A stretch of 64,000 nt of DNA. Origin: Ulvibacter algarum. Lineage in GTDB: Bacteria; Bacteroidota; Bacteroidia; Flavobacteriales; Flavobacteriaceae. The notes beneath the pieces were generated by a model, which saw only the letters and a list, made by a program, of their open reading frames with translations, was not told the DNA's origin and did no database searches. A program made the position numbers and the translations under genes. The stretch lies in NCBI GenBank assembly GCA_947488905.1, contig CANLBJ010000005.1, forward strand, positions 112,397 to 176,396. The letters are read 5' to 3'. Below, piece after piece: positions 1 to 64,000 of the stretch (positions within the stretch are counted from its first letter, which is position 1; every line of letters begins with the position of its first letter).

Positions 1-351
1 TCCATCCTCGAATTTATAGTAATATCCATACCTAAATGATTCATCTGAATTAAAATACTTTGTCTCAATTTCACGATTTTGGTTATCATATTTTCGCAAT
101 GATTTTCTAACAGAATTATTCTCCATTCCGATTTCACAAACAGGATTTCCATTTCGGTCAAATTCGATTGACGATGAAAGTAACGTATCTCTTAAGAATG
201 TTATTTTTTTAATTTTATGTTCTTTTATGAATTCAGCAGTCGATTTTCCTAAATCAAGTTTATTGAAAAGTCGTTCAGGTTCGTGTTGAATTTTAGATTG
301 TCCGAAAGCAATCTGGGAAGCAAAAATTATTAATATTAGAATTCTGTTCAT
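1..351 (-). CDS. hypothetical secreted protein, N-terminal part only (gene runs off the left edge)
   Basis: Absent from the ORF track because no stop codon lies in the window. A reverse-strand ATG at 351..349 opens MNRILILIIFASQIAFGQSKIQHEPERLF..., and I translated 117 codons to position 1 without a stop. The N-terminus looks like a signal peptide. It is preceded by the same spacer module as the neighbouring genes. Confidence 0.5.
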   Translation of the reverse strand, partial: MNRILILIIFASQIAFGQSKIQHEPERLFNKLDLGKSTAEFIKEHKIKKITFLRDTLLSSSIEFDRNGNPVCEIGMENNSVRKSLRKYDNQNREIETKYFNSDESFRYGYYYKFEDG

Positions 352-399
352 TGGTTTTGGGTCAAATTACTTGTAACGTTTATGTGTAAGGAACGTTAC

Positions 400-459
400 A
401 AACACGCAACGACCTTTGATTAAGCACTAAGCCGCAATTATTTTTATACTGTGTTAGCA
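400..459. repeat. 60-bp intergenic repeat, copy 1 (AAACACGCAACGACCTTTGATTAAGCACTAAGCCGCAATTATTTTTATACTGTGTTAGCA)
   Basis: Matches 2598..2657 at 59 of 60 positions. Both copies lie directly 3-prime of a minus-strand gene's stop codon. Confidence 0.9.
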
Positions 460-466
460 CACGTTT

Positions 467-1702
467 TTATTTCATAATCTTGTTAAATCTTTGGTTCAGA
501 CCGTCGATAAATTTATGCGTTTTTTTGTCAAATCCATTGATTTTCCCTAAACTATCTCGTTCAAAGTGAAACCATAATTCTGCATCTGTGTCAAAAAAAA
601 TATCTTTTTCATAAGCGTAAATTGGAATTGGTTCACGAACAATGTTTCTGCGTACAGTTTGAAATTTCAAGGTGTCATTTTCAATTATGATGTTATTCCA
701 AAACACTTTGCTTTTCTCAAATAGATAATTTCCTAAATACTCTTTCTTCTCATTGGAAGTAATGTCTTTAGGTTTTAAAAACTTATTTCGTTGAACTCTT
801 CGCTCTTTTAAATTATACTTATCGCCATTCTTTAGAACGTAGAATTTGTCTTTTCCAGTTTCGAGCGTGTCAATTTCATTGAAATAAGGCGACCAAAATG
901 TTTGGTCATAAATTGCTACATATTTATCTCCTATAACCTCAAATTCGTTTCCTTGGACTATAATTGCCGTATGTTCGTCAACGCCAATACCTAATAATTC
1001 TGGTCTAATTTTTAACAACTCAAACATATCATATTGTCTATTCCGATAAAGATGATGTTGGTCAAAAACAGTATTTGAAACAAATCCAAACCCAACATCG
1101 GGATTTCCAATAATTTTATAGTTGCCATTTAAATCTCTTCCTCCTCTTGCTAAATAAGAACCTTGAATTGATGCTCCTGCTGAAGTTCCTCCGATTATGC
1201 CATTACGATTTAAAAGATTAATTAACTCTTTATGCGTTTTGGTATTTGAATAAGCATCAGATGTTCTCCATTGTTTACCTCCTGTCAACCAAACTGCGGT
1301 TGCAGTTTTTAAAGGTTTGATAAATTCATCACTATTAGCAATTAAAGTATCTCTCGTGTGAATGAATTTTATATCATTGAATCCAATAGATTTAAAATGT
1401 CTTTCTAAAATTTTAAATTCAGGGTCGTAGTTGATTGAATTTTCATCAAAAGCGGTAGGAATAACAACAAGTTTGGCTGATTTACCGCCTGCCAAGTCAA
1501 AAAACACTTTCCACATTTCATCTGTCATTCCATCATTTTTTCCGCCACCACCAATTAATAATGCCCCGTTTGTTGGTCCAATAGATTGACTTTTATTTTC
1601 GTTCGATTTATTTATCGTTTCTTGGCAAGAAAACATTAAAATTAGAAGAGAAAATATTAATGTAATTTTTAGAAGATTTAATTTCAATTTACTGATTTTC
1701 AT
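467..1702 (-). CDS. peptidase S51 family (cyanophycinase / dipeptidase E-like) lipoprotein
   Basis: ORF track. Lipoprotein-type signal peptide (..LILMFSC). The GGTSAGAS motif is typical of the S51 serine nucleophile region. An extra C-terminal region of about 100 aa has no fold I recognise. Confidence 0.7.
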   Translation of the reverse strand: MKISKLKLNLLKITLIFSLLILMFSCQETINKSNENKSQSIGPTNGALLIGGGGKNDGMTDEMWKVFFDLAGGKSAKLVVIPTAFDENSINYDPEFKILERHFKSIGFNDIKFIHTRDTLIANSDEFIKPLKTATAVWLTGGKQWRTSDAYSNTKTHKELINLLNRNGIIGGTSAGASIQGSYLARGGRDLNGNYKIIGNPDVGFGFVSNTVFDQHHLYRNRQYDMFELLKIRPELLGIGVDEHTAIIVQGNEFEVIGDKYVAIYDQTFWSPYFNEIDTLETGKDKFYVLKNGDKYNLKERRVQRNKFLKPKDITSNEKKEYLGNYLFEKSKVFWNNIIIENDTLKFQTVRRNIVREPIPIYAYEKDIFFDTDAELWFHFERDSLGKINGFDKKTHKFIDGLNQRFNKIMK

Positions 1703-1798
1703 ATAATGTAGAATGTTTTTTTTTAATGTGTGCTAACGTTCTTGTATATGAGTAGTGCGGGCGAGAATAGCGAAAGCTATTCGGTTAAGCACGAGCTG

Positions 1799-1855
1799 AT
1801 TTTTACAAATTTCGATTATTATTTTTTTTTTGCAATAAGTCGAATTTGTAAAAAT
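1799..1855. repeat. imperfect 22-bp inverted repeat (ATTTTTACAAATTTCGATTATT / AATAAGTCGAATTTGTAAAAAT) around a T-run loop
   Basis: Read directly from the sequence. It lies in the 247-bp spacer between two cassette-like genes. A separate GAAA-tetraloop hairpin GAATAGC-GAAA-GCTATTC sits at 1765..1782. Confidence 0.7.
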
Positions 1856-1949
1856 CTAGCGGTCTCCCAAATATACCCGAACTTTTAATTAAGCACAAAC
1901 TCCCGTGTTGCTTATAATATTTTGTTGCCCACAGTTTACGTCGGTATTA

Positions 1950-2519
1950 CTAATCAAATTCCCATCTTCCGTCAATTAATCTATAAACAAAAGGGGTGGT
2001 GATCAAACAGCCCCCAAATCCAAAATCCAGTATTGCAATTTTATAGTCTTTATCGAAAATTGGTTTTGACATAAAAAATAAATCAGGATATTTTTCATAA
2101 AAATCATCACGGGCCTTTTCAGTAGTTCCGTATCTACGTATCGGGTAAAATTCTTTTCGTGATACAATGTTTAAGCCGTCACGCAATAATTTTTCGTCAA
2201 TTAATAATTCTTGTTTAATGCCAATCAAATTCTCGTATTCCTTTTCATTCTTTAGTTTGAATTTTTCGAAAATAAATTGTTTAAATTCTTTTTCGCTCAA
2301 AAATTCTTGTGCATCAAATGTATCTCCTTTTTTTGGTGGTTCCACAATATTTTGGCAATATGAAGAACTTGAATTTTCGTCAGTTATATCGTTCAATAAT
2401 TTTGCAGTATGTTCAGAGTATAGTTCTGATGTAGTTTTTACTTGGTTTTTATCATCATCGCATCCACTAATAAATATTAGTCCAAATAAAACAAATAGTA
2501 TTTTAATAACGTTTTTCAT
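1950..2519 (-). CDS. hypothetical lipoprotein
   Basis: Uses the ORF-track frame, with the start moved to the internal ATG at 2519 (MKNVIKILFVLFGLIFISGC lipobox). The 28 extra N-terminal codons in the track run into the conserved spacer repeat. Confidence 0.65.
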   Translation of the reverse strand: MKNVIKILFVLFGLIFISGCDDDKNQVKTTSELYSEHTAKLLNDITDENSSSSYCQNIVEPPKKGDTFDAQEFLSEKEFKQFIFEKFKLKNEKEYENLIGIKQELLIDEKLLRDGLNIVSRKEFYPIRRYGTTEKARDDFYEKYPDLFFMSKPIFDKDYKIAILDFGFGGCLITTPFVYRLIDGRWEFD

Positions 2520-2597
2520 AAATTGTGGGCGACGGTTACGTATAAGAATAGTGCGTTTTTGTGTGCGAGAATTTTCCGCAGGAAAATCAGACGTAGT

Positions 2598-2657
2598 AAA
2601 CACGCAATGACCTTTGATTAAGCACTAAGCCGCAATTATTTTTATACTGTGTTAGCA
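2598..2657. repeat. 60-bp intergenic repeat, copy 2
   Basis: Matches 400..459 at 59 of 60 positions and ends 4 bp before the stop codon of the 2662..3153 gene. Confidence 0.9.
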
Positions 2658-2661
2658 ATAG

Positions 2662-3153
2662 TTATTTTTTCCGCTTTTTATATCGTTTCAATTTTTTCAA
2701 ACGCTTGGATTCGAGTTCAGTAATTAATTCCGAACCAATACAAATATCGGTTGTTAAATATGGTTTAACTTTAGTTTTTTTGTCGAAATAAGGATTGTTA
2801 TCAGTTGTGTATGCATAAATCAAATACGATTCATTTTCTAAATAATATCCACCGCAATCCCCTTCATCTCCAGATGTTGTAATTCGAATCGTTTTGGTTT
2901 GCATCGTACCTTTAAAAACTTCCGTTATTTCAAATTCGAAATCATAAAGTGAGTATTCAAAATTATAAACCGTTCCATCTTTTTTCGGATGTGTTTCAAT
3001 AAAATCATTCTTGGTAACTTTTGCTACTTTCCCAATAAATGCAGTCTCTGATTGCTTTAGAGCTTTTCTGACACTCACTTCATAACAACTACAAGCAAAC
3101 GAAACAGAAGTTACGAGTGAAAGTAAAATTGCTAAGTGTAAGTTTTTTTTCAT
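2662..3153 (-). CDS. secreted CxC-N-terminus protein, possible TIMP/NTR-like inhibitor fold
   Basis: ORF track. The signal peptide MKKNLHLAILLSLVTSVSFA is followed by CSCYEVSVRKALKQSETAFIGKV. The layout resembles the Cys-X-Cys mature N-terminus of TIMP-type OB-fold inhibitors. The fold assignment is an inference. Confidence 0.6.
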   Translation of the reverse strand: MKKNLHLAILLSLVTSVSFACSCYEVSVRKALKQSETAFIGKVAKVTKNDFIETHPKKDGTVYNFEYSLYDFEFEITEVFKGTMQTKTIRITTSGDEGDCGGYYLENESYLIYAYTTDNNPYFDKKTKVKPYLTTDICIGSELITELESKRLKKLKRYKKRKK

Positions 3154-3333
3154 AATTATTGCTAACGTTAGTATAACGAAACTAAGTAAAATAATTCAAA
3201 TAAAACCCCTAGAAATAAGGAGTCTTAAAAATCTTCATTGCTTTTATCTATAACTCAATATGGGGTGCGTTATCAAAACATTTATAGATTTTAAAAGATT
3301 GTTAATAATTAATAACACGTATTAATACAAAAA

Positions 3334-3361
3334 CAAAAAAACCAACCAAAAGGCTGGGGTT
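3334..3361 (-). terminator. intrinsic terminator downstream of the 3445..4563 gene
   Basis: The minus-sense RNA reads AAACCCCAGCC-UUUU-GGUUGG followed by a U-run. G-U pairs make the stem strand-specific. It is homologous to the terminator at 45159..45187. Confidence 0.55.
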
Positions 3362-3444
3362 TAAATTTGTAATATTTCCGAAGTAAAAAAAAGCGCCCTC
3401 CTAAAAAGAAAGACGCTTTAATAAATTATGTTTGTGTAATGTAC

Positions 3445-4563
3445 TTAAAGATACTTCTTAAAAGTACTACGCTCTTTATGCTGTACAGGCTTATAATCTT
3501 TCCATAATAGTTGTACTGCCGTATTTTCTATAAGCTCTGGGTTTGTCTCTACTTTGTCTATTCCTTTAGAGTTAAAGAGATATTGCATTTCTTCAAAAAT
3601 AATGGCCGTAACCCCTTTACCTTGATATTCAGGGTCTATACCTATTAGGTAAAATGCAGCCTTGTCATTTTTGCGTTGTGCTTGCCATAAATGGTACCAC
3701 CCAAAAGGAAATAAGCTACCATTTGCTTTCTTTAATGCTTTGCTAAAAGAAGGCATCACAATAGAAAAAGCGACCAACTCATCATTTTTGTCTTTGATAC
3801 AAGTGATGTAATCTGGCTGTATAAAGTTAAAATACTTCTCTTTATAATAATCTATTTGATACTGCTGTATAGGTACAAAAGTTTGTAGTGAGTTGTATGT
3901 TTTGTTTAAAAGCTCAAACATTTTATCTACATAAGGTATGATCTCCTTTTTGTTTTTAAACTCAATAACAGATAGCCCATAACGTTGCTTTACAAGTCCA
4001 GAAAACTTTGCTACTTTTTCTTTAATAGAAGGAGGTATGCTTAAGCTAAACTCAACCCAAGTGGCTTGTTTTTCAAAACCTAGTTTCTCAAAGTGCTGCG
4101 CGTAATATGGGTGATGGTACCAAGTTATCATGGTATTCATCTTATCAAAACCATCTGTAAGTATTCCGGCTTTTTCCATATTACCAAAACCTACAGGGCC
4201 TTCTATATACTCAAGACCAAGTTCTGCACCTTTCTCATAGGCTTTTGCAAGTAAGGCTTGTGTTACATCTAGATCATCAATCATGTCTAACCACCCAAAA
4301 CGTACTTTCTTCTTCCCCGTTTCTCTTATCTCTACGTGGTTAATAATAATAGCAATCCTGCCCACAATTTTACCATCGCGATAAGCAAGGTAATATTCGG
4401 CATCTGCGTTCTTAAAAACAGGATTCTTATCCTTATCAAGTGTCTCTATCTCATCATTGATAAGTGGTGGCACCCAGTAAGGTGATTTTTTATAAAGCGT
4501 AAACGGAAACTTTACAAACTTCTTTATATCCTGTTGGCTGGTAATTTTTTTAACTTCAATCAT
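3445..4563 (-). CDS. GNAT-related acyltransferase family protein
   Basis: ORF track. The N-terminus (MIEVKKI..FPFTLYKKSPYWVPPL) and the C-terminal YLIGIDPEYQGKGV block match, from memory, a Bacteroidota N-acetyltransferase-like family. It starts 14 bp after the upstream gene and is probably co-transcribed. Confidence 0.6.
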   Translation of the reverse strand: MIEVKKITSQQDIKKFVKFPFTLYKKSPYWVPPLINDEIETLDKDKNPVFKNADAEYYLAYRDGKIVGRIAIIINHVEIRETGKKKVRFGWLDMIDDLDVTQALLAKAYEKGAELGLEYIEGPVGFGNMEKAGILTDGFDKMNTMITWYHHPYYAQHFEKLGFEKQATWVEFSLSIPPSIKEKVAKFSGLVKQRYGLSVIEFKNKKEIIPYVDKMFELLNKTYNSLQTFVPIQQYQIDYYKEKYFNFIQPDYITCIKDKNDELVAFSIVMPSFSKALKKANGSLFPFGWYHLWQAQRKNDKAAFYLIGIDPEYQGKGVTAIIFEEMQYLFNSKGIDKVETNPELIENTAVQLLWKDYKPVQHKERSTFKKYL

Positions 4564-4577
4564 ACACTTATAGAAAC

Positions 4578-5657
4578 TTATAGTTTATCACCATCTTCAC
4601 CATCATCTCCAGATGGATCCATACTATCTTTACGTTTCTTCTTCTTAGCTTTTTTAGCGTCCTTGTTTTTATTTTTCTTGTCTTTTTTAGCCTTTCGAGC
4701 ATCTTTTCCTTTTTCTTCAATATACTCATCGTCTTCGTGACGGTCTATTCTATAACTTACACCTATTCTACCATAAGTACGGTTAGGGGTGTCTTTAAAG
4801 TTTAATAATACAGAGCCATCTACTTGAAAATCTGGCGTAATTAGCACGGCAGCACCACCTCTAAAAAGTTGGTCTGCATACGTGTCACCTTTAAAGCCTT
4901 CGTTTTCTACAAAGATAGAAAACCAGTTTGTAGGTGTGTGTGTAAGTGTCACAACATACCCAAACTGCTTAGAGTCTGCAGTAAATCTATTTGCATAAAT
5001 ATTTGTAACAAAAACAAAACCGCCTATAAAATTATTTTGCGTAGCAAGCACAACCTTAGGGCTTAGTCCTATTGTTTCTTCACTATTTAAAGTGCTATTT
5101 ACAAATTTCCCTTCTGGGTCTTCTATAAAATCTACGTTTAAACCTGCATATAGAGATACTGCCGGTATTAAATCTGACCATTGAGTTCTATTATTTGCTT
5201 TCCAGCTAGTAAGACTAGGACCTTTAAGATCTTTTTTTAAGTATGGGTCGTATAATAAATATTTTACACCTACTGTATTACTTCTGAAATTTGAAAAACT
5301 TGTCTCATTGTTATTGCGAGTGTCTACTATGTTATTGCGTTGAAAACTACCCATTATACTAACCTCTAAAGCTTCTTTCCAGACTCCATAACGTACAGAA
5401 TAGTCAATATTTAAAGCGTCAGTTTCTGTAAAAAGTAAATCGTGATCTTCTTTACCTAGGTTAAGGCCTGCCTCAAACTGTAGTACTTTTGTACCTACAG
5501 AAAAAGCCCCTTGTGAGCTACCTGGTCTATTAGAGTTAAGTTCTTCTGTGTATTGTGCAAAAACGGAAACTGAGGTTCCTAAAATGAGAAATAAGCTAAG
5601 TAAAAAGCGTGAATGCATAGATTTAGTCAATTTATTCAAAGATATACGTTTTATCAT
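4578..5657 (-). CDS. outer-membrane beta-barrel transporter-family protein (MetA-pathway/Phenol_MetA_deg-like) with Lys-rich C-terminal tail
   Basis: ORF track. Signal peptide ending SVFAQ. The NSNRPGSSQGAFSVGTKVLQFEAG start is typical of that barrel family. The start could instead be the ATG at 5618 (MHSRF...). Confidence 0.65.
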   Translation of the reverse strand: MIKRISLNKLTKSMHSRFLLSLFLILGTSVSVFAQYTEELNSNRPGSSQGAFSVGTKVLQFEAGLNLGKEDHDLLFTETDALNIDYSVRYGVWKEALEVSIMGSFQRNNIVDTRNNNETSFSNFRSNTVGVKYLLYDPYLKKDLKGPSLTSWKANNRTQWSDLIPAVSLYAGLNVDFIEDPEGKFVNSTLNSEETIGLSPKVVLATQNNFIGGFVFVTNIYANRFTADSKQFGYVVTLTHTPTNWFSIFVENEGFKGDTYADQLFRGGAAVLITPDFQVDGSVLLNFKDTPNRTYGRIGVSYRIDRHEDDEYIEEKGKDARKAKKDKKNKNKDAKKAKKKKRKDSMDPSGDDGEDGDKL

Positions 5658-5699
5658 TTATTTAATAGTGAGTTTTGTTCTTTTTTGCCCATCAATCTG

Positions 5700-5707
5700 T
5701 AAATTTG
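5700..5707 (+). promoter_or_regulatory. candidate Bacteroidota -7 box TAAATTTG
   Basis: Exact match to TAnnTTTG, 20 nt upstream of the ATG at 5727. Confidence 0.45.
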
Positions 5708-5726
5708 AATTTCAGAAAAAATAACT

Positions 5727-6005
5727 ATGGAATTCCTTAAAACGGTTTTAATTATTCTTTTGGTATACTTTGCATTAAAGTTCCTCATTAAGTTGGCGTG
5801 GCCTTACATTGTAAATTATATGACTAAAAAAGCAGGCGAGAAGCTTGCAAAATCTTTTGGTCAAAATCCTTTTGAGAATATGCAAAATCAAAAAGCAGCA
5901 CAAAAAAAAGAAGGCGAAGTTACAATAGAACGCCCAGCAGCAACCGCTAGAAAATCTAATAATAATGTAGGTGAGTATGTAGATTTTGAAGAAGTAAAAG
6001 ATTAA
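5727..6005 (+). CDS. DUF4834-like small membrane protein
   Basis: ORF track. It has an N-terminal TM helix and the C-terminal GEYVDFEEV motif characteristic of this family. Confidence 0.7.
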   Translation: MEFLKTVLIILLVYFALKFLIKLAWPYIVNYMTKKAGEKLAKSFGQNPFENMQNQKAAQKKEGEVTIERPAATARKSNNNVGEYVDFEEVKD

Positions 6006-6099
6006 AAGCAGTAGATACTCGTTATAACTAAAAAGATTTCAAGGCAGCTACCTCGCCTATTTTTATTATTTTTCGGCTTCTTAAAAACCACCTCTTTGT

Positions 6100-8541
6100 A
6101 TGGCTTCAAAACTGAAAAAGTTTATTCCACATCTTGTTGTTCTTGTCCTTTTTGTGATAGCATCATTGGCTTATTTTAGCCCTGTTTTGCATAATAAAGT
6201 GATTTTCCAAAGTGATATTGCTCAATATCAAGGGATGGCAAAACAGCTAAAAGATTACAGAGCAGATGGCGATGAGATTTACTGGACAGATGCCGCTTTT
6301 GGTGGGATGCCCACGTATCAACTAGGAGCAAAGTACCCTCATAATTATATTAAAAAACTAGACTTAGCATTACGATTTCTGCCCAGACCGGCAGATTATC
6401 TTTTTCTATATTTTATAGGGATTTACATCTTGTTTTTAGTTCTTAAAGTAGATTACAAGCTTGCTTTTATAGGAGCATTAGCCTTTGGGTTTTCTACCTA
6501 CCTTATCATTATACTTGGCGTAGGTCACAACGCAAAAGCACATGCCATTGCCTATATGCCACTAGTGTTAAGTGGTATTATGCTCACCTTTAGAGGTAAA
6601 TACATTTGGGGTTTCTTGTTAACGACCATTGCTATGGCGCTAGAGTTAGTGACTAATCACTTTCAGATGACGTATTATTTAGGGCTTTTAGTTCTATGCA
6701 TTGGTATAGCTTATTTAATAGATGCTTACAGAAAAAATATGTTGCCTCATTTTGGGAAGGCAGTGGGAGTAATGCTAGTCGCAGTTATACTGGCAATAGG
6801 TTTAAATGCTACTAATATTCTAGCCACAAAAGAGTATGCAGACACATCTACTCGTGGTAAAACAGAACTAACCATAAACGCAAACGGAACCAAAAAAGAA
6901 ATTAAAGAGGGCTTAGATTACGACTACATCACAGAATATAGCTACGGAAAACTAGAAAGCTTAAACTTATTTATCCCTCGTTTTATGGGTGGAGGTTCTG
7001 GAGATCCTTTGCCAGAAGAGTCTGCAACAGTAGATGCTTTATTAAGAACAGGAAAAACGCAAGAAGAGTTAGTTACTATTTTACAGCAAGTACCTGTATA
7101 TTGGGGAGATCAGCGTATAGTCGCGGCGCCTGCTTACATAGGTGCGGTAGTTATATTTCTAGCCGTTCTTGCATTATTTTTAGTGCGTGGTCGCCTTAAA
7201 TGGTGGGTAGTTTCTGCCTTCTTTTTAACCCTACTTTTATCTTGGGGTCGTAACTTCTCTTTTTTAACCGAATTTTTTATTGAGTATGTACCGTATTACA
7301 ATAAGTTTAGGGCGGTTTCTTCTATTCAAGTAATTATAGAGTTAGTGATGCCTATTCTTGCCATAGTTGGTTTACATCAATTGCTCAATGACTTTGTAAA
7401 GCCAGAAGCAAAAAAGAAAGCTTTGTACTATTCTGCTGGTATTGTGGGAGGATTGACGGTTGTTTTTATACTATTTAAAAACACATTGTTTGGTTTTGAA
7501 AGCCCAATAGATGGAGATCTTGCTGCTTATTATAAATTGCCATTTACGTTTGTAGATGCAATGCGAGAAGACAGAGCAGCCATCTTTACAGCAGATGCTT
7601 TACGTACCTTGTTGTTTGTAGTCTTAGCAGCAACGGCACTATACTTTTATCTTAAAAATAAAATTAAAGAAATGCCACTTATCGCAATTCTAGCTATATT
7701 AATTGTAGTAGATCTAGTAGGCGTTGACAGAAGATATGTAAACAATGATGATTTTGTAAAAGCACGTATTATGGAGCAACCATTTCAGCAAAATGGTGCT
7801 AATTTACAGATAGCAAAAGACGATGGCTATTACCGTGTTATAGATGCTACTGTAGATCCTTTTAATAGTGGTGCAGCTAGTTATTATCACAATGCACTAG
7901 GTGGTTATCACGCTGCAAAACCTGGCAGAATGCAAGATTTAAATGAGTTTTACATAAGTCAAGGGGACATAGGTGTTCTTAATATGATGAATGTAAAATA
8001 CATTATCACTCAAAATAATAATCAAGGTCCAGTTGCCCAGCGCAACCCCTATGCAAACGGTCCGGCTTGGTTAGTAGAGAATGTAATGTTTGCAGAAAAT
8101 GCAGATCAAGAAATTTTATTATTAGATAGTTTAGACACAAAACGAACAGCTATTATACATAAAGATTTTAAAGCTCAAATACCAACGGCAGCAATTGTTA
8201 GAGACTCTACAGCAATGATAGAGATGACAGCGCATAAGCCAGAGCATATTGTATATGAAACGAGTTCAAAATCTGCACAGTTAGCTTTGTTTTCTGAGGT
8301 GTATTATCCAGCAGGCTGGAACGCTTATATTGATGGAGCACCTGTAGATTACTTTAGAGCAAATTATGTGTTGCGCGCTATGTCTATACCTGCAGGAAAT
8401 CATAAAGTAGAATTTAAGTTTGAGCCTTCTGTTATCCAGACGGGTAGTACAATAAGTCTAATAAGTTCTATTATAGTATTACTCTTATTAGCAAGTGGTT
8501 TGTATTTTACTGTTAAGAAAACCAAGCACATTTCAGAATGA
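6100..8541 (+). CDS. YfhO family membrane protein (polytopic glycosyltransferase-like)
   Basis: ORF track. The 813-aa protein has many TM helices and the N-terminal layout (FSPVLHNKVIFQSDIAQYQGM) typical of YfhO. Confidence 0.75.
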   Translation: MASKLKKFIPHLVVLVLFVIASLAYFSPVLHNKVIFQSDIAQYQGMAKQLKDYRADGDEIYWTDAAFGGMPTYQLGAKYPHNYIKKLDLALRFLPRPADYLFLYFIGIYILFLVLKVDYKLAFIGALAFGFSTYLIIILGVGHNAKAHAIAYMPLVLSGIMLTFRGKYIWGFLLTTIAMALELVTNHFQMTYYLGLLVLCIGIAYLIDAYRKNMLPHFGKAVGVMLVAVILAIGLNATNILATKEYADTSTRGKTELTINANGTKKEIKEGLDYDYITEYSYGKLESLNLFIPRFMGGGSGDPLPEESATVDALLRTGKTQEELVTILQQVPVYWGDQRIVAAPAYIGAVVIFLAVLALFLVRGRLKWWVVSAFFLTLLLSWGRNFSFLTEFFIEYVPYYNKFRAVSSIQVIIELVMPILAIVGLHQLLNDFVKPEAKKKALYYSAGIVGGLTVVFILFKNTLFGFESPIDGDLAAYYKLPFTFVDAMREDRAAIFTADALRTLLFVVLAATALYFYLKNKIKEMPLIAILAILIVVDLVGVDRRYVNNDDFVKARIMEQPFQQNGANLQIAKDDGYYRVIDATVDPFNSGAASYYHNALGGYHAAKPGRMQDLNEFYISQGDIGVLNMMNVKYIITQNNNQGPVAQRNPYANGPAWLVENVMFAENADQEILLLDSLDTKRTAIIHKDFKAQIPTAAIVRDSTAMIEMTAHKPEHIVYETSSKSAQLALFSEVYYPAGWNAYIDGAPVDYFRANYVLRAMSIPAGNHKVEFKFEPSVIQTGSTISLISSIIVLLLLASGLYFTVKKTKHISE

Positions 8542-9818
8542 AAAAAGTACTGGTCATAACGTATTATTGGCCACCAGCCGGAGGACCTGGCGTACAACGA
8601 TGGTTAAAGTTTGTAAAGTATTTTCCAGAAAATGGTATTGAGCCTTTTGTTTATATTCCTGAGAACCCTCATTATCCTTTAGTAGACGCAAGTTTTACTT
8701 CAGAAATACCCAAGGAAGCCACCATTATCAAACGTCCTATTAGGGAGCCTTACGGGTTGGCAAAATTGTTTTCTAAAAAGGACACACAAAAAATGAGTAG
8801 TGGGATTATTACTCCTAAAAATCCTTCATTGCTTTCTAAATTAATGCTCTATGTGCGAGGTAATTTTTTTATTCCAGATGCTAGAGTAGGGTGGGTAAAG
8901 CCTTCGGTTTCTTACCTTTCAAAATATCTTATTGAGCATAATATAGACACGGTGGTCACTACCGGGCCACCACATAGTTTGCACCTTATTGGGATGCAAC
9001 TTAAAGAAAAATTAGATATCAAGTGGGTAGCAGATTTTAGAGATCCTTGGACAACGATACATTATCACAAGTCTTTAAGATTAACAAAAGCTTCGGCAAA
9101 GAAGCACAAAGATCTGGAGCGTTCTGTTCTAACTTCTGCAGATCAAATTACGGTTACGAGCCCCACAACTAAAAAGGAGTTTGAGGCGATAACCTCAAAA
9201 CCTATTGCCGTTATCACAAATGGTTTTGAAGAACAATCATTTAAAGAAGTAAAGTTAGACTCAAAGTTTTCTATTGCACACATAGGTTCATTATTAACAG
9301 AACGTAACCCAATAGTTTTATGGGAGGTCTTAAAAGAACTCAAAGAAGAAAACAGTGCGTTTAAAAATGATCTTTCTTTAGTTTTTGCGGGTGTAGTAAG
9401 TGATGAAGTCTTTACAAGCTTGAATGACCATGGTTTGCAAGATCAACTAGACGTTAAAGGATATGTATCACACGATGAGGCATTATTATTACAACGCAGC
9501 TCTCAGCTTTTACTATTGTTAGAGATGGATAGGCCAGAGACTAAAGCTATTATACCAGGTAAGTTGTTTGAGTATCTTCAATCTAAACGCCCTATTATCG
9601 CCATTGGCCCAGAGGGGAGTGATATAGAAGGTATTTTAGCAAGCACAAAAAGTGGCGATTTTTTTACACCACAGCATAAAATACAATTGAAAGGGTATAT
9701 CTTAGATTGTTATGAGTATTACTTAAATGAGCAACTGCATACTGTTGGGGCATCAATAGCACATTTCAGCAGGAAAAATCTAACAGAAAAAATGGCATCG
9801 CTTCTACAATCGCTATAA
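8538..9818 (+). CDS. glycosyltransferase family 4 (group 1) protein
   Basis: ORF track. The N-terminus MKKVLVITYYWPPAGGPGVQRW is typical of GT4. An ATGA overlap with the YfhO gene suggests an operon. Confidence 0.75.
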   Translation: MKKVLVITYYWPPAGGPGVQRWLKFVKYFPENGIEPFVYIPENPHYPLVDASFTSEIPKEATIIKRPIREPYGLAKLFSKKDTQKMSSGIITPKNPSLLSKLMLYVRGNFFIPDARVGWVKPSVSYLSKYLIEHNIDTVVTTGPPHSLHLIGMQLKEKLDIKWVADFRDPWTTIHYHKSLRLTKASAKKHKDLERSVLTSADQITVTSPTTKKEFEAITSKPIAVITNGFEEQSFKEVKLDSKFSIAHIGSLLTERNPIVLWEVLKELKEENSAFKNDLSLVFAGVVSDEVFTSLNDHGLQDQLDVKGYVSHDEALLLQRSSQLLLLLEMDRPETKAIIPGKLFEYLQSKRPIIAIGPEGSDIEGILASTKSGDFFTPQHKIQLKGYILDCYEYYLNEQLHTVGASIAHFSRKNLTEKMASLLQSL

Positions 9819-9822
9819 ACGA

Positions 9823-9858
9823 GAAATCCCCGCTTGGCAAATGCCTTACGGGAATTTC
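9823..9858. terminator. hairpin between convergent genes (GAAATCCCCG ... CGGGAATTTC)
   Basis: A 10-bp stem with one mismatch, plus an inner GGCA/TGCC pairing. It lies between the stop at 9818 (+) and the stop at 9883 (-). The U-tracts are weak. Confidence 0.45.
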
Positions 9859-9882
9859 TAACTAACCAACCAAAACTTATTG

Positions 9883-11064
9883 TTATCCTCTGCTTCTTGA
9901 AGAAGTAGATCTTGAGCTTCTACTAGGAGCACTTGTTTTTGTGCGTGATCCTGAGCTTCTCGTTACTGTTTTTCTTGTACTTGAAGGTCTTGAGACACTT
10001 TTTGTACTTTTTCTATTACTAGATGTTTTTGCTACTGTTCTATTTGTTCTAGAAGTACTAGCCTTTGCGGTACGTTGTGCAGGCCTACTTTTTACAGCTG
10101 GACGACTAGCTACTGCTGGTCTGCTCTTTACTGTAGTACGCGTTTTTGACGTCACGCTAGGTCTACTAGTTGTAGAAGGTCTTGTTCTACTATTACTGCT
10201 TATTACATCACGCTTGTTACTTGTAGGTCTGCTAGTTGTAGCAGGTCGAGTACTTGTAGTTGCTTTTCTATTTGTGTTGCTCGCTACTCTTCTGTTAGCT
10301 GTAGCTGCGTTATCTCTTCTATAGTTGTTACCTACTGCTGTATTTGTTCTACGAGGGTTGTAATCTCTATTTACAGTTGCACGACCATCTCTACTATGTA
10401 TTCTGCTTCCAGGTCTGTAAAAGTCTCTTCTTCCGTTATGGTAAGCAACTCTATTTCTATTGCTGTAATAGTTTGTGTGATGGTAATAGCTATATCTAAT
10501 AGGAGTATAATATCTTCTATAAGGATAGTCATACACTACACAACTGTTAAACAGTGGGAAAGAGTAATACGCGTGCCAAGGTCTGTATACATAATAAGGG
10601 TTAAAGGCATTTATAAAACCTGTGTGGTGTGAGTAATAACCGTAGTTGTTATAGTGTACATAAAGTCCACCTACATTTACAATACGCTTATTGTTGTATC
10701 TTATATCTACTTCACCAGCTTGTGTGATTCTACCGTACTCATCATAATAAACCGGCACATCTTCTACTTGAATAATAGCACCATAATCATCATACTGTAC
10801 ATATGCTTCATAATCTTGTCCTCCATTAAAAGAAGCAGTAACGTTAGGTGAGCTTATTGTTACGTTTACATTAGAACCTTGATTAGAACCTATGTAAACA
10901 AAATCAAACTGTCCGTCAGGGAAGATTGAAAATTCTACACCACCTTCAGTAAAGATGAAGCTTTTTCCGTATCCTCTAATTGCATCGTCTTCTACGGTTG
11001 ATGCTGCCGTCGCTGTTAGTCCTATTAATAGGAAACTAAACAAAAGTGCTGTTACTTTTTTCAT
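9883..11064 (-). CDS. secreted protein with Tyr-rich core and extremely basic Ser/Thr/Arg/Pro low-complexity tail
   Basis: ORF track. It has a signal peptide, and its N-terminal domain is paralogous to 11477..12094 (shared FxFxEGGV..DGxFxF and ..HTGFIN blocks). The last 170 aa or so are almost only R, S, T, P, K, N, A and V. Confidence 0.7.
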   Translation of the reverse strand: MKKVTALLFSFLLIGLTATAASTVEDDAIRGYGKSFIFTEGGVEFSIFPDGQFDFVYIGSNQGSNVNVTISSPNVTASFNGGQDYEAYVQYDDYGAIIQVEDVPVYYDEYGRITQAGEVDIRYNNKRIVNVGGLYVHYNNYGYYSHHTGFINAFNPYYVYRPWHAYYSFPLFNSCVVYDYPYRRYYTPIRYSYYHHTNYYSNRNRVAYHNGRRDFYRPGSRIHSRDGRATVNRDYNPRRTNTAVGNNYRRDNAATANRRVASNTNRKATTSTRPATTSRPTSNKRDVISSNSRTRPSTTSRPSVTSKTRTTVKSRPAVASRPAVKSRPAQRTAKASTSRTNRTVAKTSSNRKSTKSVSRPSSTRKTVTRSSGSRTKTSAPSRSSRSTSSRSRG

Positions 11065-11123
11065 AATATTGGGTTTTAAATGGTATAAACTTTTTTTAAG
11101 AAGTTAAATACGATTAGTATAAT

Positions 11124-11138
11124 ACAAGGAGCGTGCCA
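11124..11138 (-). promoter_or_regulatory. sigma-54-like -24/-12 element TGGCACGCTCCTTGT
   Basis: The minus-sense sequence matches TGGCACG-N4-TTGC except at the final C. It lies 59 nt upstream of the ATG at 11064. Confidence 0.5.
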
Positions 11139-11410
11139 AAAACATAAATAGCCCTTTTTACTGGGGTTTTGAGGTGTTTTGTGTGTTTGCTTCAGAAATG
11201 TGATTGGGTGGAAGATGGGTTGTAGATTTAAAAATATCTAAAATGTGAGATGTAAAACTCAAAATGTAAAATGTAAAAGTTAATGGTAGGTTGAGAAATC
11301 TTAAGAGCAGAAATTAATTAAACCTGAAACTTTAAATCTGGAATTTGAAAACCCCAAATCTTTAGTCTTATCTCTTTAGCTAGGCAATCTTGTTTATGTT
11401 CACAAACTAA

Positions 11411-11457
11411 CTGAAAAAGAAAAATCTGCCGTGTTCAAATTGAACAACAGCAGATTT
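11411..11457 (-). terminator. intrinsic terminator downstream of 11477..12094
   Basis: Imperfect hairpin with outer arms AAATCTGC / GCAGATTT, followed on the minus strand by a U-rich run. Confidence 0.55.
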
Positions 11458-11476
11458 TTAAAAACCAACCAAAAAC

Positions 11477-12094
11477 TTATTTACTTTTTCTCTTTCTATC
11501 GTGTTGACGTTCTAGATCATTCCATTCATTATCATTTTTATCTCTACGACCGTCATTATATGAATACCAATCATCGTGCCATTGATTTCTGTTTTCACGA
11601 TTAATAAACCCATGAGTGTCTTTAATTTTACCACGACGGTTATACGTAATGTCCATATTACCAGCTCTCACCATTAGGCCTTTACGGTATCTTAATGGCA
11701 CTTTACCTATTTGTATCACCTTACCATTGCGCTGGTATATAATTTGAGAACCGCCTATTGAGATAATAGTACCACGGCGATCTCTTGCTATTTTAGCACG
11801 ACGCCCTTGGTTATATACAACTTGTGAGCCTCTTCTATTGTTATTATAGTACACTTGTTGTTGCCCTCCGCGACGGTAGCCATTTTGTGATGAGTGCAAG
11901 AACTTAAAACTAAAAGAGCCGTCTGTACTTACCGCATATAGCACACCATTTTCAACAAATGTTATTTCTTGAGCATTGGTATAGCGATTTGTGTTACCCG
12001 GATTAATTGTTACATTTTCCGTATTGGTATTTGTTTCTGCCTGCGTAGTGATCCCTACAAGGAATACTGCTACTAGTAAAAATACTTTTTTCAT
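11477..12094 (-). CDS. secreted Arg/Asn/Gly-rich protein, paralog of the N-terminal domain of 9883..11064
   Basis: Uses the ORF-track frame, with the start moved to the ATG at 12094 (MKKVFLLVAVFLVGITTQA signal peptide). The longer track ORF would begin inside the sigma-54-like element. Confidence 0.65.
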   Translation of the reverse strand: MKKVFLLVAVFLVGITTQAETNTNTENVTINPGNTNRYTNAQEITFVENGVLYAVSTDGSFSFKFLHSSQNGYRRGGQQQVYYNNNRRGSQVVYNQGRRAKIARDRRGTIISIGGSQIIYQRNGKVIQIGKVPLRYRKGLMVRAGNMDITYNRRGKIKDTHGFINRENRNQWHDDWYSYNDGRRDKNDNEWNDLERQHDRKRKSK

Positions 12095-12159
12095 AATATG
12101 TAATTTTGGGTTATATCTCATTAAAAGCGATGAGATGTACGCTATGTGGTTAGTATAAA

Positions 12160-12174
12160 CCAATGAGCGTGCCA
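12160..12174 (-). promoter_or_regulatory. sigma-54-like -24/-12 element TGGCACGCTCATTGG
   Basis: Minus-sense sequence, 65 nt upstream of the ATG at 12094. It shares GGCACGCT-N3-TTG with 11124..11138 and 17893..17907. Confidence 0.5.
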
Positions 12175-12245
12175 AAAAGTTAAAGTCCTGAAAATGTGTA
12201 TTTTAATTTAGTCTTTTTGTAATCTGTGTATCTGAATAGAATAAT

Positions 12246-15023
12246 TTACAACTTCTCCCTTAAATACTGCGCAGTAAAAGATTTCTTGTTTTTAGCTACT
12301 TCTTCTGGAGTTCCAGAAGCTATTAGTTGACCACCTCTAATTCCGCCTTCAAGACCTAAGTCTATAATATAGTCTGCACACTTAATTAAATCTAAGTTGT
12401 GCTCTACTACTATTAAGGTGTGTCCTTTTTCTAATAATGCATAAAAAGAAGCAAGTAGTTTCTGGATGTCATGAAAGTGTAATCCCGTTGTTGGCTCATC
12501 AAATATAAAGAGCGTTTTATCTGGCGAGTCTCCTTTTACTAAAAAACTAGCAAGTTTAATACGCTGTGCTTCACCACCAGATAGGGTAGAGGAGCTTTGC
12601 CCTAATTGTACGTAACCTAAACCAACGTCTTTTAAAGGTTTCAGTTTTTTAGTTATTTTTTTCTCTTCGTGCTTCTCAAAAAAGGCAACGGCATCTTCTA
12701 CGGTCATTGTAAGAATGTCGTCAATGTTTTTATCGTGGAAGGTTACCTCTAGTACTTCTTTCTTAAATCGTTTTCCGTTACAAGTCTCGCAGAGTAACTG
12801 TACGTCTGCCATAAACTGCATCTCTATCGTTACTTCACCTTCTCCTTTACACGTCTCGCAACGACCTCCGTCTACGTTAAAAGAAAAGTGCTTCGCTTTA
12901 TAGTTTCTAATAGTAGATACTTTCTGCTTTGCAAATAAGTTTCTTATATCATCGTATGCTTTAATATACGTAACAGGATTAGAACGAGACGATCTTCCTA
13001 TGGGGTTTTGGTCAATAAACTCAACCGTTTTAATGGTTTTATAATTTCCGGAGAGACCTGAAAATTGTCCTGGTTTTTCACCATAACCGCTAATCTCACG
13101 TTGAATAGCTGGGTATAGTATTTTTTTTACTAATGTACTCTTACCGCTTCCAGAAACTCCCGTTACCGCAGTAAATGATCCCACAGGAAATTGTACATCT
13201 ATATTTTTAAGATTATTCTGTCTTGCGCCTTTTACTTCAATGAAGCTCTTGGTTTTTCGGCGTTTTTTAGGGACTTCTATTTTTAGTTTGCCGTTAAGGT
13301 ATTTTGCAGTGAGAGATTCGCTTTTTAATATTTCAGAAAAAGTACCCGTCGCTACTACTTCACCACCATAGGTTCCTGCCTCTGGACCAATGTCAATAAT
13401 GTCATCTGCAGCTTTCATTATGTCCTCATCATGCTCAACAACAATCACGGTGTTACCTAAATCGCGTAAAGATTTGAGTACTTCAATTAATCGCTCTGTG
13501 TCTTTGGGGTGCAAGCCTATACTAGGTTCGTCAAGAATATACATAGAACCTACAAGGCTAGAACCTAAACTTGTAGCAAGATTAATACGTTGCGATTCTC
13601 CACCCGAGAGCGTGTTAGATTTTCTGTTTAATGTAAGATAACTAAGCCCAACATTCATTAAAAAACCTAGCCTATTATTAATCTCTAATAATAATCTTTT
13701 TGCAATCTGTGTGTCGTATTTGTCGAGTTTCAGTTTTTTGAAAAAAGCAGCTACTTCATCTATAGGTAACTCCACTAGATCTTGAATGGCAACGCCACCC
13801 ACCTTTACAAATTCTGCTTCTGGCCTTAGTCTTCTCCCGTTACAAGTGTTACAGCGAGTCTTACCGCGGTAACGAGACAACATTACTCTGTTTTGTATTT
13901 TATAACTTTTAGATTCTAAAAAACTAAAAAAGGTATTTAGTCCGTCAAAATCTTTGTTCCCATCCCATACTAATTTTTGTTGCGCTGCAGTCAATTCAAA
14001 CCAAGGTTTGTGAATAGGAAAGTCTACTTTATAAGCGTTGTTTACCAGCTGGTCACGATACCAACTCATACTCTCACCACGCCATGGGAAAATTGCGTTG
14101 TCATAAACGCTTAAAGCCGTGTTAGGGATAACTAGTTCTTCATCAATACCAATAACGTCACCATAACCTTCGCAGGTAGGGCAAGCCCCAAAAGGGTTGT
14201 TAAAACTAAATAAGTGCACGTTAGGCTCTACAAAGCTCATACCATCAAGTTCAAACCTATTGTTGAATTCTTTCGTATTTCCGGAGTTAAGATTCTCTAG
14301 ATATAACGTTCCTTTACCTTCGTAAAAAGCAATTTGAGTAGCGTCTGCTAGTCTATTATAAAAATCTTCATCGTGCTTCATTACCACACGATCTACAACA
14401 AGATCAATAGCATTAGAAATATTCTTGCCTTTAAGCTCGTCAATTCTTGTGACAGCTCCTTCTACCTTCACACGAGCATACCCTTGTTGTGCTAAAGCTT
14501 GTAATTTATTCTCCATAGTTCTGCCTTCTTCAAGGTGAATAGGAGCGAGGAGGAGTAGTTTTTCTCCTTCTTTTAAGGTTTTTATATGTTTAATGACATC
14601 TGTAACCGTGTCTTTTTTAACTTCTTGACCAGAAATTGGCGAAATGGTTTTACCAATACGTGTGTACAATAATTTTAAGTAATCGTAAATCTCAGTGGTT
14701 GTCCCTACGGTAGAGCGCGGGTTTGTAGAGTTTACTTTTTGCTCTATGGCTATAGCGGGAGCAATCCCTTTTATGCTATCTACTTTTGGTTTATTTAACC
14801 TGCCCAAAAACTGTCGTGCATAAGAAGAAAGACTTTCTACATAACGGCGTTGTCCCTCTGCATATAGGGTGTCAAAGGCAAGGCTAGATTTTCCACTACC
14901 CGAAAGGCCAGTGATTACAACTAGTTTATTACGCGGTATTGTAACATCAATGTTTTTAAGGTTATGCAATTTTGCACCCTTAATAATGATGTTTTTTTTA
15001 GTGTCTTCTTTCTTTGATGCCAA
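12246..15023 (-). CDS. uvrA: excinuclease ABC subunit A
   Basis: ORF track. It has two ABC ATPase modules ([18 protein letters not shown], two LSGGE signatures) and zinc-finger CxxC pairs. The track start (TTG at 15056) lies inside a -7 promoter box, so I prefer the TTG at 15023 ([24 protein letters not shown]). The exact start remains uncertain. Confidence 0.9.
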
Positions 15024-15053
15024 TAGAATTACTTTGTTTTTATAGAGTTTTTG

Positions 15054-15061
15054 CAAAGATA
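15054..15061 (-). promoter_or_regulatory. candidate -7 box TATCTTTG (minus sense) for uvrA
   Basis: The plus strand reads CAAAGATA, the exact reverse complement of TAnnTTTG. Confidence 0.45.
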
Positions 15062-15286
15062 CTATTTAGTAGTGGGAGGTCACACTTGAGAGTTGTCAAT
15101 AATTTTTTTTGAGGAAAGTTTAACATTTTTTTGCGTATGTGAGATTAAAGTTATTATATTTACGACCAAGTAATCACATACATAAAACAGAGGCCTATAG
15201 CATAACAATACTTTAAACACATTTTAAAAAGAACGACTAAGCAACCAAAGCATGAAGTTGTTTCACCTTTTAAAAATAAGTACGTT

Positions 15287-15871
15287 ATGAATAAAACCCC
15301 TAACTCCGATGCGCTTTTAGTGAGTGCATATATGAATGGCGATGAATCTGCACTAGGAGAACTAGTTACACGTCACAAACAGAGAATCTACAGTTTTATA
15401 TACTCTAAAGTGTATAACCGCGATGTCGCAGAAGATGTTTTTCAGGATACATTTATTAAAGTAATTAGAACCCTCAAACGAGGTAAGTATAATGAAGAGG
15501 GTAAATTTTTACCTTGGGTAATGCGTATTGCACATAATCTGGTGATAGATCATTTCAGAAAAAACAATCGTATGCCTAAATTTGAGAACAATGATGATTT
15601 TAATATCTTCTCTGTATTGCACGATGGTTCATTAAATGTAGAAAACAGAATGATTAAATCTCAAGTAGAGAATGATGTTAAAAACTTGATTCACGAGTTG
15701 CCAGATGACCAGAAAGAAGTGCTTGTAATGCGTATTTATAAGGATATGAGTTTTAAGGAGATAAGTGAGCAAACTGGTGTGAGTATTAATACTGCATTAG
15801 GGAGAATGAGATATGCATTAATCAACTTAAGAAAGGTGATTGATAAACATAATATTGTTTTAACAAACTAA
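15287..15871 (+). CDS. RNA polymerase sigma-70 family (ECF-type) sigma factor
   Basis: ORF track. Region 2 (DVAEDVFQDTFIKV) and a region 4 helix-turn-helix (MSFKEISEQTGVSINTALGRMRYAL). Confidence 0.8.
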   Translation: MNKTPNSDALLVSAYMNGDESALGELVTRHKQRIYSFIYSKVYNRDVAEDVFQDTFIKVIRTLKRGKYNEEGKFLPWVMRIAHNLVIDHFRKNNRMPKFENNDDFNIFSVLHDGSLNVENRMIKSQVENDVKNLIHELPDDQKEVLVMRIYKDMSFKEISEQTGVSINTALGRMRYALINLRKVIDKHNIVLTN

Positions 15872-15930
15872 TACAATATTTCATTTTATGTTGCGTTATG
15901 TCTAGGTATTAACCTTTTAACAAATGCAGT

Positions 15931-16080
15931 ATGCCAAAAATGTACTCTCAATCACGACCAGACCACGTGAGTAAAGACAGGGTCCCAAAGAATGAAACAA
16001 TAAATTTTATTCTTAATTATAGTAAGGCTTTAAGTGTTATAAGTTATAAAAATGTGAAGTTTGAAGCACTTCTCAACTAA
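15931..16080 (+). CDS. candidate 49-aa protein downstream of the sigma factor gene
   Basis: Below the track cutoff. Translation is MPKMYSQSRPDHVSKDRVPKNETINFILNYSKALSVISYKNVKFEALLN. It sits between the sigma gene stop and a strong terminator at 16093, so it should be on the same transcript. Confidence 0.35.
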   Translation: MPKMYSQSRPDHVSKDRVPKNETINFILNYSKALSVISYKNVKFEALLN

Positions 16081-16092
16081 ATTTTGTTTAAA

Positions 16093-16121
16093 AACCTGAA
16101 ACGTAAGTTTCAGGTTTTTTT
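16093..16121 (+). terminator. intrinsic terminator
   Basis: AACCTGAAAC-GTAA-GTTTCAGGTT forms a perfect 10-bp stem followed by a T-run. Confidence 0.8.
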
Positions 16122-16241
16122 ATGTCTTGGCCAAAAACTTCTTTAGGCTGTGCTTTAAATAATATGGACGTTACCGTTAGTTAAATACTCCTCGTTTTGT
16201 AGATTGCTTATTCTACGGTTTGAGTCTGTATATTTTACTTA

Positions 16242-16901
16242 CTACTTCCTCTTCTTTTTGTAATACTCTTCAAGTACTGTTTTTCTACCAATAGTCTTTG
16301 TAATAATATCTTTTTCTAAATCCCAACCTCTGGCAGGAGAGTATTGACGACCATACCAGATAATTTGTAGATGAAGGTCATTCCAGGTGTGTTCTGGAAA
16401 TAGTCTTTTTGCGTCTTTTTCTGTTTGTACCACATTTTTACCATTTGTAAGACCCCAACGATACATTAAGCGATGTATGTGAGTGTCTACCGGAAAAGCA
16501 GGAATTCCAAATGCTTGAGAGATAACAACACTCGCCGTTTTATGACCTACAGCAGGAAATTTTTCTAATTCTTCTAGACTTTCTGGTACAATACCATTGT
16601 GATTGTCAATGAGCATATGTGAGAGTCCATGAATCCCTTTTGCTTTCATAGGCGATAGTCCTACAGGTTTTATGATTTCACGTATTTCATCTACGGTGAG
16701 TTTAATCATATCATATGGGTTGTCTGCGACCTCAAATAATAAAGGCGTTATTTTGTTTACACGCACATCTGTACTTTGTGCAGACATTAATACAGCAATG
16801 AGTAGAGTATAAGGGTCTTTGTGGTCTAATGGAATAGGAATTTGAGGATATAGTTCTTTTAACTTAGTAATAACAAAATCTACCTTCTCTTGCTTAGTCA
16901 T
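16242..16901 (-). CDS. nth: endonuclease III family DNA glycosylase (HhH-GPD)
   Basis: ORF track. It has the helix-hairpin-helix GPD motif region (LEKFPAVGHKTASVV..VDTHIHR). There is no C-terminal Cys cluster, so it appears to be an Fe-S-less variant. Confidence 0.8.
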   Translation of the reverse strand: MTKQEKVDFVITKLKELYPQIPIPLDHKDPYTLLIAVLMSAQSTDVRVNKITPLLFEVADNPYDMIKLTVDEIREIIKPVGLSPMKAKGIHGLSHMLIDNHNGIVPESLEELEKFPAVGHKTASVVISQAFGIPAFPVDTHIHRLMYRWGLTNGKNVVQTEKDAKRLFPEHTWNDLHLQIIWYGRQYSPARGWDLEKDIITKTIGRKTVLEEYYKKKRK

Positions 16902-16920
16902 TATCTGTATTTTTGAAGAA

Positions 16921-16928
16921 CAAAGATA
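16921..16928 (-). promoter_or_regulatory. candidate -7 box TATCTTTG (minus sense) for nth
   Basis: The plus strand reads CAAAGATA, 20 nt upstream of the ATG at 16901. Confidence 0.45.
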
Positions 16929-16990
16929 ATAGGAATAGAAATAATAATAGCGGTTTTCGCTTTCGCGGAAATATCAAAAATATATTTAAT

Positions 16991-17443
16991 ATGGACACAC
17001 TAAAAGCAGGGGATAAAGTCCCAAATTTTACAGTAAACGATCAAGACGGAAATAGTATTTCTTTAAGCGATTATGCAGGAAAGAAACTTGTTGTTTTTTT
17101 CTACCCTAAAGCGAGTACGCCAGGTTGCACAGCAGAAGCTTGTGATCTTAGGGATCATTATAAAGAATTGCAAGATGCAGGTTATTCTTTATTAGGTGTA
17201 AGTGCAGATAGCCAAAAACGCCAGAAAAATTTTAAGGAAAAATATGAATTCCCTTTTCCTTTATTAGCAGATGAAGACAAAGAGGTAATTAACGCTTTTG
17301 GGGTTTGGGGTGAGAAGAAATTTATGGGTAAGATATATGATGGTATTCACCGTATGACTTTTATAGTAGATGAAAAAGGAGTTGTAGAACGTGTTATTGA
17401 TAAAGTAAAAACAAAAATCCACGCAAGTCAAATATTAGAATAG
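16991..17443 (+). CDS. bcp: thioredoxin-dependent thiol peroxidase (peroxiredoxin Bcp)
   Basis: Uses the ORF-track frame. The FYPKASTPGCT active site is present. The start is moved from the TTG at 16913 to the ATG at 16991 (MDTLKAGDKVPNF), which gives the usual length of about 150 aa. Confidence 0.85.
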   Translation: MDTLKAGDKVPNFTVNDQDGNSISLSDYAGKKLVVFFYPKASTPGCTAEACDLRDHYKELQDAGYSLLGVSADSQKRQKNFKEKYEFPFPLLADEDKEVINAFGVWGEKKFMGKIYDGIHRMTFIVDEKGVVERVIDKVKTKIHASQILE

Positions 17444-17471
17444 TATATACTTGTTCAATTATAATATTTAA

Positions 17472-17506
17472 AACCAGTAATTTTTACAAAAATTGCTGGT
17501 TTTTTG
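17472..17506 (+). terminator. intrinsic terminator after bcp
   Basis: AACCAGTAATTTTT / AAAAATTGCTGGTT stem with one G-U pair, followed by a T-run. Confidence 0.7.
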
Positions 17507-17892
17507 TTGTTAAACTATATTGTTTCTGAAATGTTCTTTGATCAACATTGTCTCCCTTTATTGTCAAATGTATAATGAAAAGCTAATTGATAAAACTCTT
17601 TTTTACTTTATAAAGGATGATTTAACAGTGTGCAATATATTCTTAAAACACAGTACTATTCTATTAATGTAAATAGGTGCTATTTTCTTATTATAGCGCT
17701 ATAAAAAAGGAGTGAAAAATATTTTTCATCCTTGTTTAAGTAGTTTTGGTGTCCCATGAAGCCTATAAACCTCGATTAAAAGTAAAGAATAATATCCTTT
17801 TGTCCTTAGATCTAGACATGTTGTCGAATACTCCTTGAGCTAGCATTATTTTCTGCTTTCAGGTTCTATCTTTGCACAGGCTCAAGATATAA

Positions 17893-17907
17893 AGGCACGC
17901 TTTTTGG
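17893..17907 (+). promoter_or_regulatory. sigma-54-like -24/-12 element AGGCACGCTTTTTGG
   Basis: Has the same GGCACGCT-N3-TTG core as the two elements at 11124 and 12160. It lies 73 nt upstream of the ATG at 17981. Confidence 0.45.
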
Positions 17908-17980
17908 TTATTTAATAACAGCTTGAAAAGTTAAAATTTACACCTTTTTTTAAGAGCTTTAATTTAATAAAACATACACA

Positions 17981-18754
17981 ATGAAAAATATCTACTCTTT
18001 ATTCCTATTTGCAGCAGTAGGATTAACCTCACTTAATAGTAGCGCACAATCAGTTGCAATCCCAGAAGTAAAATTATCTGCAAGTCCTCTTGGAACTGTT
18101 GAAAATAATGGTTCTGCAATTGCAAGTTTTAACTTTGTAGAATCTTCTGGAGTTAATGTACTTAGTTCTAGAAATAATGTTTCTAATGTTAAGATAGCAG
18201 TAAACCTAGAATATCTTGAGTTAACTAATGATGATATATCTCAAGTAACAGGTAGCTTAATGGATTACTTTACAGTATCATATAATAGTGAAATTGATGT
18301 TCTTAAATTTGAACAAATTAATGAGATTCCTGGTGACTGGTTTGGAGAAGTTTCTTTTCCTGTAACAGTTACTAAAAATTCTACAAAAGAAGAATCTTTA
18401 AATGGTGTCTATGCAAATATTTACTCAATGAACAGTAAAGTTAACGCTCTTGGAAATGCATCTGTATTCACAAATACTGAAAAATCTGTATTAGAAGTTG
18501 TTGATAGTGAGATCTTAGATTTACCATTTGAAGTTTTACCTAACCCTACTAATGGTCCTTTAACAATCTTCTTAGAGAATAACAATGATGCTAAAGTAGC
18601 AATTTATGATCTACTAGGTAAAGAGATTTTTACTAAAGAATATACAGGAATGGATACGATAGATTTAAATATTGATCACCTTGCATCTGCAGTATACGTA
18701 TTGAAAGTTACTTCAAACGGATCTACTAAAAACGTACAGATCATTAGAGAGTAA
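17981..18754 (+). CDS. secreted protein with T9SS C-terminal sorting domain
   Basis: ORF track. It has a signal peptide. The C-terminal LPNPTNGPLTIFL...VYVLKVTSNGSTKNVQIIRE matches the Por secretion tail pattern. Confidence 0.8.
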   Translation: MKNIYSLFLFAAVGLTSLNSSAQSVAIPEVKLSASPLGTVENNGSAIASFNFVESSGVNVLSSRNNVSNVKIAVNLEYLELTNDDISQVTGSLMDYFTVSYNSEIDVLKFEQINEIPGDWFGEVSFPVTVTKNSTKEESLNGVYANIYSMNSKVNALGNASVFTNTEKSVLEVVDSEILDLPFEVLPNPTNGPLTIFLENNNDAKVAIYDLLGKEIFTKEYTGMDTIDLNIDHLASAVYVLKVTSNGSTKNVQIIRE

Positions 18755-18794
18755 ATCTCATATAGTCTAAAAGACTATTGTCAAACTAATAAAA

Positions 18795-18837
18795 AAGACC
18801 AAGTAAAAATGTTTATCATTTTTTACTTGGTCTTTTT
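18795..18837 (+). terminator. intrinsic terminator
   Basis: AAGACCAAGTAAAAA ... TTTTTACTTGGTCTT stem followed by a T-run. Confidence 0.75.
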
Positions 18838-19159
18838 AGTTTAAAATAATCTCGCTTTGCTATTACTAAATTTGTTATTAATCTAAGCGGTACTTAATAC
18901 ACTCAATGTTCTGCTTTCTCTTTTTAAGTCTATTGATAACTAGGTTTTTTGCACTGCTTAACTCCTTTATATATAACCTACCTTATTAGAGATGCATTAC
19001 AAAAAACACAAACTCTATATTACTACTATTAAACGGTCTAGTTATCTCTTTAAATATTAAATGGCACATATAGTTACTAAAGCGAAGAGTTACCGCATTC
19101 TGTTTTAAAGAATAAAGTAGTGCTCAGATATAAAAGATACTGTTTATGGAGTACCTTGA

Positions 19160-20545
19160 TTATTCAACTACCATAATTTGCATATCAAATTTTAAGTCTA
19201 ACTCTTTAGCAAAAGAAGATGATCTAGTAGGAGGTGCAACTGGCCCGGGCATTATGTTGTTAAGGGCAGCAGCTAATAATGGTTCTTCCATGTTTCCTAA
19301 CTGTCCTAGATTTGTAAAATCTACGTCTTGCTCAATATCTGGAGTTAAACCATCTACATAGTCTGTGTTTCCTAACGCATTTGCAGTTTTAAAAATAAGC
19401 GGTAACATAGCATACGTATGCCCAGGATTTGCCTCGCTACGGCTAAAGTCTGGAGAGGGTGCATCATACAGTATGGTTGAAGCTTGAAATTTTCCGGTGG
19501 TATTTGTACCTACTTGAACTACATTTATATAAGGTGCTAAGCCGTTTATTACAAGCTCACTTGCAGAAGCTGTGGCTGTAGAAGTCAATATGTGTACTCT
19601 AGTTAAGTTTAAACTATTAAGCGAGTTCCCATTGCGGGTTTCATTTGTAAAAAGACCATTACTAGCATAATCATCTTGTCTATCAATATTCCATTCTTCT
19701 GTGTAAAAAATATTACCTGTAAACTGTCCTGTAATCATACCAGATAAATCTGTGGCAGAACGAACAGAACCACCACCATTATAACGCAAGTCTAACACTA
19801 GCTCTGTTACTCCTTCAGCTTTAAGTTGTCCAAAAGCTGCATTAAGATCTTCGTCAAAACTAGCTGTAAAAGCATTGTACATGATATACCCTACTTTAGT
19901 TCCACCTAGATCTATCGTTTTTGTGAGGTAAATAGGGTTTTCTGTGTATTGTTCTTTTATTAGTGAAGCCGTCTCTCCGGTTGCTGTTACGTTAGTGCCA
20001 TCATAAGTAGCAAGACCTATTGTATAGTTATCTTGTGCTAATAAATTACTATAGTTATCTTCAGTAATCTGTGTACCATCAATGGTGTTGAAATAAATAC
20101 CTCTCTCTAAGCCAGCTGCTTCTGCGCTTGTATTAGGTAAAACTAAACGCACATACCCAAAAACATTACCACTTAAATCTGGATATCTCACTAAGCCATA
20201 TTCCATTCCGTTATTTAATGTGATACCACTTAGTGCATTTTCAAGCGATAAATAATTTGAAAAAAGTCTACTAAAGCGATCTTGGTCAGACTTAAGAAAG
20301 TCAAAGATGTTTTCTGGAGAATCAAAATTTTTGATAAATAGATTTTTAGCATCTGTAGACGCAAAAGCATCATTAGCTAGTTCTGGTGTGTCTGCTTTAT
20401 AGAGATAAAAAAAGTTGAGACCTCTATAGATAAAATCGTTAATATCTTCTGTAGACGCTATTTGTTCATTATCATCAAGATCTTCAAAACAAGATGTAGT
20501 TGTAAGTAAAAGTAGTAGGATAGGGATTAAGAAGTATTTTTTCAT
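19160..20545 (-). CDS. S41 family peptidase lipoprotein (C-terminal processing peptidase-like)
   Basis: ORF track. Lipobox LLTTTSC. The LVLDLRYNGGGSV and TATASASELVINGL motifs are typical of S41. Confidence 0.8.
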   Translation of the reverse strand: MKKYFLIPILLLLLTTTSCFEDLDDNEQIASTEDINDFIYRGLNFFYLYKADTPELANDAFASTDAKNLFIKNFDSPENIFDFLKSDQDRFSRLFSNYLSLENALSGITLNNGMEYGLVRYPDLSGNVFGYVRLVLPNTSAEAAGLERGIYFNTIDGTQITEDNYSNLLAQDNYTIGLATYDGTNVTATGETASLIKEQYTENPIYLTKTIDLGGTKVGYIMYNAFTASFDEDLNAAFGQLKAEGVTELVLDLRYNGGGSVRSATDLSGMITGQFTGNIFYTEEWNIDRQDDYASNGLFTNETRNGNSLNSLNLTRVHILTSTATASASELVINGLAPYINVVQVGTNTTGKFQASTILYDAPSPDFSRSEANPGHTYAMLPLIFKTANALGNTDYVDGLTPDIEQDVDFTNLGQLGNMEEPLLAAALNNIMPGPVAPPTRSSSFAKELDLKFDMQIMVVE

Positions 20546-20791
20546 TGTATAAAATATCTTTATAGTATAATGCTTTAAATGCAGTATTATTGCGATAACC
20601 TCTATAGCTATGCAGGTTTAAAGATAAGTATAGCCTGTTTAATATTTCAGAAAATAATAATAAAATGAGGTTTTTTAAATATTTCTGAAATTTTAAAGTA
20701 ACAAAATATAGAGTGACTCGTCATCTTAATAACACAGCCAATAATCCTGTTTTGTATTCGGGCGGATGTGACACTAACCAAAACCACTGCA

Positions 20792-21313
20792 ATGGCAGAT
20801 TTAATAATGAACCAAAAAGAGTTTTTACATACGGTACTCCCTTTTAAGGACAGATTATACCGCATCGCAAAGCGTCTTTTAGTCTCTGCAGATGAAGCCG
20901 AAGACGCAGTACAAGAAGTTTTTTTAAAACTATGGCGGGGAAAACAAAATATTAAAAAGTATAGAAGCCCCGAAGCCTTTGCCATCACAATGACAAAAAA
21001 CTATTGTCTAGATAGACTAAAATCTAAACAGGCAGGAAATATGAAAATTGTGCATACTAATTATAAAACTTCAGAAAATCTGGAGAAAAAAATTGAGGCA
21101 AATGATGGAGTGGCACTTGTTTTTAAAATAATGGAAAACTTGCCAGAACAGCAAAGAATGATACTTCAGCTAAGAGACGTAGAAGAATTTGAATTTGCCG
21201 AAATAGCAAAAATGCTCGATAGTAATGAGACTGCAATAAGAGTAGGATTATCTAGAGCGAGAAAAACAGTAAGAGAACAATTAATAAAAAAGCATAATTA
21301 TGGAATCTGTTAA
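20792..21313 (+). CDS. ECF-type RNA polymerase sigma factor
   Basis: Uses the ORF-track frame. Sigma-70 regions 2 and 4 are present (AEDAVQEVFLKLW; FEFAEIAKMLDSNETAIRVGLSRARK). The track start is a GTG at 20768. I prefer the ATG at 20792, and the ATG at 20807 is also possible. Confidence 0.8.
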   Translation: MADLIMNQKEFLHTVLPFKDRLYRIAKRLLVSADEAEDAVQEVFLKLWRGKQNIKKYRSPEAFAITMTKNYCLDRLKSKQAGNMKIVHTNYKTSENLEKKIEANDGVALVFKIMENLPEQQRMILQLRDVEEFEFAEIAKMLDSNETAIRVGLSRARKTVREQLIKKHNYGIC

Positions 21314-21740
21314 TATTACTCAATTACTAGAGTCATATTTTGAAGGCGAAACAACGTTAGCCCAAGAGAAAGAATTGCGAGCATACTTTGCAAGTGACAC
21401 TATAGCTTCAGAGCACGAGTGTTATATTCCTTTATTTAAAGGAGTGCAAGTAGCAAAAGAAGAAACGATGGTTAAGTCTATCACTTTTCCGAAGCAAGAA
21501 AATAAAACTAGTAGTCGCTGGTGGCTAGGTATTGCTGCCTCTGCGGTGATTGTACTAGCGGTATCAAGTTATGTTTATAATGACACAAATGCATTAACTC
21601 AAGAAGAGCAAGAAGCTGTGATGGCCTTTAATCAAAGCAAAGAGGCATTGTTATTGTTATCTAAGAGTTTAAACAAAGGGGCAGAAGAGTTGGACTACCT
21701 TAATGAGTTTACAAACACAACTAATAAATATTTTAAATAA
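21300..21740 (+). CDS. putative anti-sigma / membrane-anchored protein of the ECF-DUF4252 operon
   Basis: ORF track. It overlaps the sigma gene by 14 nt and has a single TM helix (WWLGIAASAVIVLAVSSYVY). Confidence 0.6.
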   Translation: MESVNITQLLESYFEGETTLAQEKELRAYFASDTIASEHECYIPLFKGVQVAKEETMVKSITFPKQENKTSSRWWLGIAASAVIVLAVSSYVYNDTNALTQEEQEAVMAFNQSKEALLLLSKSLNKGAEELDYLNEFTNTTNKYFK

Positions 21741-21761
21741 ACAATTACAAAAACTATAAAT

Positions 21762-22298
21762 ATGAAAAAGATAGCAATTTTAATAGCACTATTTATCGCG
21801 CCATTAGCGATTAATGCACAAAACTTCTGGTCGTCATTTGAGAATGATGATGATGTGTCTTCTGTGGTCATTACAAAAAAGATGTTCAAACTTCTTTCTA
21901 GAATAGACTTAGATACTGATGATCAAGAAGTAAATGACTTTATGGATCTAGTAGAGAATCTAGATAATATCAAGATTTTTACTACAGATAAAACAAATAT
22001 TGCTTCAAAAATGAGCAGTTCTGTAACTAGCTATATTGGTGGAGATAAAGGGCTTTCTGAGCTTATGAGAGTTAAAGATGATGGTAACAACATTAAGTTT
22101 TATTCTCGTGAAGGAAAAAGTGAAAACTATGTAAGCGAACTTTTAATGTTCTTAGAAGGAACCGACAATGGTAAAAACCAAACAGTTGTAATGAGTATTA
22201 CTGGTAATATTGATTTGAGACAAATATCAAAGTTGACTAAGAATCTTGATATACCTGGTAGTGATGCGATTAAGCAACTAGAAAAAAAGAATAAATAA
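21762..22298 (+). CDS. DUF4252 domain protein
   Basis: ORF track. It has a signal peptide, and the ..VVITKKMFKLLSRIDL..FMDLVENLDNIKIFTT pattern is typical of DUF4252. Confidence 0.7.
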   Translation: MKKIAILIALFIAPLAINAQNFWSSFENDDDVSSVVITKKMFKLLSRIDLDTDDQEVNDFMDLVENLDNIKIFTTDKTNIASKMSSSVTSYIGGDKGLSELMRVKDDGNNIKFYSREGKSENYVSELLMFLEGTDNGKNQTVVMSITGNIDLRQISKLTKNLDIPGSDAIKQLEKKNK

Positions 22299-22834
22299 TG
22301 GTAACAATAGTAAAATATATCTCAGCAATGCTTCTAGGAAGTTTATTGTTAGTGAGTTGCAATAGCAATCCATCTCTGCAAGAGTATCTTGTAGATAAAC
22401 AAGAAGATGATGCTTTTGTAAAAGTAGATCTTGCTACAAGTCTTTTGTATGCAGAAGAAGACAAACTTACTGTAGCCCAGAAAGATGTCTTAAAGACTGT
22501 AAAAAAGATAAATGTAGTAGCATATCCATTAAAAGGTGATGATGCAGAATTTACCTTAGAACGTAAAAAGTTACAGGAGATTTTAAGTCAAGAGAAATAT
22601 CAGACTCTAACAGAAATGAAACACAAAGGGTGGAGCTTGTCTGTAAAATATATGGGTGAAGATGATGCCATAGATGAAATGATTGTTTTTGGTAGTGATA
22701 AAGAAAAGGGTTTTGCGGTTTTTAGACTTATAGGTGAAAACATGAAACCTGAAGATATGATTCGTATGCTTGAGACTATGGATAAAGACAATGTAAATTT
22801 ATCTGCACTAAAAGGTTTAGAAGGATTGTTTTAA
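22298..22834 (+). CDS. DUF4252 domain lipoprotein (second copy)
   Basis: ORF track. A TAATG overlap links it to the previous gene. It has the lipobox LLLVSC and the same family layout. Confidence 0.65.
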   Translation: MVTIVKYISAMLLGSLLLVSCNSNPSLQEYLVDKQEDDAFVKVDLATSLLYAEEDKLTVAQKDVLKTVKKINVVAYPLKGDDAEFTLERKKLQEILSQEKYQTLTEMKHKGWSLSVKYMGEDDAIDEMIVFGSDKEKGFAVFRLIGENMKPEDMIRMLETMDKDNVNLSALKGLEGLF

Positions 22835-22856
22835 ACAATAGAATTTTTATAAAGTA

Positions 22857-22895
22857 AAAGCCTCATTTTCTTAATTGAAAATGAGGCTTTTACTT
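22857..22895 (+). terminator. intrinsic terminator of the ECF-DUF4252 operon
   Basis: AAAAGCCTCATTTT / AAAATGAGGCTTTT perfect stem followed by a T-rich tail. Confidence 0.7.
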
Positions 22896-23120
22896 TATAA
22901 AAGGACCAAGGTTGGTGTTTTGTAATCTCTGTACTGATCTTAGCGGTTGTTTTTATTGTCTTTATCGAAAACACACTGGTTTAAAGAGTTTTGTAGATTG
23001 TATAATCTTTTAAGGGGCCTTTTTTAATTATATTTATCGACATTTTAGTTGATAAGTGTATGCCTATTTTTCCTTAATCTTTTGAGTTTAACATAGATGG
23101 GAAAAAGAGGTGTCAATATT

Positions 23121-23158
23121 AGACCAATTAGTTTTACTAATTGGTCTTTTCTTATTTT
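23121..23158 (+). terminator. orphan plus-oriented intrinsic terminator
   Basis: AGACCAATTAG-TTTTA-CTAATTGGTCT is a perfect 11-bp stem followed by TTTCTTATTTT. No plus-strand gene ends here. See the finding. Confidence 0.5.
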
Positions 23159-23194
23159 AAAAATAGATAATAGTTTTTTTACAATGTCTTTATT

Positions 23195-23899
23195 TTAATT
23201 AATCACTTCTGCTTTAATATATACATTTTGCATAGGCCATTCTCCTTCATCTGCATCTAGATTAGCTATTTTTTCTACTACTTGCATACCTTCAGTTACT
23301 TTACCAAAAACAGTATAACTCCCGTCAAGGTGTCTTTTAGAAACTGGTTTTCCTAAAAAGATAAAAAACTCATATGGATGCGATTTTTTATCTGGATTTT
23401 CTCTGTATTCTTTTGCTCCAGATATAGAGCCATACACATGTTTATGTTTTATCTCTGCGGGTAGTAGATAATCATCACCTAGTTCAAAACGTTTTTGATT
23501 AGTTGCAGGTAGATCGCTATTCCCTGCTTGAATTATAAACTTAGGTACTACTCTATGAAAAAAAGTTTCATTAAAATAATCGTGTTTTACTAAGTATATG
23601 AAGTTTGCTCTATGAAGTGGGGTATCGTTAAACAACTCAATATTAATCTCGCCTAATCTTGTTGTGATTTTAACTTTTGTCTCAGTATTGGCATTTCCGT
23701 AATCTGTTAAAAAAGAAATCACATTATCATTTGTGATTTTAATGATATCTGGTTTTTTTTCAATTTCAATTTCTGTTTGAGTGATACTTGCATCTATCTC
23801 TTTTGTAGGAATATCTGTAGAAACTTGCTCAGACTTTTTAGTATCTTCACAAGATAATAGAATAGCAAAGTAGCAGGTTAAGTATAACAATTTACGCAT
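23195..23899 (-). CDS. cyclophilin-type peptidyl-prolyl cis-trans isomerase lipoprotein
   Basis: ORF track. Lipobox ILLSCED. The FHRVVPKFIIQAG and YTVFGKV motifs are present. Confidence 0.8.
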   Translation of the reverse strand: MRKLLYLTCYFAILLSCEDTKKSEQVSTDIPTKEIDASITQTEIEIEKKPDIIKITNDNVISFLTDYGNANTETKVKITTRLGEINIELFNDTPLHRANFIYLVKHDYFNETFFHRVVPKFIIQAGNSDLPATNQKRFELGDDYLLPAEIKHKHVYGSISGAKEYRENPDKKSHPYEFFIFLGKPVSKRHLDGSYTVFGKVTEGMQVVEKIANLDADEGEWPMQNVYIKAEVIN

Positions 23900-23901
23900 A
23901 G

Positions 23902-24543
23902 ATGGAGTTTACAGATTTTTTAAATAAAGCTTTAAAAGTAACAAAAATGGAACTTCCGGGAGAGGAGTTTCACTTAAAAATGGCGCCTATTGAGCGATTA
24001 ATTGAGTTAAAAAAGATTGCTAGAGATAAGAATACGGCAAAGAGAGCAGCTGTGTTGTCTCTTTTTTATCCTTCGGAAAAAGGCCAAACAAACCTTATTT
24101 TAATTTTAAGAAAGACTTATAAAGGAGTGCACTCTAACCAAGTAGGTTTTCCTGGCGGTAAATATGAAGATGGTGATGAGAACTATAAAAACACTGCCCT
24201 GAGAGAAACAGAAGAAGAAGTGGGTGTGCCAAGAGATACAGTCACTATTTTAAAAGAACTTACAGAAATTTATATACCGCCAAGCAACTTTTTTGTGCAG
24301 CCTTTTTTTGGGGTTACTAAAACCACACCAACGTTTATAGCTCAAGAAGAAGAGGTGGAGGCGCTTATAGAGGTAGACTTAGATCATTTTATGGATGATA
24401 GTATCATTATTACTAAAACACTCACTACATCTTACGCTAATGATCTAGATGTGCCAGCATACTTAATTAACAATCATGTAGTTTGGGGAGCTACTGCTAT
24501 GATGCTGAGTGAAGTACGTGAAATGCTTAAACAGCTACTCTAA
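23902..24543 (+). CDS. NUDIX hydrolase (CoA pyrophosphatase-like)
   Basis: ORF track. NUDIX box GFPGGKYEDGDENYKNTALRETEEEVGV. Confidence 0.8.
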   Translation: MEFTDFLNKALKVTKMELPGEEFHLKMAPIERLIELKKIARDKNTAKRAAVLSLFYPSEKGQTNLILILRKTYKGVHSNQVGFPGGKYEDGDENYKNTALRETEEEVGVPRDTVTILKELTEIYIPPSNFFVQPFFGVTKTTPTFIAQEEEVEALIEVDLDHFMDDSIIITKTLTTSYANDLDVPAYLINNHVVWGATAMMLSEVREMLKQLL

Positions 24544-24557
24544 AAGTCTAATTTATG

Positions 24558-24565
24558 TATATTTG
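24558..24565 (+). promoter_or_regulatory. candidate -7 box TATATTTG
   Basis: Exact match to TAnnTTTG, 45 nt upstream of the ATG at 24610. Confidence 0.4.
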
Positions 24566-24609
24566 TCGTTACGCTATTAAATTTTAAAAGCGAACACAAA
24601 TTTCAATCT

Positions 24610-25413
24610 ATGGGGCTTTTTAAAAAAAATCCATTTGGACATATTCTATTTTTAAAACTTTGGTTAATTCGTATTCTTGGGGCCTTATCTCATAGACGTT
24701 TTAAAGGTTTTAATAAACTAGAAATAGAAGGAAGCGAAATCTTACGTAATCTTCCAGATACAAATGTTCTATTTGTTTCTAATCATCAAACTTATTTTGC
24801 AGATGTTGTATCTATGTTTCACGTTTTTAACGCGAGTTTAAGCGGTAGAGAAGATAGTATAAAAAATATAGGGTATCTCTGGAGACCAAAATTGAATCTT
24901 TATTTTGTAGCTGCAAAAGAGACTATGCAATCAGGATTACTACCTAAAATTTTAGCCTATGCTGGTTCTGTAAGTATAGAGCGTACTTGGCGTGCTAAAG
25001 GTGAAGAGATAAATAGACAAGTTAAAATGAGTGATATTAGTAGTATTACTACAGCACTTAATGATGGCTGGGTTATAACTTTTCCGCAGGGAACCACAAA
25101 ACCTTGGAAACCTATAAGAAAAGGGACTGCACATATTATAAAGAAAAATAAACCAGTTGTTGTACCTATTGTTATTGACGGTTTTAGGCGCTCTTTTGAT
25201 AAAAAAGGGCTGCGTATTAAAAAGCGTGGTATTCTCCAGTCTTTTGAAATTAAACAACCTCTTGATATAGATTATGAAAACGAATCTATTGATAGTATTG
25301 TAGAAAAAATAGAATACGCAATAGAGCAACATCCATCTTTTTTAAAGGTGATACCTAAAAGCGAAATTGAGAAAGAAGAGGCTCTTAATAAAGATCGTGA
25401 GTGGAGTTACTAA
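24610..25413 (+). CDS. lysophospholipid acyltransferase family protein (PlsC-like)
   Basis: ORF track. It has an NHQTYFAD acyltransferase-type motif (the spacing is one residue longer than the classic HX4D) and an FPQGTT block. Confidence 0.6.
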   Translation: MGLFKKNPFGHILFLKLWLIRILGALSHRRFKGFNKLEIEGSEILRNLPDTNVLFVSNHQTYFADVVSMFHVFNASLSGREDSIKNIGYLWRPKLNLYFVAAKETMQSGLLPKILAYAGSVSIERTWRAKGEEINRQVKMSDISSITTALNDGWVITFPQGTTKPWKPIRKGTAHIIKKNKPVVVPIVIDGFRRSFDKKGLRIKKRGILQSFEIKQPLDIDYENESIDSIVEKIEYAIEQHPSFLKVIPKSEIEKEEALNKDREWSY

Positions 25414-25500
25414 AGCTGTCTTTAGGCAATAAGCTTTAAGCTGTATGATAATGTAATATGCATATAGTTTAGATCGTCAACTTAAAATTTAATTTTCATT

Positions 25501-25535
25501 ACAAACTACAAACTACAAACTACAAACTACAATTT
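25501..25535. repeat. heptanucleotide tandem repeat (ACAAACT) x4 plus a partial copy
   Basis: Read directly from the sequence. It abuts the stop codon (25536..25538) of the minus-strand membrane-protein gene. Confidence 0.9.
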
Positions 25536-26183
25536 CTACATTTCCATTTTTTGTAGCTCCTTATAATTCCTTTTAAGGCGTTTAAGTAAAAAACCATACA
25601 CTAGAAAGTAAAAGAGTAAGACTAATGCAAGCATAATTGCACCACCTATTATATTTAATAATAAAAACTTTTCTAAAAACAGTTCTGGTGGTATAGCATC
25701 ATATTGATGTGTGTTATGTTTTACAGCAGCAGCTAGTGCATCTCCATTAACATAGTAAAATATGTTTACTCCTATCATTAGCAATATGGTTGTACCTATA
25801 TTGTAAATAACAAAGTACTTAACAGTTTGCCTAGTTTTAAGTATGTTATTCATTAACGTACCTACAGAGTCTGTAGTTTGTATCTTTTTATGATTTTTCC
25901 AGAATAGAAAAATAAAGAAAGCAAAAACACAATAATGGATAATATTAATGACTAAAAATATAGTATCTAAGCCCATTTCTGTCACAAAATCTTGTGTAGA
26001 GTCTGGTACTAAAAATGATAAGGTAGCCCAAAATAAAAGTTCTCCAATGCTTATGTAGAAGATCCATTTTACAATAGAACTCGATTTTTTTAACAACATT
26101 TTATAAATGTCATTGAATGTCAATTTAGGAAATTTTTGCTCCTGTGATTGCCACTTTGATTTTAATAATTCTAATTCATCCAT
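25536..26183 (-). CDS. polytopic membrane protein co-transcribed with an ECF sigma factor (possible anti-sigma)
   Basis: ORF track. It starts 4 bp after the sigma gene and has about five hydrophobic helices. Confidence 0.6.
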   Translation of the reverse strand: MDELELLKSKWQSQEQKFPKLTFNDIYKMLLKKSSSIVKWIFYISIGELLFWATLSFLVPDSTQDFVTEMGLDTIFLVINIIHYCVFAFFIFLFWKNHKKIQTTDSVGTLMNNILKTRQTVKYFVIYNIGTTILLMIGVNIFYYVNGDALAAAVKHNTHQYDAIPPELFLEKFLLLNIIGGAIMLALVLLFYFLVYGFLLKRLKRNYKELQKMEM

Positions 26184-26187
26184 ACGG

Positions 26188-26682
26188 TTACGGATTTAAT
26201 ACTTTACGTAGTTTACCTTTTATTCGGTTCATCTTTACTCTTGAGTTTACCTCACTAATTCCTAATGTTTCCGAAATCTCTTTATAGTTCTTATCCTCTA
26301 AATAGAGGAACACCAGTGCCTTATCAATGTCATTTAAATCTTTAACAGCGGCATACATTAATTTTAATTGTTCTTCTATTGTATCGTCATAATCCTCAGA
26401 AGATATTTTAAAACTAACTCCTTCAAAATCTTGCGTTTGTACTCGTCTCTTTGACTTTCTGTACAATGTGATCGCAGTATTAAGCGCAACTCTATACATC
26501 CATGTGCTAAACTTACTGTCTCCTCTAAATTTAGGGTAGGCACGCCATAGCTGTATGGTGATCTCTTGAAACAGATCATTATGAGCATCCCTATCATTAG
26601 TATACAGCCTACAAATTTTGTGGACTATATTTTGGTTAGACTCAAGCTCTGTAACAAATTTATGTTCGAGTTCTTTGTTCAA
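26188..26682 (-). CDS. ECF-type RNA polymerase sigma factor
   Basis: ORF track. Region 2 (HNDLFQEITIQLWRAY) and region 4 (YKEISETLGISEVNSRVKMNRIKGKL). Confidence 0.8.
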   Translation of the reverse strand: MNKELEHKFVTELESNQNIVHKICRLYTNDRDAHNDLFQEITIQLWRAYPKFRGDSKFSTWMYRVALNTAITLYRKSKRRVQTQDFEGVSFKISSEDYDDTIEEQLKLMYAAVKDLNDIDKALVFLYLEDKNYKEISETLGISEVNSRVKMNRIKGKLRKVLNP

Positions 26683-26992
26683 TGGTTTTTTTTGCTGGTT
26701 ATCGTATAAGTAGGCATAAGTTCAATAAAGTTACAAGGGTATTCATAAATTATTTAAAAACTTTTATTTCTATCATTTGTTAGTTCTTATCACTTACTAT
26801 TTTTTAGAAAAACCTTTAAGTCATTAATATTTCAGAATTTAATATAACATTGATTATATAATAGGAGTAGCCCCTTGATTTTCACTTCGGAAATGTTAAT
26901 AATATGTTAAATTGCTACTTTGTAATGCATAGTACTGTAACAAAAAGAGCTTTCAGTCTTCTATTAAGTATAACCACAAAAACAAAACTATT

Positions 26993-27079
26993 ATGAGAAC
27001 TTTAAATACAGATCAATTAACAGAAAGAATTGCAACTTCAAAAAGCTTTGCTTGGAATGCTAAGAGAAGATTTAGATAA
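26993..27079 (+). CDS. 28-aa peptide, paralog A (MRTLNTDQLTERIATSKSFAWNAKRRFR)
   Basis: My own translation; below the track cutoff. It is one of three tandem paralogs with a conserved N-terminus (MRTL.xxQLTxR) and a conserved C-terminus (WNxKRRFR). Confidence 0.55.
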   Translation: MRTLNTDQLTERIATSKSFAWNAKRRFR

Positions 27080-27132
27080 TTAATATTCCCTAAGTTGTAA
27101 TAACCACATTCATCAATCAAAAAACATTCATT

Positions 27133-27219
27133 ATGAGAACATTAGACAGCAATCAATTAACAGCAAGAGTTGCAACAACAGCAGCACAGGTTTGGAATAC
27201 AAAGAGAAGATTTAGATAA
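27133..27219 (+). CDS. 28-aa peptide, paralog B (MRTLDSNQLTARVATTAAQVWNTKRRFR)
   Basis: My own translation. Between B and C, 9 codons differ: 5 are synonymous and 4 are conservative small-residue changes. Confidence 0.6.
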   Translation: MRTLDSNQLTARVATTAAQVWNTKRRFR

Positions 27220-27274
27220 TTAATATTTCCGAAGTTGTAATAACCACATTCATCAATCAAAAAAAACAATCATT

Positions 27275-27361
27275 ATGAGAACATTAGACAGCAATCAACT
27301 AACAGCAAGAGTATCAACAACAGTTTCACAAGTTTGGAACTCAAAAAGAAGATTTAGATAA
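27275..27361 (+). CDS. 28-aa peptide, paralog C (MRTLDSNQLTARVSTTVSQVWNSKRRFR)
   Basis: My own translation. It has the same length, frame and stop context (AGA TTT AGA TAA) as A and B. Confidence 0.6.
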   Translation: MRTLDSNQLTARVSTTVSQVWNSKRRFR

Positions 27362-27404
27362 TTAAAATCTCTACCGTATTCATCAATCAATTAAACCAAT
27401 CACC

Positions 27405-27536
27405 ATGAAAAAGAATGCAAACATAAGAATAAGAAAGTGGATAGGAGCAAAGTCATCTCAAGCTACCCTAAGTACTATAGAGCATAAGTTAAAAAAAATG
27501 CACCCGTCGTGTACCGTTTGTAAATTTGCGATGTAA
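27405..27536 (+). CDS. candidate 43-aa basic peptide with HPSCTVC motif
   Basis: My own translation: MKKNANIRIRKWIGAKSSQATLSTIEHKLKKMHPSCTVCKFAM. It is preceded by the same TTCATCAATCAA leader as peptides B and C. Confidence 0.4.
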   Translation: MKKNANIRIRKWIGAKSSQATLSTIEHKLKKMHPSCTVCKFAM

Positions 27537-27598
27537 AGAAAATTTGCAATGTAAAAGTCAAATTTTGTAATAACAGAATTCGGCTTTTGTTTTTTAGG

Positions 27599-27606
27599 TA
27601 TCTTTG
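27599..27606 (+). promoter_or_regulatory. candidate -7 box TATCTTTG
   Basis: Exact match to TAnnTTTG, 18 nt upstream of the ATG at 27624. Confidence 0.45.
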
Positions 27607-27623
27607 GCGACTAAATCTATCTT

Positions 27624-28121
27624 ATGAAAAATCTATTTTTACTTTTTGTACTAGCAACAGCAGTTCTATCTTGCAAAAACGAAACTACAAAAACAGATGT
27701 TGTTCCAGAAAAGACTGGTGTGACTATGCAAGATTTATCTTGGGTGATAGGAGATTGGACAAACATAAACACACAAACGCAATCTTATGAGCACTGGGAG
27801 AAAGCTGCAGATGGTAGTTTTGTGGGTGAGAGTATGACTATGAGACAAACAGATACTGTTTTTGCAGAGCGTATGAAAATGTATGTAGAGAATGATGCCA
27901 TACAATTATACATTGAGACAGTAGGGGATAACCCAAATCCAGTAGTTTTTACGTTAAGGCAAGATGCTGAGCATCCTTTTACTTTTGAGAACCCAAGAAA
28001 TGAGTTTCCTTCACAAATAGTTTATACTAATCCAGAGGCAAATACTATACATGCGTGGGTTGCAGGTTTTATTGATGAGGTTCCGCAAAAAACAGATTTC
28101 TATTTTAAGAGAGCAGAATAA
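27624..28121 (+). CDS. lipoprotein, DUF6265-like
   Basis: ORF track. Lipobox AVLSCKN. The GDW...FENPRNEFPSQIVY pattern matches that family as I recall it. Confidence 0.6.
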   Translation: MKNLFLLFVLATAVLSCKNETTKTDVVPEKTGVTMQDLSWVIGDWTNINTQTQSYEHWEKAADGSFVGESMTMRQTDTVFAERMKMYVENDAIQLYIETVGDNPNPVVFTLRQDAEHPFTFENPRNEFPSQIVYTNPEANTIHAWVAGFIDEVPQKTDFYFKRAE

Positions 28122-28412
28122 TTACCTATTCTCAGGTAGCACATTTCTATTTTTATTTAATTTTTTCTGAAATGCCACTGGGTCAATCGGTTTATACACG
28201 ATGACGTTTGAGGCTGGGTTTTGCAGTAATTCTTCTTTAGGTCTTATGGGTCTTGGCAAAAAGTTGCCGCCACAATTGGGGCAGACATTGCTCAGTACAT
28301 TTTCTACACAGTCACTACAAAAAGTGCATTCATAACTACAAATCATTGCCTCAATAGATGTTGGCAAAAGGGCTTTATTGCAATTTTCGCAAGTAGGTCT
28401 CAGTTCTAGCAT
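28122..28412 (-). CDS. DUF1272 zinc-ribbon protein
   Basis: ORF track. MLELRPTCENCNK...CSYECTFCSDC...CPNCGG has four CxxC-type pairs typical of DUF1272. Confidence 0.7.
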   Translation of the reverse strand: MLELRPTCENCNKALLPTSIEAMICSYECTFCSDCVENVLSNVCPNCGGNFLPRPIRPKEELLQNPASNVIVYKPIDPVAFQKKLNKNRNVLPENR

Positions 28413-28545
28413 GTAAATGTTTTTGTGGTGTTTTAAAGTATTGTTTTTTAAACAGTTACTAATGTTTTAATGAGTAAGTGTAACAATAACAGTAGTTACT
28501 TGTCTGTTACATATAACAATCAATCATCAATCAAAAAAATCAATC

Positions 28546-30984
28546 ATGAAATTAACCACTTCACTAGTACTCCTGTTTTCCATTTGTCTTCAATTTACGA
28601 CAAATGCACAAGAAAAAAAATCACTTAATATAACGCGCACAGATAATGCACCTAAAATAGATGGTGTACTAGATGATGCTGTATGGCAGAGCGCAGAAGA
28701 GGCTGTGTCTTTTACAGAGTTTAGGCCAGACTTGGGCGAACTAGAGACAGAAGCAAATAAAACAATAGTAAAAATGACTTATGACGATACGGCGTTATAT
28801 GTATCGGCCTTTTTAAAAGATGACCCAAGCTTAATTATGAAGCAGCTTGCTTCTCGTGATAATTTTGGGAATGCAGACTTTTTTGGGTTTGTTGTTAACC
28901 CTAACAATGATGGTCAAAACGATACAGAGTTTTTTGTATTTGCTTCTGGTACACAAGCAGATGCTATTGCAAATTTATCTGTTGGTGAAGACTTTAGCTG
29001 GAATGCTGTATGGGATAGTGCCGTAAAAATTAACGAAGATGGATGGAGTCTAGAAATGAAAATACCTTACAGATGTTTACGTTTTGATACTACTAATATA
29101 GAAGATTGGGGTATCCAGTTTCATAGAAGGTTTAAAAGAGATGAATCACAATATGCTTGGAACCCCATAAACCCTAATCAAGGAAACATAGCGCAATACC
29201 ATGGTAACTTAAGTGGTATCACTAATCTTAAGCCACCTGTAAGATTAGCTTTTTATCCATTTGTCTCTGCTGTAAGTAATAGTTTTGATGGTGATAATGA
29301 AACCAACTTTAATGCTGGGATGGATTTGAAATACGGGATAACAGAAAACTTTACACTAGACGCTACTTTAATTCCAGATTTTAGTCAAGCAGGTTTTGAT
29401 GATGTTTCTATAAACCTAGGTCCTTTTGAGCAAACTTTTTCTGAACAACGTCAGTTTTTTACAGAAGGTGTAGATCTTTTTAGTAAAGCAAATTTATTCT
29501 TTTCTCGTAGAGTAGGAGGTAGACCTAGAGTGGATCCTGTTATTTCAGAAAATGAAGAAATAACAGATTACCCAGACAAAACCAAGGTTTTAAATGCCAT
29601 TAAAATTTCTGGAAGAACTAAAGATGGGCTTGGTTTAGGTGTTTTTAATTCTTTTACAGAACAAACAAGTGCGACCATAAAAGATATTCTAGACGGCACT
29701 GTAAGAGAAGAAGTGGTATCGCCTTTTACTAATTATAACATTCTGGTAGCAGACCAGCAGTTTAATGGTAACTCTTCTGTAGGTATTATTAATACTAATA
29801 CACTGCGAGAAGGTAGTTTTAGAGATGCAAATGTGACGGCCTTAACGGCAAACATTAATAATAAACGTAATACTTATAATGTAAGAGGAGAACTAAAGTC
29901 TAGTACACTATTTGAAGAAGATGGCAATACTACTGGGTTTAGTTCATTTTTCTTAATACAAAAGACACATGGTAAATTAAGGTATAGTTTTGATCATAGT
30001 TTTGCAGATAAGAAATATGACATTAATGACCTTGGGTTAATATTTATAAATAATTATAACAACTTTGGTGTAGATGCTGGTTATCGCATTTTAGAACCTA
30101 CAGAGCGATGGAATAATTATTATATAAATACCTATGTTAATTACACACGGTTAGCAAACCCAAGTACATTTACTGGTTTTGGTTTAGGCGGAAATTTTAA
30201 TGGAACCACAAAGAAGTTAAACAATATGGGGTTCAATCTTAATTTACAGCCAGGAGATCAACACGATTATTTTGAACCCAGACGTGCAGGTAGTTTTTTT
30301 ACTACAAAGAATGGTGTTAATACAAATGGTTGGTATAATACAAATGATAATAAAATGATTGCTTTAAGTGCAAACGTAGGAGCAGAGACCTATCTTGATA
30401 AAGATAGAGATTATGCAAATTACTGGTTTGGGTTTGGTCCTAGGGTGCGAGTGTCAGATAAATTTGTATTGTCTTATTATTTTGATAGAGAGTATTATAC
30501 AGGAGATAGAGGTTATGTAAGTCAAACTGATGATTTTGTTATTTTTGGAGACAGACAGCGCATAGAAAATGAACATTCTTTTAACGCTAACTATAATTTT
30601 AACCCAAACAATACATTAGCATTAACAGTGCGTAACTATTGGGCAACAGTAGATTATGATAGAGAATTTTTTATTCTTCAAGAAGACGGTAGTACAGAAA
30701 AGACAGGTTTTGACACAGAAGATTTAGAGTATAACCCAGACATTAATTTTAATACTTGGAATCTTGATTTAAGTTATTCTTGGCAGTTTGCACCCGGTAG
30801 TTTTTTAACAGCATTATATCGCAATGGCTTAGCTAGTAGAGATCAAGCAGCACAAGATTCTTACTTTAAAAGTGTAGGTAATCTATTTGATCAACCTATA
30901 AATCATGTGCTATCTATTAAGCTACAATATTTCTTAGATTATAACCAGATACCAGCTTTATTAAAAGGAAAGAAGGTTAGATAG
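28546..30984 (+). CDS. DUF5916 / carbohydrate-binding family 9-like outer-membrane protein
   Basis: ORF track. It has a signal peptide, an N-terminal DGVLDDAVWQSAE block (CBM9-like), and a long beta-rich C-terminal region. Confidence 0.65.
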   Translation: MKLTTSLVLLFSICLQFTTNAQEKKSLNITRTDNAPKIDGVLDDAVWQSAEEAVSFTEFRPDLGELETEANKTIVKMTYDDTALYVSAFLKDDPSLIMKQLASRDNFGNADFFGFVVNPNNDGQNDTEFFVFASGTQADAIANLSVGEDFSWNAVWDSAVKINEDGWSLEMKIPYRCLRFDTTNIEDWGIQFHRRFKRDESQYAWNPINPNQGNIAQYHGNLSGITNLKPPVRLAFYPFVSAVSNSFDGDNETNFNAGMDLKYGITENFTLDATLIPDFSQAGFDDVSINLGPFEQTFSEQRQFFTEGVDLFSKANLFFSRRVGGRPRVDPVISENEEITDYPDKTKVLNAIKISGRTKDGLGLGVFNSFTEQTSATIKDILDGTVREEVVSPFTNYNILVADQQFNGNSSVGIINTNTLREGSFRDANVTALTANINNKRNTYNVRGELKSSTLFEEDGNTTGFSSFFLIQKTHGKLRYSFDHSFADKKYDINDLGLIFINNYNNFGVDAGYRILEPTERWNNYYINTYVNYTRLANPSTFTGFGLGGNFNGTTKKLNNMGFNLNLQPGDQHDYFEPRRAGSFFTTKNGVNTNGWYNTNDNKMIALSANVGAETYLDKDRDYANYWFGFGPRVRVSDKFVLSYYFDREYYTGDRGYVSQTDDFVIFGDRQRIENEHSFNANYNFNPNNTLALTVRNYWATVDYDREFFILQEDGSTEKTGFDTEDLEYNPDINFNTWNLDLSYSWQFAPGSFLTALYRNGLASRDQAAQDSYFKSVGNLFDQPINHVLSIKLQYFLDYNQIPALLKGKKVR

Positions 30985-31019
30985 GTTTGTTATCAATTTC
31001 AAGCTCTAGGCAATACAAT

Positions 31020-32492
31020 TTAGTTAGTTAAACTAAGTTGTATTGCTTTTTCTATAGCAGGATCTTGATTTTTTTCTAGCCCTTTTTGTATCAGTTGCAA
31101 AAACTGTTGTTTGTCTCTTGGATAGTTCATTTCAATATCTGGAGCTATGCCTACTCCTTCATAGTTTTTTCCATCCATATCAAGGTAAACTTCATTAGAA
31201 AGACCAAATTCCCATCCATTAGGTAATGTTTTATCTAGTACATCAGAGAATACACCTTCTGTATTAGAACCTATTCTTGTTACTTGAGGAAAAGACAATG
31301 AGCTTAAGGTCATAATTTCTGTGGCACTAGCAGACTCACCACTAGTTAATAAAAATACAGGCTTTTTATAGTTGTTTATAATAGCTGGTTGGGAGACATA
31401 ATTTGTGGGAGTAAACCCATCTTCTAGTCTTCCTTTTTTACTAAAAACAATTCTTTCTTGTCCGTTAATTCTTTTAAGTACATTCATTCCAACCTCGTCT
31501 TTACCACCGCCATTAAAACGAACATCAATAATTATAGCATTTGTATTTGCAAATAAGGCCATAACTTTATCTAATTCACGATTAATACCTTTCACTTCTA
31601 AAGGTGTGTCGTCTTCATCTTCAGGTAATAAATTAAAATACTCATCAAAATACTCTTTTAATGGAAGCGTATCGCTAAGACCTACATCTACATAGCCCAT
31701 CATTAAATTCATCTGCATATAGCCTACATTATCCTTTAAAATACCATAATATAATAAACCACTTGTGTTTTTTTGGGCATTGGGTAAGTAAGTGTCTATA
31801 ACTGTTTTTGCAATATCAAAATTATTAAGCTTTTCTTGTGGAGTCTTGGTGTCACTTTTTTCTGAAATATTCTCACTCACACCTTTGCTAGTTGCAAAAG
31901 CCATTGCTTCTTTTTCTACATCATCTGGAGCACTAATACTTATGTGTCCATCATCAAAAGACTCTAGCATTTCATTAACAATAAAAAATAATTGTGCAGG
32001 AGTGGTTTTTGCATTTACTCTAGGTCTATAATCCTTATACATTTTATCTGGATCTATACCCCTTAGCTCAAAATAAGCGTAATGCTTTTTAAAGGTATCC
32101 CATAAAACTTCAAAATTATGTTCAGGGTCATTTACTTTAGCTTGGGCACTTTTATAGGCATTGGTCCCTTTTTTGCAAATATCTGGAGCATCATTAATTC
32201 TTTTAAATTGATAAAGATTTATACCTTGTTCTAGGTGTAACGTATCATTTTTTAAATAAATATTCTTGCTAAAATCTTCAATTTCACCTGATAATAAAGG
32301 AATACAAGAAAACCTAGTTAAGTCTGCAAGAATAAATGCTCCATTCTCAATCTTTAGTAATCTTCCATAGCCAACAGATTCATAAGTACCAGAAAACTCA
32401 GAGACATTGGTAGATTTCTGTATACCACAATTAATAGTAATGAGGGCGATAGCAATAGAAGTCGCAATAGATAATTGTTTTACTAATTTCAT
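31020..32492 (-). CDS. S41 family peptidase lipoprotein
   Basis: ORF track. Lipobox ITINCG. The IIDVRFNGGGKDEVG and TSGESASATEIM motifs are present. Confidence 0.75.
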   Translation of the reverse strand: MKLVKQLSIATSIAIALITINCGIQKSTNVSEFSGTYESVGYGRLLKIENGAFILADLTRFSCIPLLSGEIEDFSKNIYLKNDTLHLEQGINLYQFKRINDAPDICKKGTNAYKSAQAKVNDPEHNFEVLWDTFKKHYAYFELRGIDPDKMYKDYRPRVNAKTTPAQLFFIVNEMLESFDDGHISISAPDDVEKEAMAFATSKGVSENISEKSDTKTPQEKLNNFDIAKTVIDTYLPNAQKNTSGLLYYGILKDNVGYMQMNLMMGYVDVGLSDTLPLKEYFDEYFNLLPEDEDDTPLEVKGINRELDKVMALFANTNAIIIDVRFNGGGKDEVGMNVLKRINGQERIVFSKKGRLEDGFTPTNYVSQPAIINNYKKPVFLLTSGESASATEIMTLSSLSFPQVTRIGSNTEGVFSDVLDKTLPNGWEFGLSNEVYLDMDGKNYEGVGIAPDIEMNYPRDKQQFLQLIQKGLEKNQDPAIEKAIQLSLTN

Positions 32493-32574
32493 AATAGAAT
32501 AATTTCGTTCTATAAATATAGACGAAGAAATTAGTAAAATGGTTGCCTACAAGAATAATAAATAACTAGATTTA

Positions 32575-34230
32575 TTATACCTCACTATCTAGCATACTTG
32601 TTACCACGTGGTAACGAGGGTCATCAATAGCATCTTGAATAATACTTCCAAATTCTGGATTCCATTTGATAAGCATTTCTTTACAATCTGGACTAAGATG
32701 CGTAAGTGTCACCTTTTTACCTTGATCCATATACTTATTAGTTATGTTTCTTAAGGCTTCTACACCAGAATGATCACTCACCTTAGATTCAATAAAATCT
32801 ATTTCTATTTTATCTGGATCTGTAGCGATATCAAACTTGCTATTAAAAGCCGTTGTAGAACCAAAAAATAAGGGTCCCCAAATAGCATATACTTTGGTTC
32901 CATCTTCCTTAATACTTTTACGAGCTCTAATACGTGTAGCGCTATTCCAGGCAAATACTAGTGCACTAATAATCACACCTGCAATTACAGCAATAGCAAG
33001 ATCTTTCCATACCGTAATAAATGAAACGGCAATTAAAACTAAGGCATCACTCAAAGGAATTTTATTAAGTATTCTAAAACTACTCCAAGCAAAAGTCCCA
33101 ATTACAACCATAAACATTACCCCTACAAGTGCAGCAATAGGAATTTGCTCAATTAAAGGTGCAGCAAATAGAATAAAGCATAACAATGCGATAGCGGCTG
33201 TTGCTCCAGATAGACGTCCACGACCTCCAGAGTTAATGTTAATTATAGATTGTCCAATCATTGCGCAACCTCCCATTCCTCCAAAAAGACCATTAAGCAT
33301 ATTTGCTCCACCTTGCGCGATACACTCGCGATTACCACTACCACGAGTCTCTGTCATCTCATCAATAAGATTTAACGTCATTAAACTCTCTATAAGCCCA
33401 ATAGCAGCTAGTATACCTGCAAATGGTAATATAGTAGACCAGAAGTGTCCTTTAATAGTGTAAAACAGTGTAAATATTTGATCTTGAAAAGTAGGAAGTC
33501 CTCCTTGTAAACCAGATCCACCTCCATCTTGTATAAAAGACCCTACGGTAGACACGTCAACTTTACCAAAAATAACTATAGCAGCTACCACAACAATAGC
33601 GGCAAGTGCAGCTGGTATTTTTTTAGTTAGTTTAGGTAGACCGTACATGATTGCCATAGTAAGTGCTACTAATCCCATCATTTTCCAGAAATCTACACTA
33701 CTAAAAAAGGCATTAAACCAAGCTCCTGTATTTTCTGTAAACGAGATACCTTCTGTTGCTAATTCTGGAAATAAGCCAAGTTGTGATCTAAAAATCACAA
33801 TAGCAAGACCATTTACAAACCCCATCATAACAGGGTGTGGTATTAAACGTACAAATTTTCCTAGACGAAAAACTCCTGCGAGAATCTGTATAACACCTAC
33901 TAATAATAGCGTGATAAAGAGCCACTGCAAGCCTAAACTTTCTACAGGGATGTCAAGAGTCAAGCCTACTTCATTTCCTTTTTTCACTAAAGAAACCATT
34001 ACCACAGCCATTGCTCCGGTAGCTCCACTAATCATACCTGGACGTCCTCCAAAAAGTGCTGTGATTATTCCCATCATAAAAGCTCCATATAAACCAACTA
34101 AGGGGTCTATACCGGCCACAAACGCAAATGCAACAGCTTCTGGTACAAGGGCTAGCGCAACGGTTAATCCAGATAGGATGTCGTTTTTAGGGTTTTGAGT
34201 AAAATTTTTAATTGTCTTTTGTAGTAACAT
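32575..34230 (-). CDS. SulP family inorganic anion transporter with C-terminal STAS domain
   Basis: ORF track. It has many TM helices, the typical SulP N-terminus (DILSGLTVALALVPEAVAFA) and a STAS-like tail. Confidence 0.85.
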   Translation of the reverse strand: MLLQKTIKNFTQNPKNDILSGLTVALALVPEAVAFAFVAGIDPLVGLYGAFMMGIITALFGGRPGMISGATGAMAVVMVSLVKKGNEVGLTLDIPVESLGLQWLFITLLLVGVIQILAGVFRLGKFVRLIPHPVMMGFVNGLAIVIFRSQLGLFPELATEGISFTENTGAWFNAFFSSVDFWKMMGLVALTMAIMYGLPKLTKKIPAALAAIVVVAAIVIFGKVDVSTVGSFIQDGGGSGLQGGLPTFQDQIFTLFYTIKGHFWSTILPFAGILAAIGLIESLMTLNLIDEMTETRGSGNRECIAQGGANMLNGLFGGMGGCAMIGQSIININSGGRGRLSGATAAIALLCFILFAAPLIEQIPIAALVGVMFMVVIGTFAWSSFRILNKIPLSDALVLIAVSFITVWKDLAIAVIAGVIISALVFAWNSATRIRARKSIKEDGTKVYAIWGPLFFGSTTAFNSKFDIATDPDKIEIDFIESKVSDHSGVEALRNITNKYMDQGKKVTLTHLSPDCKEMLIKWNPEFGSIIQDAIDDPRYHVVTSMLDSEV

Positions 34231-34250
34231 GGGTCTGTTTTAAGAAGCCG

Positions 34251-34258
34251 CAAAGATA
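34251..34258 (-). promoter_or_regulatory. candidate -7 box TATCTTTG (minus sense) for the SulP gene
   Basis: The plus strand reads CAAAGATA, 21 nt upstream of the ATG at 34230. Confidence 0.45.
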
Positions 34259-34440
34259 CTGTTTTACATTACTTTACATAATAGCAAAAAGGATATTTTT
34301 ATGAGACAAATATGTAGGATTATTAAAAGGCAAAGACTAAATTTGATGCGTAGTTATATGACTACTGCCCCAAGGTGAAACATAAAGTAAATTCTTCTAA
34401 CCAAGAATCCCTAAAAAGAAACATTTTGAAAAAAACAGGA

Positions 34441-34470
34441 AGGTCGTTCTGAGAAGAACGACCTTTTTTA
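34441..34470. terminator. strong hairpin terminator (AGGTCGTTCT-GAGA-AGAACGACCT) with T-runs on both strands
   Basis: Perfect 10-bp stem. It probably terminates the minus-strand GT2-GT39 operon that ends at 34509. Confidence 0.7.
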
Positions 34471-34508
34471 TTTTTACTTCGGAAATATGCTAGATTTAAT
34501 TAGTACAG

Positions 34509-35924
34509 TTATTTAGGAACACTATAAAATAACTTCTTTTCGTTTTGGTCTATTAATTCAAATTTTGAAAGATCTAATCCTTCTAGATGTTTAACATCTC
34601 TTTTTTTGACGATAAAGCAAAATGGCCAGAAGGCATCTTCTTTCTTTTTTAGTTCTTCAAGCGATATATCTTGTACCACTCCATTAGAGTAGAACTGGCT
34701 TGAATAACTCTTATTTCCGTAGTGATAAAACTCATCAATTTTAATTTGCTCTGGATGATTCTCAATAAAATACTTGTCAGAGTTTGCGTACTGCTCTACA
34801 GCATTTGTAGCAACTGCGCCCACTAAAAACAAAACACAGACTCCAACTAGACTTAAACTAGCTATTACTAAACTCTTTTTAATTTTTATAGTAGGCCACC
34901 AGTGTACAATCAATAATGCCACAGGTACCATTACAGGCATTGTATAAGTGTGTATTAAACTTGAAGATACTGTAAAGAATAATGGTGTCCATAGTAGCCA
35001 CAGGAGTAAAAATAGAACCCATTCATCTTTAATGATAGTAAGTCTTGTTTTAAAAATTTTGTAAAATATAACCTCAATCCAGGGCAGGGCAAATAGTAAT
35101 AAAAACACCCAAATAATACCAAGTGGCTGTGTTTTAGGAAAACCATATTTATCACCTTTCCAACTAGAATCTGTAAAACGTAACCAATGTTCTCCTACTA
35201 AAAAATAATCTATAAAGCCAGGAGTTGTTTGTTCTGCTAAGTAATACCAAGGTACTGCAACAGCAGCGGTGACAAGTATCCCTAATAGCCAAGGTAATTT
35301 TGTAAATACTGTTTTGTACTTCTTTTTAATTACCATCCATAAGAATATAGGAGGTCCACATAATATTATTACAATGGGTCCTTTTGCTAAAAGACCTAAA
35401 CCTATCCCCACAAAAAAGAGGTATCCCCATAATTTTTTGCCATTATGAGTGGCTTCCCAAAAAGATAAAAATGTTAGTGTTACCGCAAGTGTGAGTGCTG
35501 TATCTGTAGATACAACTCCTGCGTGTAAAAATAGTTCTGGGGTTAATAATAAAATGAGACCTGGTAAATAAAAAGGAAGATTTGCTCGTTTGGCATATTT
35601 TCCAACTAACAAAACCATACCTGCAACAAGTAATAAATACGGAAATCTCACTGCAAATTCATTTACCCCAAAAATAGACATGCTTCCTGCAGAAAGCCAA
35701 GTAGATAATGGTGGTTTTGCCCAAAAGGGTACGCCATAATCTATTTGAGGTGTAATCCAGTTACCGGTTTCGGCCATTAGTCTTGCAATCTCAGCATACC
35801 TAGCTTCTGTCTTATCCATAAGAGGTACAACCGCATTAAAAATGCCGCGTACAACAAGTAGAATTACTACTGAAATTTTATAGAATTGAGGATTGTTTAA
35901 AAAATTAGATTTTGATTGATCCAT
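34509..35924 (-). CDS. glycosyltransferase family 39 (ArnT / PMT-like, lipid-carrier dependent)
   Basis: ORF track. The polytopic protein has the early loop MDKTEARYAEIARLMAETGNWITPQ typical of GT39. Confidence 0.75.
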   Translation of the reverse strand: MDQSKSNFLNNPQFYKISVVILLVVRGIFNAVVPLMDKTEARYAEIARLMAETGNWITPQIDYGVPFWAKPPLSTWLSAGSMSIFGVNEFAVRFPYLLLVAGMVLLVGKYAKRANLPFYLPGLILLLTPELFLHAGVVSTDTALTLAVTLTFLSFWEATHNGKKLWGYLFFVGIGLGLLAKGPIVIILCGPPIFLWMVIKKKYKTVFTKLPWLLGILVTAAVAVPWYYLAEQTTPGFIDYFLVGEHWLRFTDSSWKGDKYGFPKTQPLGIIWVFLLLFALPWIEVIFYKIFKTRLTIIKDEWVLFLLLWLLWTPLFFTVSSSLIHTYTMPVMVPVALLIVHWWPTIKIKKSLVIASLSLVGVCVLFLVGAVATNAVEQYANSDKYFIENHPEQIKIDEFYHYGNKSYSSQFYSNGVVQDISLEELKKKEDAFWPFCFIVKKRDVKHLEGLDLSKFELIDQNEKKLFYSVPK

Positions 35925-36659
35925 TTATTTATAACGTTTACTTATGGTATATAAATCTTGCCACATTTTAAAAAAGTATAACATACTTACTCGCGAGTCG
36001 TCTACATCTACCCAAGATTTTAGTGGGATTTCTCTACAAACTGTTTTCATAGCTTTATGAGAATACATTTTTATCAAACGATGAAAAAGCTCGACATCAA
36101 ACAACCATTTTGAGATAAATTTTTCTTTAAATAATTCTTGAGCTATGCTAACAGAAAAAGCTTTACAACCACATTGACTATCATATATACTAATGTCTAG
36201 TTGACTAGAAATCATGGTAGCTATAACACGACCTATCAAGAAGCGATATTTTTTACGGTCTATGTGATTATCTATTTTTAATATACGAGAACCAAAAGCA
36301 CAAATCACGTCGTCTTTTATGTTTTCTGAAATTGTAACATATTCTTCTAGGCTAGAAGATAAGTCTGCATCGAGATAGCCTATAGTTTTAAAATCTTTAA
36401 AATTTCCGAAGCAAAAAATAATAGCTTCTCTCACGGCTTGCGCTTTACCGCTGTTTTTCTCTAGGTTGTAAATAAATACTTGATCTGGATGTGCTTGCTG
36501 TAATTTTTTTAAAACAGACATCGTATCATCTGTAGAACCATCGTTAGAAAACACAATCTGTGAGTCGTTGTTTTGCGCAAGAAAAGTGCGGTATGATTCT
36601 AACGGAAGTCTTGTAGCTTCGTTATAACAAGGAATGACGATGATGTTTTTTAAGTGCAC
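35925..36659 (-). CDS. glycosyltransferase family 2 (polyprenol-phosphate glycosyltransferase-like)
   Basis: ORF track (GTG start). IVIPCYNE and DADL motifs are present. It abuts the GT39 gene with no gap. Confidence 0.75.
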   Translation of the reverse strand: MHLKNIIVIPCYNEATRLPLESYRTFLAQNNDSQIVFSNDGSTDDTMSVLKKLQQAHPDQVFIYNLEKNSGKAQAVREAIIFCFGNFKDFKTIGYLDADLSSSLEEYVTISENIKDDVICAFGSRILKIDNHIDRKKYRFLIGRVIATMISSQLDISIYDSQCGCKAFSVSIAQELFKEKFISKWLFDVELFHRLIKMYSHKAMKTVCREIPLKSWVDVDDSRVSMLYFFKMWQDLYTISKRYK

Positions 36660-37093
36660 TTGTTTATATTATTATATATAATTTAATAAATACAAAGTAC
36701 TTAAAATTATTAATGACTACAGAAGATTATGCACGTAATTTGTTCAATAGGCTCATATAATTTTAAACACAGCGGTTACCAGGTTTATTATAACATTGAA
36801 ACCTTATTTATTAAAAATTAAGATAAGTGCAGAGTAAGTAATTGTGTGGTGCAGTTAGAAACCAAACTGCTATAAATAACAAGCGACTCCCTATGAAAGG
36901 AGCCGCTCTAACCAAATAAATTAATCATTATAAATAACAACTAATTGCTGTAATTGCTTTTTTGTAAAAGCATATGTCTTTATAGTAATACTATGATGCA
37001 AAGATACTAGTATATATAGGTCTTGTAGTCCTAACAAAACGTTAATCTGTGTTTTTTGTCGAAAACAGAAGTATGGCTTATTTGAAATTGGAC

Positions 37094-37125
37094 TTAAAAA
37101 AAGAGCGATTAATTAAAATCGCTCT
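37094..37125 (-). terminator. intrinsic terminator after the LRR gene
   Basis: AGAGCGATT / AATCGCTCT stem. An A-run on the plus strand gives a U-run in the minus-sense RNA. Confidence 0.7.
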
Positions 37126-37151
37126 TCAATACTACTATATAATTTGTTTAA

Positions 37152-37859
37152 TTACTCGTCATCACTTGTCTCAATGGCTAATACAGTTTTGTTTATAAAA
37201 GTTCTTGGAGTTTTAAATCTTGTGTTTTCATTATCAACTTTAAAAACACGAGTCTCTGCTATAGCGTTTGTGATAATGATTTCATTTTCTGCAACCACTA
37301 ATTTTTTTAGGTTTTTAGATTCTGTAAGACCGTAAGGCAATGTACCTGTAATACTATTGTCAAATATATTAAATGTCTCAAGATTGTTTAATGATCCTAA
37401 AGAGGCAGGTATTGTTCCAGATAATGAATTACTACTTAGGTGTAATTCTTCAAGATTTTTTAGATTACCAAGATCTGCAGGGATTGTTCCTGTTATTTGA
37501 TTACTGTTTATTGCTAAGCTCTTTAGGCTTTTTAAGTTTCCTAATGAAGAAGGTAATGAACCATCAATTTGATTAAAAGATAATTCTAAATTTTCTAAAT
37601 GTACTAGAGAAGAGATAGATGCAGGTAATTCACCTTTAAGGTTGTTAAACATTAAATTAATTGCAATCACCTTATCATCACTAATTGTAACACCGTGCCA
37701 ATCTTTAACAGGAGTATTTACATCCCAGTTAGTGTTCCAGTTTATTCCATCTGTAGAAGCATATAAATCTAATAAAGCTGCTTTTTCATTTTTGCTTACT
37801 TGAGCAAAAGAGAAAGATGTGATAAGTATTAAGGCTAGTAGAGTAGTGTATTTCTTCAT
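37152..37859 (-). CDS. secreted leucine-rich repeat protein, plant-specific-type LRRs
   Basis: Uses the ORF-track frame, with the start moved to the ATG at 37859 (MKKYTTLLALILITSFSFAQ). It has a cap-like NWxxxxxxxxWxGVT segment and 24-residue repeats LxxLxxLxLxxNxLSGTIPxxLGx. Confidence 0.75.
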   Translation of the reverse strand: MKKYTTLLALILITSFSFAQVSKNEKAALLDLYASTDGINWNTNWDVNTPVKDWHGVTISDDKVIAINLMFNNLKGELPASISSLVHLENLELSFNQIDGSLPSSLGNLKSLKSLAINSNQITGTIPADLGNLKNLEELHLSSNSLSGTIPASLGSLNNLETFNIFDNSITGTLPYGLTESKNLKKLVVAENEIIITNAIAETRVFKVDNENTRFKTPRTFINKTVLAIETSDDE

Positions 37860-37917
37860 AATTAATAAGTTTATTCTTACTTTATGATGCAAATTAACAC
37901 CTTATTTAGGTGTTTTG

Positions 37918-37925
37918 CAAATTTA
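37918..37925 (-). promoter_or_regulatory. candidate -7 box TAAATTTG (minus sense)
   Basis: The plus strand reads CAAATTTA, 59 nt upstream of the ATG at 37859. Confidence 0.35.
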
Positions 37926-37954
37926 ATCGATGAAATACACGGTAAAATGCATTT

Positions 37955-38593
37955 TTAATCCGATAAACTGTTTATGTAATTCTTGTTAACCTCGTGAACC
38001 CCTTTAAATACAATAGATTCAAGTTTTTCTCCAAATAAGTTAGTGCCTTTTAATTGTTCTTCGGTTTTTCTAGCCTCTGTGATATAAGGATCTTTATCAC
38101 CATATAAGTAAGTAACTTGAGTGTTTTTATCCATATAATCAAAATCAACTTTTTTAAGTTCTACAGGTATCCCACCACTATGCAGAACTAAATGGTAGCA
38201 CTGTATTTTACGAGATGCTACCCATCTTGTAGCTATAGATACACCTTGAGAATACCCTAAAATTATTAGTTTTTTTGGGGTTGTTGTTACTTCTTTATTA
38301 AAAACAGCATCTATGTAATTAAGTACATTTATGGTTTCTGTTTCTGTATCAACTTTAGTCAACCAAGAGGCACCTACGTGTTTAAAATTTGTTCCTTGAT
38401 AATATTTAGAGGGTGCTTGTGGGCATATTACAAAATTAGATGCCGGTAGCTCAGAGAAATAGCGTAAAAAGTACTTGCTTAAGTATCCTAATCCGTGAAA
38501 AACAAGCCAAACCGTTTCAGTATTTTCGGTTAATTCTCCTTGAGTGTGATAGCTGTTAATTGTTGAATAAGATATGTTCTTTTTATGGGTCAT
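37955..38593 (-). CDS. alpha/beta hydrolase (carboxylesterase-like)
   Basis: ORF track. GYSQGVS nucleophile elbow. Confidence 0.7.
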   Translation of the reverse strand: MTHKKNISYSTINSYHTQGELTENTETVWLVFHGLGYLSKYFLRYFSELPASNFVICPQAPSKYYQGTNFKHVGASWLTKVDTETETINVLNYIDAVFNKEVTTTPKKLIILGYSQGVSIATRWVASRKIQCYHLVLHSGGIPVELKKVDFDYMDKNTQVTYLYGDKDPYITEARKTEEQLKGTNLFGEKLESIVFKGVHEVNKNYINSLSD

Positions 38594-38608
38594 TGTTGTG
38601 CTTATTTG

Positions 38609-38616
38609 TATTTTTG
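38609..38616 (+). promoter_or_regulatory. candidate -7 box TATTTTTG
   Basis: Exact match to TAnnTTTG, 28 nt upstream of the ATG at 38644. Confidence 0.45.
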
Positions 38617-38643
38617 TAAAGGTATTAATTTGAAGGTCACCGT

Positions 38644-39063
38644 ATGGAACAATCTAAAGAAGCACTTTTAAAAGCGTGTAACGCAATGTGTAAAAACACA
38701 CTGATGGAAACGCTAGCGATAGAGTTTGTTGACATTACAGAAAATACAGTGACTGCAAAAATGCCTGTTACACCTCGTGTTCATCAACCAGATGGCGTTT
38801 TACATGGCGGTGCATCTGTAGCCTTAGCAGAGAGTGTAGGTAGTGCTGCCTCTTTTATTTTTTTAAAAGAAGAAAATATACAAGTTAGAGGTATAGAGAT
38901 TGCAGCAAACCATGTTAAGAGTATAAAAGAAGGCTTTGTGTATGCAACCGCTACCATATTACATAAAGGACGAACCACACAACTTTGGCATATCCCCGTT
39001 ACAAATGAGAATAATGAATTAATCTCACTTGTAAAGCTAACAACTATTTGTTTACGTAAATAA
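38644..39063 (+). CDS. hotdog-fold PaaI-family thioesterase, probably 1,4-dihydroxy-2-naphthoyl-CoA hydrolase
   Basis: ORF track. The HQPDGVLHGGASVALAES motif is present. The pathway role is inferred from its position directly upstream of menF-menD. Confidence 0.65.
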   Translation: MEQSKEALLKACNAMCKNTLMETLAIEFVDITENTVTAKMPVTPRVHQPDGVLHGGASVALAESVGSAASFIFLKEENIQVRGIEIAANHVKSIKEGFVYATATILHKGRTTQLWHIPVTNENNELISLVKLTTICLRK

Positions 39064-39089
39064 CTTTATAAGAAGGATATCAACCATAT

Positions 39090-40160
39090 ATGAATTACAA
39101 TAAATTGATTATTAAAGCAAAAGAATGGTTTAATAACGAGAAACCATTTGTGCTTTTTTCATTTCCAGATAGCAAAGAGATATTTGCTTATTTTCAGAAT
39201 ACATCAGACACATTTACCACTGCCACCTATGAAGATCAAGGTTTTGTGATGGCACCTTTTGATTATAAAAAAACGGCACTATTAATTCCAGAAGCACATT
39301 CAGATTTTTATAGCGCCATGATAACAGATGTGACTGATCACCCTGATGAAGAAGTCGTTATCCCAGAAGAAAACCAAGGAAAAAACACTCATCTAGACAT
39401 TGTTGGTAAGGCAATAAAAGAAATAGAATTGGGTAAGTTAAAAAAGGTAGTTCTCTCAAGGAGCAAAAAAGTGGCGCTTAGTTTATTTGATTTACAGACT
39501 TTAGCAGATCAATTATTTACAAAAAACTACAATGGTTTTAAATACCTATGGTATCATCCAGAAACAGCATTGTGGTGTGGGACCACTCCAGAGACTCTTG
39601 TTCATTTAAAAGAATCTACTTTTAAAACTATATCATTAGCTGGGACAAAAAAGGTTGAAGAAATTAAAACTTCTTTTTGGTCACCAAAAGAAATAGAAGA
39701 ACAAGCAATTGTAACTAGTTCTATTTTTGATTCACTACAAAACATTACTCCGGTTCTAAGAATATCAAAGCCTTATACTTATAACGCGGGTACGTTAGTT
39801 CACTTAAAAACAGATATTACAGGTGTTGTAAAAAAGAGATTTTCTAAAGTAGATAAATTTGTAAATGCGTTACACCCTACACCAGCAGTATGCGGTAGTC
39901 CCTTTAAGCTAGCCAAAGAGTTTATACAAAACTTTGAAAACTATAATAGAGAGTTTTACTCTGGCTTTTTAGGTCAAATTAATTGTCCTGAATGTGGTAC
40001 AAACTTGTTTGTAAACTTGAGGTCTATGAAAATAGAGAATGCAACTGCTACTATATTTGTAGGTGGTGGTATTGTAGACAAGTCTAACCCATTAAAAGAA
40101 TGGCAAGAAACTCAAAATAAATTACAGACCATGCTTAAGGTAGTTGCACCTATGCTTTAA
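39090..40160 (+). CDS. menF: isochorismate synthase
   Basis: ORF track. Chorismate-binding C-terminal motifs are present (ALHPTPAVCG, REFYSGFLG, RSM..E). The menaquinone context supports the call. Confidence 0.8.
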   Translation: MNYNKLIIKAKEWFNNEKPFVLFSFPDSKEIFAYFQNTSDTFTTATYEDQGFVMAPFDYKKTALLIPEAHSDFYSAMITDVTDHPDEEVVIPEENQGKNTHLDIVGKAIKEIELGKLKKVVLSRSKKVALSLFDLQTLADQLFTKNYNGFKYLWYHPETALWCGTTPETLVHLKESTFKTISLAGTKKVEEIKTSFWSPKEIEEQAIVTSSIFDSLQNITPVLRISKPYTYNAGTLVHLKTDITGVVKKRFSKVDKFVNALHPTPAVCGSPFKLAKEFIQNFENYNREFYSGFLGQINCPECGTNLFVNLRSMKIENATATIFVGGGIVDKSNPLKEWQETQNKLQTMLKVVAPML

Positions 40161-40191
40161 AATGTGATTGCTTAAACGTATTTTTGCATTC

Positions 40192-41871
40192 ATGCATTTT
40201 TCTTCAAAAATACTATCTCAAACTATCACGCAACTATGTCTTGCAAAAGAGATTACAAATATTGTAATCTCACCAGGATCACGTAATGCCCCCTTAACTA
40301 TAAGCTTTACAGAAGACAATAGGTTTACTAATTATAGTATAATAGATGAGCGTTGTGCGGCATTCTTTGCATTAGGTATGGCACAACAAACGGGAAAACC
40401 TGTAGCGCTAGTTTGTACATCTGGCTCGGCTTTACTCAATTATTATCCTGCCATCGCAGAAGCTTTTTACAGTGATATTCCTCTTGTCGTTCTAAGTGCA
40501 GATAGACCAGAACAACTACAAGAAATAGGAGATGGGCAGACCATTAACCAGCAAAACGTATATGCAAATCATATACTCTATAGCGCAAATTGTATAGAAG
40601 GAGCAGAGCAGCAGCAACACAATGAGACAGAGATTAACATAGCGCTCAATACAGCGATTGAGCTTTCTGGCCCAGTACATATTAACCTTCCTTTTTCTGA
40701 ACCCCTCTATGATCTTGTAGATGATTTACAAGTAAGACCGCAACACGTGCCGGCAAGAAGAACAACAGGAGTGAGTGGTACAATTACTCCTGAAATTTTA
40801 AAACTAAAGGAGCTTTGGGCTACCTCAAAAAAAACACTTATTCTAGTTGGCGTGCATAAACCTAATATGATTTCTTCGGAAATAATAGACAGGTTAGCGC
40901 AACTAGACAATGTGGTTATAATGACCGAAACCACATCTAATATTTATCACCCAAATGCTATAAATGCAATAGATCAACTTATTGCACCTTTTTCTGAAGA
41001 AGACTTTAAAGCCCTACAGCCAGATTTGCTTATCACGCTAGGCGGTATGGTGGTGAGTAAAAAAATAAAAGGCTTTTTACGCACCCACCAGCCAACAGAA
41101 CATTATCATATAAACCCTAAAAAAGCGTATGATACTTATTTTTCTTTAACAGGTCATATTAAAACAAATGCTCAGTATGTTTTTGAGCAATTGCTGCAAG
41201 TAGATGTGTCTGTTACTTCAGTTTATAAAAAAACCATTCTAGCAATTAAAGCTATTAGAGATGAAAAACACATTCCTTATCTAGCAGACACTCCGTATTC
41301 AGATTTTAAAGTATACGAGCAGATTTTTAATTATTTGCCTAAAAACTACCTGTTACAATTAAGTAATAGTACAGCGATACGGTATGCACAATTATTTAAA
41401 CTGGATAGTAGTATAGATGTTTTCTGTAATAGGGGTACAAGTGGTATAGATGGTAGTACAAGTACAGCAATAGGTGCTGCTGTACAATCAAATAAGCCGG
41501 TACTGTTTATTACTGGAGATCTTAGTTTCTTTTATGACAGCAATGCCTTATGGAACAATTACATTCCTAAAAACTTTAAAATCATTATCGTTAATAATAG
41601 CGGTGGTGGTATTTTTAGGATTTTACCTAAGGCAAAGACCATGACTCATTTTGAGCCCTTTTTTGAAACACGCCATCAATTAACGAGCGAGCATCTAGCC
41701 AAGCAGTATAATTGCAACTACACCAAGGCAACAGACTTAAATAGTCTGCAACAGAAATTGCATGAATTTTTTAATATTTCCGAAGCAGAAAAACCTAGTA
41801 TACTTGAAGTATTTACGCCACCAGAAATAAATGATCAAGTGCTTCTTGATTATTTTAAAACGCTACAATAG
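40192..41871 (+). CDS. menD: 2-succinyl-5-enolpyruvyl-6-hydroxy-3-cyclohexene-1-carboxylate synthase
   Basis: Uses the ORF-track frame. ThDP-enzyme motifs are present (ISPGSRNAPL, GTSGIDG, GDLSFFYDSNAL). The start is moved from the TTG at 40168 to the ATG at 40192. Confidence 0.85.
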   Translation: MHFSSKILSQTITQLCLAKEITNIVISPGSRNAPLTISFTEDNRFTNYSIIDERCAAFFALGMAQQTGKPVALVCTSGSALLNYYPAIAEAFYSDIPLVVLSADRPEQLQEIGDGQTINQQNVYANHILYSANCIEGAEQQQHNETEINIALNTAIELSGPVHINLPFSEPLYDLVDDLQVRPQHVPARRTTGVSGTITPEILKLKELWATSKKTLILVGVHKPNMISSEIIDRLAQLDNVVIMTETTSNIYHPNAINAIDQLIAPFSEEDFKALQPDLLITLGGMVVSKKIKGFLRTHQPTEHYHINPKKAYDTYFSLTGHIKTNAQYVFEQLLQVDVSVTSVYKKTILAIKAIRDEKHIPYLADTPYSDFKVYEQIFNYLPKNYLLQLSNSTAIRYAQLFKLDSSIDVFCNRGTSGIDGSTSTAIGAAVQSNKPVLFITGDLSFFYDSNALWNNYIPKNFKIIIVNNSGGGIFRILPKAKTMTHFEPFFETRHQLTSEHLAKQYNCNYTKATDLNSLQQKLHEFFNISEAEKPSILEVFTPPEINDQVLLDYFKTLQ

Positions 41872-41886
41872 AGCGTGTATAAATTG

Positions 41887-41894
41887 TACCTTTG
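41887..41894 (+). promoter_or_regulatory. candidate -7 box TACCTTTG
   Basis: Exact match to TAnnTTTG, 18 nt upstream of the ATG at 41912. Confidence 0.45.
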
Positions 41895-41911
41895 CACCAT
41901 ATTATTAAGTT

Positions 41912-42751
41912 ATGATTAAAATAGGAGAATACAACACGTTAACCATTTTGCGTGATACAGAGCCAGGTTTATTCTTGGGTGATGAAGAAGAAAATGTAGT
42001 GTTATTACCACACAGATATAAGCCAGCAACATTTGAGATAGGTGATGAGCTAACCGTTTTTGTTTATTTAGATTATGAGGAGCGCCCAGTTGCTACAAAC
42101 TTGACGCCTTATGTTCATTTAAATGATTTTGGATACTTGCATTGTAGTGATGTAAATGAGTTTGGTGCCTTTATGGACTGGGGATTGCAAAAGCAGTTGT
42201 TTGTGCCGTTTAAAGAGCAGGCGCGTGCTATGAAGGTAGGTAACTGGTACATTGTCTATTTATATATGGATGAGCAAACTAATCGTTTAGTAGGTTCAAG
42301 TAAGACAAACAAACATTTAAATAATGATGATGTAACCTTAGAGAAATATGAAGAGGTGTCATTGCTAGTTACTCATATTACTGAGCTTGGTGCAAATGTG
42401 ATTATAGAAGGAAAATACAGTGGTCTTATTCACAATGATGATATTTTTGAAGATATACGTACAGGAGATCGTATTAAAGGATATGTAAAAAAAGTACGCG
42501 AGGATAAAAAGGTAGATGTAGTATTACAAGCGCCGGGTTATAGAAGTATAGAACCTAATGCAAACTTTATACTAGATGAGCTTAAAGCTGCAGGAGGATT
42601 TTTACCACTTCACGATAAAAGCGACCCAGACACGATTAAAAACGAAATGGGAATGAGTAAGAAAAGCTTTAAAAGAGCAATAGGTACTTTATACCGAGAG
42701 AAACAAATTGTGATTAAACCAGACGGTATTGCCGTTATTGGTGATGAATAA
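41912..42751 (+). CDS. S1-like domain RNA-binding protein (CvfB/YitL family)
   Basis: ORF track. The MIKIGEYNTLTILRDTEPGLFLGD start and the length of about 280 aa are typical of this family. Confidence 0.75.
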   Translation: MIKIGEYNTLTILRDTEPGLFLGDEEENVVLLPHRYKPATFEIGDELTVFVYLDYEERPVATNLTPYVHLNDFGYLHCSDVNEFGAFMDWGLQKQLFVPFKEQARAMKVGNWYIVYLYMDEQTNRLVGSSKTNKHLNNDDVTLEKYEEVSLLVTHITELGANVIIEGKYSGLIHNDDIFEDIRTGDRIKGYVKKVREDKKVDVVLQAPGYRSIEPNANFILDELKAAGGFLPLHDKSDPDTIKNEMGMSKKSFKRAIGTLYREKQIVIKPDGIAVIGDE

Positions 42752-42786
42752 AAAATAAGTTATGGTCTATATATATGAGACCAAAA

Positions 42787-42840
42787 AAAGGTGCAAAACT
42801 TAGATTGGGATAATCTTTGTTTTTGCACCTTTTTGTTTTT
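42787..42840. terminator. bidirectional hairpin terminator between convergent genes
   Basis: AAAGGTGCAAAA ... TTTTGCACCTTT, flanked by an A-run on the left and a T-run on the right. Confidence 0.65.
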
Positions 42841-42877
42841 ATTGAATATGTCTATAATAGATATTTATTATTCTGTT

Positions 42878-43390
42878 TTATAAACTAAGATTTTTTACTT
42901 GTCTTTTTTCTATTTCAGCAATCAAAACATTGACAAGCAATAATAGCGTCCCCACTACTACAGATACATCTGCCATATTAAAAATGCCAGTATGAAGACT
43001 GCCTATTTCTACATACATAAAATCTGTTACAGAGTTGTATAGAATTCGGTCATAAATATTACCTATACCACCACCTATTACAAATGAAAATGCGATTATA
43101 TTTAATCTAGACATTTTCTTTTCTTTAATGATATAAACAAATAGCAATAGAAGCACTAATAGCGGTATACCCTGCAAGAAAACAACTTTTAATTGTGGGC
43201 TTAAATTTTCACCCAGACTTAATGCAGCACCTGTGTTTTCTACTTTTGTGAGTATAAAATTGTCGTCTATGACGTTGATAATTTCGTTAGTTTCTATTTC
43301 GTTTCTCGCTTTGTCTTTCGTGATTTGATCACAACTTATGTTGCTACAAATTATGATAAGAGAGAATAGTATTTTGATGAGTTTGTTCAT
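42878..43390 (-). CDS. signal peptidase II (LspA) family protein
   Basis: ORF track. NTGAALS and GGGIGNIYDR..FNMADVSVVVG motifs are present. Confidence 0.75.
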   Translation of the reverse strand: MNKLIKILFSLIIICSNISCDQITKDKARNEIETNEIINVIDDNFILTKVENTGAALSLGENLSPQLKVVFLQGIPLLVLLLLFVYIIKEKKMSRLNIIAFSFVIGGGIGNIYDRILYNSVTDFMYVEIGSLHTGIFNMADVSVVVGTLLLLVNVLIAEIEKRQVKNLSL

Positions 43391-43429
43391 TTTAATGCTA
43401 GTATTTAATTAACTATATCTGCGTTTTTT

Positions 43430-44740
43430 TTATTTAATAACCTTCTTTTTAGAGTATTTCCAAGCACCAAATGCTAATATAACATAGAGGAGTATTATCA
43501 CTAACATTTGTTCCCATTTTGTAGTAAACTCATAGTATAAGATAAGTATCCCTCCAATACTTAAACCAATAATAGATATTAATGTAAGAAGTTTTGAAGA
43601 GTTAGTTTTGTCTCTTATTTTATAGTTTGCGACAGCCATTAATAGAGAGACAAGTAAAAAGGTAATACTACCAAATTCAAGTATAAGTTCAAGTCCGCCA
43701 ATTAAAATTAAAAGACTTGCCATTACGGCCATTCCTATAATTGCATTTTGTGGACTATTATTTTTTCTAACGGACAACCACTTTGGAAAATAACCATCTG
43801 TTGCAATAACAGACATCTGTCTTGATGAGCCAAATACAGTACCGCTTATAGCACTACTAGTTGCTAATATTGCGCCAAGGATTACAAGGTTGGTTCCTAA
43901 ACTACCAAGAACATTTCCGGCTCCTGCTGCTAATGCGTATTCCTTATTTTTAATTATTTCTTCTGTGGGTATCGCAAATAAGGCTCCCATTGAGATTACT
44001 ACGTAAATTAATATAGCCAATGTGATTGCGCTATAAATTGCTCTCGGAATATTTTTTTCTGGATTTGTCATTTCATTTACTGCGTTTATAACCAGTTGAA
44101 AACCTTCATAAGATACAAAGGTTAGAGAAGCTACAATTAAGATAGAAAAAACACTTGAATTTTCTAAATCTAAAGCCATATTCTCAATAAAAGAACCGAA
44201 GTCTGAGGTTCCGTGGTTCATTAAGACAATTGAAATAATAGTTAAAACAATAAGCTTCGTGTAAACCATTAAATCTTCTAATTTCCCCATTCCATTAACA
44301 CTCCAAATATTTATCAAAGTGAAAACTCCAATAATACCTATTGCTATACTTTTTCTAATCCAAACATTATCTGCAAAATCAGTACTACTAATGGCATAGG
44401 ATGAAAATGTATAGGCATATAATGCTAAGGTGCTTATGTAGCCAAAAATGATAAACCAGCCTATCGCAGAGGCTGAGAAATTTGAGTTTGGGTAGGTTCT
44501 TTTAAAGAATGAATAAGTTGCTCCTTCGTCTTTGTAGTAAACTCCTAATTTTACATAAGAGTATGCTGCTAAAGAGGCTATGAGACCACCAATTATTATT
44601 GCAATAGGTGTTAAGTTTCCAATTAATGAAACAGAAATGCCTAAAACAGTAAAAATCCCACCACCAACCATTCCGCCTAGTGCAATCGCAATTAATTCTG
44701 CTAAGCCTAGGTTCTTATTTCTCTTTCTATGTTGTGTCAT
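43430..44740 (-). CDS. APC superfamily amino acid permease
   Basis: ORF track. It has about 12 TM helices and an N-terminus typical of the amino-acid/polyamine/organocation family (LGLAELIAIALGGMVGGGIF). Confidence 0.8.
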   Translation of the reverse strand: MTQHRKRNKNLGLAELIAIALGGMVGGGIFTVLGISVSLIGNLTPIAIIIGGLIASLAAYSYVKLGVYYKDEGATYSFFKRTYPNSNFSASAIGWFIIFGYISTLALYAYTFSSYAISSTDFADNVWIRKSIAIGIIGVFTLINIWSVNGMGKLEDLMVYTKLIVLTIISIVLMNHGTSDFGSFIENMALDLENSSVFSILIVASLTFVSYEGFQLVINAVNEMTNPEKNIPRAIYSAITLAILIYVVISMGALFAIPTEEIIKNKEYALAAGAGNVLGSLGTNLVILGAILATSSAISGTVFGSSRQMSVIATDGYFPKWLSVRKNNSPQNAIIGMAVMASLLILIGGLELILEFGSITFLLVSLLMAVANYKIRDKTNSSKLLTLISIIGLSIGGILILYYEFTTKWEQMLVIILLYVILAFGAWKYSKKKVIK

Positions 44741-45158
44741 TTTTTTAAATTGAGCTTAATATTATTGTGTAAGATTAGTTACGTATTTTAAACATTAAAG
44801 TTAGTGAATAAATCACAGAAAAACTCTGTTAAGAGTTTGATAAGTAGTAAAGAACCCAGCCAGTTTCTTTATTTATTTAAGAGGTGAAAAGTTGAGGTTA
44901 AATACTAGATTATGTAGTGATTAACTCGAAAACATTAAGGTGGGTTTAACCTAAAATTATAATTTCTACTTGCAAGAACTTTACAAATCTGAATTAAAAA
45001 CTAATAATTTTATTTTTATAATTATCTAGTGCTACTGGTAGCAAATCATTATGTGGCGCAGTGAAGTAATTGGCTATAACCCTGATATATCTTAAATACA
45101 GTAGGCTATCATCACAAAAGGTTTTTTTATTTCTTAATGTTACTACATATAATTTAAT

Positions 45159-45187
45159 CAAAAAACCCCAACCAAAAGGCCGGGGTT
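45159..45187 (-). terminator. intrinsic terminator downstream of 45214..46665
   Basis: The minus-sense RNA reads AACCCCGGCC-UUUU-GGUUGGGGUU followed by a U-run. The stem closes only in the minus-sense RNA, through G-U pairs. Confidence 0.7.
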
Positions 45188-45213
45188 CAATATTTAAAAT
45201 TTCTGAAGTTAAT

Positions 45214-46665
45214 CTAAGCTTTAGCAGAAGCACTAGCTGGACAACTAAACAGTTGTTTATCTTTTATTATTTCTGCAACACCATCTGGGAGCATTTTTTC
45301 CCATCCGTCTGTACCAGCTTCAATTTTTTGTAATACTTCTCTAGAAAAAATATCCATTACCTCTGGGTTAAAATTTTCTATGTCTAAAACCTTACCGTTG
45401 TATTTAAAGAACTTGTAAAGCTCTTTCATACGTGGGTGTACTTTTAGGTTTTCGCTGGTAGTATATTCATTAGTCTCTGGGTTATGCATAGGGTAGAGGT
45501 AAACTTTAAGATCTTTAAAGAATAGTTTACCAAAAGCTTCTAGAATACCACCACTTAAATGACGGTAATATTTCTCGTCAAAAATATCTACAAGGTTATT
45601 TACGCCCATTGCCAAGCCAAGACGCATCTTAGTATAGCGAGAGAAGTACTCAACAAGTTTATAATATTCTTGAAAATTTGAGATCATCACTGTGTGCCCT
45701 AAAGAACAAAGCAATCTAGCTCTATCCATAAAGTCTTCTTCATCAATTTCACCTTCTGCTCTTAAGTTAGAGAGTGTGATTTCAAAAATGGTTTCTGTAC
45801 GGTCCTCTTCAACTTTATTTTGTTTGAGAAACATCTCTAAAGACTTCTCATACATATCTATGTTCACCTTTGTCACTGGACGGAAACTACCGCGAAGTGC
45901 TAGGATGTTTTTCTTGTAAAGTATACGTGCTGGCAAAATATTGTTACCATCTGGGCCAAACATCACTGCATCTGTCATTCCGTTTTTAATAAGCTGTAAA
46001 CTCATTAAACGATTATCAACATCTTTAAATTTAGGACCAGAGAAGTTAATAGTATCTATCTCAATCTTGTCTTTATCAATGTGGTCGTATAAATAACGCA
46101 GTAATTTTTTAGGTGTGTCATATTTATAATATGCACCATAAATTAAATTAACTCCAAGAATACCTAGTGTGTGTTGTTGTAATAAAGCTTCTGTCTCGTG
46201 AAAACGTAAGTGTAAAATTATCTCACTGTACTCTTCTTCTGCATCTGTCTGGTAGCGTATACCTACCCAGCCGTGACCTTTATATTTTTTAGCAAAATCT
46301 ATTGTTGCAACTGTATTTGCATATGCAAAATACATTTTGTTAGGATGCTTCTCACGTAGAATACGCTCTTCAAGAAGCTCCATCTCGTGATTAAGCATCT
46401 TTTTTAAACGCGCTTCTGTTACATAACGACCATCTTCCTCAACACCATAAATGGCATCACTAAAGTCTTTGTCATATGCAGAAATGGTTTTTGCAATTGT
46501 CCCAGAAGCACCACCGGCTCTAAAAAAGTTACGTACCGTTTCTTGTCCTGCACCAATCTCGGCAAAAGTACCGTATATGTTTTCGTTTAGGTTAATGCGC
46601 AACGCCTTGTCCTTAACGGTTGGGATGCTTTCAAAATCTTTATCTCCTTTTATAAAATCTGGCAT
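45214..46665 (-). CDS. conserved hypothetical protein (function not recognised)
   Basis: ORF track. A long clean ORF whose N-terminal block YGTFAEIGAGQETVRNFFRAGGASGTIAKTISAYD seems familiar from other Bacteroidota genomes, but I cannot name the family. Confidence 0.7.
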   Translation of the reverse strand: MPDFIKGDKDFESIPTVKDKALRINLNENIYGTFAEIGAGQETVRNFFRAGGASGTIAKTISAYDKDFSDAIYGVEEDGRYVTEARLKKMLNHEMELLEERILREKHPNKMYFAYANTVATIDFAKKYKGHGWVGIRYQTDAEEEYSEIILHLRFHETEALLQQHTLGILGVNLIYGAYYKYDTPKKLLRYLYDHIDKDKIEIDTINFSGPKFKDVDNRLMSLQLIKNGMTDAVMFGPDGNNILPARILYKKNILALRGSFRPVTKVNIDMYEKSLEMFLKQNKVEEDRTETIFEITLSNLRAEGEIDEEDFMDRARLLCSLGHTVMISNFQEYYKLVEYFSRYTKMRLGLAMGVNNLVDIFDEKYYRHLSGGILEAFGKLFFKDLKVYLYPMHNPETNEYTTSENLKVHPRMKELYKFFKYNGKVLDIENFNPEVMDIFSREVLQKIEAGTDGWEKMLPDGVAEIIKDKQLFSCPASASAKA

Positions 46666-46693
46666 AGCTTATTATTAGGTACTCTGTATATAA

Positions 46694-46701
46694 CAAAGGT
46701 A
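46694..46701 (-). promoter_or_regulatory. candidate -7 box TACCTTTG (minus sense)
   Basis: The plus strand reads CAAAGGTA, 29 nt upstream of the ATG at 46665. Confidence 0.45.
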
Positions 46702-46734
46702 CTAAATACCATACCTAATCAAAAAAAATACTGT

Positions 46735-46742
46735 TATTTTTG
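46735..46742 (+). promoter_or_regulatory. candidate -7 box TATTTTTG only 5 nt from the start codon
   Basis: Exact match to TAnnTTTG. The ATG is at 46748, which implies a leaderless or nearly leaderless mRNA. Confidence 0.4.
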
Positions 46743-46747
46743 TAGTA

Positions 46748-47527
46748 ATGAAATCAGCTATTTCTATAACATTTTTGGGCACCGGAACTTCGCAGGGTAT
46801 TCCTGTAATAGGTAGCGATCATCCCGTGTGTTTAAGTGAGAACCCAAAAGATAAAAGACTTCGTGTTTCTGTGCTATTACAGTGGGAAGATTTTAATTAT
46901 GTGATAGACTGTGGGCCAGACTTTAGAATGCAAATGCTTAACAATAATGTCAAGCAACTTGATGCTATTCTCCTCACACATGACCATAGTGATCACACAG
47001 CAGGGCTAGATGATATTCGTCCATTTTGTTTTAGACAAGGTGGCGATGTTACTTTTTATGCAGAGCAAAACGTTTTTGATGCACTCTATAAACGCTTTGA
47101 ATATATATTTACCACAGAAAATAAATACCCTGGCGCACCAACTATTAAAGAAGAACAGATTGTTGATTTGGCTCCTTTTAAAATTGGAGGTAAAAATGTG
47201 ATTCCTATAAGGGCAATGCATAATACACTGCCTGTACTAGGTTTTAGAATAGATGGGTTTACTTATTTAACAGATGTAAAAACTATTAGCGTTTCAGAAA
47301 TTGAAAAGATCAAAGGCACAGAGGTTTTAGTAGTAAATGCATTACGTGAAGCTGCTCATCCTTCACATCTTACACTTAGTGAAGCCTTAGATTTAATAGA
47401 AAAAGTAAAGCCTAAAAAGGCTTATCTAACACACATAAGTCATTTATTAGGTTTTCACGATGAGGTGGAAGCAAGATTACCAGAAAATGTACACTTGGCC
47501 TTTGATGGCTTAAAACTTAAAGTATAA
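46748..47527 (+). CDS. MBL-fold metallo-hydrolase
   Basis: ORF track. LLTHDHSDH metal-binding motif. Confidence 0.8.
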   Translation: MKSAISITFLGTGTSQGIPVIGSDHPVCLSENPKDKRLRVSVLLQWEDFNYVIDCGPDFRMQMLNNNVKQLDAILLTHDHSDHTAGLDDIRPFCFRQGGDVTFYAEQNVFDALYKRFEYIFTTENKYPGAPTIKEEQIVDLAPFKIGGKNVIPIRAMHNTLPVLGFRIDGFTYLTDVKTISVSEIEKIKGTEVLVVNALREAAHPSHLTLSEALDLIEKVKPKKAYLTHISHLLGFHDEVEARLPENVHLAFDGLKLKV

Positions 47528-47564
47528 ATTTAATATTATCATTTCTTCGGAAATGCCATAAACT

Positions 47565-48059
47565 ATGAGAAAGAGCTTATTTATGTACCTGTTTTTCTTT
47601 GCATTGCTGTTTATTATTTTTCAGTATATGAATGAGAAAACCATATTTGAATCACAAGAAAAATCTATAAATGGGTTGTCTAAAAGATTAGATAAAGCCA
47701 AAGATTCTATTGGTGTTCTCAATAAAGAACTTTCAGAAAGTAATTATTTCTCATTGTTAGGTAACGATAACGCAATGTATTATTTAGAAAAGTACGACCT
47801 AAATGCTGCAGATGTAAAACAACAAATCACAGATTTAATCTATGATAAAAACGGGCTAGAAGGTGGTAACCCTCTTGTAGAGTTTAAAGGTGATCGTGGT
47901 CCCATGCGCATCAATAAAATTAAGTTTTTAAATCACCGCTGGATTCAAGCAGATTTTTCTGACGGCCAGCGCTGGGGCGAAGTCATCATCGAGTACTTCT
48001 TTGATAAGAATAATAAGCTAGATATTTATCCAGTGAAGACGGTTTTATATCCACTTTAG
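47565..48059 (+). CDS. hypothetical membrane-anchored protein
   Basis: ORF track. It has an N-terminal TM helix. I do not recognise the family. Confidence 0.55.
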   Translation: MRKSLFMYLFFFALLFIIFQYMNEKTIFESQEKSINGLSKRLDKAKDSIGVLNKELSESNYFSLLGNDNAMYYLEKYDLNAADVKQQITDLIYDKNGLEGGNPLVEFKGDRGPMRINKIKFLNHRWIQADFSDGQRWGEVIIEYFFDKNNKLDIYPVKTVLYPL

Positions 48060-48071
48060 TTTTTAGTAGTG

Positions 48072-48129
48072 AGTCTTGAGTTTTTAGTATTGAGTAGTTC
48101 AATTTTCTCAAAACTAAAAACTCAAGACT
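48072..48129. repeat. perfect 17-bp inverted repeat AGTCTTGAGTTTTTAGT / ACTAAAAACTCAAGACT
   Basis: Arms at 48072..48088 and 48113..48129, between convergent genes. There is no U-tract on either strand. Confidence 0.85.
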
Positions 48130-48131
48130 AA

Positions 48132-48785
48132 TTACTTCTTAAGAAGCCACTCCTTCATTTCATAAAAATTTTGTGGTGCCACGCCGTGCCCAATAGGAAA
48201 CTCAGAATAAGCACAGTCAATGCCTAGATTTGCTAAAAAAGGTTTTGTTTTACGTGCCCACTCTACAGGTAATACCTGATCAACGCTCCCGTGAGAAGAG
48301 TATACATTTAAATTTGTAAAGTCATTTTTCTCGTAGCCATCTTTAAGAAGTTCTATGTTTATGTAACCACTAAGACCTACAATATTCTTTACTTTTTCTG
48401 GATAAGATAACCCTACTGCAAAGCTTAAAATAGTCCCTTGGCTAAAGCCTATTAAGGTAATGTTACTAGCATCTGCTTTATAGTTTTCAACTACTTCATC
48501 AATACATTTAGCAATTAAATCTCTCGCTACAAGTGCTTGGGGGATATCACTCATTTTACCATCTGTATTGTCCCAATAGATATTATACCAAGCGTTACCA
48601 GAAGGTTGCATTGCGATTGGTGCTTTTAGTGAGATAATGTGATAATGATCTGGCAACTCTGGTGCAAAAGAAAAAAGATCGTCTTCATTACTGCCATACC
48701 CGTGAATTAATATAATTGCAGGATTACAACCTACGTCTTGAGTGGGTGCTTTATAGTTGTGTTCTAGTGAAAGTTGTTGTTTCAT
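48132..48785 (-). CDS. alpha/beta hydrolase (phospholipase/carboxylesterase family)
   Basis: ORF track. GFSQGT nucleophile elbow and a C-terminal HG motif. Confidence 0.75.
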   Translation of the reverse strand: MKQQLSLEHNYKAPTQDVGCNPAIILIHGYGSNEDDLFSFAPELPDHYHIISLKAPIAMQPSGNAWYNIYWDNTDGKMSDIPQALVARDLIAKCIDEVVENYKADASNITLIGFSQGTILSFAVGLSYPEKVKNIVGLSGYINIELLKDGYEKNDFTNLNVYSSHGSVDQVLPVEWARKTKPFLANLGIDCAYSEFPIGHGVAPQNFYEMKEWLLKK

Positions 48786-48843
48786 TTTTTTGGGAATATG
48801 GGAAATAGAATATGAAATTTTGAGATTTAAACCTTCTGAGGTA

Positions 48844-49167
48844 TTAATCTAAAAAAGTAAACCATTTATTAAACCATTCTGTAAGATATGGTAGATTAGG
48901 TTTTTCGTTTTTTATCGCTCTATAGAGCGAGTAAATAAGTAGCACAATTGCGGTCCAGAAAAAGAGTTCGCCTAGTATCAAGTTAATGTATGCGATAAAT
49001 ACTTTTGCGCTTATCCAAAAGAGTGTTATCCCAAACATATTTTTAATGTGAGCTGTAGCAAAAGGATGTTTCTCGTTACTATTCATAGACATTGCGATAA
49101 GCAAACCTACAAACGTTATATAGCAAATAATCGCTTTGTTTTTTCCGGGAGGAGCTATTTGAGACAT
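48844..49167 (-). CDS. small membrane protein (DUF4870-like)
   Basis: ORF track. It has three hydrophobic helices and starts 1 bp after the upstream gene. Confidence 0.55.
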   Translation of the reverse strand: MSQIAPPGKNKAIICYITFVGLLIAMSMNSNEKHPFATAHIKNMFGITLFWISAKVFIAYINLILGELFFWTAIVLLIYSLYRAIKNEKPNLPYLTEWFNKWFTFLD

Positions 49168-49168
49168 A

Positions 49169-50422
49169 CTAGTTAAGTTTCAGTTTATTTTTATTTATTA
49201 TACCATACACTTTGCCTTTCATTTGTTGACAAACTAGGGCAGAGCTAGTAGAGGTAGAGAGTATTGCGTCACTCTCAAAAAGCCACTCAGGGCTTGGGTT
49301 AAAAAGGGTGAGTGGTAATTTTGCTCCTTCTTTAATTTGTCCAGATTCAAGACCAAATCGTTCTCTTAAACCAGTAAGTGCTGTAATTACTTCGGAAATA
49401 TCCAAGACATTACCTAAAGCTCCAAAACAACTTTCTAGTCCAATAGAGCCATATTGTGCGTGGTCAAATTCTATTTTCTTAAACTCAATATCTATAGGAG
49501 CGTGGTCGCTAGTCACTGCGTCTATGGTGCCATCTTGTACTCCTTTGATAAGTGCTTTTATATCTAGCTTCTCTCTAAGTGGTGGCATTACTTTATAGCG
49601 AGTGTCAAAACTAGATAATACATCATCTGTGAGTATTAAGTTGTGTGCTGCTATGCTACAGGTTACATCTAGTCCTTTTTTCTTTGCTTCTTTAATAAGT
49701 TGCACAGATTTTTTGGTAGAAATGGTTGGTATGTGTAATTTCCCGCCTGTATATTCTAGTAAGTATAAATCTCTTGTTATTTGTAATTCTTCTGCTAGAG
49801 TTGGGATTCCTTTTAATCCTAATTGAGTGCTATTTACACCCTCATTGACCATCCCTTTGTGAGCTATTGCCATGTCCATTGGGAATGATTGTATAAGACC
49901 GCCAAAATTCTGGCAGTATTGTAATGCAATTTTTAAAAGGTTGGCATTTTTTATTGGTTGCTTGTAATCATAAAAGCTAACTGCTCCTTCTTGTTGCATA
50001 TCAAACAACTCTGCTAGATGCTCGCCATCTGCGCTTTGTGTCATTGCGCCTACTGGTAAAACATTTACAGTATGGTTTGCTGCTTTACTTTTTAAGAACT
50101 GTACCGCACCTTTAGTATCTGTAACTGGATTTGTGTTTGGGTTGATGCAGATATCTGTAAAACCAGATGCTGCGGCTACGTTAAGACCGTTTTCAAATGT
50201 CTCTCTTTCTTCATAACCAGGCTCTCCAAAACTCACACTGCTGTCCATCCATCCAAGCGATACGTGCAGGTTATCTTTTTCTACCACCCTTACTTTGTCT
50301 GTAGCCTCTATTTTTGAAGCGATTTGTACAATTGTACCTTTATCAATAAGCAGGTCACGTTTCTGTAAATGTAACGCGCCTTTTGGGTCAACGATAGTGG
50401 CAGATTTTAGTAAAATTTTCAT
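49169..50422 (-). CDS. dihydroorotase family amidohydrolase, HxH metal motif not conserved
   Basis: ORF track. It has DHOase-like layout (..GWMDSSVSFGEPGYEERE.., ..TSDHAP..). The position of the canonical D-x-H-x-H-x-R-x-PG motif reads DSSVSFGEPG. Confidence 0.8.
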   Translation of the reverse strand: MKILLKSATIVDPKGALHLQKRDLLIDKGTIVQIASKIEATDKVRVVEKDNLHVSLGWMDSSVSFGEPGYEERETFENGLNVAAASGFTDICINPNTNPVTDTKGAVQFLKSKAANHTVNVLPVGAMTQSADGEHLAELFDMQQEGAVSFYDYKQPIKNANLLKIALQYCQNFGGLIQSFPMDMAIAHKGMVNEGVNSTQLGLKGIPTLAEELQITRDLYLLEYTGGKLHIPTISTKKSVQLIKEAKKKGLDVTCSIAAHNLILTDDVLSSFDTRYKVMPPLREKLDIKALIKGVQDGTIDAVTSDHAPIDIEFKKIEFDHAQYGSIGLESCFGALGNVLDISEVITALTGLRERFGLESGQIKEGAKLPLTLFNPSPEWLFESDAILSTSTSSALVCQQMKGKVYGIINKNKLKLN

Positions 50423-50436
50423 AGCTATGTCGTTTG

Positions 50437-50892
50437 TTATTGATTTTGTATTGTATCCTGTTTCTTATATAGATTTGGCGGTACAGAAATATTTACAGCA
50501 AAATCTCCATTTTTATCATAATAACGATATTCCATAGTAATATCATTATCGCGGTACATTTTTAAATCTGGATTAGTTTTAATGTTTTCAATAATACCAG
50601 GCTTCATATATTTATAAACAGAATCTGGATACACTTCAGATTTTTCTATATTAAGAAGTGTATAATGATATGTGAAATTTGAATTGCTTTTTGTAGAAGC
50701 ACTATCAAGTCTTGAAAATTTATCTACCTGAACAGGTAGTTTTTTATTCAATTCTATGGCAGCTTTTTCCATTTCATCCTGAAAGTCATTTTTTGAAAAC
50801 TCCTGGATTCCATAATAAGCAACTGCAAAAAGTATTATTCCTACTACAATACTTATTAATTTAACGTTCTTTTTTGATGATTCTTTATTCAT
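50437..50892 (-). CDS. hypothetical membrane-anchored protein
   Basis: ORF track. It has a single N-terminal TM helix and is flanked by the duplicated 5-prime end of the dihydroorotase-like gene. Confidence 0.55.
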   Translation of the reverse strand: MNKESSKKNVKLISIVVGIILFAVAYYGIQEFSKNDFQDEMEKAAIELNKKLPVQVDKFSRLDSASTKSNSNFTYHYTLLNIEKSEVYPDSVYKYMKPGIIENIKTNPDLKMYRDNDITMEYRYYDKNGDFAVNISVPPNLYKKQDTIQNQ

Positions 50893-50945
50893 TGTCAGTT
50901 TTATGTTTTGATTCTACTTTAAATTAAAAGATCACGCTTTTATAA

Positions 50946-50999
50946 TTACAGCACACCCTTTGGCTCAAAAATGGTTGCAGATTTTAGAAAAATTTTCAT
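50946..50999 (-). pseudogene. relic copy of the 5-prime end of the dihydroorotase-like gene (17 codons then stop)
   Basis: The minus-sense sequence ATGAAAATTTTTCTAAAATCTGCAACCATTTTTGAGCCAAAGGGTGTGCTGTAA encodes MKIFLKSATIFEPKGVL. Compare MKILLKSATIVDPKGAL at 50422. The GCTATG context upstream is also shared. Confidence 0.6.
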
Positions 51000-51026
51000 A
51001 GCAGAGGTGTTTGTTGTGTTTCTAGT

Positions 51027-52946
51027 CTACTTCTTATAAAACCGCAACACCAGCATCTCAGCTAATAAAAACAAGAATGCCCCAATAGCAAACCATTTCC
51101 AAAATTCATTAATGGTGTTGTCTTTTACGATGTTTTCAAAAAGGGCTGTGATGCTGTCGTGTGCGTCAACACCTTCCCATTCTTCTAAAGATGCGTATTG
51201 TAAAATACTTTCATCTCGCGTGTAATTAAAACTTACGTTTTCTATAAAATCTGTGTCATTCATCACAGCATATGTGCTAGCAATGTTTGGTGTCTCTTCA
51301 GTAGATATTGTTACTTTATTTGAGTTTGCTATTTGTAACGGTATAAAACTAGATACACTGTCTTTAAGAGTGATAATCTGATCTTGTTGTAATTTAATTG
51401 GGATTGCAAAGGTGTTAGGTTTTCCTACGGTGTAATATAACTTTGGCAGCGGTAAACTCTGTAAAGACATATTATATAAGGTAGGGACAATTAACGGCGA
51501 GCTTTTAAAGTTTGATATTTCCGAAGCAAAAGCGGCGGTACTTAAAAAATGATTTCCCTTTTGTACAATAAAAGGTTTGCCATCTTCAAAAGACAGTGCT
51601 GTAGCATGTACGCCTGCAAGTGGGTAAAACGAGTTGACTTTTGGGTATTGAAAATTAACCACTCGTTTCTCAAATACATCACGATACAATGGGTGATCAA
51701 AAGCAATATTTGTTATCTGTTTTTCTGCGGAAATTTTCTCTCCAAAAGTACCTAGCTTTAAACTATTAAGTAAGCTATTGTACTCTGAAATTACTGCATT
51801 AGCAGATGGAATAATAAAAACACTCCCACCGTTTTCTGAAAAAGCGCGCAAGGCTGCCGTTAATGGTGCGGGGATATTATCAAGTTCGTTTAGGATGATA
51901 AAATTCTGATTTGGGATTGCGTTATAATCTAGGTTTTTATGTGATTGTGGTGTAAACTTAAATTCTTCGCTATTAAAAATACGTGAGCTAAAAGTGCCAT
52001 CACCTTGATTAATGGCAAGAACATTTACCTTATTTGCCGCATTGATACTAAAGTATAAGGTGTTATCATATTTAATATCTGGATCATTAATAATAATGCG
52101 ACCGTCAATAGCTTCATCTTTATTAATCTCAAAAGTGGTAGTAACGGTTGCGCTCTCAGAAAAATCTGCTGTGGTTTTTGCTACGAGTACTTTTTTGTTA
52201 AAGAGTGATACGGGTATTGCTTCATTGCTGCCTTGTGCCGTCAATCTTGCTTCTAGCGTTAATTTTGAGGCATCTTTATTTTTTATAAAGACAGTGTCAA
52301 TGGCTATGTTAAGTTTTCTTTCTGGAGAGAGGCTTACCGCGCTTACTTTTATGTTTTCATTAATGGGAGGAAAGCCTTCTTTTAGTTGAAAATCTGAGAC
52401 ATAAATTAATCGTTTTTCTGCACCTGAATTTTTAGAGAAGAGTTGCTCAGCTTTTAATAATACTTGCTTAGGTGTTAATTGTTTTGACGCAAATTGAGTC
52501 TGTAATATTTCGGCCTTAAAAGCTTTTTTAGAAACACCTCTGTGTACTTTGTCATTAGTAAACCAATTCACTTTTTCTGTGCTAGGGAGCTCATAAAGGT
52601 CTTGCATAGCGCGTTGCAATAACGGGCCGTCTGTGCCTTTAGCTTCCATACTAAAAGAGTTGTCAAGATATATAACGGTTTCTTTGTTTGTGTTAAGTGC
52701 TGTTTTTGATGCTGAAAAAGGTTGCGCAAATGCGATTACAAGACAAGCGATAGCTGCCATACGTAAAAATAGGGTGAGCCATTTTTTAAGCTGCGAACTT
52801 TTACGGGTTTGTATGTTTACTTTTTTAAGAAAGGCAACATTGGTAAACGCAGTTTTCTGAAATTTTCTTAATTGAAAAAGATGGATAAATATAGGAATGA
52901 GCAGAAGTAGAAGCGCGTAAAGTAATTCTGGGTTTTTAAACTGCAT
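51027..52946 (-). CDS. BatA-domain (aerotolerance operon-like) membrane protein
   Basis: Uses the ORF-track frame, with the start moved to the ATG at 52946 (MQFKNPELLYALLLLLIPIFIHLFQLRKF, the typical BatA N-terminus). The track start lies inside the -7 box. Confidence 0.75.
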   Translation of the reverse strand: MQFKNPELLYALLLLLIPIFIHLFQLRKFQKTAFTNVAFLKKVNIQTRKSSQLKKWLTLFLRMAAIACLVIAFAQPFSASKTALNTNKETVIYLDNSFSMEAKGTDGPLLQRAMQDLYELPSTEKVNWFTNDKVHRGVSKKAFKAEILQTQFASKQLTPKQVLLKAEQLFSKNSGAEKRLIYVSDFQLKEGFPPINENIKVSAVSLSPERKLNIAIDTVFIKNKDASKLTLEARLTAQGSNEAIPVSLFNKKVLVAKTTADFSESATVTTTFEINKDEAIDGRIIINDPDIKYDNTLYFSINAANKVNVLAINQGDGTFSSRIFNSEEFKFTPQSHKNLDYNAIPNQNFIILNELDNIPAPLTAALRAFSENGGSVFIIPSANAVISEYNSLLNSLKLGTFGEKISAEKQITNIAFDHPLYRDVFEKRVVNFQYPKVNSFYPLAGVHATALSFEDGKPFIVQKGNHFLSTAAFASEISNFKSSPLIVPTLYNMSLQSLPLPKLYYTVGKPNTFAIPIKLQQDQIITLKDSVSSFIPLQIANSNKVTISTEETPNIASTYAVMNDTDFIENVSFNYTRDESILQYASLEEWEGVDAHDSITALFENIVKDNTINEFWKWFAIGAFLFLLAEMLVLRFYKK

Positions 52947-52967
52947 GCTCGTTTTTAAAATATATAG

Positions 52968-52975
52968 CAAATATA
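52968..52975 (-). promoter_or_regulatory. candidate -7 box TATATTTG (minus sense)
   Basis: The plus strand reads CAAATATA, 22 nt upstream of the ATG at 52946. Confidence 0.45.
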
Positions 52976-53143
52976 GAAAAATGAAGGTAATCTTATTTGT
53001 TTTTTAAGGGCTACTTTTTTAAGGGACTGTTTGAGTCACTACTAAGGCTTTGGCGATGTATTAGCTACGACTTTTATTTTTTTTCTTATATTGTTATATA
53101 GTTTTTAGTAGACGTTCTTCAGTCTAAACGTGCTTTTTTAAAA

Positions 53144-54340
53144 CTACTTAAGTATCGTAAAACTAAAGGTTGCCCCTTCTCCAGGTTTAGAGTCTACTTT
53201 AATGGTCCCGCCAAGTTTTGTGATTAAAGACTTCACCGTGGCTAAGCCTATTCCGGTTCCTTTTTTACCAAATTTATCTGAGTTGTCACCTTTTTGAAAA
53301 AGCTCAAACATTAATTCTTGTTTGTCTTTATCTATTCCTACTCCATTATCTTTTACTTCAAAACGGTAAAAAACGTCATCGTCAGAAAAGTGAATAGAGA
53401 CTAATGGTTTTTTATGGTCGTTGTATTTTAAAGAGTTGCCAACAAGATTCATTAATACCTGAAATATTGCAGCACGATTTGCGTGGAGAATAATATCTTT
53501 TTTTGGATATTCAAACTCTGAGTGATCTACAAATAGTATTTCATCTAGATCTTCTAGTAATTCTTTTAAATTGAAATCCTGTTTATTTTTTGACGCAAGC
53601 TCATCGCTCTTATAATAAATAAGCATTCCATCTATGTATTCTTTGAGAGTGTATGAAGACTCTTCTATATAATCTACATACTCTACAGCTGTTTTGTCTA
53701 AATCTTTTATATATTCTTCTTTGAGTAACCTAGCAAGTGATGTGATGTTTGCTAGAGGAGATTTTAGATCGTGACTTACTAAACCTGCAAAATTTTTGAG
53801 TTGGATATTTCTTTCTAAAAGTTCTTCTTCTATTTCTTTAAGCTCTATGTTTTTTTTATGTAACTCAAATAATTTTACTACTTGCTTAGATAAGTTAACG
53901 AGTGTTGTTTTCTGCCAATCTTTAAGTTTACGAGGCTTTGTGTCAAATACACATAGTGTTCCTAGTTTAAAGCCATCAGAGTTTATAAGTGGTGCTCCAG
54001 CATAAAAGATAGAGTTAGCTTGTGCTATAAGTGGGTTGTTTTTAAACTTTGGGTCTAAACGTGCGTCTTCTACTATAAATAAGTCTTCTTCTTGATTAAT
54101 AGCATGCCCGCAAAAAGAGATATCTCTAGGTGATTCTTGAACCTCTATACCGTGATGAGATTTTAAATAGTTTCGGTCTGTGTCTAAAAGAGTGATAAGT
54201 GAAATAGGGACCTCACATATTTCTGCAACAAGAGAGGTTATATTATCATAATCAGATTCTGGAATCGTATCTAATAATTTATAACTTTTAACTGCTGCTA
54301 AGCGTTCTTTTTCGTTTTCCGGTTTTATGGGCACTAACAT
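53144..54340 (-). CDS. GAF domain sensor histidine kinase
   Basis: ORF track. It has an N-terminal GAF-like region, an H-box (VSHDLKSPL) and HATPase motifs (DNGVGI, GTGIGLA). No response regulator is adjacent. Confidence 0.8.
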   Translation of the reverse strand: MLVPIKPENEKERLAAVKSYKLLDTIPESDYDNITSLVAEICEVPISLITLLDTDRNYLKSHHGIEVQESPRDISFCGHAINQEEDLFIVEDARLDPKFKNNPLIAQANSIFYAGAPLINSDGFKLGTLCVFDTKPRKLKDWQKTTLVNLSKQVVKLFELHKKNIELKEIEEELLERNIQLKNFAGLVSHDLKSPLANITSLARLLKEEYIKDLDKTAVEYVDYIEESSYTLKEYIDGMLIYYKSDELASKNKQDFNLKELLEDLDEILFVDHSEFEYPKKDIILHANRAAIFQVLMNLVGNSLKYNDHKKPLVSIHFSDDDVFYRFEVKDNGVGIDKDKQELMFELFQKGDNSDKFGKKGTGIGLATVKSLITKLGGTIKVDSKPGEGATFSFTILK

Positions 54341-54477
54341 AGTTAATTGTTGGGGTTAATGATATTAAAAAAAAATCATTATTGTAATGATACAAAGTAA
54401 CCATTTTTTTTTGAACTTAATAAATGAGGTGAAATTTATTTTATCTTGAAAAGAACTAGAAACGTGCGTTTTATCGT

Positions 54478-54485
54478 TATATTTG
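54478..54485 (+). promoter_or_regulatory. candidate -7 box TATATTTG
   Basis: Exact match to TAnnTTTG, 25 nt upstream of the ATG at 54510. It overlaps the track's alternative start at 54483. Confidence 0.45.
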
Positions 54486-54509
54486 GCACTTAATCAAATA
54501 AATTTAGTT

Positions 54510-55454
54510 ATGAAAAACATTAAAACCCTTTTGTTGGTTTCATGTATCGCTACACTATTACTAAGTTGTGAAACAGAAAAAGTAGAACAACAAAATACAA
54601 CGGCAGACTTGTCTATGCAGATAGGTCTAACTGCAAAAAAGCAAAATCCTCATAAAACATTAGATAATTCTTTAAAAGGTATTTATCACGGTGTAGTTGC
54701 ACATCAATCTACTCAGTCTAGAGGTAAAATTTGGATCAACCTTGGGAATAATACGAAGTACGATGCTGTTATGGAGATGGTAGATGGCGAAAAGTTGTCT
54801 TTTAAAGCCAGCGCGACACTTAATAATGGAATACCTACTTATACTTTTAATGGAGCTGCTGGAAGATTTGATGTTATAATGAATGATTTAAATAGTCCAG
54901 AAGTAACTAATGTAACTCTTAATGATGAGTCTTATTTTGCATATGTAATTAAGAGCACTAGTGCAAATAGAGCTACTAGCTATACAGGTACATTTAATGA
55001 AACAGGAAATGCTGCTTTTTCAGGTACTTGGAACATTCTATCTAATGGAATTTATGGTCCTAATAACTATAATGGTACACAGATAACAGATGTGATGATC
55101 ACATTTGGTAATTCCATGGTTGTTGATTCTGTTATGGAGGCAATGCCTTTTCAGTGCTTTGGAGTACAAGCGTGGATTCCAATAGTAGATTACGCTAATA
55201 TTGCAGGTGAAGGTATCTTAGCTTTTGGGCAAGAGAGTAATTTAAATGGTGATGTAGATTGGGATTTAGGTTATACAGACGGTGCTTTGTATGGTATACC
55301 TGCCTATACTAATGGCTCGTTTCCTACTTTGAATGCTTCTTCTGCAAAAAGTGGTTTTGGTTGTCCTATATCTTCTAGTGGTACTTTTTCTTGGACGTCA
55401 GCAGCAAATGCTACTGTTCGTAATGGGGAGATTTATATAGATGTTGCGCCTTAA
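54510..55454 (+). CDS. lipoprotein, tandem paralog 1
   Basis: Uses the ORF-track frame, with the start at the ATG at 54510 (MKNIKTLLLVSCIATLLLSC lipobox). The central block and C-terminus are nearly identical to 55607..56554. Confidence 0.7.
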   Translation: MKNIKTLLLVSCIATLLLSCETEKVEQQNTTADLSMQIGLTAKKQNPHKTLDNSLKGIYHGVVAHQSTQSRGKIWINLGNNTKYDAVMEMVDGEKLSFKASATLNNGIPTYTFNGAAGRFDVIMNDLNSPEVTNVTLNDESYFAYVIKSTSANRATSYTGTFNETGNAAFSGTWNILSNGIYGPNNYNGTQITDVMITFGNSMVVDSVMEAMPFQCFGVQAWIPIVDYANIAGEGILAFGQESNLNGDVDWDLGYTDGALYGIPAYTNGSFPTLNASSAKSGFGCPISSSGTFSWTSAANATVRNGEIYIDVAP

Positions 55455-55606
55455 AGATTACTGCGGAAATCACTAAATAAAAATAAAAAAAGCTACTTAA
55501 AAAGGAGTCACTTTTATGATCTATTGTCCAAGTATAAGCTTATTAGTTTGAAACTCTGAGAATAAGGTGTATTCTTGCACTTAATTAAAACAAAAACCAA
55601 ATACTT

Positions 55607-56554
55607 ATGAAATTACAAAACCTATTTTTAAGTGCAACCTGTGCACTATTTCTTTTAACAGGGTGTGAACAAGATACTGTAGAGACGGTAGATGCATCTA
55701 CAGATATAACCGCTCAACTTAATTTAACCGCTAAGCAACAAGCCCCTCAGGCTATTTTTGACATCTCAAAAAAAGGAGTTTATCACGGTGTAGTAGCGCA
55801 TCAATCTACTCAATCAAGAGGTAAAGTTTGGATCAACCTTGGGAATAATTCGAAATACGATGCTGTTATGGAGATGGTAGGTGGTGAGAAGTTGTCTTTT
55901 AAAGCCAGCTCGACACTTAATAATGGAATACCTACTTATACTTTTAATGGGGTTGCTGGAAGATTTGATGTTATAATGAATGATTTAAATAGTCCAGAAG
56001 TAACTAATGTAACTCTTAATAATGAATCTTATTTTGCATATGTAATTAAGAGCACTAGTGCAAATAGAGCAACTAGCTATACAGGTACATTTAATGAAAC
56101 AGGTAATATGGCATTTTCTGGTACTTGGAACATTTTGTCTAATGGCGTTTTTGGACCTAATGGTAATAATGGTACTGCAGTATCAGATGTTATGGTGACT
56201 TTTGGTAATACAATGTTTGTTGATTCTAATATGGAGACTGGTTTTTTTCCTTGCTTTGGTCAATCAAATTGGGTTCCGATAGTAGATGCGTTTAATTATG
56301 CGGGTGATGGTGTTTTGGCTTTTGGGCAGCAAAGTTCTTTAAATGGTATAGCAAACTGGGGTTTAGGATATAGTGATGATGGTTTTAATGGTTTCCCTTC
56401 TTATTTGCAAGTACAACAAATACCAATTCCAACATTAAAATCTTCTTCTAGAATGGGAGGGTGTTCAACAGTTTCTAATGGTGAATTTACTTGGACTTCA
56501 GCTGCAAATGCTACTGTTCGTAACGGAGAGATTTATATAGATGTCGCGCCTTAA
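55607..56554 (+). CDS. lipoprotein, tandem paralog 2
   Basis: ORF track. Lipobox LLTGCEQ. It shares YHGVVAHQSTQSRGK.WINLGNN...NILSNG and TWTSAANATVRNGEIYIDVAP with paralog 1. Confidence 0.7.
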   Translation: MKLQNLFLSATCALFLLTGCEQDTVETVDASTDITAQLNLTAKQQAPQAIFDISKKGVYHGVVAHQSTQSRGKVWINLGNNSKYDAVMEMVGGEKLSFKASSTLNNGIPTYTFNGVAGRFDVIMNDLNSPEVTNVTLNNESYFAYVIKSTSANRATSYTGTFNETGNMAFSGTWNILSNGVFGPNGNNGTAVSDVMVTFGNTMFVDSNMETGFFPCFGQSNWVPIVDAFNYAGDGVLAFGQQSSLNGIANWGLGYSDDGFNGFPSYLQVQQIPIPTLKSSSRMGGCSTVSNGEFTWTSAANATVRNGEIYIDVAP

Positions 56555-56590
56555 AGATTGCTGCAGAAATAACTAAATGAAGATAAAAAG

Positions 56591-56619
56591 AAGCGACTCA
56601 AAACGAGTCGCTTTTTTTT
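56591..56619 (+). terminator. intrinsic terminator
   Basis: AAGCGACTC-AAAAC-GAGTCGCTT followed by a T-run. Confidence 0.8.
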
Positions 56620-56642
56620 ATTTAAATCACAGTCCAAACACT

Positions 56643-56672
56643 TTGATAATCAAAAGAAAAGAATTATTTTTG
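56643..56672 (+). promoter_or_regulatory. candidate sigma-A promoter for rpsA (TTG -33, 19-nt spacer, TATTTTTG -7)
   Basis: TTG at 56643..56645 and TATTTTTG at 56665..56672. This predicts a 5-prime leader of about 145 nt. Confidence 0.5.
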
Positions 56673-56823
56673 CAGTCCTTTTGCGATAAATCAAGAAAAA
56701 AGGAGTTAACTATATCAAAATCAAACCCTTCTGTGGGATCGTCGTGTAATTTCTTGTAACAGCACAGAATACAAATCTGGCATATTTTCGCGTAAGCAAA
56801 AAAAAACCAGAAGCAAATAACAA

Positions 56824-58692
56824 ATGGCTGACAAAGCAAACAAAGAAGTAGCACAAGAGGCTGCAGAAGCAAATGTAGAAGCGGTAACTGAAGAAGTTGC
56901 AGCAAAAGCAGAAGCTCCAAAAAGAGAACTTTCTTTAAAAGAAAGCGATCCAGACAAGTTTTTAGCAGACTTTAACTGGCACAACTACGAGGAAGGTATT
57001 GACCCAATCGATGATGGTAAGCTAGATGAGTTTGAACAATTAGTTAAGGACAACTTTGTAGATACTATTGATAATGAAGTAGTAGAAGGTGAAGTAGTAT
57101 TCTTATCTGACCGTGATGCAATTATTGACATCAACGCGAAGAGTGAAGGAGTTATTTCTCTTAACGAATTTCGTTACAACCCAGACCTTAAGGTTGGGGA
57201 TAAAGTAGAAGTTTTAATTGATGTACGTGAAGACGCTACTGGTCAATTAATCTTATCTCACCGTAAGGCGAGAACAATTATGGCTTGGGACCGTGTTAAT
57301 AAAGCACACGACGAGGCAACTATCGTTAACGGTTTTGTTAAGTGCAGAACTAAAGGTGGTATGATTGTAGACGTATTTGGTATCGAAGCATTCTTACCAG
57401 GTTCACAGATAGATGTGAAGCCTATTAGAGACTACGATGTTTATGTAGGGAAAACAATGGAATTCAAGGTTGTGAAAATTAACCACGAGTTTAAAAACGT
57501 TGTTGTATCGCATAAAGCACTTATTGAGGCTGATATCGAAGAACAGAAAAAAGAAATCATTGGTCAATTAGAAAAAGGACAAGTATTAGAAGGTGTTGTA
57601 AAAAACATTACTTCTTATGGTGTCTTTGTAGATCTTGGTGGAGTAGATGGATTAGTACACATTACAGACCTTTCTTGGTCTCGTATTAACCACCCTAACG
57701 AGATTGTAGAATTAGACCAGAAATTAAACGTTGTAATCCTTGACTTTGATGAGGATAAAACACGTATCCAACTTGGTCTTAAGCAATTAAGCGCGCACCC
57801 TTGGGAAGCACTTGGTGATGAGCTTAAGATAGGTGATAAAGTAGAAGGTAAAGTAGTTGTAATCGCAGATTACGGTGCATTTATTGAAGTAACTGAAGGT
57901 GTTGAAGGATTAATCCACGTTAGCGAAATGTCTTGGTCTACTCATTTACGTAGTGCACAAGATTTTGTAAAAGTTGGTGATATTGTAAATGCACAAATCT
58001 TAACGCTAGACAGAGAAGAGCGTAAGATGAGTCTTGGTATTAAGCAATTAACTCCAGACCCATGGACAGATATTACTACTAAATACCCTGTAGGTTCACT
58101 ACATAAAGGTATTGTACGTAACTTCACAAACTTTGGTGTATTTGTAGAACTAGAAGAAGGAATTGATGGATTAATTTACATCTCTGACTTATCTTGGACT
58201 AAGAAAATCAAGCACCCAAGTGAGTTTACTAACGTAGGTGATACTCTTGAGGTTAAAGTTCTTGAACTTGATGTTGATGGACGTAAGTTAAGTTTAGGTC
58301 ACAAACAAACTGAGGAGAACCCTTGGGATAAGTATGAGGCTGAATTTGCAGTAGGAACTAAGCATACAGCATCTATTGATGAGGTTGTAGACAAAGGAGC
58401 TGTAATTAACTTTAACGAAGACATCTCTGCATTTGTACCTAAGCGTCACCTTGAGAAAGAAGACGGAACAGATGTACAAAAAGGAGAAGAAGCTGAATTT
58501 GTGATTATTGAGTTCAACAAAGAATTCAAGAAAGTAGTAGCATCTCATATGTCTATACATAAAGAAGAAGAAGCGAAGATTGTAAAGCAAGCGGCTGTAA
58601 AAGCTAAGCAGCAAGCAGATGAGTCTAAACCTACATTAGGTGATGCAAACTCTGCACTTCAAGCGCTTAAAGACAAAATGGACGGGAAATAA
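56824..58692 (+). CDS. rpsA: 30S ribosomal protein S1
   Basis: ORF track. It has six S1 repeats (G.V..I..FGAFV-type motifs) and an Ala/Glu-rich N-terminal extension. Confidence 0.9.
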   Translation: MADKANKEVAQEAAEANVEAVTEEVAAKAEAPKRELSLKESDPDKFLADFNWHNYEEGIDPIDDGKLDEFEQLVKDNFVDTIDNEVVEGEVVFLSDRDAIIDINAKSEGVISLNEFRYNPDLKVGDKVEVLIDVREDATGQLILSHRKARTIMAWDRVNKAHDEATIVNGFVKCRTKGGMIVDVFGIEAFLPGSQIDVKPIRDYDVYVGKTMEFKVVKINHEFKNVVVSHKALIEADIEEQKKEIIGQLEKGQVLEGVVKNITSYGVFVDLGGVDGLVHITDLSWSRINHPNEIVELDQKLNVVILDFDEDKTRIQLGLKQLSAHPWEALGDELKIGDKVEGKVVVIADYGAFIEVTEGVEGLIHVSEMSWSTHLRSAQDFVKVGDIVNAQILTLDREERKMSLGIKQLTPDPWTDITTKYPVGSLHKGIVRNFTNFGVFVELEEGIDGLIYISDLSWTKKIKHPSEFTNVGDTLEVKVLELDVDGRKLSLGHKQTEENPWDKYEAEFAVGTKHTASIDEVVDKGAVINFNEDISAFVPKRHLEKEDGTDVQKGEEAEFVIIEFNKEFKKVVASHMSIHKEEEAKIVKQAAVKAKQQADESKPTLGDANSALQALKDKMDGK

Positions 58693-58716
58693 TATTTTCT
58701 GAAATTTTAATACTAA

Positions 58717-58749
58717 AAAGCCTTTCATTTATTTGAGAGGCTTTTTTTT
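58717..58749 (+). terminator. intrinsic terminator after rpsA
   Basis: AGCCTTTCA / TGAGAGGCT stem with one G-U pair, followed by a T-run of 7. Confidence 0.75.
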
Positions 58750-58797
58750 ATGAAAAATAGTGTAAATTTGAATCCTGAATATAACTTCAGAACTTCT

Positions 58798-59337
58798 ATG
58801 AGCCAAAAAGTGTTACTCAACGCAACCGAGGTGCAAATTGCACTTCATAGACTGGCTTGTCAATTAATTGAAAATCACGATACATTTAATAATACAGTAC
58901 TCGTAGGTATACAGCCACGAGGTGTTTTTCTTGCCGAAAGATTAAAAACCTTGCTACAGCAGGAATACAAAATTAAAAATATCCAGCTTGGGTATCTAGA
59001 TATTACTTTTTACCGTGATGATTTTAGACGTAGTGACAAACCACTAGAGGCAAACAAAACAAAACTCAACTTTGTTGTTGAAGATAAAAAGGTAGTCTTT
59101 ATAGATGATGTTTTATACACAGGACGAAGTATAAGAAGCGCGCTTACAGCTATTCAAGATTTTGGGAGACCTTTAGAGGTTGAATTACTAACTTTAATAG
59201 ATAGACGCTTTAGTAGACATTTGCCTATACAACCAGATTACAGGGGGAGACAAGTAGATGCCATAGGTGATGAGAAAGTAAAAGTATGCTGGGAAGAGAA
59301 TGATGGAGAAGATGCAGTTTACTTAGTAGGAAGCTAG
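58798..59337 (+). CDS. pyrR: bifunctional pyr operon regulator / uracil phosphoribosyltransferase PyrR
   Basis: Uses the ORF-track frame. PRTase motif VVFIDDVLYTGRSIRSAL. The start is moved to the ATG at 58798 (MSQKVLL..) because the track start at 58750 abuts the rpsA terminator T-run. Confidence 0.85.
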   Translation: MSQKVLLNATEVQIALHRLACQLIENHDTFNNTVLVGIQPRGVFLAERLKTLLQQEYKIKNIQLGYLDITFYRDDFRRSDKPLEANKTKLNFVVEDKKVVFIDDVLYTGRSIRSALTAIQDFGRPLEVELLTLIDRRFSRHLPIQPDYRGRQVDAIGDEKVKVCWEENDGEDAVYLVGS

Positions 59338-59390
59338 AAATGTTTTAAATTATAGAAGGCATAAAGCTTAAAGCTTTTTAAAAAATAAAG

Positions 59391-60332
59391 ATGGAATTAA
59401 GTACAGACCATTTATTAGGAATAAAATATATCACAGAAGCTGATATCCAACTCATTTTTGAGACGGCAGATCATTTTAAAGAAGTGATTAATAGGCCTAT
59501 TAAAAAAGTGCCCTCACTAAGAGACATTACTATTGCTAACCTGTTTTTTGAAAATAGTACAAGAACCAGACTCTCTTTTGAGCTTGCCGAAAAAAGACTC
59601 TCTGCAGATGTAATAAATTTCTCAGCAGCTTCTTCTTCAGTAAAAAAAGGAGAGACGCTTATAGACACAGTAAATAACATCTTATCTATGAAGGTAGATA
59701 TGGTTGTAATGCGCCACCCTAATCCTGGGGCAGGCGTTTTCTTGTCTAAACACGTAGATGCAAAAATTATAAATGCTGGTGATGGAGCGCACGAGCATCC
59801 TACACAGGCACTATTAGACGCGTACTCTATTAGAGAGCGACTAGGTGATGTAGCTGGTAAAAAAGTGGTGATAGTTGGTGATATTTTACACTCTAGAGTC
59901 GCGCTCAGTAATATTTTTGCACTTAAAAAATTAGGTGCAGAAGTAAAAGTTTGTGGTCCTAAAACATTAATGCCCAAACATATTGAGTCACTTGGTGTTG
60001 TGTATGAGCCGTCATTGATAAAAGCACTTAACTGGTGTGATGTAGCAAATATGCTACGTGTGCAAAATGAAAGAATGGATATAAGTTATTTTCCATCTAC
60101 TAGAGAATACACACAGCAATATGGAGTGAATAAAAAGATATTAAGTTCACTAGATAAAGAAATAGTATTAATGCATCCTGGCCCTATTAATAGAGGGGTA
60201 GAGATAACAAGCGACGTAGCAGATAGTAAGCAAGCAATCATACTTGACCAAGTGCAGAATGGTGTAGCTGTACGTATGGCGGTTATCTATTTACTTGCCT
60301 CAAAGATTAAACGTGGCAAAGACGTGCAATAA
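59391..60332 (+). CDS. pyrB: aspartate carbamoyltransferase catalytic subunit
   Basis: ORF track. STRTR, HPTQ and HPGP motifs are present. Confidence 0.9.
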   Translation: MELSTDHLLGIKYITEADIQLIFETADHFKEVINRPIKKVPSLRDITIANLFFENSTRTRLSFELAEKRLSADVINFSAASSSVKKGETLIDTVNNILSMKVDMVVMRHPNPGAGVFLSKHVDAKIINAGDGAHEHPTQALLDAYSIRERLGDVAGKKVVIVGDILHSRVALSNIFALKKLGAEVKVCGPKTLMPKHIESLGVVYEPSLIKALNWCDVANMLRVQNERMDISYFPSTREYTQQYGVNKKILSSLDKEIVLMHPGPINRGVEITSDVADSKQAIILDQVQNGVAVRMAVIYLLASKIKRGKDVQ

Positions 60333-60343
60333 TAAGTAAGATT

Positions 60344-60679
60344 ATGAAGATTGAAAATAAAGACAATTATGTCATCTTAGCAGATGAGTACAATGATATT
60401 AATGATTTTGTATCATTTTTAGAGTATCAAATTCCTACAAAATTTAAAGGGCAAAATGTAGTGTTAAATCTTCTTGATTATAATGCACTCACATTAGAGC
60501 AACTTGTGATGTTTATGAAAGTAAACACAAAACATCGTGCCACTAAGCATTCATTTGTGATAGTGACTAACACTGTTAATCCAGATGAGATACCAGTAGA
60601 GTTAGTTGTGGTACCTACAATACAAGAAGGAGAAGATGTTATTGCGATGGAAGAGATTGAAAGAGATTTAGGTTTTTAG
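60344..60679 (+). CDS. hypothetical small acidic protein downstream of pyrB
   Basis: ORF track. It starts 11 bp after pyrB. I do not recognise the family with any confidence. Confidence 0.55.
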   Translation: MKIENKDNYVILADEYNDINDFVSFLEYQIPTKFKGQNVVLNLLDYNALTLEQLVMFMKVNTKHRATKHSFVIVTNTVNPDEIPVELVVVPTIQEGEDVIAMEEIERDLGF

Positions 60680-60814
60680 CTTCTATTCAATTTTATTCCC
60701 TTTTGAAAAATTAAATAATATAACTCAGTTACCTATAATTGTTGTTTTTGATTCAAGAAAAGCTAAATTATGAGCAACTAATTTCTCTCTACTAATTACT
60801 ATCTACTAAATAAA

Positions 60815-61720
60815 ATGAAACTCACCATCCTAGGCTGTCACTCTGCTACTCCCAGATGGGATGCCCACCCTACATCTCAAATTCTAGAGGTGAAAGGACA
60901 TTTGTTTCTTATAGATTGTGGCGAAGGGACACAGGTGCAATTGCGTCGTTATAAAATTAAGTTTGCTAGAATAAAACACATCTTTATTTCTCACTTACAC
61001 GGCGATCACTTTTTTGGGTTAGTTGGATTGGTTTCTACTTTTAGATTATTAGGTAGAGAAGCAGATTTACATATTTATGGTCCTAAAGGGATCAAAGAAG
61101 CAATTACACTACAATTAAAATTAGGTAAATCTTGGACCAACTACGGTCTTTATTTTCATGAATTAGATAGCGATGAATCTCAGGTAATCTTTGAAGACGA
61201 CTCAGTCATTGTAAAAACAATACCTCTTGAGCACAGAGTTTACACTAACGGTTTTTTAATTTCCGAAAAAATAACAGAACGCCCTCTAGATATAAATGCT
61301 TGTAGACATCATAAGATAGATAAAAGCTATTTCAATAAAATAAAACAAGGAGGTGATATTAAGGCTGACGATGGTACGATCATAAAAAATGAGGCGCTCA
61401 CGTTAGATCCAGCAAGGCCAAAATCTTATGCCTTTTGTAGTGATACCGTATACCATCCTGCAGTTGTGCCTATAATTAATGGTGCGACAATGTTATATCA
61501 TGAGGCAACTTTTCTAGAGTCACATAAAGATTTAGCCATTAAGACCAAGCATAGTACAGCAAAAGAAGCAGCTACCATTGCAAGAGATGCCAATGTGGGA
61601 GGACTCATTGTGGGACATTACTCTGGCAGATATGGTGATCACGAGCTTTTTAAAACAGAGGCTCAAGGAATTTTTGAAAACGTAATTATAGGTAAAGACG
61701 GCTTAGAAGTTTCTTTTTAA
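60815..61720 (+). CDS. rnz: ribonuclease Z
   Basis: ORF track. MBL fold with HLHGDH, and the typical RNase Z start MKLTILGC.SA.P. Confidence 0.85.
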   Translation: MKLTILGCHSATPRWDAHPTSQILEVKGHLFLIDCGEGTQVQLRRYKIKFARIKHIFISHLHGDHFFGLVGLVSTFRLLGREADLHIYGPKGIKEAITLQLKLGKSWTNYGLYFHELDSDESQVIFEDDSVIVKTIPLEHRVYTNGFLISEKITERPLDINACRHHKIDKSYFNKIKQGGDIKADDGTIIKNEALTLDPARPKSYAFCSDTVYHPAVVPIINGATMLYHEATFLESHKDLAIKTKHSTAKEAATIARDANVGGLIVGHYSGRYGDHELFKTEAQGIFENVIIGKDGLEVSF

Positions 61721-61943
61721 GGCGTAAATAGAGATGATAACTAAGTGTGCTTCGGAAATTTTAAAACAGCGATTAAATTGCTTTTTTTTATGAAGCAAAC
61801 ATAGCTATATCTTAAAATTTCTTTTTTAATCTTCTAATTAAAAATTTACCTAAATTTAATTTACTCTTCTCTGTGATATGGGGCTTTCTTTGTAACTTTA
61901 CAAGAGACAATATATTAACCCTATTCTACAAATACAATCAAGG

Positions 61944-62588
61944 ATGGTAAAAGACCTGCACGCATACCGTAAATCATACGACAAAGGAGAGCTCAAAGAT
62001 GATCTAGTTTCTGACAATCCATTTAAACAATTTGGGCAATGGTTTTCTGTTGCAGATGATAGTGAGTTAGTAGATGAACCAAACGCAATGACGTTAAGTA
62101 CTGTAAACGCCAGTGGTATGCCTAATGCTAGAATAGTCCTTTTAAAAGAGTATAGTGAGAAAGGCTTTGTGTTTTATACTAATTACGGAAGTGATAAAGG
62201 ACAAGCTATTGCTGTAAATAATCAAGTGTGTATTTCCTTTTTTTGGATTGGCCTAGAACGTCAAGTAGTCATTAATGGTAATGCCGTTAAAGTTTCTGAA
62301 GAAACATCTAAAGCTTATTTTGCCTCACGGCCTCGTGCAAGCCAGTTAGGGGCGCTAGTAAGCAATCAAAGTGAAACAATAGAATCTCGAGCAAAACTAG
62401 AAGAAAAGTTAGCGGCACTTGAAAAGCAATATGAAGGTAAAGATATTCCTAAACCAAAACATTGGGGCGGCTATTTAATAGAACCAAAAACATTTGAGTT
62501 TTGGCAAGGCAGACAAAGTAGATTACACGACAGAATTGAGTATACTCTAAATAACAACTCTTGGGTAAAAACAAGATTACAACCCTAA
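61944..62588 (+). CDS. pdxH: pyridoxamine 5-prime-phosphate oxidase
   Basis: ORF track. RIVLLKEY..GFVFYTNY.S.K and WGGY...P..FEFWQGR..RLHDR motifs are present. Confidence 0.9.
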   Translation: MVKDLHAYRKSYDKGELKDDLVSDNPFKQFGQWFSVADDSELVDEPNAMTLSTVNASGMPNARIVLLKEYSEKGFVFYTNYGSDKGQAIAVNNQVCISFFWIGLERQVVINGNAVKVSEETSKAYFASRPRASQLGALVSNQSETIESRAKLEEKLAALEKQYEGKDIPKPKHWGGYLIEPKTFEFWQGRQSRLHDRIEYTLNNNSWVKTRLQP

Positions 62589-62621
62589 CCAGGTAAATTA
62601 ACAATTAAAATTTCAGAAAAT

Positions 62622-63107
62622 ATGAAGACTCTTTACATGTGCCGTCACGCAAAATCATCATGGAAATATGATGTCACTGACCATCGTAGACCTTTAAAAA
62701 GTAGAGGTAAAAAAGATGGTAAATTAATTTCTAATCATGTAGCGACTTCTTTACCCGCGCCAAAAATTATTATTACTAGTGAAGCTGTTAGGGCTTATAC
62801 AACTGCTGAGTATTTTAAAGAAGCGTGGAATATTTCTGAAGAAAATTTTATAAAGAATAATGATTTATATGATTTTAGTGGTCAGCAAGTAATGAGGGTT
62901 ATTAAATCACTAGATAACAGTAATGACTGTGTGATGATTGTAGGTCATAATCACGCATTTACATCTGTAGCAAACATGTTAGGTAGTGAGTATATGGATA
63001 ATGTACCTACTTGCGGTTTTGTAGCTATTGAGTTTGATGTAGATTCTTGGAAAGATATAACAGGTGGTAAAACAGTGCAGCGTGTTTTTCCGAAAGATTT
63101 AAAATAA
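62622..63107 (+). CDS. histidine phosphatase family protein (SixA-like)
   Basis: ORF track. RHAKS catalytic start and GHNH motif. Confidence 0.75.
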   Translation: MKTLYMCRHAKSSWKYDVTDHRRPLKSRGKKDGKLISNHVATSLPAPKIIITSEAVRAYTTAEYFKEAWNISEENFIKNNDLYDFSGQQVMRVIKSLDNSNDCVMIVGHNHAFTSVANMLGSEYMDNVPTCGFVAIEFDVDSWKDITGGKTVQRVFPKDLK

Positions 63108-63119
63108 TTGAAAAAATTA

Positions 63120-64000
63120 ATGGCGGCTAAAAAAGTAGAAATAACAACAGAGAATGTGTACACAAATAGAGAGTTAAGCTGGCTACAGTTTAATGCTCGT
63201 GTATTACAAGAGGCAGAAGATAAAACAACACCACTTATAGAGCGGTTACGTTTTTTAGGTATTTTTTCTAATAATCTTGACGAGTTTTTTAAAGTGCGTT
63301 ATGCAACCATAAAACGTATTGCAGAGGCGGGTAAAGGTGGTCGTAGTTATTTGGGCGGCTATAGTGCAAAAGAGCTTTTAGGTAAAATTACAGAAACGGT
63401 AATTGAACAACAAAAGACAAGTTTAAGAATTCTTAGTTCCATAAAAACCGAATTACAAAAACAGAATATTTTTATCATTAATGAGAAGGAGGTAACCAAG
63501 TCTCAAGGTACTTTTATTACAGAGTATTTTATGAATAAAGTAAGCCCAGCATTAATGACCATAATGATTGGTGAGCTTGAAAAGTTTCCATCTTTAAAAG
63601 ATAGTGCAGCTTACTTGGCTATTAAAATGGTGATGTCTAATGATGATGACACTTTTGAGGCTAAAAATAATTATGCACTTATAGAAATTCCGCGTTCTAT
63701 AGATCGATTTGTAGTATTGCCTAATGATGGTGATAAACAGTATATCATTATTCTTGATGACTTAATACGCTATAGTTTACATAACATATTTAATATTTTT
63801 AAATATGACAAGATTACTGCACACATGATTAAGATCACTCGTGATGCAGAGCTTGATATTGATAGTGATTTAAGTAGGAGTTTTATAGATAAAATATCTA
63901 AAAGTGTAAAAAACAGAAGCGCAGGTGATCCGGTTCGTTTTGTATATGATAAGAGTATTGATAAAGAGACTTTAGATTACCTAATGGAAAAAATGGGGGT
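63120..64000 (+). CDS. ppk1: polyphosphate kinase 1, N-terminal part (runs off the right edge)
   Basis: Absent from the track because no stop lies in the window. The ATG at 63120 opens MAAKKVEITTENVYTNRELSWLQFNARVLQEAEDKTTPLIERLRFLGIFSNNLDEFFKVRYA, the typical PPK1 N-terminus. Confidence 0.85.
   Translation, partial: MAAKKVEITTENVYTNRELSWLQFNARVLQEAEDKTTPLIERLRFLGIFSNNLDEFFKVRYATIKRIAEAGKGGRSYLGGYSAKELLGKITETVIEQQKTSLRILSSIKTELQKQNIFIINEKEVTKSQGTFITEYFMNKVSPALMTIMIGELEKFPSLKDSAAYLAIKMVMSNDDDTFEAKNNYALIEIPRSIDRFVVLPNDGDKQYIIILDDLIRYSLHNIFNIFKYDKITAHMIKITRDAELDIDSDLSRSFIDKISKSVKNRSAGDPVRFVYDKSIDKETLDYLMEKMG

Follow-up and report, generated by a model that had tools for sequence, protein, structure and literature searches.

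The left edge of the stretch analysed here, 64,000 nucleotides of the Ulvibacter algarum genome (hereafter the window), probably carries a decayed member of a gene-capture system of integron-like type, which occurs widely in Flavobacteriaceae and in other Bacteroidota. This short array (positions 1-3177) comprises four promoter-less cassettes, has no recombinase and is partly decayed. Since the spacers of this block belong to an element that is common to many genera and elsewhere follows an Xer-like recombinase, the system looks like integron-type capture without the classical integrase.

The cassette array of the window

The original prediction, that unrelated secreted-protein genes with modular repeated spacers resemble integron cassette arrays or the rAID-1 arrays of Bacteroidales, is strongly supported by the comparative data on arrays, brackets, fold and junction. 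All four ORFs lie on the minus strand as described (Table 1), and signal peptide or lipobox-like N-termini are visible by inspection in all four products. The 60-bp repeat reported at 400-459 and 2598-2657 contains one mismatch, reaches 81 nt when extended (89% identity), and gave no matches in 100 shuffles. It represents the 5' half of an element of about 124 nt with the form N7-AAC…GTT-N7. Degenerate TTAAGCAC copies occur in the spacer at 1881-1899 and near 1783, as predicted, and the two spacer pieces that had been listed separately belong to the same element: 'TATAC-n-AACGTTAGCA' is its 3' end, and 'TAGTGCG..GCGAGAAT' with the following hairpin is its 3' half.

Table 1. Features of the left-edge block, in window coordinates
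Feature	Position	Strand	Description
Cassette C4	1-351	-	5' part only in window; signal-peptide protein, no Pfam match
Element E3	375-455	-	81 nt, internally deleted copy of the ~124-nt element; AAC 455-453, GTT 377-375
Cassette C3	467-1702	-	Lipoprotein, 411 aa, Peptidase_S51 domain
Element E2	1735-1926	-	192 nt, diverged long copy; AAC 1926-1924, GTT 1737-1735
Cassette C2	1950-2519	-	Lipoprotein, 189 aa from ATG at 2519
Element E1	2531-2653	-	123 nt, sole essentially complete copy in block; AAC 2653-2651
Cassette C1	2662-3153	-	Secreted or lipoprotein, 163 aa; weak sub-threshold TIMP-like match
Array-start junction remnant	3164-3177	-	TTATAC-TAAC-GTT; last ~14 nt of element or attI-like junction, before first cassette
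Non-coding leader	3178-3444	-	Between GNAT gene and array

Element E1, which includes the 60-mer, the hairpin and the 'TAGTGCG..GCGAGAAT' pieces, scores 115 and 97 bits over model positions 1-123/125, and its 3' triplet (2533-2531) is changed from GTT to GTC. Gene callers report C2 as a 217-aa ORF with a GTG start, running into this element. E2 carries an inserted inverted repeat with 23-nt arms (1798-1856) and a Bacteroidota-type -33/-7 motif (1875-1868), and its HMM matches are fragmentary (1761-1735 and 1901-1845). E3 matches model positions 1-63 and a 3' remnant in nhmmer, has lost both the central hairpin and the 3' half of the stem, and in place its fold does not surpass that of shuffles. 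C4 is complete, at 317 aa, in the near-identical contig L001, where a truncated fourth element (E4, about 15176-15230 of L001) comes after it, beyond the window.

The block was predicted to end abruptly at about 3200, and it stops at the remnant 3164-3177, which is comparable both to the element 3' end TTATAC-N6-GTT and to the attI-like sequence ATATAAC-NN-GTT described below. The leader contains two terminator-like hairpins (3419-3390 and 3357-3342) and is missing at the empty sites of relatives; no promoter was identified for the array. The far (left) limit, seen in L001, is a convergent aminotransferase gene, and the view that only the end of an array is visible does not hold, the block having just four cassettes. 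Its AT-richness is real but modest, with GC of 0.312 against 0.340, a value as low being found in 1.4% of other 3.2-kb windows. Copies of the element in the window are confined to this block. The leftward search that had been proposed turned up neither a recombinase nor T6SS, T9SS or Rhs genes, whether in the 64-kb window or in about 6 kb of L001 on the far side of the block. With no recombinase inside the window or within about 10 kb of the block, activity cannot be inferred at this locus, whose elements are damaged.

Distribution and fold of the element

At least 119 genome stretches, drawn from many Flavobacteriaceae genera, contain the element core; dozens of marine genera of the family have the element. 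A search with nhmmer recovered 278 elements, 277 of them co-oriented within their own locus, in arrays of up to 9-11 copies per 7-8 kb with one short ORF between copies. The terminal triplets are nearly invariant (AAC in 250/252, GTT in 234/242), with YAAC…GTTR preferences at the element ends. Canonical elements are almost identical across genera, and strongly diverged variants are mixed within arrays. No published description of the element or its boundaries was found in the searchable literature.

When folded, the element forms a long stem with mismatches that AAC and GTT close; its spacer is asymmetric and unpaired, and its tip is branched. The stem of family A has 93.5% of cells paired, against 23-43% when it is slid, and 80 double-sided changes are observed against 27 in shuffles (0/500). 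In family G, which is independent and of unrelated sequence, 17 of the 19 stem pairs covary (0/500). The z-scores for single-stranded DNA folding are -6.2 and -6.75, one value per strand, and an A·C mismatch is conserved at the same stem position in the two unrelated sequence families. The bottom strand of family A has the lower minimum free energy in 43/45 elements, and A·C exceeds G·T by 110 to 8, with 101 of the 110 from three columns; since the A·C mismatches lie on the coding strand, the mRNA is the poorer folder. The strand bias of family G is mixed (25 versus 13, a conserved T·G pair, bottom strand lower in 9/15).

IS110 genes are present in several arrays, where the insertion sequences sit at fixed points inside elements, either after AAC-A or beside the 3' TTATAC/ATATAC box.

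Cassette boundaries

Each ORF is flanked by GTT-N7 before it and by a complementary N7-AAC after it. The three inverted repeats that had been noticed around ORFs of the window are present where they were placed and obey this single rule: GTT-AGCAATA (3166-3157) with TATTGCT-AAC (2660-2651) for C1, GTC-GCCCACA (2533-2524) with TGTGGGC-AAC (1933-1924) for C2, and GTT-AGCACAC (1737-1728) with GTGTGCT-AAC (462-453) for C3. For the fourth gene, C4, GTT-ACAAGTA (377-368) is complementary at 5/7 positions to TGCTTGT-AAC in L001. Across genomes, 78 neighbour pairs lie within 1.2 kb of each other, and in 70 of them 6-7 of the 7 positions are complementary, compared with about 3% of random pairs, while the two flanks of one same element reach this level in only 6/221. 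The cassettes are compact: 11-12 nt separate the stop codon from AAC, about 23 nt separate GTT from the next start, and the element's own TAA serves as the stop in 17/193 ORFs.

Cassette cargo

The cargo is heterogeneous and appears not to consist mainly of immunity genes. The 114 cassette ORFs examined across arrays contain 71 Pfam families, a high diversity that includes GNAT, TPM, ParE, PLD, Mrr and SLATT; one Imm10, one DUF1963 and one Rce1-like protein were found, and most ORFs have no Pfam match or carry unrelated domains. The window itself encodes an S51 peptidase-like lipoprotein and three proteins of unknown function. The proposal that such arrays form an immunity-gene bank therefore gains no clear support. 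The protease-inhibitor fold suggested for one product comes down to a TIMP match that falls below threshold (E = 0.0023; 18.2 bits, the cutoff being 23.1).

Recombinase and attI-like junction

An Xer-like tyrosine recombinase is encoded upstream of, and co-oriented with, the arrays of L068, L020 and L058, and a reverse search starting from the recombinase located canonical elements downstream and co-oriented in six loci. The recombinase falls within just 3 of the 119 8-kb genome loci; the evidence for linkage comes mainly from this reverse search and from the junction and bracket analysis. Past the recombinase stop codon, usually within a few tens of nucleotides, lies a conserved ATATAAC-NN-GTT junction at which the array starts. 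At this junction, 10 loci have an exact first-cassette bracket and three have one with a single mismatch. An exact 10-nt bracket was found in 20 of the 43 recombinase loci with downstream room, two of the 20 looking like chance, and in 4 of 80 upstream control stretches.

The array-linked enzyme is Xer-like rather than an integron integrase. Its match to the integron-integrase model TIGR02249 is split and, at 216 bits, stays below the cutoff of 265; its best full-length matches are XerA, 5hxy and 4a8e. In the alignment to VchIntIA (2a3v), which falls into two blocks, 23 residues stand in place of the 66 of IntI, so the enzyme is without the IntI-specific domain; it has an extra N-terminal domain of about 95 aa relative to IntI. 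The NCBI name for the associated recombinase is 'site-specific tyrosine recombinase/integron integrase'. The family has members in Bacteroidales (Tenuifilum, Paludibacter).

Locus variability and cassette exchange

Between the GNAT and aminotransferase genes, the window and L001 have four cassettes, L203 and L206 have an empty site with the two genes abutting, and L204 has other genes. A homologue of C2, 42% identical, is a cassette in an array of Lacinutrix mariniflava (L061), and cassettes 89-96% identical occur in different genomes beside different neighbours. Those that are 91-96% identical share GTT-N7…N7-AAC yet are followed by different element bodies, homology stopping at AAC; the ends of segments shared between genomes fall at both AAC and GTT. 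The element thus does not strictly travel with the ORF, unlike attC, and the assumption that ORF and site form an attC-type unit does not strictly hold, different bodies behind identical cassettes being something that a single-crossover attC model in its simple form would not predict.

The independent assortment of element bodies and ORF modules, with breaks at the limits of homology, could also be read as homologous (RecA-type) exchange alone, taking place within near-identical 124-bp repeats after horizontal transfer, with the recombinase incidental; the near-identical canonical elements across genera would supply the homology. This reading appears quite unlikely, since it gives no reason for the invariant AAC/GTT triplets or for the N7 complementarity around each ORF, leaves unaccounted for both the covarying hairpin with its A·C mismatch conserved in two unrelated families and the element-less attI-like junction beside the recombinase whose N7 matches the end of the first cassette, and has to operate in arrays that mix strongly diverged variants, which are poor RecA substrates.

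The strongly conserved covarying stem and the transcribed, co-oriented intergenic positions of the elements would also suit RNA or regulatory structures (REP-like sequences, intercistronic stabilisers, terminators or antisense RNA) in ordinary operons of fast-evolving secreted-protein genes, with no site-specific recombination. We consider this quite improbable: it leaves unexplained the cassette-specific 7-nt complementarity across each ORF, the sharp homology breaks at AAC/GTT between genomes, the conserved junction past the recombinase gene, and the site that is empty or differently filled in relatives. Moreover, the mRNA is the poorer folder in family A, no Rfam family matches the element, and no T-run follows its hairpin.

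In the integron-like mechanism that we infer, the Xer-like recombinase would be the catalyst and a single-stranded or cruciform DNA the substrate; two folded elements, or an element and the junction, would be recombined at the invariant AAC/GTT termini, where the crossover would be placed. Such recombination would excise and insert ORF modules, and the complementary N7 flanks may close the terminal stem once the module is circular. The block of the window would have entered the chromosome at a secondary site, with the GNAT and aminotransferase genes on either side, and would now be decaying: the crossover triplet of E1 is mutated, E2 has gained an insertion, E3 has an internal deletion, and E4 is a truncated copy.

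Relation to known systems

The arrays share with integrons their co-oriented, compact, promoter-less and very diverse cassettes, toxin-antitoxin and GNAT cargo, some ORFs that end inside the site, and recombinase-less clusters at secondary sites. In general architecture the element resembles attC: an imperfect palindrome bounded by AAC…GTT, it contains conserved mismatches and a spacer that is unpaired and asymmetric. Each cassette begins with sequence complementary to the beginning of its 3' site, and an attI-like junction adjoins a tyrosine recombinase of the Xer/IntI clade. IS110-family insertions target the site in both systems. The IS1111-attC group of IS110-family insertion sequences is inserted within attC sites, likewise at fixed positions within a recombination site, whereas the target here is the flavobacterial element. 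With at least two co-oriented sites and no integrase nearby (E1-E3, and E4 in L001, all on the minus strand), the block resembles a CALIN, a status that holds by analogy only because its sites are not canonical attC.

It is very improbable, however, that the block is a classical integron remnant, that is, a CALIN with ordinary attC sites and IntI encoded elsewhere. This would account for the attC-like build (AAC/GTT ends, YAAC…GTTR, unpaired spacer, mismatched stem, cassette-specific complementarity) and for the words 'integron integrase' in the NCBI label. The recombinase is nevertheless below the TIGR02249 cutoff, lacks the IntI-specific insertion, carries the additional N-terminal domain, and is nearest to XerA; and while intI is usually divergent with a Pc promoter, here the gene is co-oriented with the array, which begins just past its stop codon and directly abuts the first cassette. 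The complementary flank comprises 7 nt and the triplet rather than 4, and the elements, about 124 nt long and nearly identical across genera, differ from attC in sequence and in spacing (3 versus 6 nt). An integron cassette consists of an ORF and its own attC, with the crossover at G|TT, whereas identical cassettes here do not retain the downstream element. Bacteroidetes are not mentioned in the IntegronFinder survey paper.

It is similarly improbable that the elements are small mobile DNAs (MITE-like or IS110-mobilised) invading spacers between passive ORFs: they are multi-copy and terminally inverted, break assemblies, and have IS110 genes in several of their arrays, but, unlike REP/BIME or MITE repeats, they are nearly always co-oriented, evenly spaced with one ORF per interval and linked by complementarity across it, they are absent from the rest of the window, their unrelated flanks imply neither target duplication nor a palindromic target, and the IS110 copies interrupt them, which makes them targets and not cargo of IS110.

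Apart from integrons, the nearest known systems are rAID-1 clusters, which have been reported only in Bacteroidales (Ross et al. 2019, bioRxiv 10.1101/471110; 2025 preprint 10.1101/2025.05.03.651265). These are defined by a 5' XerD-like recombinase with 44% or more identity to B. fragilis BF9343_RS08045 and by a cargo of immunity genes; according to the authors, recombinase homologues of more than 50% identity are restricted to Bacteroidales, and the papers leave the recombination site, cassette boundaries and fold undefined. Both systems occur in the phylum Bacteroidota, and the recombinase family found here includes Bacteroidales members. A recombinase with at least two co-directional downstream genes and repeats was found in L068, L020, L058, L125, L130 and L143, corresponding to the low-GC downstream genes with repetitive intergenic motifs of rAID-1; the block of the window also has such genes and repeats, with the GC difference given above. 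In contrast to rAID-1, the hosts are mostly marine Flavobacteriaceae, the cargo appears general, and the block of the window is without a recombinase. Polyimmunity loci, which sometimes lie beside an XerC/D-like recombinase proposed to help gene accumulation (Zhang et al. 2012, PMC3482391), are also tandem co-oriented small genes that differ between strains, but they are set by immunity-protein content, with no repeat element, junction or boundaries described (PMC3482391).

Implications

Site-specific gene capture is usually exemplified by integrons, whose reliance on the IntI-specific domain for reading folded attC sites is regarded as defining. In the present case, and in another phylum, a site of analogous structure goes together with a plain Xer-like recombinase, which bears on the origin of integron-like systems from Xer recombinases. 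We tentatively suggest, as a possibility still short of an even chance, a second integron-type capture lineage independent of IntI, in which an Xer-like recombinase without the IntI domain would act on ~124-nt folded sites with exchange at either AAC or GTT (e.g. via either DNA strand), so that ORF modules and site bodies assort independently; it would be frequent in marine Flavobacteriaceae and would have a wider scope than the related rAID-1 of Bacteroidales. The element and the bracket rule explain assembly breaks and mis-called ORFs running into the element, and make it possible to detect and count cassettes in genomes and metagenomes in which tools of the IntegronFinder type probably find none. 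The rAID-1-type clusters would gain a concrete, testable site, junction and cassette boundary, and would be extended from immunity banks of gut Bacteroidales to general accessory-gene arrays of abundant marine Flavobacteriaceae.

A decaying cassette array beside a GNAT gene

The left end of the window (positions 1-3177, minus strand) is an array of cassettes whose spacers resemble recombination sites. As a cluster it is small and complete; it is an orphan, is in decay and occupies a secondary site. The cluster comprises four cassette genes (C1-C4, the last continuing past the window edge) and copies (E1-E4, the last outside the window) of a hairpin-forming repeat of about 124 nt, hereafter the element. 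The features noted originally are confirmed; their interpretation as a cassette array was right in kind, while several of its particulars were wrong. The array had been taken for the end of a larger one. Look-ups of the GNAT and C1 proteins recovered L001 (ENA ERZ6863577), a near-identical metagenome contig which extends beyond the left edge of the window and in which C4 is followed by a truncated fourth repeat copy and a terminator, and then by a convergent aminotransferase gene and genes for PALP, an S9 peptidase and YbaB; therefore, the array consists of four genes only. Another contig, L003, was considered as a different context for C1 and rejected, being the same locus with a GNAT fragment. 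A tyrosine recombinase had also been suggested as something to look for to the left of the window; no recombinase is encoded in the 64-kb window, nor within about 10 kb of the block on the GNAT side and about 6 kb on the other side.

Features of the array block, recombinases with an N-terminal extension and family G elements
Feature	Position	Strand	Description
GNAT gene	3445-4563	minus	first in gene sense, followed by its terminators
Leader	between GNAT terminators and C1	minus	non-coding, ~270 nt
C1	3153-2662	minus	163 aa
E1	2653-2531	minus	complete, but with GTC end
C2	2519-1950	minus	189 aa
E2	1926-1735	minus	diverged, inverted repeat inserted
C3	1702-467	minus	Peptidase_S51-like lipoprotein
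E3	455-375	minus	central hairpin and 3' half of stem lost
C4	351-1 (partial)	minus	317 aa when complete, in L001
E4	outside window, in L001		truncated
Recombinase	L068, 6177-7361 as stored	minus	N-terminal extension
Recombinase	L020, 239-1369		N-terminal extension
Recombinase	L125		N-terminal extension
Recombinase	L146		N-terminal extension
Family G elements	L143, 10474-19350; also L166, L193, L137, L135		AAC AG CGGTTT… …GCCGCGGAAC GTT

The S51 domain is the sole domain recognised by Pfam in the block. A TIMP-like match in C1 is sub-threshold (E = 0.0023), and a TIMP/NTR-like fold is possible for this protein, whose mature N-terminus after the signal peptide would read Cys-Ser-Cys. An exact-protein look-up of C3 gave no match. 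Gene calling, in L001 as in the window, gives C2 as an ORF of 217 aa with a GTG start that overlaps E1. Scans for sigma-70 and Bacteroidota promoter motifs upstream of C1 detected nothing above chance, and one Bacteroidota-type -33/-7 pair is located inside E2, upstream of C3. Two terminators lie behind the GNAT gene, no promoter motif is conspicuous ahead of C1, and whether C1 and C2 are expressed is uncertain. The block is AT-richer than its surroundings, as had been judged by eye (GC 0.312 versus 0.340 in the rest), and only 1.4% of the other 3.2-kb segments have an equally low GC content.

The 60-nt repeat noticed originally is real, with one mismatch in 59-60 nt, an extension to 81 nt at 89% identity and no chance matches in shuffles; the 64 kb contain only two copies. 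It represents the 5' half of the element, while the conserved piece preceding the start codons and the TAGTGCG motif with its small hairpin, listed as separate spacer parts, are the 3' end and the 3' half, respectively. In place, the window copies fold no better than shuffles. Very weak matches to the element profile at 44758-44879 (minus strand; 13.5 bits, E = 0.004) and 24006-24098 (10.5 bits, E = 0.04) contain no AAC/GTT termini; AT-rich sequence probably accounts for them by chance.

The insertion site in relatives

The organism is close to Patiriisocius. In two related loci, L203 and L206, with GNAT proteins 92% and 83% identical, the gap between the GNAT and aminotransferase genes contains only a bidirectional terminator of ~60 bp. 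In the closest relative, L204 (GNAT 95% identical), the same site (L204:2110-3700, equivalent to window 1-3444) carries a different lipoprotein gene, preceded by GTGAGCAAAC and followed by ATTTGCTAAC and a truncated element start. The site being empty in two relatives and otherwise filled in another, C1-C4 are not vertically conserved, and the GNAT/aminotransferase site is a repeated insertion hot spot. Beyond its lipoprotein cassette, L204 contains a second copy of the bidirectional terminator and a HigB-like/HI1420-type (HigA-like) toxin-antitoxin pair. A homologue of C2, 42% identical, is a cassette in a Lacinutrix array.

Distribution and termini of the element

Searching a single genome of each species for the core GTATAAAAATAAT-N7-TAGNGCTTAA identified at least 119 stretches, from Winogradskyella, Polaribacter, Lacinutrix, Psychroserpens, Algibacter, Formosa, Olleya, Maribacter and others; Tenacibaculum, Cellulophaga, Dokdonia, Aquimarina, Kaistella, Profundicola and Owenweeksia are also among the matches listed. 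Many of these stretches lie on tiny contigs, as expected of a repeat that breaks assemblies. The aligned consensus is N7-AAC ACC GTATAAAAATAATTGCGG … CCGCAACTATTCTTATAC ATAAAC GTT-N7. A profile HMM found 278 elements in these loci, 277 of them co-oriented within their locus, in arrays of up to 9-11 copies per 7-8 kb with a spacing of about 450-1200 bp. Scores run from about 145 bits for canonical copies down to about 20 bits for strongly diverged ones, but nearly all copies are 121-131 nt long. AAC is present at 250 of 252 5' ends, preferentially preceded by Y, and GTT at 234 of 242 3' ends, preferentially followed by R. In the 'type B' variants of the canonical family, family A (e.g. L104:2274, L058:6037), the order of the internal hairpin and the TAGTGCTTAA module is swapped. 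Locus L088 has elements with near-identical scores at 374, 1529, 4633 and 5788, where a cassette pair appears to be duplicated inside one array.

The inverted repeats bracketing each ORF, also part of the original prediction, follow a general rule: the 7 nt 3' of GTT are the reverse complement of the 7 nt 5' of the next AAC, across the ORF. Of 78 pairs of neighbouring elements separated by 1.2 kb or less, 70 are complementary at 6-7 of 7 positions (mean 6.26), compared with 6 of 221 for the two flanks of the same element (mean 2.7) and about 3% of random pairings. All four cassettes of the window conform; the third pair predicted there is GTC-GCCCACA…TGTGGGC-AAC, in which the triplet is mutated.

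Folding of the element

With complementary flanks restored, single-stranded DNA of a canonical element folds far better than shuffles on both strands (z = -6.2 for the top and -6.75 for the bottom strand). In this fold a 10-bp terminal stem is followed by an unpaired ACC opposite ATAAAC and then by a stem of ~18 bp, interrupted by two mismatches, which leads to a branched tip. The AT-rich outer stem, missed by RNAalifold with RNA parameters, was defined manually and compared with controls in which the partners were slid or the sequences shuffled. In 45 non-redundant family A variants it is 93.5% paired, versus 23-43% with the partners slid; double-sided changes number 80 versus 27 ± 4 in shuffles (0 of 500 as high), and 8 of 14 pairs covary. 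A second, GC-richer family, family G, was found downstream of distant relatives of the array recombinase described below. It is unrelated to family A in sequence, has a length of 121-127 nt and shares the same layout; covariation is seen in 17 of its 19 stem pairs and pairing in 91.5% of cells, values reached in 0 of 500 shuffles. An A·C mismatch at stem position 18, just 5' of TTGC/TTGG, occurs in 43 of 45 family A and 14 of 15 family G elements.

Among the non-Watson-Crick positions of family A, A·C on the coding strand, equivalent to G·T on the bottom strand, outnumbers the reverse by 110 to 8, and the minimum free energy is lower for the bottom strand in 43 of 45 elements. Both observations argue against an mRNA structure, and this strand bias parallels that of attC sites. 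The A·C excess is no clear proof of bottom-strand folding: since three conserved columns contribute 101 of the 110 positions and the signal in family G is mixed (25 versus 13, with a conserved T·G pair, and the bottom strand lower in 9 of 15), bottom-strand folding is only suggestive. For the window block, Rfam searches at permissive thresholds produced only chance-level matches, and a canonical array had no match.

Cassette cargo and insertion sequences

The 193 unique ORFs that end beside an element have a median length of 178 aa, and about half of them encode an N-terminal hydrophobic segment. The stop codon is typically located 11-12 nt 5' of AAC, and the next start about 23 nt 3' of GTT. 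In 17 of the 193 (loci L004-L122, e.g. L007:2972-3394) the product ends in …NTV*, being read into AAC ACC GTA TAA, so that the element provides the stop codon; gene callers may extend ORFs into the element. A Pfam search of 114 of the ORFs identified 71 families, nearly all singletons, including GNAT, TPM, ParE toxin, Imm10, DUF1963, SLATT_5, Mrr_cat, PLDc_2, Rce1-like and cytochrome c. This cargo is similar to that of chromosomal integrons, and with Imm10 as one family among so many, the dedicated bank of immunity genes proposed originally is not shown.

Insertion sequences of the IS110 family (DEDD_Tnp_IS110 and Transposase_20) are found inside elements at fixed positions. The left end lies right after N7-AAC-A (L027, L069), the right end, …CTTAAG(C/A)C, abuts GTATAAAAAT (L081, L089, L111), or the insertion adjoins the 3' TTATAC/ATATAC box (L077, L104). 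This pattern resembles that of the IS1111-attC group, whose targets are the attC sites of integrons. Another foreign sequence recurs in L040 and L116, where a left flank …GGCGTTGTGCAACAGGCAC is joined directly to ACC/AAT-GTATAAAAAT, just after the AAC end; it may be another element-targeting insertion.

The array recombinase and its junction

Clustering of all ORFs in the 119 element loci revealed very few recurrent families. One is a tyrosine recombinase of 376-394 aa with Phage_integrase and SAM-like domains, encoded upstream of the arrays and co-oriented with them in L068, L020 and L058. It scores 230.6 against the NCBIfam 'XerA / integron integrase' model (cutoff 220) and 216, below the cutoff of 265, against the integron-integrase subfamily model. 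Archaeal XerA structures align with the protein over its whole length. Its alignment to VchIntIA is split into two blocks, with 23 residues in place of the 66 of IntI, and it thus lacks the IntI-specific domain. A conserved N-terminal extension of about 95 aa precedes the SAM-like domain and contains the motif …RWS..-K.W..P…; it has no confident Pfam match, only a weak one to DUF5710 (E about 0.01-0.02), and may read the element. PF22823, listed for members of the family, gave no match in the Pfam search. Members are named 'site-specific tyrosine recombinase/integron integrase' or 'tyrosine-type recombinase/integrase' by NCBI; they occur in Flavobacterium and, among Bacteroidales, in Tenuifilum and Paludibacter.

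Conversely, searching metagenomes with the recombinase retrieved 80 loci that encode relatives of it. Canonical elements are present in six, all downstream and co-oriented, and the contig breaks off within 400 bp in 35 cases downstream of the recombinase gene versus 16 upstream. In nearly all close relatives, ATATAAC-N2-3-GTT-N7 is located about 15-130 nt (mostly 15-45) past the stop codon, and the reverse complement of this N7, followed by AAC, occurs further downstream, directly before the 5' end of an element. Ten loci have an exact bracket of this kind around the first cassette and three have one with a single mismatch; a chance exact match is expected at about 0.006 per 6 kb. A bracket test independent of element sequence was positive in 20 of the 43 recombinase loci that extend 700 nt or more downstream; of 80 control stretches upstream of the gene, one per locus, 4 were positive. 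The positives include recombinases only 36-41% identical to the query and contigs with a GC content of up to 0.49; two of them, L156 and L164, have no junction motif and seem to be due to chance. Locus L123, considered as a recombinase without an array, was rejected as such, having the junction, a bracket with one mismatch and then a diverged element missed by the HMM.

Relation to known systems and the mobile unit

Arrays termed rAID-1 have been described in Bacteroidales and are defined by a XerD-like recombinase at the 5' end, low-GC genes in one direction and repetitive intergenic motifs similar to those of integrons (Ross et al. 2019, bioRxiv 10.1101/471110; 10.1101/2025.05.03.651265). 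Neither a site nor a boundary or fold is defined in these papers, according to which close homologues of the recombinase are restricted to Bacteroidales. Polyimmunity loci adjoining XerC/D recombinases have also been reported (Zhang et al. 2012, PMC3482391). The IntegronFinder paper does not mention Bacteroidetes, and a review names Bacteroidota among integron-bearing phyla without detail; nothing on Flavobacteriaceae arrays or on the element was found in the searchable literature. The flavobacterial system is integron-like in its inferred working, and a relationship to rAID-1 is probable. It differs from a classical integron in that its recombinase is not an IntI, the defining enzyme, and in that the attC-like element does not strictly travel with its ORF.

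The latter is evident from four cassette pairs, 89-96% identical, in different genomes, in which homology extends from GTT-N7 to N7-AAC while the element bodies differ on both sides, e.g. a canonical versus a diverged or truncated copy. In an all-against-all comparison, shared segments begin at GTT (-3 to +12); with two canonical downstream elements they stop at GTT (0 to +3), with two differing ones at AAC +7 to +23. Integron cassettes, in contrast, keep their attC. Gene conversion that stops where homology stops may replace element bodies, or exchange may occur at either terminus, for instance with either strand as the substrate. Alternatively, the ORF module may itself be the mobile unit, with the elements as resident docking sites.

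Follow-up and report, generated by a model that had tools for sequence, protein, structure and literature searches.

The analysed stretch of DNA (64,000 nucleotides of an Ulvibacter algarum contig, here called the window) carries a tandem array of three small open reading frames (ORFs), designated microprotein genes A, B and C, each running from ATG to TAA over 28 codons (Table 1). The start positions and peptides quoted in an earlier note on this DNA were reproduced exactly, and the triplicated unit of about 141 bp described there was recovered by TRF with a period of 140-142 bp, 2.2-2.7 copies and 85-90% matches. Genes B and C again differed at nine codons, of which five are synonymous (TTA/CTA, GTT/GTA, CAG/CAA, AAT/AAC and AAG/AAA) and four non-synonymous, and genes A and B differ at 13 codons (2 synonymous and 11 non-synonymous), with most of the differences at residues 5-7 and 11-20. 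Pfam analysis confirmed the neighbours that had been claimed, namely the ECF sigma factor and membrane protein genes, a 43-aa CxxC ORF, a lipoprotein gene, and the DUF1272 and DUF5916 genes. The first microprotein ATG is located 310 bp from the start of the adjacent, divergent ECF sigma gene. The lipoprotein encoded downstream of the array belongs to DUF6265 and its gene begins at 27624; the DUF1272 and DUF5916 proteins are also encoded downstream.

As read from the nucleotide sequence, the array unit is shown to be a self-contained small operon, comprising a predicted promoter block, 1-4 microprotein cistrons, ORF2 and a predicted intrinsic terminator. Each microprotein cistron has its own unstructured A/C-rich leader. 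Exact copies of the leader element CATCAATCAA number four in the 64 kb, three in the array unit and one before the DUF5916 gene, and of 66 copies at other loci, 59 are within arrays. An ORF of at least 36 aa, mostly of 43-45 aa, follows the array in 59 of 80 loci, and in most genomes the position of ORF2 is filled by a fast-evolving, divergent ORF of 43-48 aa. Of the "CxxC mini-ORF" in the earlier note, position and length are conserved but the CxxC is not. ORF2 has a good start context and a weak purifying signal (pN/pS 0.65-0.78 in frame vs 0.87-1.0 in shifted frames), and it matched no Pfam or NCBIfam model. The terminator closes the unit before the lipoprotein gene in the window, and a hairpin followed by a T-run is found at this position in 63 of 80 loci.

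Table 1. Positions of the array, its signals and the related features in the window
Feature	Position	Strand	Basis or remark
Candidate cognate ECF operon	20697-22834	+	promoter matrix, Pfam, NCBIfam
Putative promoter of candidate ECF operon, aGTAAC-N16-CGTCA	20697-20723	+	third-best matrix match in window
ECF sigma, GFO_1088/PG0214 family	20807-21313	+	Pfam, NCBIfam
146-aa ORF, putative anti-sigma	21300-21740	+	
Two DUF4252 proteins	21762-22298 and 22298-22834	+	Pfam, NCBIfam
215-aa membrane protein gene, partner of adjacent ECF sigma	25536-26183	-	Pfam
ECF sigma gene, divergent neighbour	26188-26682	-	Pfam
Upstream conserved block with TGTTAA direct repeats (26894-26899, 26905-26910; 11-nt period)	26894-26923	+	
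Predicted ECF-type promoter: -35 TGTAAC (26936-26941), 16-nt spacer, -10 CTTCT (26958-26962)	26936-26974	+	
Microprotein gene A, 28 aa: MRTLNTDQLTERIATSKSFAWNAKRRFR	26993-27079	+	ORF reading, codon comparison, start context
CATCAATCAA leader element before gene B	27111-27120	+	exact-copy search of 64 kb
Microprotein gene B, 28 aa: MRTLDSNQLTARVATTAAQVWNTKRRFR	27133-27219	+	ORF reading, codon comparison, start context
Further CATCAATCAA copies	27251-27260 (before gene C), 27381-27390 (before ORF2)	+	
Microprotein gene C, 28 aa: MRTLDSNQLTARVSTTVSQVWNSKRRFR	27275-27361	+	ORF reading, codon comparison, start context
ORF2, 43 aa (MKKNANIRIRKW...CTVCKFAM), last cistron of unit	27405-27536	+	
Intrinsic terminator, 13-bp imperfect stem (27555-27567 with 27574-27586), then T-run	27555-27595	+	sequence reading
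Putative promoter and leader of DUF5916 outer-membrane protein gene (28546-30984): TGTAAC-N16-TGTCT-N5-ATATAAC and CATCAATCAA	28479-28534	+	

Distribution of the family and coding signal

The search across genomes that the earlier note had proposed returned 154 places confirmed by tblastn in more than 20 Flavobacteriaceae genera, so that the window ORFs are not chance ORFs, and 79 loci from more than 20 genera were taken into the comparison. Arrays contain 1-4 microprotein copies, all on the same strand, and among 145 copies the peptide length was 28 aa in 115, 29 aa in 21 and 33 aa in 8. The family consensus is MRTL[ND][ST]NQ[LI][TS]-x(6)-K-x-[YF]-x-WN-x-KRR[YF][RK]. In a subset of genomes there is, in addition, a 33-aa paralog that is monocistronic, has a TAnnTTTG promoter and is followed by a terminator of its own immediately behind the stop codon. 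Because loci were collected by peptide similarity and additional copies by a regular expression fixing MRTL and WNxKRR, the invariance at these positions is in part built in by the method; neither the frame-shift control nor the synonymous codon switching is affected by this ascertainment.

Selection, for which a test had likewise been proposed, was estimated from 141 unique nucleotide sequences and gave an in-frame pN/pS of 0.385, compared with 1.52 and 1.18 in the shifted frames. Third codon positions have the highest entropy, and the invariant Arg26 uses all six Arg codons (CGT 75, AGA 26, CGC 21, CGA 8, AGG 8 and CGG 3). The microprotein frame is open in every copy, and the other five frames are mostly closed. 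Among 145 copies, A is present at -3 in 95% and at -11 to -13 in 92-97%, and the leaders upstream of the ATGs contain almost no G. These features are the positive determinants measured in F. johnsoniae (PMC6847099), and the start context is near-optimal for Bacteroidota. Conserved RNA structure was not detected: RNAalifold predicted 0 pairs for 27 sequences, the window transcript folded no better than shuffled sequences (z = +1.2), an Rfam search of positions 25000-29000 gave one chance-level match only (a snoRNA model, E = 7.2, outside the array), and no covariance model of Flavo-1 or another known structured RNA family was matched. The view that these are translated genes under purifying selection, and not an RNA or a neutral repeat, was therefore borne out by pN/pS, Arg codon usage, start context and the lack of RNA structure, and this comparative evidence shows the three window ORFs to be genuine protein-coding genes. 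The family ranks as one of the most constrained short elements in its carrier genomes.

The same observations make it extremely improbable that the product is an RNA, in the form of tandem sRNAs or a dual-function mRNA in which the CAUCAAUCAA leaders are seeds or protein-binding sites and the ORFs are incidental. The restriction of CATCAATCAA to the array operon and the DUF5916 leader would suit an RNA product, and tandem stress-induced sRNAs such as CcsR1-4 and Qrr exist elsewhere; frame-specific substitutions, free switching of Arg codons, the open frame and the missing structure speak against it. A dual function of RNA and peptide may exist in the array.

The microproteins constitute a new, unannotated small-protein family. 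The earlier note had recognised no known family, and the searches agreed, without matches in Pfam, NCBIfam, Rfam or the PDB: neither the window peptides nor the family consensus matched any Pfam family at E <= 1, a protein search with the concatenated 84-aa query returned zero matches, and literature searches with the peptide motifs and the promoter motif as strings found nothing relevant. The only database entries found for the family were unnamed ones from JGI, ENA and Logan, with no record in NCBI or UniRef; at 87 nt the genes fall below the length that most gene callers accept, and the family is absent from genome annotation for this reason, as had been anticipated. A search of 1.84 billion representatives yielded 54 clusters without any fusion to a larger protein, the longer matches being N-terminally over-extended gene calls and one low-complexity false positive. 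Nothing pointed to a phage origin: a scan of viral contigs with the C-terminal DNA pattern gave 9 matches, all by chance.

Peptide properties and gene neighbourhoods

The microproteins are hydrophilic and strongly basic, with a median pI of 11.6, a median net charge of +6, a mean hydrophobicity of -0.50 and 21% hydrophobic residues. AF2 predicted a single helix with moderate confidence (pLDDT 73.5), a model that was built on a 3-sequence alignment and carries little weight alone. The mean hydrophobic moment of 0.11 (z = -0.84 vs shuffles) indicates that the peptides are not amphipathic and excludes an amphipathic membrane-binding helix; a type I toxin was rejected in the absence of both a hydrophobic transmembrane segment and an amphipathic moment. 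DUF1127 membership was dismissed as well, with no match to PF06568 (Pfam, E <= 1, window peptides and consensus). Identity with bL38 or another ribosomal protein was likewise rejected, as zero PDB chains were matched at E <= 10 and the neighbourhoods are without ribosomal genes; the PDB chains searched should include published Bacteroidota ribosome structures.

Clustering of 828 neighbouring ORFs revealed no universal partner gene, the commonest neighbours being housekeeping genes or genes of unknown function. The neighbour clusters vary by clade and include an unknown secreted protein, ExbD, DUF1456, DedA/VTT, MFS, a DEAD-box helicase and Usp. Together, peptide analysis and neighbourhood clustering upheld the earlier observation that signal peptide, hydrophobic stretch and GG leader are all absent, with neither a maturation enzyme nor an exporter conserved beside the arrays. 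An exported cationic peptide, whether a bacteriocin, antimicrobial, signalling peptide or RiPP precursor, is accordingly highly unlikely: short, cationic peptides with Trp and Arg, encoded by multi-copy paralogs with a variable middle region, would be expected of such a product, but the sequences lack a signal peptide, a GG leader and a Cys pattern, none of the neighbourhood types shows a conserved transporter, immunity gene or modifying enzyme, and the family overall is under purifying and not diversifying selection. For a RiPP or bacteriocin precursor in particular, neither the GG motif and Cys pattern nor a conserved maturation enzyme, protease or ABC exporter nearby was found.

We also consider it very unlikely that the microproteins are cis-acting leader or arrest peptides in the style of TnaC and SpeFL, with stalling at W-N-x-K-R-R-F-R-stop controlling ORF2 or a downstream gene. 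The terminator after ORF2 ends the unit, the next gene is clade-dependent and in many cases convergent, the monocistronic 33-aa paralogs have their terminator immediately behind the stop codon, the N-terminus is conserved as much as the C-terminus, and we know of no precedent for the tandem repetition of a sensor peptide. Against these points stand the strictly conserved length, the conserved Trp and basic stretch directly before the stop, the presence of another cistron after each copy and, in one clade (L078 and L085), a hairpin with T-run that overlaps the stop codon of the last peptide.

Promoters and the candidate sigma factor

With AAC in the -35 element, CGT in the -10 element and a fixed spacer within the roughly 16-17 nt expected of this class, the predicted array promoter is shown by its sequence to be of the ECF sigma type. 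TGTAAC-N16-CGTCT was found upstream of 67 of 79 arrays, and the spacer is exactly 16 nt in 66. Both strands of 862 kb contained seven other matches to this motif, five before further MRTL ORFs and two apparently by chance. A matrix derived from 68 other genomes scored the array promoter at 40.8 bits, the best of 127,910 window positions. The -10 element is CTTCT in the window and its two closest relatives vs CGTCT in most genomes, a single mismatch, and a GTATAAC (26968-26974) is located near the predicted transcription start. The upstream block is at least 80% conserved among 71 promoter blocks from different genomes and contains TACTTTGT (26916-26923), which fits TAnnTTGY, a variant of the Bacteroidota -7 box; this motif class corresponds to SM5 (PMC9723704). 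The block may represent a second promoter or a regulator-binding site, and the TAnnTTGY box could be the real promoter or an additional one, the ECF-like motif then lying within the 5' leader.

The partnership with the divergent ECF sigma and membrane protein pair that the earlier note had envisaged was not borne out. A synteny check with homologs of the 215-aa membrane protein showed that the pair is kept in Ulvibacter, Altibacter and Aequorivita, with an NDH-2 gene upstream of it and the peptide arrays located apart from it; only the window and the close relatives L020 and L031 have pair and array side by side. Control of the array by this adjacent sigma and its membrane partner is quite unlikely on present evidence. 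The adjacency in these three loci suits it, as do the -35 TGTAAC, 16-nt spacer and RWTAAC 5 nt after the -10 that both promoters share, and the array -10 of the window clade (CTTCT) is closer to the CTACT of that sigma. The pair is nevertheless conserved without an array beside it in Ulvibacter sp., Altibacter and Aequorivita, and the promoter of the sigma itself (TGTAAC-N16-CTACT/ACACT) is not picked up by the peptide-promoter matrix and is outside the top matches in the window, L014, L015 and L017. In L031 the sigma -10 is ACACT while the array retains CTTCT, so the two elements do not co-vary.

A second, conserved ECF sigma of the GFO_1088/PG0214 family, the best candidate for reading the array promoter, lies 5.7 kb from the array and scored 229.8 bits against NF058625 (cutoff 130). 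In four orthologous sigma loci (Altibacter, Aequorivita, Jejudonia and Pukyongia; L097-L100) the top matrix match lies directly upstream of the sigma gene, and an array-type promoter precedes the sigma of this family in five genera. Since the putative autoregulatory promoter of this sigma shares the architecture of the array promoter, we infer that the array promoter is probably read by it. Recognition is less certain in the window, because the -10 there is CTTCT and not CGTCT, and promoter similarity is not proof of the acting sigma, because many ECF groups share AAC/CGTC-like promoters. The DUF5916 promoter is the second-best matrix match in the window (12.6 bits), and the equivalent site in L020 reached 19.0 bits, the best match outside an array in 862 kb; the DUF5916 gene is thus likely to be co-regulated with the array.

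An ECF-type promoter common to the array and the sigma operon would also suit a feedback modulator, in which the microproteins, acting as a mini anti-sigma or anti-anti-sigma, bind the sigma, its anti-sigma or RNA polymerase and so adjust the very response by which they are induced. ECF sigmas with small regulatory partners such as NepR are known, and the predicted single helix is compatible with such a role. Up to 4 tandem copies together with constitutive 33-aa paralogs, however, suggest a dose above what a regulator of a scarce sigma needs, and the family is so far found only in Flavobacteriaceae, whereas the NCBIfam model of the sigma is named after P. gingivalis PG0214. We judge a feedback modulator to be unlikely.

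Proposed explanation and comparison with known systems

The best explanation overall, held with moderate confidence, is that the array consists of paralogous genes for 28-aa basic microproteins in an ECF-promoter operon that is stress-induced and yields a soluble effector. The array would be a stress-induced member of the GFO_1088/PG0214-family sigma regulon, probably together with the DUF5916 gene of the window. The microproteins would be produced fast and at a high level, which is proposed because of the tandem amplification, the strong start context and the peptide chemistry. The product may be a peptide that is soluble in the cytoplasm and acts in stoichiometric amounts on an abundant polyanionic target, for which RNA or the ribosome is the most plausible, though speculative, candidate; target binding would fall to the invariant aromatic-basic C-terminus and specificity to the invariant N-terminus. 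A further reading, which is unlikely in its full form, would make the microproteins a protein counterpart of the sigma-E sRNAs, that is, the Flavobacteriaceae-specific effector arm, made in bulk from the tandem array, of a conserved Bacteroidota ECF stress response that reprograms translation. Under envelope or oxidative stress, the peptides would attach to ribosomes or to particular CA-rich mRNA leaders, among them perhaps their own CAUCAAUCAA leaders and the DUF5916 leader, in a phylum without Shine-Dalgarno-based initiation and without Hfq.

The family offers a tractable entry into the regulon of the PG0214/GFO_1088 ECF sigma family, which extends to the pathogen Porphyromonas gingivalis. 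Inducing conditions should be easy to find because the promoter is sharply defined, and cultured carriers include Altibacter lentus, Aequorivita spp., Winogradskyella, Ulvibacter litoralis and Patiriisocius. The family can also serve as a test case for the action of very small basic proteins in Bacteroidota, where translation initiation and RNA regulation differ from those of model bacteria, and the promoter and leader cassette could become a portable ECF expression tool for marine Flavobacteriaceae.

Several known systems resemble the array in part. The small sigma-E-dependent effectors of Enterobacteria (MicA, RybB and MicL) are non-coding, Hfq-dependent sRNAs whose promoters are among the best-conserved ECF-type promoters of an envelope-stress regulon. 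The array shares with them very small non-enzymatic products, highly conserved ECF-type promoters and stand-alone units with their own terminator; its conserved entity is, in contrast, a 28-aa peptide in tandem copies, and the comparison would hold at the functional level only. DUF1127 proteins and the ccaF1-CcsR1-4 locus of Rhodobacter combine small Arg-rich proteins bearing a conserved Trp with an alternative stress sigma and a proposed RNA-related function. The small size, Arg-richness and conserved Trp, as well as the tandem units in one transcript, recur in the array, but DUF1127 proteins are roughly 45-70 aa long as against 28 aa, have no sequence relationship to the microproteins and belong to a different phylum, and the repeated units of ccaF1-CcsR1-4 are sRNAs and not ORFs. 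TnaC and SpeFL are ligand-sensing arrest peptides of fixed short length with conserved Trp and basic residues near the stop codon, as in the microproteins; unlike them, the array has no regulated structural gene downstream and occurs in tandem copies, with monocistronic paralogs that carry terminators.

In five genera the promoter of the PG0214/GFO_1088-family ECF operon agrees with the array promoter in -35, spacer and -10 architecture; the microprotein genes lie outside that operon, and no report lists them among the members of its regulon. The PG0214-0218 cluster of P. gingivalis is responsive to H2O2 and NO stress (PMC10101095, PMC11018363). In size class, extreme pI and high conservation, the microproteins are like bL36, bL34, bS22, bTHX, E. 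coli SRA and the bL38 of Bacteroidia, and very small basic ribosomal or ribosome-associated proteins have, in some lineages, constitutive and inducible paralogs, a pattern that the microprotein family would share.

Extent of the microprotein family

All ORFs of at least 20 aa were listed for positions 26500-27900 of the window, and the three tandem 28-codon ORFs (copies A, B and C) proposed in the earlier note were re-read with peptides identical to those quoted, in a flanking annotation that was also correct. The array has a repeat period of 140-142 bp (2.2-2.7 copies, 85-90% matches, Tandem Repeats Finder). Codon-by-codon comparison reproduced the nine differing codons between B and C (five synonymous and four non-synonymous), while 13 codons differ between A and B (11 non-synonymous), clustered at residues 5-7 and 11-20. 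As had been expected, the ORFs are missed by standard annotation: they were called by no gene caller in the source genome, had no match in Pfam, NCBIfam or Rfam, and their exact peptide sequences were absent from a collection of 15 billion proteins.

Features of the array, its surroundings and its stand-alone paralogs (window positions unless a locus, L, fetched from another genome is named)
Feature	Position	Strand	Remarks
Second ECF operon	20697-22834		promoter aGTAAC-N16-CGTCA, sigma 20807-21313, 146-aa ORF, two DUF4252 proteins
215-aa polytopic protein	25536-26183	-	partner of adjacent sigma
Adjacent ECF sigma	26188-26682	-	Pfam
Adjacent sigma promoter-like element	26683-26740	-	
Array promoter -35	26936-26941	+	TGTAAC
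Array promoter -10	26958-26962	+	CTTCT
Microprotein gene A	26993-27079	+	ATG to TAA, exactly 28 codons; sequence reading and ORF listing
Microprotein gene B	27133-27219	+	ATG to TAA, exactly 28 codons; sequence reading and ORF listing
Microprotein gene C	27275-27361	+	ATG to TAA, exactly 28 codons; sequence reading and ORF listing
ORF2	27405-27536		43-aa CxxC ORF, downstream of array
Terminator	27555-27595		hairpin and T-run
DUF6265 lipoprotein, DUF1272 protein, DUF5916 protein			further downstream of array
Stand-alone paralogs, 33-aa class	L025 ~6001, L027 ~6001, L042, L060, L063		
Other stand-alone paralogs	L081, L094		

One genome per GTDB species was scanned with a back-translated pattern, and tblastn confirmed an encoded relative in 154 of the 172 candidate stretches, so the homologous small ORFs that the earlier note had proposed to look for are present in related genomes. 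They come from Ulvibacter, Patiriisocius, Jejudonia, Altibacter, Aequorivita, Winogradskyella, Zunongwangia, Aestuariivivens, Yeosuana, Psychroflexus, Aquimarina, Hyunsoonleella, Algibacter, Lacinutrix, Flavivirga, Bizionia, Gaetbulibacter, Jejuia, Tamlana, Hanstruepera and other genera. The contig that carries one array (L069) belongs to a MAG labelled 'uncultured Alteromonas sp.'; since all other matches are from Flavobacteriaceae or Bacteroidota, misbinning or mislabelling is the probable cause, not transfer.

The best 79 of the 154 confirmed matches were fetched and examined. Among 145 copies, 115 are 28 aa long, 21 are 29 aa, eight are 33 aa and one is 35 aa, the last (L089 5848) with a 7-residue insertion (MRTLDSNPAYQQAWQLSKRT...). 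Arrays hold one copy at 25 loci, two at 46, three at eight and four at one, always on the same strand and spaced by 115-180 nt; the second copy of L044 and L062 is degenerate, ending KRRCK. The consensus is M-R-T-L-[ND]-[ST]-N-Q-[LI]-[TS]-x-[RKT]-x-x-x-[ST]-K-x-[YF]-x-W-N-x-K-R-R-[YF]-[RK], in which invariance at MRTL and WNxKRR is partly by construction because the loci were ascertained via peptide similarity and the regex fixes both motifs. The median pI is 11.6 and the median net charge +6. Searched exhaustively with HMMER, 1.84 billion representative proteins yielded 54 clusters of 28-33 aa proteins or N-terminally over-extended gene calls with the 28-aa unit at the C-terminus, and no true domain fusion was found among them. 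In the protein collection, JGI, ENA and Logan are the only sources of family members, which are either unnamed or labelled 'hypothetical protein', and full-text literature searches with the peptide strings found no paper.

Evidence for translation

Pooled pN/pS over 141 distinct nucleotide sequences was 0.385 in the ORF frame versus 1.52 and 1.18 in the shifted frames, with pairwise medians of about 1.0 for dS and 0.29 for dN. Mean site entropy at codon positions 1, 2 and 3 was 0.69, 0.65 and 1.04, and the ORF frame is open in all copies, the five other frames in 0-25%. The invariant arginines use both Arg codon families (at Arg26, CGT 75, AGA 26, CGC 21, CGA 8, AGG 8 and CGG 3), a switching for which amino-acid selection is the only explanation; neither this synonymous switching nor the frame-shift control is affected by the ascertainment via peptide similarity. 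The codon evidence also argues against a role of the array as RNA only, and RNAalifold predicted no conserved base pairs among 27 diverse units, with the 596-nt window transcript folded less stably than its shuffles (z = +1.22). The earlier reading of translated genes under purifying selection is well supported.

The initiation region of every copy is Bacteroidota-style, with A at -3 in 95% of copies, A at -11, -12 and -13 in 92-97%, and G almost absent from the last 20 nt before the start. In Flavobacterium johnsoniae, ribosome profiling and reporters identified A at -3, -6, -12 and -13 as positive determinants (PMC6847099). Each internal copy is preceded by a G-poor leader with CATCAATCAA, which is nearly operon-specific (in the fetched loci 59 of 66 occurrences fall in the operon, as do three of the window's four). 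L045, L071, L080 and L092 have the CAATCAA leader element expanded to microsatellite-like runs, e.g. (ATCA)n or (AAATCAATC)n, so that leader length varies by slippage.

Promoter and candidate sigma factor

Almost every locus has, upstream of its first copy, a block of about 90 nt that ends 28-35 nt before the ATG and reads GTTAA..GTTAAaT..TACTTTGt..CATAGTAC-TGTAACA-N15-gtCGTCTaT-N3-gTATAA. TGTAAC-N16-CGTCT was found upstream of 67 of 79 arrays, with the exact 16-nt spacer in 66 of the 67, and elsewhere only seven times on both strands of 862 kb, five of these upstream of MRTL ORFs overlooked by the regex and two chance-like. The established signature of ECF sigma promoters, stated for flavobacteria in PMC9723704, combines AAC in the -35 and CGT in the -10 with a fixed spacer of 16 nt, and by this signature the array promoter is ECF-type. 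The window and its two closest relatives (L020 and L031) have a G-to-T change in the -10. Further upstream, TACTTTGT matches the TAnnTTGY (SM5) -7 box described in F. psychrophilum (PMC9723704) and may be a second promoter, of which a TGTTAA pair, 11 nt apart, could be the -33 region, if it is not a regulator-binding site.

Control by the adjacent sigma factor, one of the alternatives, would fit its divergent position and a promoter-like element of its own (TGTAAC-N16-CTACT or ACACT-N5-GATAACC, conserved in L014-L017, L020 and L031) that has the -35 and geometry of the array promoter but a different -10. In the window, L014, L015 and L017 this element falls outside the top matches of a weight matrix that was derived from the promoters of 68 arrays. 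Conserved synteny, which had been proposed as a check, is limited to the window, L020 and L031. Ulvibacter sp. MAR_2010_11, Altibacter lentus and Aequorivita sublithincola retain the sigma and 215-aa pair together with its downstream genes, but with an NDH-2 gene in the array's place; arrays of these genera lie elsewhere (e.g. L023, on the same Altibacter scaffold). The adjacent sigma is thus probably a bystander. Its gene starts with TTG, and its membrane partner has no Pfam family and more than 3,400 homologs.

The top three of 127,910 window positions in the matrix scan were the array promoter (40.8 bits), 28476 (12.6 bits), directly upstream of the DUF5916 gene, and 20694 (5.4 bits), upstream of a second ECF sigma gene. 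This sigma reaches 229.8 bits, with a cutoff of 130, against NCBIfam NF058625 (model sigma_PG0214, 'GFO_1088 family ECF-type sigma factor') and is about 80% identical across genera; the DUF4252 proteins of its operon match the GFO_1090 and GFO_1091 families, and the 146-aa ORF, a putative anti-sigma, had no family match. Four orthologous loci (Altibacter, Aequorivita capsosiphonis, Jejudonia and Pukyongia) have as their best matrix match TGTAACAAAA-N12-TCGTC, which precedes the sigma gene by 60-90 nt (13.9, 15.7, 9.3 and -0.8 bits, each the top of its 5.5-kb locus) and is the conserved form of the window's autoregulatory-looking promoter aGTAAC-N16-CGTCA. ECF sigma genes are usually autoregulated, and on this ground and the common promoter architecture we infer that the arrays belong to the regulon of the second sigma. 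The ECF link of the earlier note stands as to promoter type, with the sigma 5.7 kb upstream, rather than the adjacent one, as the probable cognate factor. The DUF5916/CBM9 outer-membrane protein gene is probably co-regulated, because its promoter has the same architecture (TGTAAC-N16-TGTCT or GGTCT, then N5 and RTATAAC; window 28479-28545, L020 7321-7390) and its leader holds the window's fourth CATCAATCAA; the L020 site, at 19.0 bits, is the best non-array match in 862 kb. The homologous Porphyromonas gingivalis cluster PG0214-0218 responds to H2O2 and NO stress (PMC10101095, PMC11018363).

Downstream elements, neighbours and possible role

Behind the last 28-aa gene, 59 of 80 loci have ORF2, mostly 43-45 aa long, and a hairpin and T-run terminator comes next in 63 of 80. 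ORF2 is fast-evolving (pN/pS 0.65-0.78 in frame versus 0.87-1.0 shifted); position, length, the initial M-K and a C-terminus resembling [WF]-x-G-x-K-R-Y-x-H are conserved across its copies, whereas the CxxC of the window copy is not. A direct repeat, TTTGCGATGTAAAG / TTTGCAATGTAAAAG, at window 27520-27552 overlaps the ORF2 end directly before the terminator. In the Winogradskyella/Gaetbulibacter-like clade, the final 28-aa gene contributes its last codons and stop (AGACGYTACAGATAA) to a hairpin with downstream GTAGCGTCT, next to which lies a T-run (L078, L085; also L070, L072, L076, L080, L086, L088, L091); this is a possible attenuator that separates the peptides from ORF2. Several genomes also have stand-alone 33-aa paralogs, ending ...KRLSTN or ...RTLSTP; stand-alone paralogs have short C-terminal extensions (RLSTN, TLSTP, TIKTY), all with a terminator directly after the stop and at least two with a canonical primary-sigma TAnnTTTG promoter, not the ECF-type block. 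The stand-alone 33-aa paralog is a complete minimal gene, and these monocistronic paralogs, together with the terminators, argue against arrest or leader peptides.

Clustering of 828 ORFs neighbouring the arrays gave several clade-specific contexts and no partner gene conserved throughout, with a secreted 222-aa protein without assigned role, ExbD, DUF1456, a DedA/VTT protein, an MFS transporter, DEAD-box helicases and a Usp protein as recurrent neighbours. The recurrent neighbours include no modifying enzymes, proteases, exporters or immunity genes, in agreement with the earlier note as to maturation enzymes and exporters, and the varied neighbourhoods argue against RiPPs or bacteriocins. Exported cationic peptides are a further alternative; the microproteins have no signal peptide, as previously noted, and no hydrophobic segment, Cys or His pattern or amphipathic moment (mean hydrophobicity -0.50; mean hydrophobic moment 0.11, z = -0.84 versus shuffles), which would make them soluble cytoplasmic peptides. 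From a 3-sequence alignment, AF2 gave a single helix (pLDDT 73.5), which adds little, and no similar chain was found among solved structures. Identity with bL38 was rejected, as bL38 is 5.6 kDa and encoded in the bL28-bL33 operon.

Tandem amplification, near-optimal initiation of each cistron and a constitutive paralog in some lineages suggest that much peptide would be needed quickly. The microprotein may then bind an abundant polyanionic target stoichiometrically, most plausibly RNA or the ribosome, via the invariant W-N-x-K-R-R-[YF]-[RK] tail; alternatively, it could regulate the sigma/anti-sigma pair by feedback. The family escapes annotation and is under strong constraint, and it can be tested directly in cultured marine Flavobacteriaceae. 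Stress-sigma-controlled small proteins as such are already known, and the present family is a previously undescribed and widely conserved one that carries a defined regulatory signature.
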